This document shows positions 1 to 64,000 of a DNA stretch of 64,000 nt, piece after piece. The notes under the pieces were generated by a model that saw only the letters and a list, made by a program, of their open reading frames with translations, was not told where the DNA came from and searched no databases. A program made the translations under genes and the position numbers. Positions within the stretch are counted from its first letter, which is position 1. The number at the start of each line of letters is the position of its first letter. The stretch comes from the human T2T-CHM13v2.0 reference genome, Homo sapiens: the NCBI RefSeq assembly GCF_009914755.1, contig NC_060929.1; one strand, 5' to 3'.

Positions 1-61
1 GGTAACACCAGTTTCAAGGGTTTTGTTCTTTTAAAAAGCCTCACATTTCTGACAGGATACC

Positions 62-80
62 GAGCACCATCTAGTGGTGA
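62..80 (-). promoter_or_regulatory. CTCF-binding motif candidate
   Basis: Minus strand reads TCACCACTAGATGGTGCTC, closely matching the CTCF core CCASYAGRKGGCRS (one mismatch), in non-repeat sequence. Confidence 0.6.
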
Positions 81-1344
81 TATTTCAAATTCAAACAATC
101 CACACTTTCAGGCTCAATTTCAAACAAAACTAAAATGTGGTACTTTTGTTTGTTGGTTTTTGTTGTTGTTTTAGTAAGATGCAACCCACCAGTTCTGAAA
201 TACACACATAGAGACTCAGTGACAGAGACAGAAATTGTTTTGTGTGCATGTGCAAAATGAAGACTTGGAAGATTTGTGATTATAATTTACTGAAGGGTCT
301 TTTAGAAAATACTATTTATCACAAAAGACCAATCATATGAGATTTGCTTAAAACTTGAATAATATGTGCATAATATCTAAAATTACAAGTTTATTATGTC
401 AAATATATAAAAGTATAAGTGTATGACACACTCAGAGCTCTATTCAAATAAAGTACCCATTTTGATTAATTTGCATTGATTATATTACAGAGCTAAACAG
501 GGAGGGAGGGAGAGAAAGAAGAAAGACAGAGAAAGACCCCTTATTTTGGAGAAATTTGGTGCATTTGCAAGGGAGATGGAGGTTCAATTTTATAAATACT
601 TTTCTCTTAATACCAACCATACTAAGCCTGCTTTGGGTATTAGCTACCCAAACATAGGTATAAATGAAAAACTATACTCAAAGTAAAACTTATTGTATTC
701 CAAAGATATACTCACAACAAAAACTTAACCAAGATTATTCATTTTACACATTTCATTCAAGCATAATAATACCTTGTTTTTGAAGCTTATATAAGTTATG
801 TATATTCCAATATTGTAAAACTCCCTTAAATCTCTTAAATCTTAAAACTCTCTAAAGCTTTGGGGTGAAGATTTTCAGATTTTATATTAAATTTTAATAT
901 TTTGATAATTTTTTTATATCACGTATGTAGGAGCCAGGTGGAGAAAGACTAAGAGCTGGAAGAAAAGAGGTATGCAAAGATGATTTATATAAACATCAAG
1001 ATTTCAAATAAAGTAATAAGCTTTTGTCAATTTTCCAGGATATTTTCTCTCCTTGTAATGTTCATTTCACCATCCTTGTCCAAGAGAAGTCTTTTTCATC
1101 CCACAAGACTTAGAGTCACTTGCAAAAAAAAAAAAAAAAACTTCCAGCCGTCCATAATTTTTTCCATGTTCCCATTAGTGATTATGAATGCCTTTGTTTC
1201 TCAAGGATCCCCAATCCTATCTTCTGAGAAACTTTGGAAATTACTAGAGATTTGTATTGAGTTGGTCAGGATTAAGCCTAGATATTGGTATTTTTAAAAT
1301 TTCTCCAGAGACCCCAAAGCTTGGACAAAATTGTAAATACCTGC

Positions 1345-1510
1345 TTTATATTACCCCTTTCACGTTACATTGCAATCATGAGTTTATGTGTTTGTCTGTG
1401 TCCACTTAATTGTAAACCTTTTCAGGGAAGAAGAATTATCTTATTTGGCATTTTTACCTTTAGCCCTTAAAGATTGTTGGTATATATTAGATACTCAGTA
1501 AATATGAATA
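1345..1510 (+). mobile_element. L2 3' end fragment
   Basis: Degenerate L2 tail pattern (ttgtaaac..cagggaagaa..tatcttattt..tagatactcagtaaatatgaat). Confidence 0.5.
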
Positions 1511-1612
1511 GTATTAATATAATGTAACAATCCTGAGAGGACCTTAGGTTAATATAGGAGATAAATATTTTGGAATCCTGAACCCTGGGATTGAGACAGT
1601 CTAGTATAGGGT

Positions 1613-1979
1613 TGATGTGGTTTGGCTCTGTGTCCCCACCCAAATCTCATCCTGTAGCTCCGATAATTCCCACATGTTGTCGGAGGGACCCTGTGAGAGA
1701 TAATTGAATCATGGGAGTTTGTCTTTCCTGTGCTGTTCTTGTGATCGTGAATAAGTCTCAGGACATCTGATGGCTTTACAAATAAGACTTTGCCTGTGCA
1801 AGCTCTCTCTTTCCCTGCCGCCACCCACGTAAGATGTGACTTTCTCCTCCTTGCCTTCCGCCATGACTGTGAGGCTTCCCCAGACACGTGGAACTGTGAG
1901 TTCTCCATTAAACCTTTCCTTTGTAAATTGCCCAGTCTCGGGTATGTCTTTATCAGCAGCGTGAAAACAGACTAATATA
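1613..1979 (+). mobile_element. THE1B-type solo LTR (ERVL-MaLR)
   Basis: Starts TGATGTGGTTTGGCTCTGTGTCCCCACCCAAATCTCATC and ends CAGCAGCGTGAAAACAGACTAATATA. Exact 5-bp TSD AGGGT at 1608-1612 and 1980-1984. Confidence 0.95.
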
Positions 1980-2904
1980 AGGGTGCTGTTAGAAAAATGT
2001 GGAAAGAGATATAAGCTCAGGAATCCTGAAAGTGATGCTGGTTAGCTGAGATAAAGGCTGAAAATATTGGTGAAAGCTGAATAAAAAACAAGAATTGGGG
2101 AGTAATTTCTTACACATTTAAACACCATATACAAAGAAGGGAATGACATTAAGATGTTAAGCTGCCACTTTACCCCACCTAGTATTAATTTGTGCTAAGG
2201 GATGCCTGGCACCTGATTAGGTACCTGGTTTCTCAGTTCTTTCATCATAAGGCCTTAAGAGACAGAGAAAAAAAAATAACTAAATGAGAACTATAGGTCC
2301 AACAGCCATCCCCTTCTACCTAGCACCAGCACGTGGGGCACCAAACATAAGGAACAAAGTGTTCAGAATGAGACATTTTTAATAACACTTTATTAAAAGG
2401 GAACATGAACCTGAAATCTGAAACTTCCTCATGTTACTAAGATGCTTGGTCACTTGATATTTACATGGGCATAACTAAATTATCCTACTGCTGAGGCTCA
2501 GTGCAATCAGGTTAACAATATTTTTATATTTCTTTTTAAAGTGAGAATTTTCCTGAACTATATTAAATCTGTTTCTATCTTATCAAATCTTCTTTTATCA
2601 AAAAAGATATTAATACTAACTCTTTTTAATACTTCATAGTGTCAACTTGTGGTTACCCAACTTGTTTACCCTCCTAATATATTTTCAGCTTCTTTAGAAC
2701 AAGGTCTGTGTTTTATATTTATTTGATAAAATATGACCACATCCACCACTAACCTCCACACCCTTAAAGTAACTAACATTAAGAACTGTGTTCAAAACAT
2801 TTGTAGAATGATTAACAGGCATACGTCATTGACTGTTCAGTGACTTTCTCCTGAAATCACTAATTCAAAAATATAATCAAAATAGTTATTTATACTAATA
2901 TACA

Positions 2905-3130
2905 GAGTGATAGTGCTGAAAAGGCATTGGCTTCAAGATACGGAATCGTGGAAAATTAGCCCCAACTTGAAAAGATTTGGAAGAAAGTAGTATCTTCAAG
3001 CAAATGACTTTAAAATTATGGCCATTCTATCCTTTCATTTACTAAAGAAATAGAATTGAGAGCATGGGAATAAAGATCAAGTGAAGAGAAAGAAGTAAAA
3101 GCCTTTTGTAAAACTTATAAAATGCTACGA
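2905..3130 (+). mobile_element. MIR fragment (highly decayed)
   Basis: MIR-like spacing of tagtgctgaaaaggcattggcttc..caagcaaatgacttt..ttcatttactaaa..ttttgtaaaact. Confidence 0.4.
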
Positions 3131-3344
3131 AATTTCCACTGAAATTTGAAAGACCATTGAAGATGAAGATGTTTCTTGAGACTTTTATTGATTTATTGAA
3201 CCTGGTTTTTCAGAGCATTAGAATGATATATTAACATTCTATGTAACCATTTTAGAAAAAAACTAACATAGATAAAAACAGCTCCCATGATTAGCCAGTC
3301 ATCCATAGGAATGTTCATAATAATTTTACATTTAGTAATAGTGT

Positions 3345-3482
3345 TACAATAATAATGCCAACATTACCTGAGCTCTTAATATTTACCATGTTGTGCTAAG
3401 TTCTACGCGGTCATCGTACAATACTAATAAAATTTCTGAAAGTGTAGGTACATTTTGTTAGCCTTTTTATAGATGAGGAATT
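3345..3482 (-). mobile_element. MIR fragment
   Basis: aataataatgccaacatt..ctgagctctta..tgtgctaag..gtaggtac..ttttatagatgaggaa, the reverse-strand MIR core. Confidence 0.55.
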
Positions 3483-4380
3483 TCATTCTTCCCATAGTAA
3501 ATAATTATTGAGAGGCTGCTATGTATCAGAACTTTTCAAGGGCTAAAGATTTTGCAGTAGTTAAGTTGCACTTATTTCTTCCATGGAGCTTATTTTTCAG
3601 TAGGGGAAGGCTGAAGATATAAACATGCAAGCCAAGAAAAAAATAATAGAAACAAGTACTATATAACCAAACTGTGTAATTAATAATTAGTAACCGATTG
3701 ATCAGAGAGGAAGACCTCTTTGAGAAAGTGGCTTTTAAACTAAGATGTGACTGTCTAGAAAATATAAAACCTGTAAAGATGAGGCGAAAGAGCATTCTGG
3801 GGGAGAAAAGGGTGTGAGAAGGCTGTGAAAAAGGACTGAGTGTGGCATCTTTGAAGAAGAGGAGAAAGACCAGCATGGCTACACGGGATAAAGGGGAAAG
3901 AGAAAGAAGAAGAGGACAGAGAAGTAGACAGAGACTGATCAATCAGGGATTTGTAATAACCTTCAAAGGGCTGAACTTTATTCTAATTGCAAAGGTTGAA
4001 AGGGGTAGTATTGAGTGGACATAATATATGATTAATTTTTTTTAATTTACATTATACAGAAGCAAGGGTGCAAATATAGAGAGCAATTTAAACACTATTG
4101 CAGTAGACTAAGAGAAGTGTGATTAAGTTTAGGACCAGAACGGTAGAGATGGAGATGAGCAGGTGTAGTCAGATTAAAGTTATGCTTTGGATTCAGAATC
4201 ATTAAGACTGCGGATGGATGAGATACGAACTGAGAGGCAAAGAAGAGTAAGTAAAGATAGTGCTGGAAACGCTGGCCTGAGAAACTGAGGAGAAAGGTTT
4301 GCTACTGATCTGTAAGGATCAGAAAGAGGGTGGGCTTAGGGATTGGAAGTGCACTCTAGAGCTGTGACTTGAACGCCTAT
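3482..4380 (-). mobile_element. L2 3' region
   Basis: Begins ttcattc..ttattgagaggctgctatgtatcag (reverse L2 tail), then typical purine-rich L2 antisense blocks (agagcattctggggg, ctattgcagtagactaagaga, ggattggaag). Confidence 0.7.
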
Positions 4381-4886
4381 CTTCTTATGCCAGGGTTCCA
4401 ACTACCAGAAAAAGGGTCACTGAAGAGATGATATTTTGTTCAATTTTTACATAACTTTTTTATTCATATTGTTTATGCCTTTTTTCTTCTTCTGTCTGCA
4501 TCCAGCTAGTCATTAAAATTATTCAAAGTACACAAAATATTTTTTCTGAATTCTAATGTCATTAACAAGTCTACACACATTTTACCTACACGCACACACA
4601 AAAATAATAATAATGATAATTCAGAATTCTCAAGGGCTAAAACAAGAAGCATATTCAAATGCTTCCATAGCTGGAAACTTTTATGAAGGGTAGCATTTTT
4701 GTAAAAATACAACAAAACCAAAAGAACAGAAGGATCATCTTATGTCCTCAGCAACATGCCTGATGCATAGCAAAGACACAATAACATTTTTTGAATTGTA
4801 AACACAATAGTTACTTGTGTTAGAAGGGTTTAATCATCATCATAATCATCAAAACTAATATTTAATGAAAATTTAACATTATACTC

Positions 4887-5054
4887 CACTGCTTTTCAAA
4901 ATACATAGCAGAGCCCTTGGGTTCTGTGTGCATACTCAGAAGCTGAACCAGGGAAGAGGAGAGCTAGGTGGGCTGCCACACGTGCCCAACTGTGTAAAAA
5001 ATACTGAATTTCTACAAAGGGTTCATATGCACAATCAGCACTTGGAAAGTACTG
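4887..5054 (+). mobile_element. hAT-Charlie MITE relic (MER103C-like)
   Basis: cactgcttttcaaa..gcagagcccttgggttctgtg..cttggaaagtactg followed by ttctaagc, resembling a hAT target site. Very diverged. Confidence 0.35.
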
Positions 5055-5490
5055 TTCTAAGCTAAGATGGTAAGTTTATTTTTGTTTATTAATCCAGGTT
5101 TGTTACTTGATTATCCTTATATTTTCATAGGTTAAGTTGAGGAGAAAACACTTAAACTGTTACTTAGCAAATGTAATTATTTATTGGACTCTACAACTTT
5201 TAATATTCCTGTATATTTTAGTGGTATTAGCAGTTTACCCTTAAAAATCAACGACAGTAAAAGAAAATGTGTACGGGTGTATGAGAAAAGGGGAAACCAG
5301 AAATAGGATAGGAGTGCCTTTCCTCTCTTCTTGAGCACATTTAGGGTTTGAGTAATTTTCCACCAAAGAATGATATACCATGGAGCTGCTGAAATTCCAT
5401 TCCATCTTGGCACTACAGTATGTCAGGGACTGAAGGCTTTTGGAGAGTGACTTCTCACTCCAGCCTATGGCAACGTGTATAGACACTCAC

Positions 5491-5554
5491 CCTTTCTCAT
5501 CCCCAGTAGGAACAAACATATTCTTCTCCCTCTCTTGGCAGTACGAATTTGTAT
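5491..5554 (-). other. Candidate 64-nt internal exon (minus strand)
   Basis: Minus strand acceptor gtttactctttttccag|ATACAA and donor GAAAGG|gtgagt, in non-repeat sequence. No recognised protein. Confidence 0.4.
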
Positions 5555-7092
5555 CTGGAAAAAGAGTAAACGAGCTGTTCTTTTACATATGGATGTGTTT
5601 CCTTTATTGTTTTTAATGTATGTGAAAGGTATTTGTGGAAGATATGTGAATATGTCGAAAGCACATTATGCCTGCGCTAATGCTTTAAAAGTGAGATAAC
5701 TATTTAGAGCTTATTTTCTGAGTGTAACAATATGAATTATATCTAACTATCACAAATAATATTTTGCTATTACCCATGTAATCAGGAAATGCTGTTACAC
5801 AGTTTCTTAAATGATAAGGTCATTGAATGTTACTGTTTTTATCACCTATCCTATCAAATGGAAAAATTCCACTTGACAAAATTAGATTCTTAGATAGATA
5901 TATAATTGGAAAATAGTTGTACCAAAAGCCATATTCAAAGATATGACCCAGTTATGTCCAAGTAAATGGTCTTATTATTGCATTATAATTTAATACTTCT
6001 TATACTGAAATTGCTGATTTAACTTTGAATGTAAATTTTGAAGAGTGATGTAGAAATGTTTACGAAAATTAAAAATCAAACTATAGCACTTATTTCCCAT
6101 GAAAAGTTATATTAATTTTATCGTGTTGTGGTAAAATGATGTATTTATTCCATAAAAGAAAATGTCCAATTGCACAAAATATATGAGTAACTGTTAGATA
6201 AAATACAGTGTGTATTTCATTCTACCATGGTGACACCACTATATATTTTCATCATTCTAAGACTTTCAGAAAGGATTCTTAACTATCGCATTCTTACTCT
6301 GTCTACATAAAATTCTATGTGATCCAATTGAATATGTTGAGTACTTAATATGTGTTGGAAATAAAAGCAAATGCATGAATAAGAAAGAAAGTCTGGATAA
6401 TTAAAGAGTTTGTTAATTATACTATGTTCCCAAAGTTCAATTAAAGTATTGGGCCAGAATTCATTAGATAGCATGCCTTGTTGAATACGAGTTGTGTTGG
6501 CTGACTCTCACATAAATGAGTTCATAGAGATACCATCGCTGTCAAAGTAGGATTTAGGAATCCCAATATTGGTGATATTAATGAGAATTCTTATATCTCT
6601 GTGGAAAGCATGACAATCTGATCACGCTAAAAGAAATTCTTATTAAACTTAAAAATTTGGTGAAGGCATACAAATCCCTTTTTTATAATTGCTAAATAAA
6701 AAATTTGAAAATCCCTGCTGTTCTGTGTAAATAAGCAGAAAACTCAGGAGACCATGCCATACTCTTTCCGGAGATTTCTTAACTCAAATTTACCATCGTT
6801 AGAATGGTTAACATTATATATTCAGATATAACTGAATCTACTTACTACCACTAGAGAACAATGATAATTTAATAAGCACAGTGAAGTATGTAAGCTTGTT
6901 ATTAATAAAATTTCCCAGCCTCTGTTACTAATACTGTGAAAAAAATCATTAAAATTTTAGGACATGTATTAAGAATTTAAAAGAATTTAATATATTATTT
7001 GTTCTATCTTTTAAATGACCCATATTTGGAATATTGGTATTTATTTCAGCTTCTTTTATCTATAACAACTTATACAAAAAGCATTCTAATTT

Positions 7093-7358
7093 ATTTTAGA
7101 GACCAGGCTGTCACTTAGGCTAGAGTGCAGCGTATGATTATGGCTCACTGCAGCCTCAATCTCCCAGGCTCAGGTGATCCTCCCACCTCAGCTTCCCTGA
7201 GTAAGCTGGGCCTGTAGACACACACCACCATAACCTGGCTCATTTTTTTTTTCTCATTATGTTGCCCAGACTGGTCTCAAACTCCTAAGCTCAAGCAAGC
7301 CTCCTGCCTCAGCCTCCCAAAGTGCTGAGAATACAGGCATGAGCCACCATACCTGGCC
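7093..7358 (-). mobile_element. AluJ
   Basis: Antisense dimeric Alu with J-type features (gctcaagc, cccaggctcaggtgatcc). TSD AAAAAGCATT(C)(T/C)AATTT at 7076-7092 and 7364-7380. Confidence 0.93.
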
Positions 7359-7479
7359 AAAAAAAAAAGCATTCCAATTTAGAATAGAAAAAACAATAAC
7401 CACACATAATTATACTCTCTTTACCCAGTTTTAGGTAATGCATGACCAGCTTTCTGATTATAGACAAACCTCAGTATCA

Positions 7480-8245
7480 TCTTTGAATTCTCCCTTATCA
7501 ACTATCAATTTGTCTGCTCAGATACGTCACTCTCTCTTGTTGTGCCTCTGACACACTCTTTGTTTCTTCCGGGTTTCCTTCACTGATTTCTTCATCTCCA
7601 TCTCTAAATACACATGTCCTGGGAATTATTCTTGGATACTTCTGTGTCTACATGTACTATGAAGATGATCATATATGGTTCTTTGGCTTTAAATATTAAT
7701 TATTTCTGATGATGTCAAATTTATTTCTCTGACTTTCTCTTAACTCCATTTCCATGTACACATCAGCCTGCTTGATATCTCCATCTACATGACCAATAGA
7801 TATCTCAAACAATTCACCCCATACTCGCCTGTCTTACAAATCTTTGTCTTACTTTCCTTCTTACCTCAGTAAATGATACCACCAATTTTCTAGATATTCA
7901 GAACAAGAAATTTGGAGTCACTTTGTTATTTTGTTTTTTTTCACATTTACATCTAATTTAACAGCACATCATATTATAAAAACATATCCAGAATCCAACT
8001 ACTCTCCAGTACTTCCGCTGCAACCACCCTAGTCCAAGACACAATTACCTTTACTTGGAATATTTTAAAAGATTTGATAATGCTCTCCCTATTTCCACTC
8101 TTGCTCTTCCACAGCCCACTTTCCACAAAGAAATCTGAATAATTCCTCCTCATAAAATATTTCAGAGTGTCATTCTGCTCCAAACCTGCTAATGGCTTCC
8201 CACTTTACCCAGGGTAAATCCTAAGTCTTATATGTCTTATCAGAC
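7480..8245 (+). mobile_element. L2 fragment
   Basis: L2 sense motifs: ctcagtaaatgataccacc, atatccagaatccaactact, accaccctagtccaag, ctccaaacctgctaatggcttcccac. Confidence 0.75.
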
Positions 8246-9114
8246 AGTTTTGTTTTAGAATTATATACATTTTCTCAGCATATTATTTTTTCATCTTTTT
8301 TGGATCGTAAGCTCATTGACATGATAGGAAGGCTTTAACTTCTATTTTATAATTGAATGGAAACTGCATTCAATGAGCGGCACTTCTTCATCTTTGCCTC
8401 CTTCATCTTCCTGAAGTGAGAGACATGATTAATTTTTTTTTTGCTGTCATACCCATTTTTTGAGGGTGTAGATAATACGAATTTGTCCAGCACTGTCTTT
8501 TAAGCCCTAGGCTATTCAGTATCAATATATAGCCACAATTTCAATTACTCTGACAGAAAATATAGCTCCATCCCAAGGAAAATACCATAATGGAAATTTC
8601 ACAGGATACAATTTCTTTGAGGCTGAGAAAGCTACAACATTTCAAGTATGGATAAATCTTCTCTTGGCAGACACAAGAACTATCTCAAGGTCAATGTTAA
8701 GCAAAGGTTCTACACAGCTATAAGTTTTGATATAATTAGCTATAACTACTTAAGCTACATTTATTATAATCAAAATTATTTTTCAAGGCAAGGCATGAAA
8801 AAAAGATCAAATTAAATTCTCCTCATGAGAATATTTTGTATGCATACTAATTCTTTCCACTTATTTTATACCTATGTTTTTTAGTACTATTTCCCTTAGT
8901 GTGTGATCTACATGTGAAAAATTAGTTCAAAAATAATTGAATACACAATACTCTTTGAAATGGATTATTGTTAAATTTTGAATAGATAATATACAAATAT
9001 AATTATCTAGCAAACCATGCTTTTATCAAAGATTAAAGCAAAGTACTAGATTCTTTTTTGTATTTTTAACTAAATGAGCTATTTGAGAGACTATTTGTGA
9101 TAGTTTATGATCTC

Positions 9115-9140
9115 GTGTGTGTGTGTGTGTGTGTGTGTGT
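9115..9140. repeat. (GT)13 microsatellite
   Basis: Direct read. Confidence 0.95.
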
Positions 9141-9436
9141 TTATGTCCTCAGTTCATAGGGACACTAGAAAAATTTTAATTTTAATTAAATTAAATTTAA
9201 TTTTAATTTTAGCAGTTGTAAAATCAATTAATTCTATTAAGATAATGTACACGTAAAGAAATATGAAGGGACAGCAGAGAGTTTTATGTATTAGAGTGAA
9301 ATTTTCAAATGCAAAATAATAAGATGCCGTACTTGAAATGGCTTACGGAGAAGAAAATTTTAGTTTTTATTATAAGTTAAAAGTTCAGTTATAACTAAGA
9401 TTTTTTACTCTTTTTTTTGGTCACAAACCAACTTAC

Positions 9437-9484
9437 CTCACAGGAAAACATGTTTGCTATTTAACTCTAAGCCTATATCGTATT
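9437..9484 (-). other. Candidate 48-nt internal exon (minus strand, non-coding)
   Basis: Minus strand acceptor ctctcttctctttttttttctgtggttgctgacag|AATACG and donor GTGAG|gtaagt. Stop codons in all three frames. Confidence 0.4.
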
Positions 9485-9822
9485 CTGTCAGCAACCACAG
9501 AAAAAAAAAGAGAAGAGAGACCTTCTCCTTCCAAAAGGTGTCTATAAAATCAGGACTTATGGGAAGCTGGCCAGAAGTAGGTCAGGAGCCCTTCCTGAAA
9601 AAATCACTCTGCCTAGGTGATGACAAAATAAGTTGAAAAATAATTGAATAATTGATTGACTCAGGTCTGACTACATTCAGACTCTGCCATGAACACTAGA
9701 CACAGAGTGAGAAGAATGATTCCCTCACAAAGAAATCAAGACTTCCTTGTGTGACAAAGGAGACATAGCAATCAAGTAGGCAGAAGCAACATATGTTAAT
9801 TCCATCAAAAACTGCCACATTC

Positions 9823-10135
<313 letters not shown>

Positions 10136-10595
10136 TCAATTCATATACAATTAGAGAAAAGGTGAATTTATAGGATAACTGCACAAGCAAGTGCAGGGTA
10201 AGACTGATTAAAGTAGTTTACACTTTTCCATTTTTATCAGGGCTACAAATGGCAACTTTGACTCCCTGAAGCATTCTTCCTGTTCTGCTTGGAAAGCGGG
10301 TCTAATTTTTTTCCAAGCACCCGCAGCTATTTATTATAGTAATAGAGGCCAATTTTTGAGGCAGAGTTAAAGGAAGAAAGAGAAAGAGATGTCCTTATGC
10401 TCTTGTTTTCTTCGTCACGCATCATGTATGCTTATTTGGGGATGCTAAAACAGAATGAAAGCATTAACTAATCCATAGAAAATCTGCCATCCTATTTTAG
10501 AAGTTATTATCAATATTCCTATAAGTTGTGATGTCTTAAAATTATTTGCTCATTATGAGATAGAGTTGGGCCTTTTTATATAAAGTTTGAAAGTA

Positions 10596-12397
10596 CAGTT
10601 GACCCTTAAACAACACAGTAGTTAGGAGAACTAATTTGCCCACACAGCCAAAAATCTGTATTTAACTTTTGACTCCACCAAAATTTAACTACTAATAGTC
10701 TATTGTTGGTTAGAAGCCTTACTGGTAACATAAACGTCAATCAACACGTATTTGGTATGTTATATGTATTATGCACTGTATTCTTTAAATAAAATAAGCA
10801 AGATAAAAGAAAATGTTTTATTATTTTATTTTATTTTTTTGAGACGGAGTCTCACCATAAGGAGGAAAGAATATTATTTACTATATATTCAGTGGCAATG
10901 GATCAATATAAAGGTCATCCTGTTGTTTTCACGTTGAGTAGTCTGAGGAGGAAGACGAAGAGGAGGGGTTGGTCTTGGTGTCTCAGGGTGGCAGACACAG
11001 AAAAGGCAGAGGAGGTGGAAGGGGAGGCAGGAGATCCAGGCACACTCAGCTTAACTTACAAAAATACACTGTAATCTCTGACTGTTTCGCTTTTGCATTT
11101 CTCTATAAATGTTCTAAATAGTACCAATCCTTCCACTTTTTGCTTTAGTTTTGGTGCCTATATCTTAGAAGGCTCAGTGTCATAAAATAAGTCAAAAGCA
11201 ATTCTTGTGTAATCAAAATCTTTCTCCAGATTTTCCAATGTCAATTTGTTTTCTGGTATTGCATCTTCCATGTCTTTCCCTCACTGTCTGGCAGTGGTTT
11301 GGAAGCACTAATCTCCATCGGTTAATTCCTCTGGTGTCATGTCTATGAGCTCTTGAATTTCTCCAGGATCTGTATCTTGAAATCCTTTATGCCCCACCCT
11401 TTTTTTCATATCCATAATCTCTTTCATGATTTCCTTGATTAGCTTTGTTATAAATCCTGTGAAACTATGCACAAAACATATGGATATAGTTTTCTACAAC
11501 AGGAATTTACTCAATTTAGTGTTTTAAGCTTTATGCTTTCATAGCCTTTTCCTACAACAATGATGGCATCTTCAATGATGTAATCCTTTCAGACTTTCAT
11601 TATGTTGTTCTCTCTACTGGGATCTCTTCTATAGTGTTGACAATTCTTTCTATAGAATATCACATGTAATGAGCCTTAAAGGTCCTTATGACTCTCTGAT
11701 GTAGAGGTTGAATTAGACAGACTGTTTGAGGGCAAGGAGACCACTTTGACATCTTCAGTGCTGAACTCAGGGGGTTCGGGGTTGCCAGAGGCATTGTTCA
11801 ATATCAAAGGAGCATTAAAAAGCAGTCCTTTTTACCTGCAAGTTAATTCCTGACTTCAACGACAAAGCATCAATGGAACCAACCCACAAAAAGAGTTCTC
11901 TTGTGTGGGATTTCTTGTTATGCAATAAAAACACTGGTAGCTGGTGTTTATATTTTCCCTTCAAGGATCAAGGGTTAGCAGCTTTATACACAAGGGCAAT
12001 CCTGATCATAAAACTGACTACATTTGCACAAAACAGTAGAGTTAGCCTATCTCCTCCTGCCTTAAATCCTGTTTCTTGTTTCTCTTCCTTACTAAATGTT
12101 CTCTGTGGCTTTTTTTTTTCTTTCTAGATAAGACACTTTTACCTGCATTAAAAACTTGTTTAGGAAGCTATAATTTCTCCTCAATGATTGTCTTAATAAT
12201 GCCTGGGAACTTGTGTGCTATCTCTGGATAAGCAGAAACAACTTCTTCTTCTATCTTGACATTTTTCTAAAATTATCAAACCATCCTTTACTGGCATTAA
12301 ATTCTCCAGCTTTAGAGCTTTCACCTTCCTTTTGCTTTAAGTTTTTATTTAATAACTTTGCTTTTATTCAAATCATGTTGAAGTCTATAGGTATGTG
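10596..12397 (-). mobile_element. Tigger2 DNA transposon, 3' part with decayed pogo-family transposase
   Basis: TA followed by TIR CAGTTGACCCTT. Minus-strand remnants of DDE-region motifs: LILNNA for LILDNA near 11790-11808, SLIQPL near 11700-11720, NSC-RKL near 11490. Confidence 0.88.
10817..10855 (-). mobile_element. Alu 3' stub (15 nt of body plus tail) inside Tigger2
   Basis: ttattattttattttattttttt-GAGACGGAGTCTCAC is the reverse of the Alu terminal end. Tigger2 resumes immediately afterwards. Confidence 0.75.
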
Positions 12398-12404
12398 ACT
12401 CTAA

Positions 12405-12962
12405 TCATCTATGTATGAGCAGCTCATCTCTTCAGTAAATTGCGTATCACAGTAAAAAGTGACCTCTCATGGTTGTCATATATTTTTCATTGTTGTTAGT
12501 GTGATACCGTGGACCTTTGATAACACCATAAGACCCATACAAAGTGCCATTAGTGATCATGGAAGTCTCTCAAGAAGCAGAGAAAAGTCATGTCATTACA
12601 AGAAGAAGTTGAATTGCTTGATATGCAGCTGTGTCGTGCAGCTGTAGTTACCTGCCATTTCAGAGAGACAATTCACCTTGTAAACAGGCTAAATGAACTT
12701 ATGGTATCGACAAATACAGTTTTTTTCCTTGTGATTTTCTTCATAAAATTTTTCTCTAGCTTACTTTGTTGTAAGAATACAATATATAATTCATATAACA
12801 CATAAAATACATGTTAATTGACCATTTATGTTATCAGCAAGGCTTCTGATGAACAGTAGGCTATTAGTAGTTAAGTTTTGGGGGAGTCAAAAGTTATACA
12901 CAGATTTTCAATTGCATAGGGGGTTAGCACCCCTAAACCCTGCATTATTCAAAAGTCATCTG
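12405..12962 (+). mobile_element. Tigger2b-type element, 3' part
   Basis: Transposase N-terminal remnant (KKQRKVMSLQEEVELLDM) joined to the Tigger2 3' end ...GGGGGAGTCAAAAGTTATA...TTCAAAAGTCATCTG, followed by TA. Confidence 0.82.
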
Positions 12963-13667
12963 TAATTAAATTTTAAAAATTAATATGACAATAGCTGTAA
13001 CTTTAGTATTTGAAAGTTCTAAATTTCAGAGTAATTTAAAAATATGAGTTGTTCTTAATAAAATAATATTAGATTACATGAGTGCAAATCTACTGTACAA
13101 CTCCTTCAGTCTATTTCAGTAGCTACAAACTAATTCAAAACTTATTAACTGTGTGTGTAATTACTACGTGACCAACATTTATGGAGATTCTACATGGTTA
13201 CAGAAAAAGACAGACTCTTTTTCCCAAAGCTTTAACAAGTAGATCAGTTAGACAAATTGTACAGAGAAACCATTTGAAAAGAATACAGAGAAGCACACAA
13301 AAAGGGCTACCCTGTATAATTCAAATAGATGAACATCAGCATTTTGAAAGGATAAAAAAGACATTTTCTTAAAAATTTTATTTATCCAAATCTTTTGCAT
13401 TCATTCACACTTTGTTTCTCTTCTGTTCTACTCCAAGTCAGTGATTCTCAGAGTGTGGTCTACGGACTCCTGGTCATCTTGACACCCTTCCAGGAAGTCT
13501 ACAGGTAAAAATCATTTTTTTATTCATACAATTATATTATTTGTTTTTCTTGTCATATTGTTATTTGTACTAACAGTGCAAACACAATGGTAGGTAAAAT
13601 TGATGGCTTTTTAGAAGTGGAAACAAAGTACACTGATTTTTAGTCATTTTATTCTTCACTGCCATGC

Positions 13668-13997
13668 ACTCTCAGGAAAAATAAATAGCAGTTGCACTTA
13701 AGAATGTCCTTTATGACCAAACAAGCCTGGGCAACATAGTAAGTTACCAGCTCTATAAAAAATGTTAAAAAAAAAAAATTGGCTAGGCCTCGTGTCACAC
13801 ACCTGACACCCAGCTACTTAGGAGGCTGAGTACTCTCAGGAAAAATAAATAGCAGTTACACTTAAGAATGTCCTTCATGACCAGACAAGCCTGGGCAACA
13901 TAGTGAGACTCCATCTCTACAAAAAAAAAAAAAAAAAAAAAAAATTAAAAAAAATGGCTAGGCCTGGTGGCACATACCAGCTACTTAGGAGGCTGAG
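13668..13997 (+). repeat. Tandem duplication (~164-bp unit) spanning the Charlie1a/Alu junction
   Basis: ACTCTCAGGAAAAATAAATAGCAG...CAGCTACTTAGGAGGCTGAG occurs at 13668-13830 and again at 13832-13997. Confidence 0.92.
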
Positions 13998-14100
13998 GCA
14001 GGAGGATCCCTTGAGCTCAGGGGTTCAAGGCTACAGTGAGCCATGATCACACCACTGCACTCCAGACTGGGTGACAGAGTGAGACTCTATCTCAGAAAAA
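13881..14100 (+). mobile_element. 5'-truncated AluJ (partial duplicate at 13717-13830)
   Basis: J-type right arm (GGAGGATCCCTTGAGCTCAGG, GGCTACAGTGAGCCATGATC). TSD AA(G/A)AATGTCCTT(T/C)ATGA at 13864-13880 and 14101-14117, with a third copy at 13700-13716. Confidence 0.92.
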
Positions 14101-15235
14101 AAAAATGTCCTTTATGAAACAAAAAGTTTACTTTTTGTTTAAAATTTAATTAAACCTTAGCAATGAATACATCTTCTGTGTGAGAAAATGGAAAGTACAC
14201 ACAAAACATTTCTTTTGTATACTGAAGTACAATGGTAATCTGGAAGAAAACCATTGTGTGATTAAGTTTTGGGTTGCCTTTTTTTTTTTTTTCATACAAC
14301 AACATGTTTACCTGATAGAATGACTGATTGTTGGACAAATTATTGTTATTCAGACTTCGGTATTTGTCAGACACTTTTTCACAATTCAATGTTGTGAGCC
14401 TGTAACTTAAACAACTGATGATATTTGTTGCCAATGACATTTGAGATTTCGATTGAAAATTAAAATTTTAGAAAAACAATTTTCATCACCATTAGTTTGA
14501 CTGCTTCCAGTTCTTAAAGGCTTTTCTGATGAGATCTGATAGAACAAACAAAATTTCCTAAAATATTACATAATGATATGTCTCAATATTTGAAAGGTGA
14601 AAAATGTAGTGGCTCAGTACTTTCCAAATGACCAGTTAATTATGCTATGAAGTCATTCATGGAACAAAGATCTACTAAAGTGCAAGATGATCAAGGAATT
14701 TTAACGTAAGAGGATATGAAAAGTTTATTGATGTATTTTCAGATTTCATATTAAAACTAAACTTTAATGAACTCTCGCTTGTTAAGTTTTGGTGTAATGT
14801 TAAAGAGGAATACTAAGGGTGATCTGAAAAGATAATTAAAATAATCCTTCCTTTTTCAACTCAGATCTATGTGAAGCCAAGTTGTTTTCATAACCATCAG
14901 CCAAAAGAAAATTGATTGTTTTGGATGCAGAAGCAGATATAAAGATCCAGGCAAACATTGAAAAGATTTACAAAACTGTAAACAATGTTACTCTTTTAAC
15001 TGATTTTTTTTTAATGTGGAAAATATAATTACCTTTCCAGAAATGTAAAATATTCTGTAGTAACTTTGTTATTGATATTTTAATTACAATTATTAATTGT
15101 TAAAATTTGTATTAATTTTTCATACAGAAAATATGAAGGAAAGAAAAAAAAGCAAAAGCTTTTTGCAATCTCAATAATCTTTAACAGTGTAAAGAGGTCC
15201 CTAGACCAAACAGCTTGAGAACTGCAGCTCTAGGT

Positions 15236-15770
15236 CTATATATTCATTATACACTAATTGGATGATTATAGCAACCTTCCCAAGTGGTCTCCCTGACTTC
15301 ATTCTCATTTCAGTCTATCCATGCTGTTATCAGACTGGAATTTCTAATAGGTACAACTGATACTGGTGAGTATAGACTCACCAGTAACCAGCTTTTTAAT
15401 AATGACTCTCCGTCCATTTACGAAAAAGGCCATCTGGGTCTGGTGCCCAACTATCTTCAAAATGCACTGCAACTTCTTTGAATCACCATTTGACAGACTA
15501 GCCGACCAAATTATATCTTTGTATTGTCCTTGTGCCTGTTTATCTTAAATGCCCTTTCTTCTTTCATCCCCTGTCCAACACATCTTACCACAGACATTCA
15601 TCTTTTCCACTTCAGGACTTTTGTGAGTGACATCTTTATGAAGGCTTTCTTGCTGTTCTTGCTGCCTACAGAGAAAACCAAACTGACCACTTTCTCATTG
15701 GAGCTTTCTTTTTCTTCCTATATATGTTTCCATTATGGTATTGCTAACCCTGTACCTACTATACACAAAC
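15236..15770 (+). mobile_element. L2 fragments
   Basis: ggatgattatagcaaccttcccaagtggtctccctgacttc..ccatgctgttatcagact..ccttgtgcctg..aatgccctttc, the L2 sense pattern. Confidence 0.55.
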
Positions 15771-17233
15771 ACACAGATAATTGAGCTCCCCATAATTCTA
15801 AGGGAACAGAATTTTGCCAACAATATTGTCATAAGCAGATTGTGGTTTTTGATTGCTGTGATTCCCCGCCTAGCTGGATACATATAGTTATTTAGATTAT
15901 TGTATTTAAGCCACAATCCCAATCTTTTTCATTACACTCTATAAACTACAGTTCAGCCTTGCCATCTACTTCTCTAATAGACTCTTTGATATTCAGCATA
16001 CTTTTAAAAACAAACACTTTTCAGTCTTCTCTACAACTTTAGTTAAGTTCTGGTGTGCTGAAATATTTGTTTCTGTCCATTTGGTACAACTTTATAGTTG
16101 TTTTTGGAGAGCATATTTCCTGATCATAAATCACTCAGTCATAGCCAAAAGTACAACCCTTTAATACTTATTTTCAAATGATTATTACTGACTTGTTCCT
16201 ATTTTAACATTGAAGAAATAAGTATTTTTAAGACATTGCTAATGAACCAATTAATTAATTGTATCACTATATGTAATTATCAAATGATACTTTTATGTGT
16301 TTAATGCAGACGCTGGTAACACTTGTTTTAGAGTCACACTGAGAGCTTTGCATTGTGAGGAAGGCAGCTGTCATATCTTCTCTAAGTAGCATTGTAAAAG
16401 ATGTCCTATCCTTCTGGATATAAGTAAGATGTTTTATATTATTATTTGAGTGTGTCAGACAAACGGAAAGGAGTTCAGAATAAAAATAAAACTAATAAAG
16501 GAACTGAAAGGGAAGCTTTGAAAGGAATGTTGGCTGATGCATATTAAGAAAAAAGTGGAGGTAATTATGATGTTTTGTTTAATAAGTAGAGGTTTTAGAA
16601 TTAGAATGCCCATTTATCTCATATCATCATGTCAAAAGTACAATTTGACAGGTCAAGAATATCTGGCATTGACCCACTGTTGAAATACTGAAACCTATAT
16701 ATTCTTTACCTGCAGATAAAGGTTAAAAAACCCACCAGGACATAATGCTTTAAAGAGAATAAAAATAGCACTACTGTTAGAAAGTCTACTTAAAATTGGG
16801 GGAGAATTTCAGATCAAGGTTTCCCAATAGGATGACAAATGACTGCCCCAGGCAAACATTGTATAAGATACTGATGGGGAACCTGTAGATTTGATTTAGG
16901 GAAGGGGATGTTCTTATAGATCTTTCTAAATCAAAGCTAAGCTAAGGCACATCTCCTATCTAACAAAGAGCAGCCCCCTCTATGAAGTTTATTGGGTGTT
17001 TTTCTGACCCCATTAATCAAGTTATTGCTATACCTTGATCTTGTTTTCCAGGTTTCTTATAAACCCTAATTATTTATAGAGATGACAGTGGGAACTCTCC
17101 TCACTATTGTATTCTAAACTGAGACCATATGAGAATTCAATGACTTTGTTTTCACTACAGAAACAATAGTGGGTTGGAGGCAGAGGTTTGAAAATGATCC
17201 TAAATTGTTTCTTTTTTTTTTCCCTTTTCTCAG

Positions 17234-17329
17234 AATTCAACCGATGGAGCCACCCTGGTAGGGAATGGAACAGTTGGAAGGATACAGACCCCACTTATCC
17301 TCAAACATATAAAGAAGCCTTGCCCCAAA
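17234..17329 (+). other. Candidate 96-nt internal exon (plus strand)
   Basis: Long polypyrimidine acceptor tttcttttttttttcccttttctcag|AATTC and donor CCCAAA|gtgagt. Two frames are open: NSTDGATLVGNGTVGRIQTPLILKHIKKPCPK and FNRWSHPGREWNSWKDTDPTYPQTYKEALPQ. Confidence 0.5.
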
Positions 17330-17716
17330 GTGAGTAGTGACTGGTGAGGATCATCAGAGGAAGACATATGAGCTAACTGTAGATAGCATGAGTGAGAACC
17401 AGAGAGAGAGAGGGGAGAAAAGGGGATGAGAAGATATGGGGCCATACAGGAACTATGACTGTAAACACAGCAGTAGATATTTAGTAATAGTAGACATAAT
17501 AGGAATTCATTTTTCAACAAATTTTTCTATATATTTACCTTCTTCGTTCCTTTTCTTTCCTTTTTTTTTTTTTTTTTTTGAGGGGAGAAATCAATGAGAG
17601 AAGTGGAGTGAAAAAACAAACGTAGTTTTCCCAATACTATTTCCTCTTGAGATTGGAGGTTTAGAACAAAAATCATGTCATGGAAATACAAGGAAGAAGA
17701 ATCAAAGTATCCCTCC

Positions 17717-18139
17717 TGTCTAAGAACAATTATTCTGACACTTGTTAAAAACAGTAAGGAAGACTTCCTTCAAGGCTGCTGCAATAAAGAGAGAGATTGA
17801 GCTGGACTCTGAACAGAAGGAAAAGTGGGGTTTTATAGCAAGGGAGTAGAGCTAAGTGGTCAGTAAATCGAAAATTACTACCAGAAGACATAAAGAATAG
17901 GGAGATTCTTGCAAAACTGGCCTAACAGGATTCTTGCTAAAGCAAACAAAGGACTTAGGTATTAAGGGTGTGGGAAGAAATTTATCAGCTCTCAATGGTA
18001 GGTGATTCTTGCTAAGCTTAGTAAAATTCTTGCTAAAACTGTTCTCGGCAAAGATAAAGACAAAAGGCCAATGTTGAGGTGTACTCAAGAACAAGGCTCA
18101 CAGAAGCCTAAGGTTTGGTCAAGGAGAATGTCTTTGTCA
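17717..18139 (-). mobile_element. ERV1 solo LTR, MER31/MER67-like
   Basis: Minus strand starts TGACAAAGACATTCTCCTTGACCAAAC. Internal repeated TTAGCAAGAAT motifs, TG...CA ends, and an exact 4-bp TSD CTCC at 17713-17716 and 18140-18143. Confidence 0.85.
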
Positions 18140-19329
18140 CTCCCATGAGAATCTTATTTTTGGTTGTCCAGCATGCGAACACACTACAACCTGAAAGTTT
18201 AATGAAATTATCAAAACTATGAGAAGACATGTTAAGAAAATTGGCTATGACTCAAATAAGATTTATATTTAGTTTGAGTTAAAATGTGAGCATTAAATAA
18301 AAATTTTATATTACTTACAAATAAACATAGCAATATTATTTGAAATTACTGTTTGAAACAGAATTGAATATACTGTTTGAAACAGAATTGTCCTCTGCCA
18401 CCAACACAACCTGTTGATAAGTGTCTATAATTACCTCTCAAGACTTACTTTATTAGTGATATTGTATGACAATTAAGATCTTAAAACAGGCATAAAACTG
18501 ACTATGATCAGTGTTACCATTGGAAAAATAATATATGTTAAGATGTGCCATAAACCATTAAGCCCTTTCTGTTGACAATGAAATTTCAAAGTTAAAAACT
18601 GATCTATCAAAGATTTCTGCCCTGACACTGTGCATTTAGAAAATAAGGACTTAGGGTGAGAAGCTGCTGACTTTTCTACTCACATCATCATCCTACATAA
18701 TCCATGCCATATCAATAGGGATATCGTCATCCTGCTGATATTTCTTACAACTTTGACCATTGTCAAGGCTAAAAATGTTTTTTTTTTCTTTTAACATTTC
18801 TGAAATTGTCTGTTGTTAGTGGAGTATAATATAACAGGACCCCATAGCAGGGTCCCAGACAAGGCCAATGACATTCAAGACTTTCTGAGTAGTTTTTTTT
18901 GTCATTTATTTTGGTTTACTGCTGCTTTTTTGTTGTTGTTGTTGTTGTGAGATAGATCTTTGCTTTTCCTGCTGCCAAGGCAGATGACAGAATATTGCTG
19001 GAGTTGATAACATTACAGTCTGTCCAAAACTGCCATTGAATACTCCTCACAACACCTTTATCCTCAGACTCTTATCAGCTACGGCAGAATGAATCCAAAA
19101 TGTGAATTTAAATTCAGCAGTTGAAGACTGCTAAACTATTACAGTATATTTTACATTTTTCAAAGAGGAGAATGCTTTGTGAGTCATTTGTTTCATAGCA
19201 GTTATAAGTTGCTAGCATTCAAACTAGCTTAGTTCATGCTAGATGAAGTCTTTGCATGCAACAGGAAAATTACTTTTCAAATAATTTTTAAAAGATTAAG
19301 CCAAAGTTCTAAACATGAATAAGGCACTT

Positions 19330-19490
19330 GAAAAAGAAAGAATAAAGAGAAAGAAAAAGAAATAAAAAAGAAGAAGAAAGAGAAGAAGAAGGGGGATAAG
19401 GAACAAAGAATGAGGAGGAAGAGGAAGATGAGGAACAAGTGGGAGGAAAAGGAGAAGGAGGAAAAAAAAGAGAGAACAGAGGGATAGAAG
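19330..19490. repeat. GA-rich polypurine low-complexity tract
   Basis: Direct read (gaaaaagaaagaa...gaggaggaagaggaag). Confidence 0.85.
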
Positions 19491-20615
19491 AATCCAGGTT
19501 TTCTCACACACAAAAAAATGCACTTTATCACTTGGATATGTACATTAATGGATCCTGTGCCAGAATGTATTTGTTCATGATTATCCTTTGTTGTATATAT
19601 TTGGAAAGATAAATTCATCAGTGTTGTTAGTCTTACCTCTTTCGCATCCTATTTAGTGTTCTCTCCCTTGCAACTTATCCCTCCCTCCCTCCTTCCCAAC
19701 TCCCCACCTCTTTCTCTCCCTCTCATTACTAATTTCATTAAATAAGCTGGCTTATGAAAAGAGTTGTCAGTGTGTAATCTTTACTTTAATCGCCAAATTT
19801 ATCCTAATTCTGAATTTATTTATATCCATGAGTCTTTTCTTTCACAATGATGATCATCATATTCAAAATAAGGGTAGAAATTCCATTAGTATTTAAAGCA
19901 CGTTTCATAATTTCTTAGTAAATTTGTGAGTGATGACTATTTTGGCATTTCTATTATCAACCTATTCATTACAGAAACCGTAAATGAACACATTCGATAC
20001 ACATAATAAAAGTGGTTAATACTGCTCCTGGTTTGAAAAACTTTTTATAAAATGTGAGATTTTATTTTATAGATTGTTTATGGAAAATGGAAGCCAAAGT
20101 GAGAAGACAGGTCAGCGGAAAAGGGAAAATTCATATTAATTCAAATAATTGTTTCTGATGGGTAACCTGGAAATGTTAGATTCCAAGTTGTTTATCCACA
20201 TCATTATCATTGAGTATTTTAAATTATTTTCTATGTTTCTGGTAATAGCTAGCAAACATTACATAGAGACATTTTAGTTGACTCCTGGCTTTTGACATTT
20301 TACCCTTATATGTTCTAGAAATAGCAACTGATGCTCTTAGTAAAAATTGTTGTCAGGTCATTATGTTATTCTGTGATGCATGGTAGAAATGACTTGAAAA
20401 AATGTAATTCATTGTTTTATGAAATTAATGCTTTCCAGAGAATGTAAGGCATTAAAGATAGCTTAGTTCATGCTAAATGAAGAACTTATTAAATCATTTA
20501 CTTTACATATTAGAGCAAAACTAAATGTAAATTTATTTTGTCTTTACTTTGATACACATAGTTGCTGAGTAATTTGCCTTTTTAAAGTTTCAAACTTTCT
20601 GCAGTTTCTGACAGA

Positions 20616-20705
20616 TGTAGTGGATACCACGCTACCCATAACACCTCTTCCCTTAGGATGGAGGCCTTCCTTCAGCTGCTACACAAATGGCTGATGATAA
20701 TGGCC
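20616..20705 (+). mobile_element. LTR16-like 5' fragment (ERVL)
   Basis: TGTAGTGGATACC..cccttaggatggaggc..cagctgct..tggctgatga resembles the LTR16 start. Confidence 0.4.
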
Positions 20706-20803
20706 ATAAAACATTTGGTGACTAGAGTTTGTGACACAGAGTAAATTTGACAGATGTTACGCTGTCTTTCTGTACTGTTTATTTCAATGGACTCTTCCAA
20801 TAA

Positions 20804-21004
20804 CTTTCTGTGACTGGCTTATTTCACTTAGCATACTGTCCTCAAGGTTCATCCATGTTGCTGCATATTGCAGAATTTCCTTCTTTTTTAAGGCTAAATA
20901 GTATTCCCTTGTTAAGTATATAGAGAATTTTCTTTATCCATTGATCTGTCTCTTAAGCTGACATTCATGTTTTTTCCCACATCTTAGCTATTGTAACCAC
21001 TGCT
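20804..21004 (-). mobile_element. L1MA internal fragment, apparent local copy of 22771-23055
   Basis: Aligns colinearly with 22771-23055 but lacks the 89-bp insertion. No poly(A) or TSD. Confidence 0.88.
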
Positions 21005-22499
21005 TCAAACAATGTTTTGATTTTCATCTATTTCTTTTCTTTCTCCTTTCAACAATTCAATTCGACAAACATTTGATGATAGCCAACTGGAGTATCGACT
21101 AGAGAAATACAAAGACCATAGAGCCTAATTTTCTTTGAAGGACAATGATGTTTTGTGGAAAATGGAAATTGAGCTATGACTTCTAAAGATAGATTCTGGA
21201 GGAACTTCCAAGTGTGTTAGCCTGAGAGAGGACGTTCCAGAAAAAGAAAGCAGAGACAATATATTGAAAAAGTTCTGAAAATTTCCCATTATTAAAAATT
21301 AGAATTACCACAGACTTTTGTAGCTGGAAAGTATCTTGGAATTCACTGATTCCATTGGTCTATCAGTCCTGTGACTAAAATCCCTGCATTTGGCAGAAAT
21401 GACTCCAGATCAGGGAAACAAGAGTGGTAGATTATGTTTCATAAAAATATATTATGTTAAAAATAAAATGTTAAAACAGTAGTCTTTTCTATTTATTTTG
21501 CATATAAGAAAGCAGCACAATGGCAATTTAATGTAAACAGAGATCCTAAGCAGAACAGGAGGACTTCATGCTATAAATGTCACTGTTAGGCCACATTTAT
21601 TGATGCAATAGAAGTCTAGAGGAAAAGGCCTGTTTTCCAATAATTTTCAAGAAAGAGAAAATAAATGTCCTTTCAAAGTCATGTGCTACTATGAGAAAGA
21701 CAAGGAAAGTCTAATTTTCCAAAGCCATTTTATATAAAGGATAAATATATACAGCCCAAAACACTACAATTTACCAATATCAAGAAAAAAATAAAGATCT
21801 ACTGACCAAATAAAAATATTCATTATACTGAGGAAACATATTTCTGAATGTTATTATAGGAACAGATTTCTTATCTACCTTCAAAAATATATTCATTATT
21901 CATCTTTTGAAAGACAATAAAGGCAGGCATACTTTATAATGAAGGTTAGCAATGAAAGAAAACTTCAAAGCTGAAGATTGGAAACTGAAAGAATTCTCAT
22001 AAGTTCAAAAAATAATTAAGTTGACCTAAATATATGATTCAGGAAAATTTATTTTGAAAGCATAGGGAGTTTCTTTTTTTTCTACTTGTGCTGGCTCTAG
22101 ATTAAGCATCACAAAAGACTCAAATGGTTAAATCAATCAAATAAAATATATGATTTTATTTCCTTACTGATTTGGCTAGTGAGTTTTGACTGAATTGATT
22201 TTCATCAGATCAAAAACATGCAGTCTTTGCTGCCCAGGGTTCTCCCCCGCCTTCTAGAGCCTGGCTTATTCTGCAGCTATGAGAATAATAGTCAGAAGCA
22301 AAGAAAAGGATAAATTCATGCTTTCTTTCAAATTTTGCAGAAAATATAAAATGTTGGCTTTTGAAAGGTAAATATTCTATTATATAGATAGCTCTTTGAA
22401 AAGTTGGCTTTTTTCAGGTTTAAAAATATTCAGTTATTTTTTAAAAATAAATAACAGTAGATATATTTTGAAATTTTAAAAAATATTTAGAGACCCCTC

Positions 22500-23964
22500 T
22501 TTTAAAAAATTGTGGTAAGAATTCTTAACATTAATTCTACCCACTTAATAAATTTCTAAGTGTAGTATACCATATTATTAACTACAGGTAAAATGTTGTA
22601 CCGCAGAACTCTAGAACTTACTTATCTTGTTTAACTGAACTTCATGCTTATGGATTAGTAACTCTCCATTTCTTCCACTTCCACCCGCTTGCGAACGCCA
22701 TCCCACTATTTGCTTCTATGAATCTGACTATTTTAGATACCTCAAATAAGTGGAATCATGTATTATTCGTCTTTCTGTGACTGGCTTATTTCACTTAGTA
22801 TACTGTCCTCAAGGTTCATCCATTTTATTGCATATTGCAATATGCATATTCCATGCAATATGCATGGATTCTACTGAATCCATGCTGCAACAGTGGTTTG
22901 TTATGCAATATGCATATTGCATATTGCAGAATTTCCTTCCTTTTTAAGGCTAAGTAGTATTCCCTTGTAGGTATATAATGCATTTTCTTTATCCGTAGAT
23001 CTCTGAAATGGACATTCAGTTTTTTTCCCACATTTTAGCTATTGTAACTAGTGCTGCAATAAACATGAGAGTGTTAATATCTCTTCGAGATCCTGATTTC
23101 AGTTCCTTTGAATAAATACCCAGAAGTGAAATTGCTGAATCATATAGTAGTTCTACTTGTAATTTTTTTAGGAATCTATAAACTATTTTTCATAGTAGCT
23201 GTACCATTTTGTATTCCTACCAACAGTGTGCAAGCATTCCAATTTCTCTGTATTCTTGCCAATACTTGTCTTTTTTTTGCTTTTAAAAATTATATCCATT
23301 ATAATATGTGAGAGATAATATCTCTGTGAGACTGTGATTTTGATTTGCATTTCTCTAACAATTGGTAACACTGAACATTTTTTCATGTACCTGTTGGTCA
23401 CTTGTATGTCTTCTTTGGAGAAATGTATACTCAAGTCCTAGTCTATTTGTTAGTTCAGTTATTAGTTTTTTATTTTTTTTTGCAACTGAGTTGTAGAGGT
23501 TCCTTATATATTTTGTACATTAGCATTTTATTAGACATAAGAATTGCAAATATGTTCTCTCATTCCATTGGATGCCTTTGACTGTGTTGATTTTTTTTCT
23601 TTGCTTTGGAAAGCTTTTCAGTTTGACATAGTCCTAATTATTTTGTTGTTGTTTTCGTTGCCTGTGCTTTTGGTGTCATATCCATGAAATCACTGAAAAA
23701 TCAATGTCATGAAGCTTTTTCCCTATATGTTCTTCAAAGAGTTTTACAGTTTCTGGTCTTACATTTAAGTCTTTCATCCATTTTGAATTGATTTTAACGG
23801 ATGGGGTAAGTTAAGGGTCAGATTTCGCTCTTTTACATGTGGATATCCAATTTGCCAATACCATTTGTTGAAGAGATCATCCTTTTCCTGTTGTGTATTC
23901 CTAGCACCCTTGTTGAAAATCAGTTTGCCACATTTACATGAAATTATTTCTGTGCTCTCTATTC
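22500..23964 (-). mobile_element. L1MA (L1MA9-like) 3' UTR and ORF2 end
   Basis: Reverse L1MA tail (ttgtggtaaga..ttaaca..tctacc..aatttctaagtgta). Minus-strand ORF 23183-23434 carries the ORF2 C-terminal motif HFSKEDIQVTNRYMKKCS. Confidence 0.9.
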
Positions 23965-24375
23965 AACATAGTACTGAAAGTCCTAGTCAGAGCAATTAGG
24001 CAAGAAAAGTCAATTTAGTGGCATCCGAATTGGAAAGGAAGAAGTAAAATGGTCTCTGTTTCAAGACAACATGGTCTTATATACAGAAAAGCCTAATAAC
24101 TTCATTTAAAAAAAAGAATTGTTAGTTCTAAGAAACAAATTCAATAAAATTGCAAGATACAAAACCAATATCCAAAAATCAATTGTGTTTCTATATATAC
24201 AAACTATCTGAAAAGGCAATCAGGAAAACTATTCCATTTACAACAGTATCAAAAAGAATAAAATACTCAGGAATAAAACTAACTAAAGAGGTAAAAGTCT
24301 TGTATATTGAAAACTAAAAACATTGATGAAGGAACTTAAAGATATAAACAAATGAAAAGACATTATATGTTTATA
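23958..24375 (+). mobile_element. Inverted L1 ORF2 (RT region) segment joined to the L1MA
   Basis: CTATTCAACATAGTACTGAAAGTCCTAGTCAGAGCAATTAGGCAAG (LFNIVL-VL-RAIRQEK). The 7-nt junction TCTATTC is shared by both orientations. Confidence 0.88.
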
Positions 24376-26354
24376 TACATAGCTATATAAAAATTCATAC
24401 AACAGTTTCAACAATACAATAACATTGCAATGCTATCATTTCAGGTTGTTTGGAATTAAGGATTTCCCCCCTCTAATTTGACATTTCTGCAATATTTATG
24501 TTGACTTTATAATAAACAGGATTGTTGCCATTTATAAGAAAGTATTAGTTTATCCATAAAGTGACTCTCATTTAGTAAAATTAATAATTCTTGCAGCCAA
24601 CTAATGGGTTAAAAATGTAACATTCTGAAGTCTTTGAAATGAAATTATTGGAATATGGATTATGAAAAGATTTTGAAGCAGAAATATACTCCAATAACTT
24701 TATAAAATTGCAAGTCAATTATCTGCAAAACTAAAAACAATTATGTTTGATAATTTAGGAATATAAATTTCAGGAAATATGCAATTGTTTTCAATTTTAT
24801 CTCATAACCATATAGACTCAATTATACTGTTTTCCATTATAGAAAACTAATTAGCTTCACAAACACTGGCATGTTTTGCAGTGCAAGGTAACATAATCAG
24901 GATTTCAACTTTTAATTTTGAAGTGTCTATCTTTTGATTTACCACCTTATGCTGGATTATATTACATACAACTTTGGAAAAAATATTTTTTAAATAATTA
25001 CTTCAATCTTTCTTTTGAACATGTGTTTAGTCAGAGGAAAACAGAGTTTCACAGAACATTAAAAACTCAAAAAAGAAAGAAGAAAAATGTATCTTCTAAG
25101 ATCTAGAACAACATTTAAAATCTTCCCCATCCTACTTATTTTATCTCTGGTGAATTTTGTCCCAGGAAACTTCCCATTAAATTACAATTTTATTTCAGTT
25201 TTGAATAAAGATGATCAGGTAACAAAATAGATAAAATAAGATGAAAATGAAATAAAACACATGGCAGAGCATAAATTAGTGAGGAAGAAGGTAATAAGCT
25301 GATGAATGTTTCATTAGGCAATATCTCACCTCCACAATTGCTGCATTGCTAAATTGGACATTATTAATATAAGTAAAGTGTGACTAATGGAATATTAAAG
25401 CATAAAGACATTTTCTTGAATTCACATAGGTTCAAACAGCTAATTAGCTAAAAGACAAAGAGCAAAGAAAACCACTAATAAATATAAGTAGCAACTGATA
25501 AGGTCTCAATAAAGCTATAAAAAAGAAATTGTCAGTAAAGTGAGATAAATAATTGTAGTATAAATTGATTTTGTTCATTTATGCCTTATTCCTATGGCTG
25601 ATGATAAAATCAACACTTTCATAAATAATTTTAATCACGAATTTAGATTCAGCTATAAATAGCCTTTTTTCTGAAATATTTGAATTTCATATATACATAG
25701 AAGCTTCCATGTAAGAGTCAATATATGCACAGGGTAAATGGATGATATTTGAATTAAGATAGATTCATCTTTTCTGACATAGCATGAATCTGAAAATACA
25801 AAATTTAATTCTATAATTAAATCTCTGGAAACATTCCTTTCTGAATAAATAATCAATTTAACTAATTAGAGCACTTATACGTAAGACTTGGTATAATAAA
25901 TGTCACCTGAGCTTGGTTAACACCAAATATACTGTGATATGTTCCATATAATTTGAACCCAACTCATTTAAAAATGCAAATTCATGTGCAAGTATACAAA
26001 TTTCATAATATGAAATTTAAGCATCAAAAATATTATTTCTAAAGGGTATAAAAGTTACTAGACTAAAAAAAATTAGTGAATCCTTGCTCATTTGTACTTT
26101 CTAATATGCTGCAAAAATGTAATTTGAATTTTAAGTAGGAGTCTACTGAATCCATGCTGCAACAGTGGTTTGTTATTTTTAATTTTAAAAATTTAAAACT
26201 ATTATAAAAGTGGCAAGAAAATAAGCCATTGTTGAAAGACAAGAAGGGTTGGCGAGGATGTTTTTTAAGGAAATTAGATAAGATTAACATAGACACAAAT
26301 AGTTTCCAAAGTTTTCTAATTTTAGAAACATAGAAACTAAAGAAATCTGACTTC

Positions 26355-26496
26355 ATGCCAGTACCATACTGTTTTGTTTGCTGTGGCTTCATAATATATT
26401 TTAAAATCAAGAGGTGTAATGTCTACAGCTTTGTTGTTCTTTCTCAAGACTGATTTTTCATTTGTGGTCTCTTGTGATTCCATATGTATATTAGAA
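26355..26496 (-). mobile_element. L1M ORF2 fragment
   Basis: atgccagtaccatactgttttg..cagctttgttgttctttctcaag..gtgattccatatg, the reverse of the ORF2 segment equivalent to ~45445-45585. Confidence 0.8.
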
Positions 26497-27417
26497 CAGA
26501 GTTACAGAGAGTTTCAGTAACATATCCAAGTTTACCAAATTAGTAGGTGCTGGATCTGAGCCATAAACATTGAGTCCACCATCCACCACTATAATGTATT
26601 CTTTCCCATGGATTACTGAAGACAGGGTGCTAGAAGTCTATATTATAACCAAAAAGTATCCAAAAAAAGGAGGATGACAGAGAGGGGGAGGCAGAGGGAG
26701 AAGAGGAAGAGGAAAAGCACAAAATTCAAGAAGTAAAGAAAAAAGATAAAAATTATATTAAAAGTATGACCTTGTATTATTTAATGGAGTTTCAACACTA
26801 ATATATAATTAAAAGGTATATTATTTTTCATGTATTAAAATATTTTTCTGGAATATTTAATTTATTTAAGCTTTGATATTATTTCTTTCAGGAAAATAAA
26901 TTACCTCATTTAGCTTAGACTGAGTAACACCAGATTTTGCATTACAGCAATTTTTTATAAGCTAATGATTCATTCACAATCTTTTTGAACCAATCTTGAA
27001 CTAATTCTCATTGCCAATCATAATTCAGAATCTTTTATCTTTCACTTATATCATTGCAAGGGTCCTCTAATTGGTCTTCTTACCTCTATTTTTTCCCAGT
27101 CTCCCTTTTTTTTCTCTCTCTGCCTCTCATAAATTTATCCTAAACAACTCTTTCTGAAACATACTTCAAATGAAGTATTGAAATAAGTCAAAATATAATT
27201 TGGGCTTTTTAATCATTTGATTCTTATTCATAACCCTGAAATTCTGCCTCTATGTTAGTGCTCTCAACTTCCAGCTAGAAATGGAGAAAGCAGATGTTAT
27301 CTAGTTTATTTATTTAATCAGGCTCTGACAAGTGATAGTTTAAAAGCGTATGTCAGATTTTTTTCTTTTTTGTGTGCTTTTATAGTAAAGAGAGTATCAA
27401 TAAGAAAAACACATTGC

Positions 27418-27900
27418 TGCATCAGTTAGCTATTTCTTTATAATAAATTATTCCAAAGCTTAGAAGTTTAAAACAAGAATTTAAATTATCTCATAATTGG
27501 GGGTTTTAATGGGTGGTTTTATAAACTAGATCATCTTGGGTGGACTCTGCTTAGCCTTCTCATATATCTATTGTCAGTTGCTAGGTCATGAGGTACCCAG
27601 AAGATTTAAAGTGTCTTCACTTAGGTTTATAGCCATAGACAAACTGTTGTCTCAGGTGCATTGGTTTTCTCCACATATTTTCTCATCCTCCAGCAGACAC
27701 TGGATTCTTCACCTTAAGATTTCCACATTTAACAATAACAAAACAGCATCAAATGCCAAAATTTTTCAAGCATCTATCTTTGCCACTTTTACTGAAGTCC
27801 CATTGGCTTAGTAAATCACATGGCCAATCCAGATTCAAGGACTGGTGAAGCAGGAGCCACTTCTTGATGGAAAGCTGGGACAGAATTGTAATTTATATGT
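27418..27900 (-). mobile_element. MLT1 (old H-K type) LTR
   Basis: tgcatcagttagctatt..ccaaagcttagaagtttaaaacaa and gtcccattggc..atcacatggccaatccagattcaagg..ccacttcttgatgg. Confidence 0.75.
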
Positions 27901-29519
27901 CTATGAATTTGCTTATTTCATCTAAGTTATCAGTTTTTTGCATGAAGATTTTCATAATAGTCCTTTATAATATTAGTGATATTACTATGGTGATCTCTCT
28001 GTTTTTGAAGATTGGTGTTATTTTAACTTTATGGAAATAAAAGAATTGTAGTTAATTCCACTTAGTATATTAACTGATATAACATTTTGGGATATATTAC
28101 AAAAAATACTGAAGCAGTTTTACAATAGTTTGGTAATAGATGGTGAGGTACATTTAATAAACAGAAATAAGTTTATGTACAAAAGTACAACTAATTCACT
28201 GATGTAACCATAAAATATACTTTTCCGGAGATACTATAAAGTTAATAATACCTCGACACATTTCTTAAGAGAAACCAGATAAAAAATTAATTCTGCTTCT
28301 TGTACTGGGACTATATGCTGAGTGCTGAAAAAGTGCATTGACACATATGGTTGCTGCAGTGAAGCAAAGCTCACTACCTGTAGCCCATATCCAATAAATC
28401 TTTTATTAATGAATCCCTCATTTATTATGAATTGTTATTCATGCCTATGCAGTGTTAGGAAAGAAGAATGGCAGTATGTTCAGGCTGATATTAAACTTAA
28501 TGATTTTTTAGCCAAGATGAGGAAACATGGTATTATGACATTAAAGTCTGGCCAATTTTCTACCATTCACCTCTCTTTTACAACAAGATGGGCCATTCAT
28601 TACAGCTGCAAAAACATTTTTATGTTGCAATAAAATTGCATAAAGTATCATATCTTTTCCCAATTCTTATCAAGTACTTCACTTAAAGTACACATGAATG
28701 CAAATTCTTCCATCCCAATATTTTTAAATTTTTATGATGATCAAGATATTATATTCATCGTATATATATTTGTCCATGAACGTTTACTATGCCTTTTTCA
28801 TACATTTGCTGTATATCATACTTTTTACAGCTATAGTTTACATGGTTATTTGCTTACTAATTTCATAGAAATAGACATGACATGCTAGATAACATACCAT
28901 GATATGTAAGTTCAGGCTATGAATTCTCTCCTGAGGATGATTTATTATTCTATAATTCTATGAAAAACTAAGATACTATGATAACAAAGTATACTTTAAT
29001 AAAGACTGAATCTTTTGATTTATTGAACACATAAATGCAAAAATTAGAGACATGGTCAGAATATGTGTGTATGCATAGATACACATATAGGTATACATAC
29101 ACAAATAGATACATATGTATTTGTGCTTGTGTCCATGTTTATATAAAACATTTATATATCCATTAAATATAATGATATAATTTTATTTAATGAACTTAGA
29201 CCAGCTAGTCACAAAAGATGTTATTTTTATATTTATATTTATTTTAATAAATAAGTTATATTACTATAATATAAAATAAATTATTGTTAAATACTTTTGA
29301 AGATATGTGTTATGTTTTCCCTAAAACTCCTGTACTTTTGTATGACTTCCACTCAAAGAAAGGTGTTTTTGTGAATCACACCAGTAAACTGACATAAAGA
29401 TGTACCTTACTGAAAGAAATCAGTACTTAAAATTATTCATAAAATATGTCTTAGGAATATAATCCTTCCTTCCCGATATTTATCTGTAGCTGACACTACC
29501 CTTCACTGCCAGCTTAATG

Positions 29520-29830
29520 CTTATGCTGTTGTTTAAAGGCTAATATTTTGGTTATCTCACAGGGATGTCCAATTCAAACTAAGAAAGACTACCTCATAAA
29601 CTCTTTCCCCACTCTGTGTTGATTGCTTCACCATATACCTGCTAACTGAAGATAGAAACCTCAGATGCTTAAAATAATCAGATTCCTTTATGTCTAAAAA
29701 ATAAAGTAAAATCTCCTTAAAATTCACTCCAATCAATATTCCCATCCTTACAAATATACATGAACTCTTCATGTCTACCATATAATACTACTCCAAATTA
29801 TTTCAGTAAGCCATCTACTACCCTATTTCT
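29520..29830 (+). mobile_element. L2 fragment
   Basis: ggatgtcc..ttcaaact..caccatatacctgct..agaaacctcag..gattccttt..ctccttaaaatt, the L2 sense pattern. Confidence 0.45.
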
Positions 29831-29859
29831 TTGCTTTGGTGGGAAAAAAAAAATCACAT

Positions 29860-30900
29860 CTATTCATTTATTAAAGGCCTGCCATGTTCCAGACATTGCT
29901 CAAACAACTGAAACACACAAATGAACAACAACAGCAAAAGCAAAACGAATTGTCTATGTGGGATATATTAGGTTGTGTCTGGAGTTTAAAAGAGAGCTGT
30001 AGGTTGGAGACGTGAATTTGGGTATCATTAGTATATACATGCTATGTAAATATATCAGATGAAATTAGATCACCAAGGGAGTGAGTGTAGACAGAAAAAA
30101 AAAATGGTGCAAAGGGTAAGGAAAAGAAGAAAGACCGGCAAAGAGACTGGTAGGTTTGATGGACAGGAGGTCACGGTAGGTCAATAACTTGTTAGATTTG
30201 GAATTCTAGAGGAAGTGAACTAGAAAGAAAGAGGAGTAATCAAAGAATGAGATATATGAAACTGAGATAATGGAAAGGTTACACGTATTGGAATTGACAT
30301 GCTCTGGGTTCTGACCATAAGAGTGAATGGCTGAGACAGTGGTGGTCAAGCTCCTTGCAGGGGAATATTTAAAGTAATGGAGAGGCCAAAGGGTTGGAAG
30401 AATCATCTCTTTATTCAAATCATCAGGAAATAAGATGTAAGGAGATTTGGTAAGAACAACGAGATAATAGCTAGAAATCATCGAGAGGTGAAGGGAGTTT
30501 CCAGATATTTGTAAATAACACAATAAGAAATAGCCATGTACAGTAAGATGGGAGATTCAGAATTGTTAGTTTTAGGGACAATGGAGGGAGTCTGGAATTG
30601 TCAATGAGAGACCTAAAGGACAAATACTTCATCTTTAATTCTGGTGGTTTTAGAAATCTGAAAAAAAAAAGTATCACTTCAGAGGGTTTCAGGAAAAGAG
30701 GTATCATCAGGAGAGATCCAAGTTTCTGTTAGAGTAAAATGTTGAAGAAAAATTTCAGAAAAGAGGTTGACAATATGAATCGTAGAGAGTTTGAGAGTGG
30801 TCAGAGATGAGGACTAAAAAGGTCAGCTACGAGTTTAGAAAGTATTCAAGAGATAACCCAGGAGGTATAAGAAAGTTTGGGGCTTCCTGTAGTACTTGCA
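29860..30900 (-). mobile_element. L2 fragments
   Basis: attcattttattaaaggcctgccatgttccagacattg (reverse tail), then ggagacgtgaatttgggtatcattag and agatcaccaagggagtgagtgtagacag. Confidence 0.7.
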
Positions 30901-31402
30901 ACAATCTTATGAGTTTAATGATAGTAAAATCCAGTTATATAGTTTTAGCAAAAATGTGCTTGCTGTGAGGCATGGAGTAGTGAGTATCCCAATGTACAGG
31001 GGTAAAGATCCTGCTCAGGGGTTGTGTGGAATTACTTAGAGCATGTAGAGAGAATTGAAGACTTTGTGGGAAATTTGTCTTACCTGAAACAGAATTCCCT
31101 TCTATCCTTTGCTGATAAAAGTTTGAAAGCTTGAGAAATACTCCCACCTTTTAAGGCCCAGTGGCAATGTCGATCTCTTTATTCTCTGCCTATCACAGGG
31201 TGGTGACTTATTTTCTCTTCTTGGTTCCTTCTGTTCACCCAACTATCACCATAGTGGCTGCTTTTCTCTCCTTCTACTGTGTTAAGACTCTTCAGTGCAG
31301 GAATAATTTATCTTAATACCCACTATGTCTAGCATAGAGTCTCGTATATTTGTGGTACTCAAGAAGACTATGGTTGGTGGATGAAAGTATAATATTTTAA
31401 AT

Positions 31403-31558
31403 CAGGGCTTCTCAAACTTTCATTTGCACAAAAATCACCTAAGTAGAAATCTGTTTAAAATGCAGATTCTGATGTCTGGGTTGAGTGTGACATTTTGCAT
31501 TTTTAATAAGAGATCAGGGAGGGCTGCTGCTGCTGGAACTCTTCTTTGAGTTAGTATG
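31403..31558. mobile_element. MER5A-type MITE
   Basis: cagggcttctcaaactt..aatcacct..taaaatgcagattctga..tgcatttttaataag..ctttgag, followed by ttctaga. Confidence 0.75.
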
Positions 31559-32375
31559 TTCTAGAATGTATCAAGTACTGGGGAACTATACATTAACATT
31601 TTGATTATATTGCATTGTTCCTGGAATCATTAAAAAAGAATTCACAATTTTGCTAATCAGTATCAACAGAATTTTATTCCTACCTTTTAGATTTTGCTTT
31701 GCTAGAATCCTTAATAAAGCTTTGTATTTAATTAATATTGAACTCCAGGTAATATCGTATTATTGTCCTTATAAGATTGAATCAGGGAAACTAACCATGA
31801 AGTTTTATGAAGAGCAGGATAGTAGCTAGAAATTTATTAGGAAAATATCCTCTGATGAACTGATCTTTTGTCCATAGTGGTTAAGGGCATGCAATGTCAC
31901 AAGAATTGGTATGACTTGGAAACATATTTATTCTTGGATCTCTTTAGACATGGAGTTTTCAATAGGGTTATGGTCAGTAAGCTGCACATTTTGTTAAACA
32001 GTTTAATTACTTAGTAGTGAGATCATTTAGAGAACATTTACTGTTAATAATATCTGATCAATATTTTAAGAACATTCTGTTCTATTGTCACTTTAGAGAG
32101 AAAATAAATAAATAAATAAACAAAAGAACTTTCTGGGGAAAATGGCATGCCTACCATGTTCCAAAATGACAAAAATCCTACCTAGCTGAACTACCCCAAA
32201 ACAAAGTACAGGAATTTTGTATTCCCAGGTTAAAAATAAAAAATCTTACGTTTAATCCATCCTGTTTCTAGAATGATTATACAGCAGATGTTTAATTTCA
32301 TTTGGAATTAACTCTGTGAATTTACTGTTTCTTACATTTAAGGACACAAAAATGTAATTTTTTCCTATATGTAGT

Positions 32376-32490
32376 CATATACATATATATGTGTGTATAG
32401 ATAGATATACATATATATGTGTGATAGATATCACTACACAATATAATGATATAGTGTGTGTGTGTGTGTGTATATATATATGTATATACA
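32376..32490. repeat. Compound (TA)/(TG) microsatellite region
   Basis: Direct read. Confidence 0.85.
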
Positions 32491-32554
32491 TAGTAAAACA
32501 AAATAAACCCTAACACAGACTATTAAATAAAATAAGTCCTAACACAATTTATAC

Positions 32555-32720
32555 ATTTTTTATTTTATTTTTTTGGAGACGGGTTCTCGCTCTATTGCCC
32601 AGGCTGGGGTGCATGGTGTGACCATATCTCACTGCAGCTTCAAACTCCTGGGCTGAAGCAATCCTCCTACCTCAGCCTCCAACGTAGCTGCGATTACATG
32701 CATAAGTCACCACACCCAGC
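32555..32720 (-). mobile_element. Alu monomer (FRAM or AluJ right arm)
   Basis: T-tail plus gagacgggttctcgctctattgcccaggctgg..ctcactgcagcttcaaactcctgggc..cacacccagc. Single arm only. Confidence 0.88.
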
Positions 32721-34022
32721 TTAATTTTAATTCAATAGGAATAATAAGAGTATTATAAAATCAGGGAAATGGTGTGATAACCAGTCTTTCATGATAAAAC
32801 ATAAAAAACATATTTGCTTAGAAATTTGAAGATGCATATAATGATAAAAATTCAACTCAAATAAAACCATGTTACTGACATCATGTCTTTAGAACTGTGT
32901 TCACTTGTTAATCATTACATCTCTATTAGTGGAGACACAAGGGTTTTATGTGTCTCTTAATTTAATTGGTAAGTTCTGCAGAGCTTTTAGAGCCCATTTG
33001 ATGTTCCTACATTTTCTATTCATAGAATATTATGTAAACCTAGTTAAAGCTTTATCTGTACTTATAAATCTGAGAACATTAGGTACTAAGAAATATGCCA
33101 TGGTAACTCCTTCACTCATTTCACTCAATTAGTTTTGATAAATGGATTTTATAATAAAACTATGCTTTAAGATATCCTCAATTTTTATATGATTTTGAAA
33201 GTAGAGATGGTTAAAATCCATATTAGGGAAACTAGCAATTTTAAGAATAATTATCCATTTACTGAAAATTTGGGGCTAGATGATCTTTATGATTTACTAC
33301 TTATAAATTATCAAGAAAAACTTTAAAAATTATAAAGCAAATTTATATGTTTATGATCTCCCAAAGCAATATGTTTTAATAATACACAAATATTTGAAAT
33401 GAAACACACATTATATACAGATAAATTTTTGTTTTAAAAACATCTTCGGCTATATAGACATACTGGTACATGATGCCATTATCTACGTACACTAATTTAA
33501 ACAAATTATTCTTTTTTAAATGGAAAGAAGTTAAAAGAAGTCTGTATAATTTTACTCACAATTATTCAGGGTCATTTAAACATTTATTTAACCAGTAAAT
33601 AGAGAAATAATATACGAAGTTCAAAGAGTGCTTAGGCCATCAATTATTTTATGTTAGGAATATTTTCTAGATTATTTAAGAAACAATTTGTGTTAGGTTG
33701 GTGAGGAGAGATAGGTAGTCTTCCTCTAAAGTATAGTTATTTTTATAAAATCAGCTTTTGAAGCTGATCTCTTCAGAAATCAAGAAAAATAATCTTTTCT
33801 TACAGACTCTCTATTTACTTATTTTCTGTCAGTTTATTAAATAGAGTTCCTAACTACTGCCTATTTTCTGGTATTACTGCCCTATATGAACGGCATAAAT
33901 AGCCTTTTACTGACCTCACTCAAAATTCAACTTTCATTTTACTTTGATCTAATTATTAATAACTTTGTATAATTCTCACCTCCCAAACTTTTCCCTTCAG
34001 TTCTGATATTAAAAATATTGCC

Positions 34023-34414
<392 letters not shown>

Positions 34415-35106
34415 TTAATAAGAGAAAAATGCCTTTCCATTTCTTCAAATAAATTGTAGCACCTGGGCTTCAACTCCCACCAATTTCTTACTCCTGAAGG
34501 ATTGTACGACCACATTTATTTCTTCTTTTAAAATATTCCATCTCTTCTTTGCTAGTGGTTTCTCATTCAAAAACACAACAAAAATTCCCGAATATTTAAA
34601 ACAAAATAAAATTAAGCAATTTTAACTTGATTTTGTTGACTTCTCTAGCAATAATTTATGTCCCTGAGCCAATAAAAAATTATTTTGCATATATCTCATT
34701 CTTTTCCTGTTCAACCCCTTAATTACCTTAATCCCTATGGAATTATGAAGCATAAAACTTCAGAAATTATAAGGACACATATTTACAGTGTTTTAAAATC
34801 TGTATCTTTTTCTATTTTTCTCCTGCCATTGAATTTACAACCTTTGGGATTAAATTCTGTTTTCCAGCCCAGTCTTCCTACCAGTCTCTGCCTTTTGTAA
34901 CACTCTAATGCCCTGAACTTCCTACCTTTCCCAAGAATTCCTCTGTCTCTTTCATATATTTTCCTTTGGAACTTAAGTTTAATATATCTTACATTTATAC
35001 ACTGAAAAATATAAAATGTGAAGAAAACTAAATATCTAAATAAATGAAGAGACATTTTATGTTGACTATACCCTGATAGGAAGCTACATTCAGAATGATT
35101 GAAATA

Positions 35107-35208
35107 TAGAGTGACCAATCACTTGGGTTTGTCTGGATTGTTTCATGGGATGTGGGACTTTTAGTGTTAAAACCAGGAAAGCCTGAAAAATCAGGCAAAG
35201 TTAACCAT
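35107..35208. mobile_element. MER94 (hAT-Blackjack) MITE
   Basis: tagagtgaccaa..tgggatgtgggacttttagtgttaaaaccaggaaag matches the recalled MER94 core. Confidence 0.65.
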
Positions 35209-35209
35209 G

Positions 35210-35330
35210 TTGTGAAATGTTCTAAAACTAAGTTGTAGTGATGGCACACAACTAGACATTTACTAAAATCGTTTAATCATGTGGATTGAATTTATGATAT
35301 GTAAATTATAACTCAATAAGGTTACTAAAT
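35210..35330 (+). mobile_element. Old L1 (L1MD/ME) 3' terminus
   Basis: aaatgttctaaaact..tgtagtgatgg..atttactaaaatc..gaatttatgatatgtaaattataactcaataa. Confidence 0.7.
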
Positions 35331-36609
35331 AACAGAATGATAAAAATATTGGATATGCCACACAAATAGTCTTGATTAATGAAGTAAGTGCACTAATTTA
35401 AGGTAAATATTGGGAACCTATAAATGTAAAAAAAAAAGACAAACCTGTCTCAACTTACTGATTTAATAAATTATAACAAAATTTAATTTTATATTGTATT
35501 AATGTTTGAAAGTTATAAAATTGTATATTACATTTTCAAGAAAAGACAAATTTACTGTTCAGGTTATATAAAAATAAAATGAAGAAGTCGATATCAATCT
35601 AGTGCTAAATTAAAGATGTCACAATTTTGGAGAGCAAGTTGGGGGTTTGATAAATAAGCATCTCTCCAGGTTTACCGGTTTTTCCTCGCTGGAGGAAAAA
35701 AATCTACCTCGTGTTAAAACAGCTGTTGAAGTATTTAATTTCTTATTTTATGCATATATAACATGTAAAATTAGAATTGGCCTTTATTACACAGTTTTTT
35801 AAACTTTGAATATTATTTAAAGAAAATAAAAATATTTTCTTATTTTACATGAAAGCAAACCGTGGCATTTTAAATTACTTTTATTTTATTCCTTAATGAT
35901 GAGAATTTATATAATACAAGCACATTTTATTTTATACTATCTTACTACATTATTAATCTCTAATAGATTATAGTGGTTTAGCTTAAAAAATTATATAGCC
36001 AGAGGCATTACATAATTTTGGGTACCAGAAAAAAAAGCATGATTGAAAATGTGCATCTCCAAGAGAACCTTGCTCTAACAGCTCAATGCAGAGCCTCTAA
36101 CCTCAATGCAGAATGACCTATTCTATTTCAAGGAATCCATTTTTCCCCCACACTCCCTATTTCCACAGCTATACTAAAATTCCCACCCATTAAGTGGATG
36201 AGGAATTAGAAGAGAGAAAGGGGCTAGACCAAGTGTTTGTTCATCCCTAATACCTTAGGAATGTGTTTAGAAATATCTAGAGATGTTAATGGGAAATCCT
36301 GGTGGATTCTGAAAACATTTCTGGAAGATTGGGATATGTGCAAATGTATTCGGCAATGCATCCAGCCTAACACCAGAATATCGCTGAGCTTGTGAGTTTA
36401 CAAACAGCTGAGAGAGTTGTTAACATGAAAGGAGACAAATATTTTTTCTTTGGCAAGATCTCTTTTGTCTAGAAAAATGGAAAATAAGAGAGTCTAAAAC
36501 ATTTAATGTGTATCAAAAGCTATGATATAGATTAATTCATATGACTCTTTAAAATTATGGAATTGTTTATTTCCTTCCACTCTTCCCCCAACATGCCTTC
36601 CAGAAGATT

Positions 36610-36727
36610 AAAAGAGAAAGAAAAAGAGAATGGAAGGGAAGGGAAAAAGGAAGGGAAAAAAGAAGAGAAAAGGGAAGGAAAGGGAAAAGGGAAGGGAGAG
36701 GGAAAGGGAAAAGGGAAGGGAAGGGAA
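36610..36727. repeat. (GGGAA)n-like polypurine tract
   Basis: Direct read. Confidence 0.9.
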
Positions 36728-36976
36728 ACTACCTGTAAAAAATAAAGAATGCTATTATTTTTGATATTTGAATATTATTGTGTACAAATTTTCAACCACA
36801 AACATTTCAAATTCTAGAACACAAAATGCTACAGGAATTTTGGAAAGTTTTTTTCCTGTAAAGAAGGAAAGAGAAATTTTTCTTATAAAGACGGAAAGAG
36901 AAATTGGATAGTAGCTTCAGGAGGATGTGGGATCAAGAAAGATTTATATTCTTTTGCTGAATTTTTTTTTTATTTT

Positions 36977-37258
36977 GCCTGGTGTTACAGTTCATGCCTG
37001 TAATCCTAGCACTTTGGGAGGCCAAGGCAGTAGAATTGCTTGAGGCCAGAAGTTCAAGAGCAGCCGAGGCAACACAGTGAGACCTTGATGATACAAAAGT
37101 AAAAATAAAAATTTAGCCAGTCATGGTGGTGAGCACTTGTCTTCCTAGCTACTCTTGGGAGGCAGGAGAGGAGAAGATAGCTTGAGCCCAGGAGTTCCAG
37201 GTTACAGTGATCTATGACTGTACCACTGAACTCCAGCCTAGATGAAAGAAACACTATC
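36977..37258 (+). mobile_element. AluJ (diverged)
   Basis: Dimeric Alu with TTGCTTGAGGCCAGAAGTTC and GCTTGAGCCCAGGAGTTCCAGGTTACAGTG. The tail position is occupied by a microsatellite. Confidence 0.9.
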
Positions 37259-37262
37259 ATAC

Positions 37263-37310
<48 letters not shown>
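37259..37310. repeat. (TA)n(TG)n microsatellite at the Alu tail
   Basis: Direct read. Confidence 0.95.
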
Positions 37311-37313
<3 letters not shown>

Positions 37314-39096
37314 CTTATGTATATAAAATTCATATTTCAAGTTACTTAATCTCATAAGGTCAGTAAATTCTTTCCCCAAACTGTTATTATTCTTAATATT
37401 TAAAAGTTACTCTCTTCCTACATATTTTTCTCCATTCTTACTGCTACTTTCTCTGGTTTTCATTGCTACAGGTCTTTACCCTTCCTCCCTGAAATTGTAT
37501 TAACTAGGCTACTAAGTTTCATGGAAAATATTTACTAGACATGATATCCTCAAAAACTATGCATTTATGAGTTGTCATAAGCCATAGGAAAATATGTATG
37601 AGCACATGGATGTATATATGTTCATCATATTTCAAACCACAAAGTGCATGGGAAAGGGTGGGAGAGTGTCAGGATTGAGTCTTCTCTGAAGTTCAATAAA
37701 TTCACTGGAAAAATGGAGAACCCTGTAGAACTCGTGGTGAAGGATAAGATTGGAAGATATTTTACATTTTATGTCTAACTTATAGTTGAATTAACCAGTT
37801 TTTTTCCACTCTTATCTTGTCATCAATTTATACTTATTATGTCCCAGTTCTTTTTGACATTTCATAGCCCCTTTCTTTAATCTGATATTCTTAAAAGCAC
37901 ACCCAATAACTTTTGCTTTTCTCCATATATACACATCACAAAAGCTGAGACAAAAACATATCATGTTTTAAAAAACTTTATTAAATAGCATATCCATTTA
38001 TATTTTTGACCTAAAATTATGTACCTATTAATTTAATGAAACTGCATATATCAAGATAAATCAGTGAGGTAAAATTTAATATTATGGGGCACACTATAAA
38101 AATATAAAATAACATATAAAGTTTTTTACTATTAAAAGAAATTCAGAATAAAATTCTGTGCCTCAATAAAGAAAAAAAGATTGAACACTCTAGTGTATTA
38201 AATTATATGTGACATGTTGGAATATAGATACTTTCATGGTATTACTTGTATCTGATGAGAATTTGAAGAGTCACATAAATAACTAATATATGAAATTATG
38301 CTGTAAATAACACACCTATAAAAATGTCCAGGGAAGAAAGGAAAACCTGAAGTGCAATATAAAACTCAATTATTTTCTGTTCTAAAGAGCAGCCTGTCAT
38401 CAATGATATTACAAAGAAGACAATATTCTATCTCAACAGAACTAACACTGGTTGACTGACACAAACAACCATAATGCAAAACAAATTTCTTTAGACAGAT
38501 TTATGCAGTAGCTGAGATGTCTATTTTGTGCATCTTCAGCTTTTATCTTCTGCAAACTATATGCTAGTATATAGATCCTGCTATTTCCACCTCATCAAAA
38601 AAACTAAAGATAACCTATGTTTTTAAAATATCAGTTGCCAATTTTTAAAATATCAGTTAAAGAGACAGCAAAATGAAACAAAATAAAGTCATATGCATTT
38701 CAACAGTAATAATTGTAGAGCTGCAAATGCATCTGGTAAATGCAAAGAGAATTAAAGTGAACAAAGACAATTTTTCAGACAAAAAATTTTCTGTGCAGCT
38801 GTTTGAGACAGAAGAATCTTAAAATTTCCTGGACATTTGATGCCTTTTTAGTGTGTGAAATACTAAAAATAAATTTTTCTTAAACAAGAAATGTAAAAAT
38901 CTGGATATTGAAGTGCATTGAAGTATGTTGGATGCCCTGAGAAATATTTGCCTGCATTTTATCACTATAGTCACTATATTTAACAGTCAAGTTCTTTCTC
39001 CAAATTTTGCTCCAGTTCTCTTCAAATTTTATTCCATGCTTCCACTCTTAATCTGATCTTTTTCTTCAATTAAACTTATTCAAAGAGAAATGACTT

Positions 39097-39729
39097 TGTG
39101 ATAGTTAATTTTATGTGTCAACTTCACAGAGCTATGGGATACCCAGATAGCTGATAAAATATTATTTCTGGATATTTCTGTGAGTGTGTTTTGGAATGAG
39201 ATTAGCATTTGAATTGGTAGTCTGAGTAAAGAAGATTCAACTGTTGCAGGTCCAAATAGAACATAAAGGCTAAGAGACAATTTGCTCTTCCTTCTTTGAG
39301 CTGGAACATTCATCTTCTCCTGCCCTTAGACATTGGAGCTCCCAGTTCTTCAGCTTTTGGTCACTGGTACTTACACAAACAACCCCCTGGTTCTAAAGTC
39401 ATTAGACTAGAACTGGAAGTTACACATCTACTCCCCTTGTTCTCAGGCCTTGAGACTCAGGCTGAATTGTACCAGCTTTCCTGGTTCTACAGACTGCAGG
39501 TAGTAGATTGTGGGACTTCTTGGCCTCCATAACCACTTGGGAAAATACTCATAACAAATCTCCATGCTATAAAACATATGATAATTCATAAGTTTATTTA
39601 TTATTAAAAGGAATCCAGAAAAAATATCTGTGCCTCTTTCTATATATTTATCTCTGTGTACGTGTGTATATGTATATGTGTGTGTGTGTACACACTATTT
39701 TATTTCTCTCAAGAACCCTGATAAATACA
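39097..39729 (+). mobile_element. MLT2B-type solo LTR (ERVL)
   Basis: Starts TGTGATAGTTAATTTTATGTGTCAACTT and ends AGAACCCTGATAAATACA. Contains the simple-repeat expansion typical of the MLT2 3' part. Confidence 0.9.
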
Positions 39730-39888
39730 GATTCCCTAGTTCATCTTTTCTGAGATAAATCTAAGTTGTGCCCATTTTGTGCTCAATCATACATCCTCTT
39801 GAAAATCATTATTAAGAGGGTTTAGGGGGGCTATTCAGAGGAAGGAAATGCCTTCAGAAAAGATGCTAGAGAAAGGTAAATTCTAGAC

Positions 39889-40050
39889 CTTGTCTCACAG
39901 TGTTCTTTAGTAATGGCATCACCTTGAGATCTTTGAAGAAATGTAGAACCCTAAGACAGAAGCCTAGGCTTATTCCAGAACTACTGAATCTAAATCATCA
40001 CTTTAACAAGTAGATGATTCTAATGCACATTAATCATTGAGTAGTGCTGG
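39889..40050. mobile_element. MER5-type MITE (MER5B-like)
   Basis: ggcatcaccttgagatcttt..aaatgtagaa..ctactgaatc..tttaacaag..tgattctaatgcacattaa..ttgagtagtgctg. Confidence 0.7.
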
Positions 40051-41736
40051 CACAAAATACATGTATGTGAAGTCAGTCCAATCTACTAGAAAGCTACTGA
40101 AGCAAAATTTGTACTTAATAATATGCAAGCATGCTTTATGTGAATATAGTTCTGAAATATAATTAGGGGTGTGGAAATGGGAAGTTTTCATACATCTGTG
40201 AAACTGAAAGCAGAAAAAGTAATATTTTACAGAGATAATTGTGGTAAACATTTCAATTAGTTGATATAATATTGTTAAATAAAAAGGTGTGCGTATTTTT
40301 AATCTGATAAAATGATAAATGGTTAGCTACAAAGCATTATGTATGGATGGATAGATAGAGTGTTAGATAAATACTTTTTTAATCATTTAAGAGTAGATTG
40401 CAGGTGCAGCTGGCAAGATGGCCAAAATAGAAAAGCTCCGGTCTGCAGCTCCTAACAAGATTGATGCAGAAGGCAGGTGATTTCTGCATTTCCAACAGAG
40501 GTACCAAGTTCATCTCACTGGGACTGGTTGGACAGTGGGTTCAGCCCAAGGAGGGCCAGCCGAAGCAGGGCGGGGCTCTGCCTCACCTGGGAAGTGCAAG
40601 GGCTCAGGGAACTCCCTCTCCTAGCCAAGAGAAGCCATTAGGGACCGTACCGTACACTTCGGCCCAGATAGTGTGCTTTTCCCAGTCTTCACAACCTACA
40701 GACCAGGAGATTCCTCCAGTGCCTACACCACCAGGGCCCTGGGTTTCCAACACAAAACTCTGAGCCCATTTGGGCAGACACCGAGCTAGCCACAGGAGTT
40801 TTTTTTTTTTCATACCCCAGTGGCGCCTGGAATGCCGGCAAGACAGAACTGTTCACTTCCCCGGAAAGGGCGCTGAAGTCAGGGAGCCAAGTTGTCTGGC
40901 TCGGTGGGTGCCACCCGCACGGAGCCCAGCAAGCTAAGATCCACTGGCTTGAAATTCTCTCTCCATGATAGCAGTCTGAGCTAGACCTGAGACACTCAAG
41001 CTTTGTGGGGGGTGGGGCATCTGCCATTGCAGAGGATTGAGTAGGCGGTTTTACCCTCACAGTGTAAACAAAGCCACCAGGAAGTTTGAACTGGGTGAAG
41101 CCCACTGCAGCTCAGCAAGGCCACTGCTGCCAGATTGCTTCTCTAGATTTCCTCCTCTCTGGGCAGGGTATCTCTGAAAAAAATGGCAGCAGCCCCAGTC
41201 AGAGACTTAACAGATAAAACCCCCAACTCCCTGGGACAGAGCACCTGGGGGAAGGAGCAGTTTTGGGCTCAGCTTCAGCAGACTTAGACGTCCCAACCTG
41301 GTAGCTCTGAAGAGAGCAGCGGATCTCCCAGCACAGCATTCCAGCTCTGATAAGGGAGAAGCCTGCATCCTCAAGTGGGTCCCCGACCCCCAGTGTATCC
41401 TAACTGGGAGACATCTCCCATTAGGGGCCGACATACACCTCATACGAGAGAGCTCTGGCCAGCATCTGATGGGTGCCCCACTGGGATGAAGCTTCCAGAG
41501 GAAGGAACAGGGAGCAATCTTTGCTGTTCTGCAGCCTCTGCCAGTGATACCCAGGCAAACTGGGTCTGGAGGAGACCTCCAGCAAACTCCAGCAGACCTG
41601 CAGCAGAGGGGCCTGAGTGTTAGAAGGAAAACTGACAAAAAGGAATAGTATCAACATCAACAAAAAGGACATCCACTCAGAGATCCCATCTGAAAGTCAC
41701 TCACTTCAAAGACCAAAGGTAGATAAATCCACGAAG

Positions 41737-42840
41737 ATGGGGAGAAACCAGCGCAAAAGGCTGAAAATTCCAAAAACAAGAATGCCTCTTCTCCTCCAAA
41801 GGATCACAACTCCTCAGCAGCAAGAGAACAAAACTGGATGGAGAATGAGTTTGACGAATTGACAGAAGTAGGCTTCAGAAGGTGGGTAATAACAAACTCC
41901 TCTGAGCTAAAGGAGCATGTTCTAACCCAATGCAAGGAAGCTAAGAACCTTGAAAAACGGTTATACGAATTGCTAACTAGAATAACCAGTTGAGAGAAGA
42001 ACATAAATGATCTGATAGAGCTGAAAAACACAGCATGAGAACTTTGTGAAGCATACACAAGTATCAATAGCTGAATTGATCAAGCAGAGAAAGGATATCA
42101 GAGATTGAAGATCAACTCAATGAAATAAAGGATGAAGAAAAGATTAGAGAAAAAAGAGTGAGAAGAAACAAACAAAGCCTCCAAGAAATGTGGGACTATG
42201 TGAAAAGACCAAATCTACATTTGATTGTTGTACTTGAAAGTGACAGGGAGAATGGAACCAAGTTGGAAAACACTCTTCAGCATATTACCCAGGAGAACTC
42301 CCCCAGTCTAGCAAGACAGGCCAACATTAAATTCAGGAAATACAGAGAACACGACAAAGATACTCCTCGAGAAGAGCAACCCCAAGACACATAATCGTCA
42401 GATTCACCAAGGTTGAAATGAAAGAAAAAATATTAAGGGCTACCAGAGAGAAAGGTCGGGTTACCAACAAAGGGAAGCCCATCAGACTAACAGTGGATCT
42501 GTCTGCAGAAACTCTACCAGCCAGAAGAGAATGGGGGCCAATATTCAACATTCTTAAAGAAAAGAATTTTCATCCATGTGTAACTAACCTGCACAATGTG
42601 CACATGTACCCTAAAACTTAAAGTATAATTAAAAAAAAAGAAAAGAATTTTCAACCCAGAATTTCATATCCAGCCAAACTAAGCTTCATACATGAAGGAG
42701 AAATAAAATCCTTTACAGACAAGGAAATGCTGAGAAATTTTGTCACCACCAGGCCTACCTTACAAGAGCTCCAGAAGTAAGCACTAAACATGGAAAGGAA
42801 CAACTGGTACTAGCCATTGCAAAAACATACCAAATTGTAA
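41737..42840 (+). pseudogene. L1 ORF1p, disrupted
   Basis: MGRNQRK start; fragments RNKQSLQEMWDYVKRPNL and MKEKILRATREKG..ARREWGPIF. Contains stops, frameshifts and a nested L1. Confidence 0.92.
42573..42636 (+). mobile_element. Extremely 5'-truncated young L1 (L1PA2 or pre-Ta L1HS 3' end) nested in ORF1
   Basis: TGTAACTAACCTGCACAATGTGCACATGTACCCTAAAACTTAAAGTATAAT plus A-tail. Exact 17-bp TSD AAAGAAAAGAATTTTCA at 42556-42572 and 42637-42653. Confidence 0.93.
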
Positions 42841-42900
42841 AGACCATTGACGCTATGAAGAAACTGCATCAACTAACAGGCAAAATAACCAGCTAGCATC

Positions 42901-46731
<3,831 letters not shown>

Positions 46732-46948
46732 TCAATGAGAACACATGAACACAGGGTGAGGAGTATCACCGGGGCCTGTCAGGGGGCGGGGGCCAGGGCA
46801 GGGATAGCATTTGGAGAAATATCTAATGTAGATGACAGGTTGATGGGTGCAGCAAACCACAATGGCACGTGTATACCTATGTAACAAACCTGTATGTTCT
46901 GCACATGTACTCCAGAACTTAAAATATGATAATTAAAAAAAAAAAAAA

Positions 46949-47063
46949 CAGAAAACAAAGCAAATCTGAGAATGTTCCCAAGGAGCAAGAATTGGGTTGT
47001 TTGTAACACAGGAATAGTAGGTGTGAAGTAAATTACACCTCCTGAATTAATGTACAAAAAAAA
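46949..47063 (+). mobile_element. L1 3' transduction with second poly(A)
   Basis: Non-L1 sequence lies between the L1 poly(A) and a second A-run (47056-47063) that runs into the 3' TSD. AGTAAA at 47027-47032. Confidence 0.85.
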
Positions 47064-47425
47064 GAGTAGGTTGCAGGTATTATATTACTTTGCCCATACG
47101 TATGTGTGTCTTACGAATGACGACTCCTCTTATATAAGCATATTACAAAATCAGAAATTTCCATATAGACACAATGCTAATTTCTACTCCATAGTTCATA
47201 ATTTTCACATATTTTTGCAAAAATGTCTATTATGACTATTTTCCCCAGTCTAAAACACCATCCAGGAATATGCATTAAATTTAGCTGTCATGTTTCCTTA
47301 GTCTATTTTATCTGGAACAATTTCTTCACATTTTTTGTAATTAATGACCTGAATATTTTTAAAAAGTATAGGCTAATAATTTTATTGTGCATTCATAACT
47401 TTGGCTTGAGTGATATTTCCTCTTG
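47062..47425 (-). mobile_element. L1MC4/5-like 3' fragment (host of the L1PA7; left part ~40370-40405)
   Basis: aatcatttaagagtag(a/g)ttgcag continues across the insertion, then caaaatcagaaattt and gcattaaatttagctgtcatgtttccttagtc..atctggaacaattt. Confidence 0.7.
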
Positions 47426-47447
47426 TTTTTCTTCTTATTTTTCCCAG

Positions 47448-47586
47448 ATGCTAGCAGTGGAAAGATACTGTAACCAAAAACATCATCATTATGACAATGC
47501 CAACACATGAGATCAACTTTTGGCATGTGATGGCTGATTTTATTTTATTAACCTCTACTATTTAATTGCTCTGCAACTTTAGACAG
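47448..47586 (+). other. Weak candidate 139-nt exon (plus strand)
   Basis: Acceptor tcttgtttttcttcttatttttcccag|ATG and donor CAG|gtaact, the donor lying in a MIR-like segment. Confidence 0.25.
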
Positions 47587-49060
47587 GTAACTTACCCTCT
47601 AAGCTTCATTTTTTTTTAATTTCAAATTAGAAATTATATTGACTCTGCAGGATTTGGTGGATTAAAATAGTTTACATACAATATTTAGTATTAGCATAAT
47701 ACCTTCCAGGTAGAAAGCATAATGAATGGATAGTGATGCATATTTTGGAACATTCATCACGACTTTAAAACATAGTGATATATTTGAGAGAGCTAAATTC
47801 TAGGGTCTAATTAAAACTCTATACCTATCTCAAGAAAGTCTATGTCTAATGAGAAAAGATAGTGAATTTTTGTCATTCTAATAGCAAAAATGAAACACAT
47901 TTTTAAAAATCATGTAAAGAAAAAAGCTCTAACCGTTATCTACTGACTCAAGCACATAGTAGCTTTGTGACATTGATCAAGCTATCTCCCCTCTCTAGGC
48001 ATCAGTTGTCTAATCTGTAGGGTGTAGGATGTAAGTAAAGTGATTAACATGCATTTGCCATGTTGTTCCTTCACAAAACATGCTACTATAATGTCTGTGA
48101 TACGTCTAAAGATTTTGTTCCTAAAAGCAGCATCTTTAACAACAAAATGTAAGGAAAGATGCTCCCATAAGTATTCATATTGCTTTTGGTTTTATAGTTT
48201 GGCTCTTCCAATAGTAATTTTATTTCAGTTTTAACTAAGTATATTATGCATATGTATTATCTCTAAGGCTGAAATATTTTGTAAAGCACTTCCAACTTGC
48301 CAAGTTGTATTTTTTTTATAAAATCAGCTTTATTAAGTGATCATTTATTTACAATTCCTCAAATTTTCCATAAATTTCAATATGCTATGACCAGTATAGA
48401 CATAGTCAATAATCACCACCATATCAATACATAGAATGGTTCCATCATTCCAGTGTCTCACAAGATCTCAGTGATTTTTATGTGGTTTTTTGGCTTCTCT
48501 ATTAAGTAATTTAAGCTTCCTTTATGTATAAGTACTTAATATATAAGGTAAAATAAAAGTTGTAAGGTAGTACCCACTCAGCTAAAAATTACTTCCTCTA
48601 TTTCTCTTCTACTTAGGTATTTTAAGCTTCAGTGTGGTGGATATTGAAAATACAGTGTTAAAATTATTTAAATGAAACTACTGCAATGGATTTAAAAAGT
48701 TTCTGCCATAAAGGAGGAGGTCATCTACCTTCATAATATACATCTGGATTCTAATCTCCAAGCATCATTGGAAAACATAGTTATGGAAAAAATAAAAATC
48801 TTGGAGTACATTTTGCCATTTAACTGATTCTTCCAGAGGTTCACACTTGAGAGGAGAAAATATTGACTGTCAATATCTAGCATATTATAAAAGTTGCTGT
48901 GGCCAGATGGTGAAGGAAGCCGCCTTTTAGTTAAATTTTAGGCTGTGATTTATTAACATTTAACCCAAATGTGACTCTCTCAAAATGAAAACAATTTCAT
49001 TACATATGGACTTTAGACATATTTCACACAGGTGCCTGTTTTCCTCTCAAATAGAGTGAT

Positions 49061-49667
49061 CCCATTGGTGGGAATGTAAATTATTTCAGCCATTGTGGAA
49101 AGTAGTATGGCAATTTTTCAAAGAGCTAAATGCAGAACTACCATTTAACCCAGCAATTCCAATACTGGGTAGATAACCAGAGGAATATAAATTATTCTAC
49201 CATAAAGACACATGCGGCACTATTCACAATAGCAAAGACATGGAATCAGCCTATATGCCCATTAGTGACAGATGGAATAAAGAAAATGTGGTACATATAA
49301 ACCATGAAATACTATACAGCCATAAAAACAGAACGAGATCGTGTCTTTTGTGGGAACATAGATGGAGATGGAGGCTATTATTCTCAGCAAACTAACACAG
49401 GAACAGAAAACCAAATACCACATGTTCTCACTTGTAAGTGTGAGCTAAATGATGAGAACTTATGAACACAAAGAAGGAAACAACAGACACTGGGATCTAC
49501 TCGAGGGTGGAGGATGGGAGAAGGGAGAGGAAGAGAAAAGATAACTACTGGTTACTGGGCTTAATTCCTGTGTGATGAAATAATCTGTACAACAAACCCC
49601 ATAACATGCGTTTACCTATGTAACAAATCTTCACATGTGCCCCTGAACCTAAAATAAATGTTAAAGA
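49061..49667 (+). mobile_element. L1PA15/16-type 3' end
   Basis: ORF2 C-terminus plus 3' UTR with GAAAAGATAACTACTGGTTACTGGGCTTAAT..GATGAAATAATCTGTACAACAAACCCC..CCTAAAATAAA. Confidence 0.88.
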
Positions 49668-49797
49668 AATCTGCAAGAAATGACAGAATTCTTTTGACTC
49701 TAATATTACAGTAAATTAAACATGTTCAAACTCAAATATATATATTTTTCCTTTATATATAGCAATATGTAAATACATATATTTCCTTTACATAGTT

Positions 49798-49814
49798 ATA
49801 TATATGTGTGTGTG

Positions 49815-49861
<47 letters not shown>
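49798..49861. repeat. (TA)/(TG) compound microsatellite
   Basis: Direct read. Confidence 0.95.
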
Positions 49862-49931
49862 TTCCTTTCAAATGCTTTTTGTGCCTCATTCTCAACTGTG
49901 ATTTTGTCACCTAGAGTTTGACAATTTTTTC

Positions 49932-50031
49932 AGTAGGTTTAATACCTGGGTGTTGAAATAATCTGTACAGCAAACCCCCATGACATGTTTATCTATGTAA
50001 TAAACCCGCACTTGTACCCCTGAACTTAAAA
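49932..50031 (+). mobile_element. Short L1PA13-16-type 3' terminus
   Basis: taatacctgggtgttgaaataatctgtacagcaaacccccatgaca..tgtacccctgaacttaaaa. Confidence 0.82.
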
Positions 50032-52920
50032 CATACATATATACATATATGTACATGTAACTTACATGTTACAGGCATAAGAGAAATGGTTACATAGTTA
50101 CAGGCTTAAGAGAAATAGTGTTTTAAGCACTAGGTTTTAATGCCAACATTTTCTACTTTTTAGTAATTTGTTTATTTTCTACAGATTTTATGAAAGACAA
50201 CATTCTCCTTAATGTAAAAAGCTATGAATATTTTTATGTATCCAAGAACCACTTCTGTTATTTTCACTTAACTCAAAAGACATGTTGTTATCAATAATGG
50301 TATTAAGCATGCCAATGATAGCCTCTTACATTAATATAAAACCTACTATAAATCAGTAAAAGACTTCTTCATATTCACAGCAATTCTGAGACATAAGCAA
50401 GTTTTTAAATAGCTCTTTCATTCTTTCATATAACATAGAGACAAGGTTATTACTGACATGGAATTGAAAGCTAATTAAGCAAAAGCAAAGCTTAAAATTG
50501 ATGAAAATATTTTAAACTATTTCCTGAGGAAAAGTCTAAATCCAGCTAAGAAAATTATACATTGCTATTTTAAAACTAAGTTGTCAATATGAAAAGTAAT
50601 TTGAAAAAAGAAAATAAGTTGGTCAGCTCACTTAAAAGCAAATATTTGTTTTCATGCAGGAAATTAAATATTTTGACTAACATTCTACTAATGTACTAGA
50701 AAATCTCATGATTTTCTATTTGAAATCTATACAATTTGAAACAGATAAACCTAACATACAATAATTTACTGTTATTATTATTACTTTGTGCTTTCTACGA
50801 GTTTATCACCACTCAGTTTGATCTGATTATAAGTAACTACATGAAAAATATACAAGTATGTTATAATCATTTATCAAAATAGAAATGTCATGTCCTTCTC
50901 AACAAACTTATTTTAGGATATCCATTCATGAGATTATTTTGATCAGATACCTCTATGTTAGATAGCAAAATATTTCAGTCTAAAACTTAGTTTGGCATAG
51001 ATCTACCTGACTATAAGAAGTACAAAATACAAACAAACAAAATTCACATTGTTTTCTATGTCACTTTTTAAATCTGCTTAATATTGGTTATTACAAATTA
51101 TTTAATTTGTTTATATAATTTGTGTACTGACTATACTCCCCCTTAGAACAGAAATTCTAAGATGGTAGGAACAATAAATACTGCATTTACTAGTGTTTTC
51201 TACCAGCTAGCATGGTATCTTGGCACATTTTCAGTATTTAATATTGTCAGTAAATTTGTAAAAATTCAATTTTTAATGAAAATTATTGACTAATTCTTCT
51301 ATACCATGCAAACTCTATTTCAGTGCATTAGTTCATAGGTCTAGTCTCTTAAGTTTATTGGTACTTAGATCATATATTATTCTGTTTTAAATTAGCCATA
51401 AATTTTGGGGGGAGAAAAAAGAGTGTTTATTTGAGACCTACATGATGTTCCTTTGTCTTTGTTTCACCTGTCATCATTCCTGTTACTGACCAAATAAAGA
51501 TATAGCCTGTAGCAAAATAATATTGTACATAATCATAAGATGGGCTGTAATATCCATAATTGAATCACCCATGACTCCTCAGCTATCACCTCCACTATTT
51601 TAAATTTTCAATAGCATTGAGTAAATTGAGTAAATTAAAATAATTCCAATGATTAGTTAAAGCATTCCTTTATTTCCTTCCTTCCTTCTTTTTTTCTTGG
51701 CTGAACCAATGTTGAGAGACGAGCTTCTTAATCATTCAACATGCATTATTCTCTGGTTCCTTAATATCCAGTCTGTTATTACACATTGCAGTCCTCCCTG
51801 AAAGTGTGTAGCAAAAGCTACCTACACAGAAACTTATGGATTAACTTCAGATCCATCTTCATTCCATTTGCTTCTAATTGCCTTATACTTTATCTGTGTA
51901 TTTCTTTTTTATTAATATTATAATCTCCAAGTGGTCTATGTTTTCATGGTGTTACTTAGGTTGTCAAGATTTGAAATTACTGTTGAGCCACTCAACATAT
52001 AAATTACAAATGAGTTCTTCCTACATTAAAAAGTTGGCTTAATGTATTGTCCATAACAATGTATTGTCTAATGTTAGATAAAGATAGAACTTTGCCATCT
52101 TCCTAATGGGGGAAAAAAACTATTTTTTAACCAGGTATTTACTTTAAAATATAAACTTCAGGCTTTTTCAATAAAGTTAATTTTTCTATCTTTATTTCTG
52201 CAGGTTATAGTAGCAAACTATATTGCTAGAATATCAGATGAATTAGAAAAACATCTATTCTTCATATCCTTTCTTTATGACAATAAGAATGAACCACTTT
52301 TTACCATAGTGTTTATTATACTGTTCAAAATTTTGGGTTGAGAAAGTTTCTTCAAAGAAGATTTATTGCACGGTGTTCATGTGGAGTATTATGTTTGGAA
52401 TTTTGATGTCTTAAATGTGAATTCATTTTCTATAAAAGGATAAATACTATTCAAGGCTCTATTGTGTTTAATCTAATAAGAATATTTCTTATTAATAAGA
52501 CAAAACAAACTTTTTAATGTAAAGTTCAGAACCTTTATACGAGATCCTTTGGGAGCAAAACTAAATACCAAATCTTCAGAACACATTTTCTTTTTCTGGA
52601 ATTAGCAAAGGTATCAAAGGCAATGAACAAATTGTGAACACTGGCTGCACTTCACTTGATTACATGCATGCAAACAAAGCTGGGACCTTGGTGAAACCAT
52701 CACTCATGGCTGAAATCATAAGAATAACAAATCTTGTTAAATGAAAACTTATATTTAAATATTCTGAGTAATTAAAGCGGTTTACATTAGAAATGCATGT
52801 GTAAATCTGTTCAATCATCAAAAGACAGAAAACTTAAATGTGTACAACTGAATGCAGGATTTCTGGAGCAAAAGATGATTAATGGAAGAGTCTCATATCC
52901 AAGTGGATAGGGTAGAAAAA

Positions 52921-53531
52921 GTTATTAATATTCTATTACTGTTATAACAAATTACAACAAACTTAGTGGCTTAAACAATCTAAGTTTACTATTTTATAGT
53001 TCTGTGGGTCAGAAATCTGACATGGGTCTCATAGAACTGACATCAAGATTTTTGGCAGGGCTTTGTTTACTTCTGGAGGTTCTAGGAGAGGCTCCACTTC
53101 TGGCTCACTTGAGTCATTCACAGAATTCAGTTCCTTGCAACCGTGGAACTGAGATACCTGTTTTCTTGCTAGTGGGCAGCTGAGGGCCTTCCTAGTTTCT
53201 AGAAGCCACCCACATTTCTTGTTTATGGTCCCCTTACACATTTTCGAAGTCAGCAACGGCAGGTCAAGTCTCTCTAATGGTTTGAATTTCTCCTCCTTCT
53301 TTCTTCTCATCTCTGTGACCCAGTCAGGAAAAGTTACTGGCTTTACTCAGGTGATTACACTGAACCCACTTGGATAATCTAGGATAATCTCCTCATTCCA
53401 AGGTCAGTACCCTTAATTACATCTGAAAAGTCCTTTTCCCCATGTAAGGTAAAACATTTGCAAGTTCTGGAGATTAGAACATAAACATCTTGTGAGGGGT
53501 AGAGGTAGGGGCCATTATTCTGCCTACCACT
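52921..53531 (-). mobile_element. MLT1 (E-like) solo LTR
   Basis: Minus strand begins GTGGTAGGCAGAATAATGGCCCC. The plus strand shows ataacaaattacaacaaacttagtggcttaaacaa and cagaattcagttccttgc. Confidence 0.88.
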
Positions 53532-54306
53532 ACTATCATACAAGTAAACACTTTAAAGGGATGCCTCATAATTTATACATTATTAAATAAAATAAACAGC
53601 ATAGCCATTTTCACAGAGTAAACAATTATAATATGTTTATCTTATGAGAGTAGATCTTAGGATCCCATAAAATGTCAATAAATTTAGCAAAAGCATTGAT
53701 GCCTTCTGGTGCTAATTATTAAAAAAATCGATAATATTACTACTCAGAATATTTTTGAGATTTCTGACAAGGGAAAATTGAAATTGATGATCTTAATAAA
53801 ACCTTCTAACAACAATTGCATAAAAACATCTCTAATATTCACCCTTAGGAATATTCAGAGTATTGAGTATTCAGCAAACCTGTTAAATGGCAGTATACTA
53901 CTATGTCTTTTGAGTTACATCATTTTTAGCATTTTCAACACCTGCTCATTGGCTCTTTCCTTAACACTTGGATTTACATGAAATCATTGCTACACATAGG
54001 TTTCAGGGACAGTGTCTTCTTTCTCAACCAGGCTGTAAAGGTAGAGGCCACGAACCCTGTCAAACATATGTACTTTGTAACTTTTTACTGTCTCTCATTT
54101 ACTGTATTCCATGATGATTGCCATGTAGTATGCAAAAAAAATACTGATTTTGCTTTCCTCAGTGGTGAGGTGAATGTGTCCATACATTTTGTGTCATATA
54201 AAATGCTGGTGCCTATTGCTCATCACGAAGAATTTATTTTGGAAATTATTTAGAAATATGTCCCCTAGGAATGAAGCTACATATTCTTGGCATGCAGGAA
54301 TAACCC

Positions 54307-54668
54307 TGATATGGTTTGGCTCTGTGTCTCCACCCAAATCTCATCTGTAGCTCCCATAATTCCCACATGTTGTGGGAGGGACCCGGTGGGAGATGACTGA
54401 ATTACAGGGTGTGTCTTTCCCATGCTGTCCTCATAATAGTGAATGGGTCTCATGAGATCTGATGGTTTTAAAAATGGGAGTTTCCCTGCACAAGCTCTCT
54501 TTGCCTGCCACCATCCATGTAAGACGTGACTTGTTCCTCCTTGCCTTCTGCCATGATTGTCAGTCTTCCCCAGCCAAGTGCAGCTGTACGTCCAATTAAA
54601 CCTCTTTCTTTTGTAAATTGCCCAGTCTTGGGTATGTCTTATCAGCAGCGTGAAAATGTATTAATACA
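54307..54668 (+). mobile_element. THE1B-type solo LTR
   Basis: TGATATGGTTTGGCTCTGTG...CAGCAGCGTGAAAATGTATTAATACA. TSD AACCC/CACCC. Confidence 0.95.
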
Positions 54669-55489
54669 CACCCACACTGTTACTTTAGTTTAAAACTTGA
54701 AAACACTAGACTCAATGACATGTTTTCACATGTCTAATGCACATAATCACTGTGGCTGAAGCACCTATTTTGAAAACACCTACATATCTAGTAGAAAGTA
54801 GGTGTAAAATTCAATAACATGTTGGCATCTCTAGTTATATATTTCATCTAAAACTATTAAGAGCGAGGTATGAGCATGAACAGATTTGATTGCATAATCA
54901 TCCTGTGACTGGTGAAATTTGGCTAAAAGGTTTGACAACCTTTGGAAATATTTCCCTTACAGCGGCTGCCCTGTTGTCTCACTGCTCGACTGTACCTGCT
55001 AAGTGTCTTATTTGAAAAAGTAAAGCAAAGTTTATTCTTATTTAAAAAGGTAATAAGAGTAGAAAACCATAAGGTTATTCACAGTTGCCAGACTGATAAA
55101 TGGGACTAAAGGGAAAATAGATCCTAAGCATAGAAATCAATTTAGGTTTCCTACTAAGACATTTGCTGTATTATAATGTCATCCTTGATAGATTGACTCT
55201 TTTATTTCTTATATCTAAACTACCTACTGTTTTTCCCAAAGAAGACAAAAGTACTAATTGAATTGTGTGTTTTGTTTGGAAAATCAGTTGTTATTATCAT
55301 AGATTTATTTGGACATTTATTTTGCACATGCAAATTTATTATGTAAAGATTACTTTGTGAAAATGGTACCTTTCGTATTTACTAATCATTTTTATAGTAT
55401 TTTAAACATTTTATAATAAATGTTAACGCATATTTTCCTATTACTATTTCATGAACCAAGAGGATTTTTTGCAATAATTAATGTAAAGT

Positions 55490-56279
55490 ATCATATAATA
55501 TATCACATTTGTGATGATAGTGAATTATGAAGAATCTTGGTAACATAAAAAAGTCACATTTTTTAATACTCCACAAACCTCATCAGAAGTCTTTAAATAT
55601 TGATAAACTGTCATGCTCAGGGCTGCAGATTTGAGGAATTCAACACTCAAATTTTTCTTTAACAGATATACTTCTCACTTTGGCAATAATGCTGTCACTT
55701 ATTTTCCCTGTCAGCAGCAAATTCACTTTGTTTCTTCAAAAGGAAATCCATTACTCATGTCCGAATGACAATAGTTTGCATGCTAGTCATTTTGCCAGAT
55801 GAACATAGTGCTCCATAAAAAAAGTGGCTAGTTTATCCTACACCTCAACCTCACAAGTGGTTTTCCCAGAGACAAACATATTCTGATTTGCAGCAGAACT
55901 GCTTTATTAAAAATATGTATATTCATTAAATATTTATTAAAATATTAAAAATATAAATGCTCAAAGCTAAAGATTTTTTAATAATTTTCACTGCTTCAAC
56001 AAAACATTCTTAAATGAAAATGTATTTTTTTTAGTTGTGAGTGTATGGTGGTAAAGATTACATTAATACTAATACAACAGAATGCCTGTGCCTTCACTCA
56101 TGTGTAAGAGCCAGGCATTTGACCTACTAATGTTTTTACAACATCAGTCTAAATATCAATGTAACAAAAAAAACACAAATAACATCATAGTATTATTATG
56201 AAAATAGTTTTCAACTGTGGACCACTTGAAAGAGTTTAAGTCCCCCAGGAGATCACAGAGCATATACTGAGGACTGCTG
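55490..56279 (-). mobile_element. Charlie1a fragment
   Basis: Minus strand begins CAGCAGTCCTCAGTATATGCTC..AAAACTATTTTCATAATAATACTA..GTTATTTG, homologous to 13439 onward. Confidence 0.8.
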
Positions 56280-56800
56280 ATATTGTTAAGGCTGCTTTAA
56301 TACACTGTATTTGTGTGTGTGTGCATGTGTGTGTGTGTGTTCTAAAGTTCAAAAAACAGTTACCTGTGTTGATACATACAGAAAAATTTCTAGAAAAGAA
56401 ATAATACAAGAGCATATACACTAACTGGAATGTAATTAGCTACGTTTTTTTCCAAACTGACCAAAAAACTCAACTCCAAATAATCCAAACCATTTAAAAC
56501 AATTATAAAAATTCCTAAATAACAAAAGAATAGAAAGAACCTTATCTAAATTATGATTACAGACTATTTAAAAAATGACTATATATTTATATACCATATA
56601 TAATTACTATATATGTAGTTTCTTAACACATGGCATTTAGTCTATGATTTCTTATGGTATCTTCAATATGTTATCTTAATATATGCTATTTCACAAAGCC
56701 ACACTCAGAGTAAAACTTACGGTTTTACTATTTTAATCAATATTAATGCACTGAACATCCAACTTAAACCTGAAGCAAGAACAAAAAATTAAAACCCTGT

Positions 56801-56950
56801 ATTTTTTTTAACTTTTATTTTAAGTTCCAGGGTACATGTGCAGGATGCGCAGGTTTGTTACAGAGAGAAACATGTGCCATGGTGGTTTGCTGCACACATT
56901 ATCCCACCCCCTAGGTATTAAGTCTAGCATCCATTAGCTATTCTTCCTGA
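56801..56950 (-). mobile_element. L1PA10-12-type 3' terminus
   Basis: ttttttaacttttattttaagttccagggtacatgtgcagg..gcatccattagctattcttcctga. Confidence 0.88.
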
Positions 56951-57699
56951 ACATGCATTATTTTTAAAAGAAATTAAACTGGTCGTATTTAAGATTTAAA
57001 AAATGCCAAATATTAGCAAATTTAACAACATAATTTGTCTTTCTATTATTATTCAATTATCATTTCCTTGATAGACTGTGATATATATGATGATATTTTC
57101 TATCGAATTGTACCACCAGAAAATCAGTAATCTGGAAAAGATGCATATTTTTCTGATTATGATAAGAGAAAAATTACTGAAATTATCAAAATAATTAGGA
57201 AATATACAATATCAATAATGTTTTTAACACCATTTTCATCTTTTTTTTTTCTTAAGGTCTAGCTAATGTGAAAAAAATAAAAAGCACATTTATGAAAAGT
57301 AGGAATATGGATATTGTTAGCATTATTTACATATGATAATTTACCTGAAAGTGACAAAAAAAAACACTGCATTTTATAAAAGTAAAACCTTTTCTATATA
57401 ACAGATATTACTAAGCAGAAAACAGAATGGGATGCATGCAAATTACATAATACGATTTTGAAGAAGTAAACACCTGTGTGTGTGTGTGTCTGCACATTTG
57501 TGTTTATGTTTGTTTTTATATCAACACAAAGAAAAAAGTTGTTGAGGGACACACTGCTATGCTAAAACAGTACAGGGACAATGGAAGAGACTAGGAACAA
57601 TTGCAACTTTATTTTTATACATTGGTACAATGAAACATGCATTACTCTTTTTTAATTGTTGAAAAATACAGAACATTTAAGGGAAATTGGTATATTACT

Positions 57700-58150
57700 T
57701 AGAAGAACTGAAACAGTATCAATGCTTTTAAACGTTAATTTGTAGACATTATCTAAATAAAAATACAGAGATATCTGTGGAAAATGGAAGAGAAGATTTG
57801 AAGAAATGAAGAAAAATTATTGATGTTCCAGGATAGGAAATCCAAATATTATAAATATTATATTCCATCTGTAAAATTATCTCTGGGACTTGACAAAAAT
57901 TATATTAAATGTATCTTGGAATAGGAAAAATAAAACATCACCAAGAATTATTTGAAGAGAGGTAAAGAAAGAGATGAGTTTCTCCACAAAATACTTGAAA
58001 GCAATATTTTAAAATCTATTTTTAATTAAAGTATTTTACTGGTCCAGAATCAGAAAGATAATTTTAAGGCATCAGAATTGAAAGTCTACATCATACTACT
58101 TTTTAATATAATTTGACAGTACAGCAGTTCAAATTAAGCAAACATAAAAC
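57700..58150 (+). mobile_element. Ancient L1 (L1M/ME) ORF2 fragment
   Basis: atgttccaggataggaaatcc..ggacttgacaaaaattatattaaatgtatcttggaa..actggtccagaatcagaaag. Confidence 0.5.
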
Positions 58151-58704
58151 ATCACATTGTCAAATGAGACTCAAACAAACCACACAACTTGGTACAAAGT
58201 CTCCCTAATAACTAAGGATGCAAAGAATCAAGAAGCACAGATGTCTCTCAGTAAAGTTGCAAGTTACTTCACCCAGCAAGATGCTTTTATGTGATAAAAC
58301 ATTCAATTTTGCCCATCAGGGAGTTGTATAACTTATATGATTCTCTCCAAGGAGAAGTACTTAATAAATGAATTGAGTAAAAGTGTATTTACTACAAACA
58401 ATCCTATACCTGGAACACTCTTTACAGTGCATTCCATAGGTCAGCACTCCCCTCCCAGAAATTATCGTCTGTCCATTTACCAGGAGATCCATTAGTTACA
58501 ATGGAATTAGACACTTATCTTTTTTCCCCTGGAAGTACTTCTCCCTGATTCCTCAATCAGAAAACAAATGGATCACAGCCTGACTATTTTAATTCCTTGC
58601 TCAAGCTTTTCTAGTGGTCTCTCTGCATTGGCTAATTTTAACTTTTTCATAGCACAGTAATTTCTGGAAAATAACACTTCTTACACAATGGTTGGAGGCT
58701 TCAA

Positions 58705-59338
58705 GAGTGAGTATTCTGTTAGCTCATGCAAGAAGTGCTTATTTAAAAAAGCATGACACCCCTCCCCTCACTTTTTTGCTCCTTCTCTTGTTTTATGATG
58801 CCTGCTCCCCTTTGCCTTCCACATCCATGAAAACTTCCTGAGGTCCCTTGGCAGAAACAGATGCTGGCTCCATGTTTCTTGTATAGCCTGCAGAACTGTG
58901 AGCCGAATCAACCTTTTATTTATGTTACCCAAACTCGGGTATTCTTTTACAGCAGTCCCCAAGCTTTCTAGCACCAGGGCCTTGTTTCTTGGAAGACAAT
59001 TTTTCTACCACTTTGTGGGGTGGGGGTGTGTGTGGGTGGAGAGGGTATGTTTTCTGGATGAAATTGTTCCACTTCAGACCATCAGGCATCAGTTAGATTT
59101 TCATAAGGAGTGTGCAGCCTAGATCCCTCACATGCACAGTTCACAAGTTCATGTTCCTGTGAGAATCTAATGCCAACTACTGATCTGACAGGAGGCAGAA
59201 CTCAGGCAGTAATGCTGGCTCACTGGCCACTCACCTCCTGCTGTGCTGCCTGGTTCCTAACTGGCCACTGACCAGTACCAGTACACAGCCTGGGGCTTGG
59301 GAACCCTTGCTTTATATCAGTGCAAATGGACTAAGACA
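58705..59338 (+). mobile_element. MST (MSTB-like) LTR 3' part, split by MER1B
   Basis: cagatgctggctccatgtttcttgtatagcctgcagaactgtgagcc..ggtattctttt, resuming cagtgcaaatggactaagaca. Confidence 0.85.
58950..59309 (+). mobile_element. MER1B (hAT-Charlie)
   Basis: CAGCAGTCCCCAAGCTTT..GGAAGACAATTTT..GTTAGATTTTCATAAGGAG..TTGGGAACCCTTG. Confidence 0.92.
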
Positions 59339-59769
59339 TATGATTACTATAATATACTTTAAAGCACAATCTTCATTTTATATAGGGTGATGTTTTTACT
59401 ATGGATCTTGGATAGTCACTTAGTGTGACTGAGAGTTCACTACTGGCAGATGATCAAGTATTTTTAAACAGAACAGGCTGTTCTGGAGGCTGCTACAAGT
59501 AGCTTAGCTACTCCCCTCCCCCGCCTTATATTGCTTTTTTCGCTAATTTAAATAATAATTGTTAGAAATGTATTTTCATTGGTAGAAGTAAATTGTAGAA
59601 TTACCATAGTGATTTTTTTAATAAAAAGGTCTCCCATTATTTAAATCACTAGGTGTTACACTCTGTACACACTGGCCTATTTTACAAAAAAAAAAATTAG
59701 ATGGGATAATTTGGAAATAAGAAAAGTGGAATAGTTCATCACCACAATAATCTGCAAAACACTTCTCTA

Positions 59770-59891
59770 GAATGTAGCCACACCTCCCTCTAGGGACCTT
59801 TTCACTGAAAGGAATGGTTAAGTATTTTAGTTACAAAATACTCAGTATAAAAGGATGCCATATTTTGGGGTGACAGTACTTGACTCCTTAA
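59770..59891 (-). mobile_element. ERV1 LTR end fragment (MER34/39-like)
   Basis: aaaatactcagtat..tgccatattttggggtg..tgactcctta resembles the reverse of MER34-group LTR starts. Confidence 0.35.
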
Positions 59892-60263
59892 TTACCTAAT
59901 ATCATCATTACTAATTTACTAACATGCAAAAAGAAGTGTGAGTAGCTCAAGGAAGGATCACATTTTGCTTATCTTTGTGTTGCATCATTTTTTCAGTCAG
60001 TGTCTGGCTTACAACCAATAATCACGGATCATATAATAAATAAATAGATGAAATGTGCATACGTACATTTTATACATACATATATGTGTATATAAATTTT
60101 TATATAGCCAGTTTTGTTAATTATGCACATTTGGATTATTTCAGGGGCTAACCAAATCTCACAAAACTTTAATAAAAGTTAAATACAATACAACAAGAGA
60201 AACAAAACCACAGAAGGACATCTGAGATGGTCTGACACTTCTAGAGATATCTTCCAGAGTACC

Positions 60264-60565
60264 GGCTGGGCGCAGTGGCTCATGCCTGTAATCCCACCAC
60301 TTTGGGAGGCCGAGGCGGGCGGATCACGAGGTCACAAGATCGAGACCATCCTGGCTAACACGGTGAAACCCCGTCTCTACTAAAAATACAAAAAATTAGC
60401 CGGGCGTGGTGGTGGGCACCTGTAGTCCCAGCTACTGAGGCTGAGGCAGGAGAATGGCTTTAACCCGGGAGGCGGAGCTTGCAGTGAGCCGAGATAGCGC
60501 CACTGCACTCCAGCCTGGGCGACAGAGCAAGACTCTGTCTCAAAAAAAAAAAAAAAAAAAAAAAA
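60264..60565 (+). mobile_element. AluY
   Basis: GATCGAGACCATCCTGGCTAACACGGTG and GGCGGAGCTTGCAGTGAGCCGAGAT, with a long pure A-tail. Only a 6-bp flank match (AGTACC). Confidence 0.95.
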
Positions 60566-60683
60566 GAATTAGTACCATGTCTTCACTCCACGTCTTAGGG
60601 AGATAAGCACAGAGTTGGGAGAGATCAGATCCCCATGAGACCTCATTTACACAATGTGTGTGTTATATTTTTGGTGGGGAGTG

Positions 60684-60723
60684 GAGAGAGAGGGAGAGAG
60701 ACACAGAGAGAGACAGAGAGAGA
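60684..60723. repeat. (GA)n-like repeat
   Basis: Direct read. Confidence 0.85.
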
Positions 60724-61063
60724 AGCCATAAAGGAGTCTCGTAATAATAGTGTTCATGCTTCAAAAGAAACAGTTAATCTAATATACTTTCTTGAAAGCT
60801 GATGTATTAAGATCTTAATCGTAATCCAGAAACAGGAAAACAAATGCTTATATTTTCTTTGACCTCACATGGAAGCTGAAAAATCTATTCTTTAATTTAA
60901 AAACAAGTATCTTGCCAAAAGTAATTTTTTAGCTAAATTAATATTAAAAGCAATGAATGGTCAAGATAATTATTGGATTAAATTTAGATGGGGAAAACAC
61001 TGACTTCTAAATTTAGTGGGGCATAGTTCAGCAACAAAAAGCCTTCCCAAAGAGTCTCCTTTT

Positions 61064-61084
61064 CATATATATATATATATATAT
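61064..61084. repeat. (AT)n microsatellite
   Basis: Direct read. Confidence 0.9.
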
Positions 61085-61099
61085 TTTCATTTGTATATC

Positions 61100-61320
61100 C
61101 CTGATTTTCTTGCCATATTTTAATTGTGAAATGGTGTGCAAATTACTTAACCTCTTGTGCATGTTTCTTTATCTGTATAATGGGGATTAAAACAGTATCT
61201 TTCTCACTGTACCTTATGGGAATTAAAGTAGTTCATAGCCATGAACTGTTTAAAATAATTTGCATTACACAAAGTATGTGCTCAAGAGTATTAAACAATA
61301 TGTTATTGTTAGCCACATTA
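61100..61320 (+). mobile_element. MIR
   Basis: gcaaattacttaacctcttgtgcatgtttctttatctgtataatggggattaaaacagtatct, the MIR core. Confidence 0.78.
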
Positions 61321-61774
61321 GTGTGTTATATTATGCTGTTAAGGGTTGTCAGACATTTGATTTTATTATTTCTCAAATGCTTTAATGGTCAGGAGTTTGT
61401 GTTCATGTTATTTCTCTCCCATTTTTTCAAAACTTTAGGTCAATGCTACACAGGCTTGATTGCTCATTTAATTAATGTATATTTTAGTGTTATTTGGTAC
61501 AGGTGTGTTCTGCTTGTTTTACACAGCCTCAAGCTGATCAGGTCTAATGTCTGTTTTACTCTGAATTTTTTAAAAATTGGTTCACTCTCATATTATTGCT
61601 AAGATAGACATTTCAATGATGTTTATGTTTCATATGGCCTGAAAATAAATCGACTTTTTAAATTTTTAAATATATTACAAATTGCACCACAATCATTTCC
61701 AAAATTAATTAAACATAGCAATAACCATTGCATTGTACATATTCTTTTTGCAATAAACTTAATTTTCAAAAAAA

Positions 61775-61992
61775 AATTATTTGTTTTAGAAAAGTTTTAG
61801 GTTCAAGGCCAAACTGAGCAGAAGATAAAGATTTGCCATGTATTTTCTTCCCTCATATGTTTGCAGCTTCCCCCATAACTGATGTCCTGCACTAGAGTGG
61901 TATACTTGCTACAATTGATGAACCCACATTGACACATCATTATCATTCAAAGACCATAGTTTATGTGAGGTTCTCTCTTGCTAGTACATATT
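61775..61992 (-). mobile_element. L1MC1/2-type 3' end
   Basis: agttttaggttca..aaactgagcagaag..agagtggtatacttgctacaattgatgaacccacattgacacatcattatca. Confidence 0.82.
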
Positions 61993-63470
61993 ATTTTCAT
62001 GCATTTATTATGCAACATTTTTGGTATTTTTAACTCATTGGATATTTACACCACTTCAGAACCTTTAAATAGGCCCCCAATACATGAAATACCCAAAATA
62101 AATAATGTGCTGCATTTACCATTTCATGATATTTCAAATAAAATAATATGAAAAATATTTTCCAATCAAAATAACAAAATACATAGTTGAAAGGATCCTC
62201 CAAGGTGACCTACAAATTAAGAAAATTTAAGACAGATGCACAGTCTGAGATTGTTGCATAAACTGCTGTTTCCTGGAAATAATATTTATAAAATTGACTG
62301 GTGTCATAAAGTAGTTAACAAATCTCCAGCTCCAATCAATGAACAAAATTATCTACAAAATCAGAGCCAATTATTGCACTTTAAAGCAAAAGTCTTATAA
62401 TTCCCAGACATCATCATCACCATTATTATTAACCAGGTTTCTCAAGCAACATTTTAAGTAATATTCTTCATCAGAAACCCCCTCCCCTCTATACACACAA
62501 GGATGATGGATGGAAGCATTTGCATTCTTAAATGAGCATGCGAGGAAATTAAAGGAAATTTTAGAATGTTGTAGACTCTAGAATCCTGCCATGCTTGGTT
62601 TCCCACTGTGCCACACTAGTCCCTGCTTTTCACAGTAAAATGACATGCACAGCAGGAAAACCAGACAAAAAGGCTCTTAATTATCAGTAATGGCCCAACA
62701 TTCAAAGATGCTAGCTTCTGCAAACCTTGGAAGTAATCATTGTTTCCATTAGTGTTTCTGTTTATCCTCAGCTTTTTAAAACATTTGTTAGCCAATTAAT
62801 GATTAATTTCCATCCTATCAGAAGGCACAGAGCATTTTAAATGAGACTTCTGCCTCTTAACACTCTGTACAGGCATTCACATATTAACAGTTCGGTAATT
62901 TATACATACCTATAAATACAAACACTTTTTTACATTATTCTTCACATATCTAAAAGAACCTATGCAGAGAGATAGTAACAAAATGTTACTTTCTCAACAT
63001 CTGTTAAATGTATTAGGAAACAAAAAATTAATTTTACTCATTTTATGTACAGATAACAAAATAGCATGTAACATTGCAGAAATTACAGTAAATTATCAAA
63101 TTACAGAAATTATTAAATTAATTTCATAAATGTTTACTCTTAACAAAGGGGTTGCTTTTCCCTGTTAAATTTTGCAATAACAATGTGGAAAATGAAACTA
63201 AAGTTTTTAAAACTTTAGGTATCATTTTGGGAATAAATAAAAAGTAAGATCAAATTACTGATAATGCACACAAGATTTCATTTCTTTAAAGGAGTAACAA
63301 AGGACCATATAGTTTTATTAAATCTCTAGGCTGAAAAGAAACTTATATTTTATGGTATTCCACTGAAAATCTCCATTTTTTTATATAAAACTTTATCAAA
63401 ATAGTTGTCCAGTCTCTAAATAAGTTCCATGACAGAAATCTCACTGCTAATAAGCAATCAGAAAGCTAAT

Positions 63471-64000
63471 ACAATCATTCACTAATCATCAGGGAAATGC
63501 AAATTAAACCCACAATAAGGTATCACCTCACCCCTGTTAGGATGGCTATTATAAAAAAGACAAGACATAACAAATATTGATCAGGATGTGGAGAGAAAGA
63601 AATCCTTGTACATTGTTGGTAGGACTGTTAACTGGCACAGCAATTATAGAAAATAATATGTAAGTTCCTCAAAATATTAAAAATAGAATTAACATTATCC
63701 AGTAATCCTTCTTCTACATATATACCCAATAGAAATGAACAGTATGCTGAAAAGACATTTGCACTCACGTTTATTGCAGCATTATTCTCAATAGCCAAGA
63801 TATGAAAATAACGTAAGTATCCATCAATAGATACATAAAGAAAATGTAGTTATTATTTAGTCTTAAAAAAGAAAGAAATCCTGCCATTTGTGACACCATG
63901 GGTAAACCTGGAGGACATTGCACTGAGTGAGATAAGTCAGGTGCTGCATGATCTCCCTTATATGTGGAATCTAAAAACGTCGAGTTCATAGAAACAGAGT
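63471..64000 (+). mobile_element. L1MA/MB ORF2 C-terminus and 3' UTR start (runs off the window)
   Basis: cactaatcatcagggaaatgcaaattaaacccacaataaggtatcacctcac..gaaatcctgccatttgtgacaccatgggtaaacctggaggacatt. Confidence 0.9.

What the first reader, a model, noticed from the sequence alone, without database searches (positions are those of the whole stretch)
22829..22928. 89-bp insertion built from nested perfect palindromes around an exact 35-bp copy of DNA 3.3 kb away
Seen: the L1MA sequence TTGCATATTGCA^GAATTTCC is interrupted by 22840-22928, and the sister copy at 20804-21004 lacks this insert. Positions 22870-22904 (TCTACTGAATCCATGCTGCAACAGTGGTTTGTTAT) are identical over 35 nt to unique sequence at 26142-26176. 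The rest is fold-back structure: an 18-bp palindrome TGCATATTGCAATATGCA (22829-22846), hairpin TCCATGCA-ATA-TGCATGGA (22850-22868), hairpin GCATGGATTC-TACT-GAATCCATGC (22862-22885) and a 20-bp palindrome ATGCAATATGCATATTGCAT (22903-22922). The 22862 hairpin perfects an imperfect one at the donor (GGAGTC-TACT-GAATCC). Known: templated insertions with iterative snap-back synthesis are a signature of polymerase theta-mediated end joining or MMBIR-type template switching. Inference: this is a fixed germline repair scar with several priming rounds plus a kilobase-distant template. The perfect identity inside an old diverged L1 suggests a recent, possibly lineage-specific or polymorphic event that left a cruciform-prone site.
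Basis: partly seen in the sequence, partly recalled or inferred. Interest (0 to 1): 0.8.

Follow-up and report, generated by a model that had tools for sequence, protein, structure and literature searches.

The report
Multi-step templated insertion in old L1
An 89-base patch inside an old LINE-1 remnant on human chromosome 5 was stitched together from copies of its own flank and of unique DNA 3.3 kb away, which makes it a clear scar of error-prone DNA copying and an example of a known kind of mutation, not a new element.

Summary
Window 22840-22928 is an 89-bp insert in a LINE-1 ORF2 remnant, and none of 24 L1 paralogues examined carries it. Its core, 22870-22904, is identical to 26142-26176. 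That 35-mer occurs only at these two places in the whole assembly, and the donor sits in otherwise unique DNA.

- A 14-bp direct duplication of the target (22826-22839 = 22915-22928) flanks the insert.
- The right palindrome is 22 bp, not 20.
- The donor homology runs 39 nt with one mismatch.
- The L1 lies on the minus strand.

Every base of the insert can be rebuilt from templates in seven copying steps by one wandering 3' end. The steps are flank copy, fold-back, 3.3-kb jump, fold-back at the donor's own quasi-palindrome, then three more short copies, with rejoining at a terminal TGCA. Shuffled controls need about 11 steps.

The insert is therefore a complex templated insertion made by microhomology-primed template switching. 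The sequence cannot separate Pol theta end joining from MMBIR or fork switching. "Recent", "polymorphic" and "germline" are not shown: zero differences only bound the age at roughly 17-86 Myr, and one assembly was available. It is a new member of a known kind, of modest interest.

The parts
22826..22839 (.). Left copy of the 14-bp duplicated target (TATTGCATATTGCA). It is a 7-bp tandem, TATTGCA x2, built around the self-complementary TGCA.
   Evidence: identical to 22915-22928; the L1 paralogues carry this stretch once.
22840..22928 (-). The 89-bp insert. The strand given is that of the proposed nascent strand, primed from the right flank.
   Evidence: none of the 24 L1 paralogues examined carries it; it matches only itself and the donor in the whole assembly; it is rebuilt exactly from templates in 7 steps.
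22829..22846 (.). Perfect 18-bp palindrome spanning the left junction. The flank TGCATATTGCA is followed by its own reverse complement.
22850..22868 (.). Hairpin TCCATGCA-ATA-TGCATGGA (8-bp stem).
22862..22885 (.). Hairpin GCATGGATTC-TACT-GAATCCATGC (10-bp stem). This is a fold-back copy of the donor-derived tract, and it perfects the donor's quasi-palindrome.
   Evidence: step 4; 2-nt priming.
22870..22904 (+). Exact 35-nt direct copy of 26142-26176.
22902..22923 (.). It overlaps a hairpin with an 11-bp stem and 3-nt loop at 22904-22928.
22915..22928 (.). Right copy of the 14-bp duplicated target.
26138..26176 (+). Donor. 26142-26176 was copied exactly. 26138-26153 is the donor's own imperfect inverted repeat, GGAGTC-TACT-GAATCC, where copying stopped.
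   Evidence: the surroundings 25900-26344 have no other match in the assembly.
22740..23189 (-). Old LINE-1 ORF2 3' fragment that hosts the insert. The L1 sense strand is the window's minus strand.
   Evidence: the minus-strand translation of 23189-23016 matches human L1 ORF2p residues 1155-1209, E = 1.7e-11; 3347 first-look candidates in the assembly.
20804..21008 (-). Sister L1 fragment with the empty site.
   Evidence: 94% identity over 69 nt and 84% over 147 nt, contiguous across the junction.

Best explanation
The insert is the scar of one complex templated insertion. A single DNA 3' end repeatedly came off its template and re-primed on short complementary stretches.

The simplest path puts that 3' end on the window's bottom strand, primed from the right flank.
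1. It copies the left flank for 14 nt (22839 to 22826).
2. It folds back on itself and copies 11 nt.
3. It jumps 3.3 kb and copies 34-35 nt of unique DNA (26176 to 26142).
4. It stops at that donor's own imperfect inverted repeat, folds back on what it has just made and copies 8 nt. This turns the imperfect repeat into a perfect 10-bp stem.
5-7. It makes three further short copies of 8, 4 and 14 nt of flank-derived sequence.
8. Its terminal TGCA anneals to the terminal TGCA of the left flank. Normal copying then resumes 14 nt behind where the strand first left. This gives the 14-bp duplication and loses no bases.

The self-complementary TGCA, alternating with TAT and ATA, makes the site prone to strand switches.

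Shown: the templates, the exact rebuild, the uniqueness of the donor and the empty site in paralogues. Inferred: that it was one event, the direction of synthesis and the order of the steps.

The pathway is not decided. My own judgement is about 45% replicative switching (MMBIR or fork-type), about 35% Pol theta-type end joining of a break, and the rest other or mixed.
For: - Empty site. All 29 L1 paralogue loci match the left flank and 24 of 29 match both flanks. Of those 24, 14 are exactly collinear at the junction, 5 lack 4 bp, 2 lack 7 bp and 3 have an unrelated second hit. None has an insert.
- The 89-mer matches only itself and the donor in the 3.1-Gb assembly.
- The 35-mer with up to 3 mismatches is found twice.
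- Donor surroundings 25900-26344 have no other match. All 39 other scored hits fall in 26345-26420.
- A greedy template parse needs 7 phrases on the bottom strand and 8 on the top strand. With the non-donor parts shuffled (dinucleotide-preserving) the mean is 11.0 +/- 0.8. Shuffles reaching the observed value: 0 of 2000 (bottom) and 3 of 2000 (top).
- The product rebuilt from the templates alone equals the observed bottom strand from 22928 to 22836, 93 of 93 nt.
- Priming overlaps at the switches are 0, 0, 1, 2, 3-4, 4 and 1 nt, and 4 nt at the rejoin.
- The fold-back copy lies 5' of the donor copy on the top strand. It can be copied from the nascent strand only if synthesis ran on the bottom strand (read).
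- Literature read as passages. Pol theta inserts are copies of flanks in direct or inverted orientation, made in repeated aborted rounds, and are AT-rich (PMC7165422). One base pair suffices for priming, snap-back gives reverse-complement inserts, and about 3% of traceable inserts come from distant sites (PMC5068794). Near-perfect inverted repeats are converted to perfect ones by template switching (PMC5453318). Germline templated insertions of 25 bp or more number about 100 per person and can copy from up to five templates (PMC8421209).
Against: - The path is not unique. TGCA, TAT and ATA are palindromic or mutually complementary, so several switch points are interchangeable.
- Step 2 has no priming overlap as written. 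It needs an extra 7-nt slip on the TATTGCA tandem or a switch to the complementary strand.
- Step 7 primes on 1 nt only.
- For Pol theta the event is atypical. Typical inserts are 3-30 bp with first tracts rarely above 10 bp and local templates. Here the insert is 89 bp, with a 34-35-nt tract taken from 3.3 kb away, and no bases are deleted.
- Pol theta is reported to err about once per 30 nt in such inserts. Here there are 0 errors in 89 nt under this parse.
- For the four-point template-switch model, the authors say that event types in which the return point precedes the departure point were not observed, and that multi-round or long-range events were not modelled.
- A single event as opposed to several successive events cannot be told apart without other genomes.
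- Only one assembly was available, so read support and germline status are untested.
Confidence: 0.75

Rival explanations
1. Stepwise origin. A first, simpler templated insertion (for example the donor copy) was later enlarged by separate local events at the palindromic TGCA/TAT/ATA repeats, such as slippage, fold-back duplication and quasi-palindrome correction.
For: The flank-derived parts are microsatellite-like units that could expand on their own. A 15-nt direct repeat, 22836-22850 = 22904-22918, can be read. Single short template-switch events are common in human genomes (PMC5453318 and PMC9435742, passages).
Against: All pieces are still exact copies of their templates, and no substitution separates older pieces from younger ones. 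The pieces interlock: each step uses the product of the one before it. One event is the more economical account.
Confidence: 0.12
2. The insert is not a population germline allele. It is either a change private to the CHM13 cell line or an assembly or consensus artefact at a hairpin-forming site.
For: Only one assembly could be examined. Strong hairpins are places where sequencing and consensus calling can go wrong.
Against: An artefact would not be expected to hold an exact 35-nt copy of unique DNA from 3.3 kb away together with a clean 14-bp target duplication. That the assembly rests on deep long-read coverage is recalled, not tested here. A private cell-line event would still be the same kind of templated insertion.
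Confidence: 0.08
3. A mobile-element or retrotransposition-type insertion: an L1-endonuclease or reverse-transcription event, or a small transposon with target-site duplication.
For: A 14-bp flanking duplication is in the size range of L1-type target-site duplications. That size range is recalled.
Against: There is no poly(A) tract next to either duplicate. The duplicated target is bounded by CATTT|TATT and TGCA|GAAT, which does not resemble the recalled T-rich/A L1 nicking motif. The insert is single-copy. Its ends are copies of the flank itself and not terminal repeats of an element.
Confidence: 0.02
4. The extra sequence belongs to the L1 subfamily or to its source copy.
For: None found.
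Against: None of the 24 paralogues aligned has it. The 89-mer has no other match in the assembly. Its core equals nearby unique non-L1 DNA.
Confidence: 0.01

Closest known systems
Locally templated insertions (TINS) of polymerase theta-mediated end joining, and SD-MMEJ
   Same: The insert is made of direct and inverted copies of the flank, produced in repeated aborted rounds primed on 1-4 nt. It is AT-rich, and snap-back gives reverse-complement copies (PMC7165422 and PMC5068794, passages; PMC4912351 and PMC5728401, abstracts in the listing).
   Different: Typical inserts are 3-30 bp with local templates and usually come with a deletion. Here the insert is 89 bp with a 34-35-nt tract from 3.3 kb away, there is no deletion, the target is duplicated by 14 bp, and there are no copying errors.
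MMBIR-linked templated insertions (MMB-TI) in human germline genomes
   Same: They are short insertions copied from nearby templates, often in inverted orientation at quasi-palindromes. Complex cases use up to five templates, and they occur as germline variants at about 100 per person for events of 25 bp or more (PMC8421209, passages).
   Different: That catalogue searched for templates only within 100 bp. This case needs 7 copying steps and one template 3.3 kb away.
Short-range template-switch mutations (four-point model) and classical quasi-palindrome correction
   Same: An imperfect inverted repeat (the donor's GGAGTC-TACT-GAATCC) appears in perfected form. New perfect inverted repeats arise by copying the nascent or the complementary strand (PMC5453318, passages; PMC8604942, abstract in the listing).
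   Different: The model covers one switch and one return over a short range. Its authors state that they do not model long-range or multi-round events, and that types in which the return precedes the departure were not observed. All three apply here.
Fold-back and distant templated insertions at yeast double-strand breaks
   Same: They include short fold-back inverted duplications (about 5-34 bp) primed at microhomology, inserts from distant loci, and complex inserts made of two pieces from the same locus in inverted orientation. The donor copy plus its fold-back is such a pair (PMC11724301, abstract).
   Different: That is a yeast system with induced breaks and mutant backgrounds. Here the event is natural and sits in a human assembly, with more rounds.

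Membership tests
Pol theta end-joining templated insertion (TINS) | Inserted bases are identical to flanking DNA, in direct or inverted orientation | tested here: met
   the 54 non-donor nt parse into exact flank or nascent-strand copies, and 0 of 2000 shuffles do as well on the bottom strand.
Pol theta end-joining templated insertion (TINS) | Size 3-30 bp, first synthesis tracts rarely above 10 bp, templates close to the break (PMC7165422; PMC5068794: about 85% of inserts primed within 10 bp) | tested here: not met
   The insert is 89 bp. Tracts are 14, 11, 34, 8, 8, 4 and 14 nt. One template lies 3.3 kb away. Distant sources are reported for about 3% of traceable inserts in C. elegans.
Pol theta end-joining templated insertion (TINS) | Microhomology of at least 1 nt at switch points | tested here: inconclusive
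   overlaps are 1, 2, 3-4, 4 and 1 nt, and 4 nt at the rejoin, but 0 at step 2. Step 1 is contiguous with the flank. The path is not unique.
Pol theta end-joining templated insertion (TINS) | Dependence on POLQ | not testable with these tools
   This needs genetics in cells.
MMBIR-type templated insertion (MMB-TI) | Insertion is an inverted copy of a template within 100 bp, flanked by microhomology (PMC8421209) | tested here: met
   Steps 2, 4, 5, 6 and 7 are inverted copies of sequence less than 100 nt away. The 35-nt direct copy from 3.3 kb lies outside that definition.
MMBIR-type templated insertion (MMB-TI) | Several templates used in one event | tested here: met
   There are 7 copying steps and at least 3 distinct template regions. 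That it was a single event is inferred.
Quasi-palindrome correction / four-point template-switch mutation | A near-perfect inverted repeat is converted to a perfect one by copying the nascent or the complementary strand | tested here: met
   The donor reads GGAGTC-TACT-GAATCC. The insert reads GCATGGATTC-TACT-GAATCCATGC, a perfect 10-bp stem. The single mismatch in the 39-nt homology is at that position.
Quasi-palindrome correction / four-point template-switch mutation | One short-range switch and return | tested here: not met
   At least 7 phrases are needed, and one source is 3.3 kb away.
LINE-1 ORF2 remnant (host sequence) | Translation matches L1 ORF2 protein; high copy number | tested here: met
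   the minus strand of 23189-23016 matches ORF2p residues 1155-1209 of 8sxt_A, E = 1.7e-11; 3347 first-look candidates. Pfam gave no hit. The subfamily 'L1MA' could not be tested because no repeat library is on hand.
L1-mediated (TPRT) insertion | Target-site duplication plus a poly(A) tail plus a T-rich/A nicking site (features recalled) | tested here: not met
   The 14-bp duplication is present, but there is no poly(A) and no such nicking site at either boundary.
Small transposon / MITE | Multiple copies in the genome | tested here: not met
   the 89-mer matches only itself and the donor.

The most novel reading that the evidence does not exclude
The insert is a young, human-lineage or still polymorphic germline event made in one pass. 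It would then be natural proof that a single wandering 3' end in the human germline can chain many short fold-back rounds of the Pol theta type with a kilobase-range template capture, and return behind its point of departure. Current template-switch catalogues exclude by design long-range events, multi-round events and templates more than 100 bp away. Such events could therefore be systematically under-counted in pangenome call sets.
Probability: 0.25. Interest if true: 0.5.

Novelty: new member of a known kind. Interest (0 to 1): 0.3.

Why it matters
The locus is an unusually legible natural example. All 89 bases can be traced to templates. The copying stops exactly at the donor's own imperfect hairpin, and the self-complementary TGCA explains why the strand kept switching.

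It sits in a gene-free region inside a dead L1, so no functional effect is expected.

Its value is as a worked case for methods that call complex insertions. It combines features that published scans leave out, namely more than one switch, a template beyond 100 bp, and a return behind the departure point. If other genomes show it to be polymorphic, it would also give a dated single-event example.

Tried and rejected
- **Outgroup or pangenome comparison.** No primate or second human assembly is reachable. The own-genome tool says the assembly has no relatives here. Age and polymorphism therefore stay open.
- **L1 identity by Pfam.** No family was found for three plus-strand ORF pieces, a 151-aa paralogue ORF, or four sense-strand pieces apart from sub-threshold chance hits.
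- **L1 identity by solved structures.** The 151-aa ORF gave nothing because it was the antisense strand. The sense-strand piece then matched L1 ORF2p. My first assumption that the L1 was on the plus strand was wrong.
- **Hot-spot idea**, that this L1 motif often makes the same fold-back. The 18-bp palindrome occurs at only one other place in the assembly, and that place does not look like the L1 flank when read by eye. The exact 20-mer empty site occurs at 13 other places (14 including the window's own right junction), so the denominator is small. There is no sign of recurrence.
- **Local segmental duplication linking the sister L1 and this one.** A self-comparison of 17-29 kb shows only the 205-bp L1 fragment, the donor match and the palindrome.
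- **Top-strand synthesis path.** It needs 8 phrases and needs the fold-back copy to be made before its template exists, so it is less economical.
- **Retrotransposition, transposon and L1-consensus readings.** Rejected; see the rival explanations.
- One search had too many words in a term and was re-sent. One search included a reference with stop codons and was re-sent without it.

Full report
**What is there**

The sequence ...TATTGCATATTGCA|GAATTTCC... is interrupted by 89 bp at 22840-22928. Positions 22870-22904 are identical over 35 nt to 26142-26176. 22829-22846 is a perfect 18-bp palindrome. 22850-22868 is a hairpin with an 8-bp stem, and 22862-22885 is one with a 10-bp stem.

Four points need correcting or adding.
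- The right palindrome is 22 bp (22902-22923), and it overlaps a hairpin with an 11-bp stem and 3-nt loop at 22904-22928.
- The insert is flanked by an exact 14-bp direct duplication of the target, TATTGCATATTGCA (22826-22839 = 22915-22928). No base of the target was lost, and 75 bp are new to the site.
- Homology with the donor runs 39 nt with one mismatch (22866-22904 against 26138-26176). The mismatch is the base that makes the donor's imperfect inverted repeat GGAGTC-TACT-GAATCC perfect in the insert.
- The host repeat lies on the minus strand.

**Is it more than chance, and is the 35-mer unique?**

The whole assembly that holds the window (3.1 Gb, 24 contigs) could be searched.
- The 35-mer, allowing up to 3 mismatches, occurs twice on the forward strand and not at all on the reverse. 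The control pattern gives 0.
- The 89-mer matches only itself and the donor.
- A 521-nt stretch around the donor has one full-length match, itself. All 39 other scored hits fall in its last 76 nt (26345-26420). The 35-mer therefore sits inside otherwise unique DNA.
- In the window there are 12 exact repeats of 24 nt or more that are not low-complexity. Of the other eleven, two are the sister-L1 match to this same fragment; by eye the rest look like Alu- or L1-type repeats, some of them in stretches the annotation masks.
- The only other perfect palindromes of 18 bp or more in the window are (TA)n runs. Twenty dinucleotide shuffles of the window gave 0-4 such palindromes, with a median of 0.
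- As single-stranded DNA, 22820-22935 folds at -30.9 kcal/mol, z = -5.99, and 0 of 200 shuffles fold as well.

**Host sequence and empty site**

The minus-strand translation of 23189-23016 matches residues 1155-1209 of human LINE-1 ORF2 protein (8sxt_A, E = 1.7e-11). The insertion point lies about 32 codons further along the L1 sense strand, which is an inference from the coordinates. Pfam gave nothing. The subfamily name 'L1MA' could not be tested.

A 301-nt query across the site found 3347 first-look candidates in the assembly, and 29 paralogue loci were fetched.
- All 29 match the left flank and 24 match both flanks.
- Of the 24, 14 are exactly collinear at the junction, 5 lack 4 bp, 2 lack 7 bp and 3 gave an unrelated second hit.
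- In the multiple alignment none of the 24 has an insert, and the 14-mer region is present once.
- Two paralogues, L011 and L034, share the window's ATTGCATATTGCA variant. Both copies of the duplication carry the variant, so the right copy was taken from this locus and not from another L1.
- The sister fragment at 20804-21008 is an ordinary paralogue, with 94% identity over 69 nt and 84% over 147 nt.

**Anatomy**

Write X = TGCA (self-complementary), t = TAT and a = ATA (reverse complements of each other). The ancestral site is then t X t X | GAATTT. The derived top strand is:

t X t X a X t TCCA X a X TGGA TTC TACT GAA TCCA TGC ...(donor)... GTTA X a X t X t X GAATTT

Every X is a possible point for switching strands, and each switch turns t into a.

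**Can it be rebuilt from templates?**

A greedy longest-match parse was run. The allowed templates were 60 nt of each flank, the donor region, and the strand already made, all in both orientations. The parse needs 7 phrases reading the bottom strand from the right flank and 8 reading the top strand from the left. With the 35-mer kept and the 30-nt and 24-nt non-donor parts shuffled (dinucleotide-preserving), the mean is 11.0 +/- 0.8 phrases. Shuffles reaching the observed value number 0 of 2000 for the bottom strand and 3 of 2000 for the top strand.

An explicit path was assembled in a script from the templates alone and compared with the sequence:

| Step | Copied | Template |
|---|---|---|
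| 1 | 14 nt | left flank, 22839 to 22826 |
| 2 | 11 nt | fold-back on step 1 |
| 3 | 34 nt | donor, 26175 to 26142 |
| 4 | 8 nt | fold-back on step 3 |
| 5 | 8 nt | flank-derived sequence |
| 6 | 4 nt | flank-derived sequence |
| 7 | 14 nt | flank-derived sequence |
| 8 | rejoin | terminal TGCA overlaps the end of the left flank |

The rebuilt strand equals the observed bottom strand from 22928 to 22836, 93 of 93 nt. Priming overlaps are 0 (step 1, contiguous with the flank), 0, 1, 2, 3-4, 4 and 1 nt, and 4 nt at the rejoin.

**Direction and mechanism (inferred)**

The fold-back copy of the donor tract (GCATGGATTC) lies to the left of the donor copy. It can be copied from newly made DNA only if synthesis ran leftwards on the bottom strand, so that direction is preferred.

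Copying of the donor ends exactly at the donor's own quasi-palindrome. That is where a nascent strand can fold on itself, and this is the classical route by which a near-perfect inverted repeat becomes perfect (PMC5453318, passages).

The return of the strand 14 nt behind its point of departure explains both the duplication and the absence of any deletion.

The weak points are step 2, which has no priming overlap as written and needs an extra 7-nt slip on the TATTGCA tandem or a switch to the complementary strand, and the fact that the path is not unique.

**Which pathway?**

The short, AT-rich, direct and inverted flank copies made in repeated aborted rounds, with 1-4 nt of priming, fit Pol theta-type end joining (PMC7165422 and PMC5068794, passages). 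Against that pathway:
- Such inserts are described as 3-30 bp, with first tracts rarely above 10 bp and local templates.
- They usually come with deletions.
- Pol theta is reported to err about once per 30 nt in such inserts.

Here the insert is 89 bp, one tract is 34-35 nt from 3.3 kb away, nothing is deleted, and there are no errors under this parse. About 3% of traceable inserts in C. elegans do come from distant sites.

Replicative switching of the MMBIR or fork type accounts naturally for the return behind the departure point. It is also known to leave germline templated insertions in people: about 100 per person for events of 25 bp or more, some at quasi-palindromes, some copying from up to five templates. 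That scan only looked for templates within 100 bp (PMC8421209, passages).

Yeast breaks show the same ingredients, namely fold-back copies of 5-34 bp, distant inserts, and paired inverted pieces from one locus (PMC11724301, abstract).

I put replicative switching slightly ahead (about 45% against 35%). The sequence alone does not decide.

**Age**

With no differences between copies and templates, a Poisson bound was computed. It uses recalled neutral rates of 0.5-1.0e-9 per site per year. The 95% upper limits are:
- 43-86 Myr, counting only the 35-mer and its donor (70 sites).
- 17-34 Myr, counting the whole insert and its templates (178 sites).

The second count is partly circular, because the parse adapts to the sequence. 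The event is clearly younger than the L1 fragment, whose flanks are 84-94% identical to their paralogues. It could still be shared by apes, or be private to this assembly's source.

**Rivals**

Stepwise growth, a private or artefactual origin, retrotransposition or a small transposon, and an L1-family variant were considered. The last two are refuted. The first two need other genomes or raw reads.

A hot-spot idea was also checked. The 18-bp palindrome occurs at one other place in the assembly, which by eye is not the L1 flank. The exact 20-mer empty site exists at only 13 other places. Recurrence at this motif is therefore not seen, but the test is weak.

**Verdict**

The claims that the event is recent, polymorphic, germline-fixed and cruciform-prone are untested.

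This is a new, very legible member of a known kind of mutation, in a gene-free region inside a dead L1. Interest is modest (0.3). It would rise somewhat if other genomes showed a young single-step event. Published template-switch scans exclude long-range and multi-round cases by design.

Noticed in passing
L036:1460-1520 (G000:C24:27247213-27247230 and flanks): This is the only other place in the assembly with the same 18-bp palindrome, TGCATATTGCAATATGCA. By eye it is not the L1 flank. It sits next to another inverted repeat with 14-nt arms (GCATATTGGGATGC ... GCATCCCAATATGC) and looks like a second, independent fold-back structure.
   Followed up: partly
window 25998-26018: An AT-rich near-palindrome, AAATTTCATA-A-TATGAAATTT (10-bp stem, 1-nt loop), lies about 125 bp upstream of the donor. 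Whether it bears on the choice of donor is unknown.
   Followed up: no
window 20804-21008: A 205-bp L1 ORF2 fragment in the same orientation lies 2 kb upstream of the host L1 fragment. It is 94% and 84% identical over its two parts, like any other paralogue. No wider local duplication links the two.
   Followed up: partly
window 13668-13693 and 13832-13857: An exact 26-nt direct repeat with copies 164 bp apart (ACTCTCAGGAAAAATAAATAGCAGTT). Its origin was not examined.
   Followed up: no
window 46663-46698 and 49380-49415: An exact 36-nt direct repeat between two stretches that the annotation lists as masked repeats. It is probably two copies of one interspersed repeat.
   Followed up: no
window 14117-14140, 15361-15386, 63198-63218: These are the other hairpins in the window with perfect stems of 10-11 bp. 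They were not examined.
   Followed up: no
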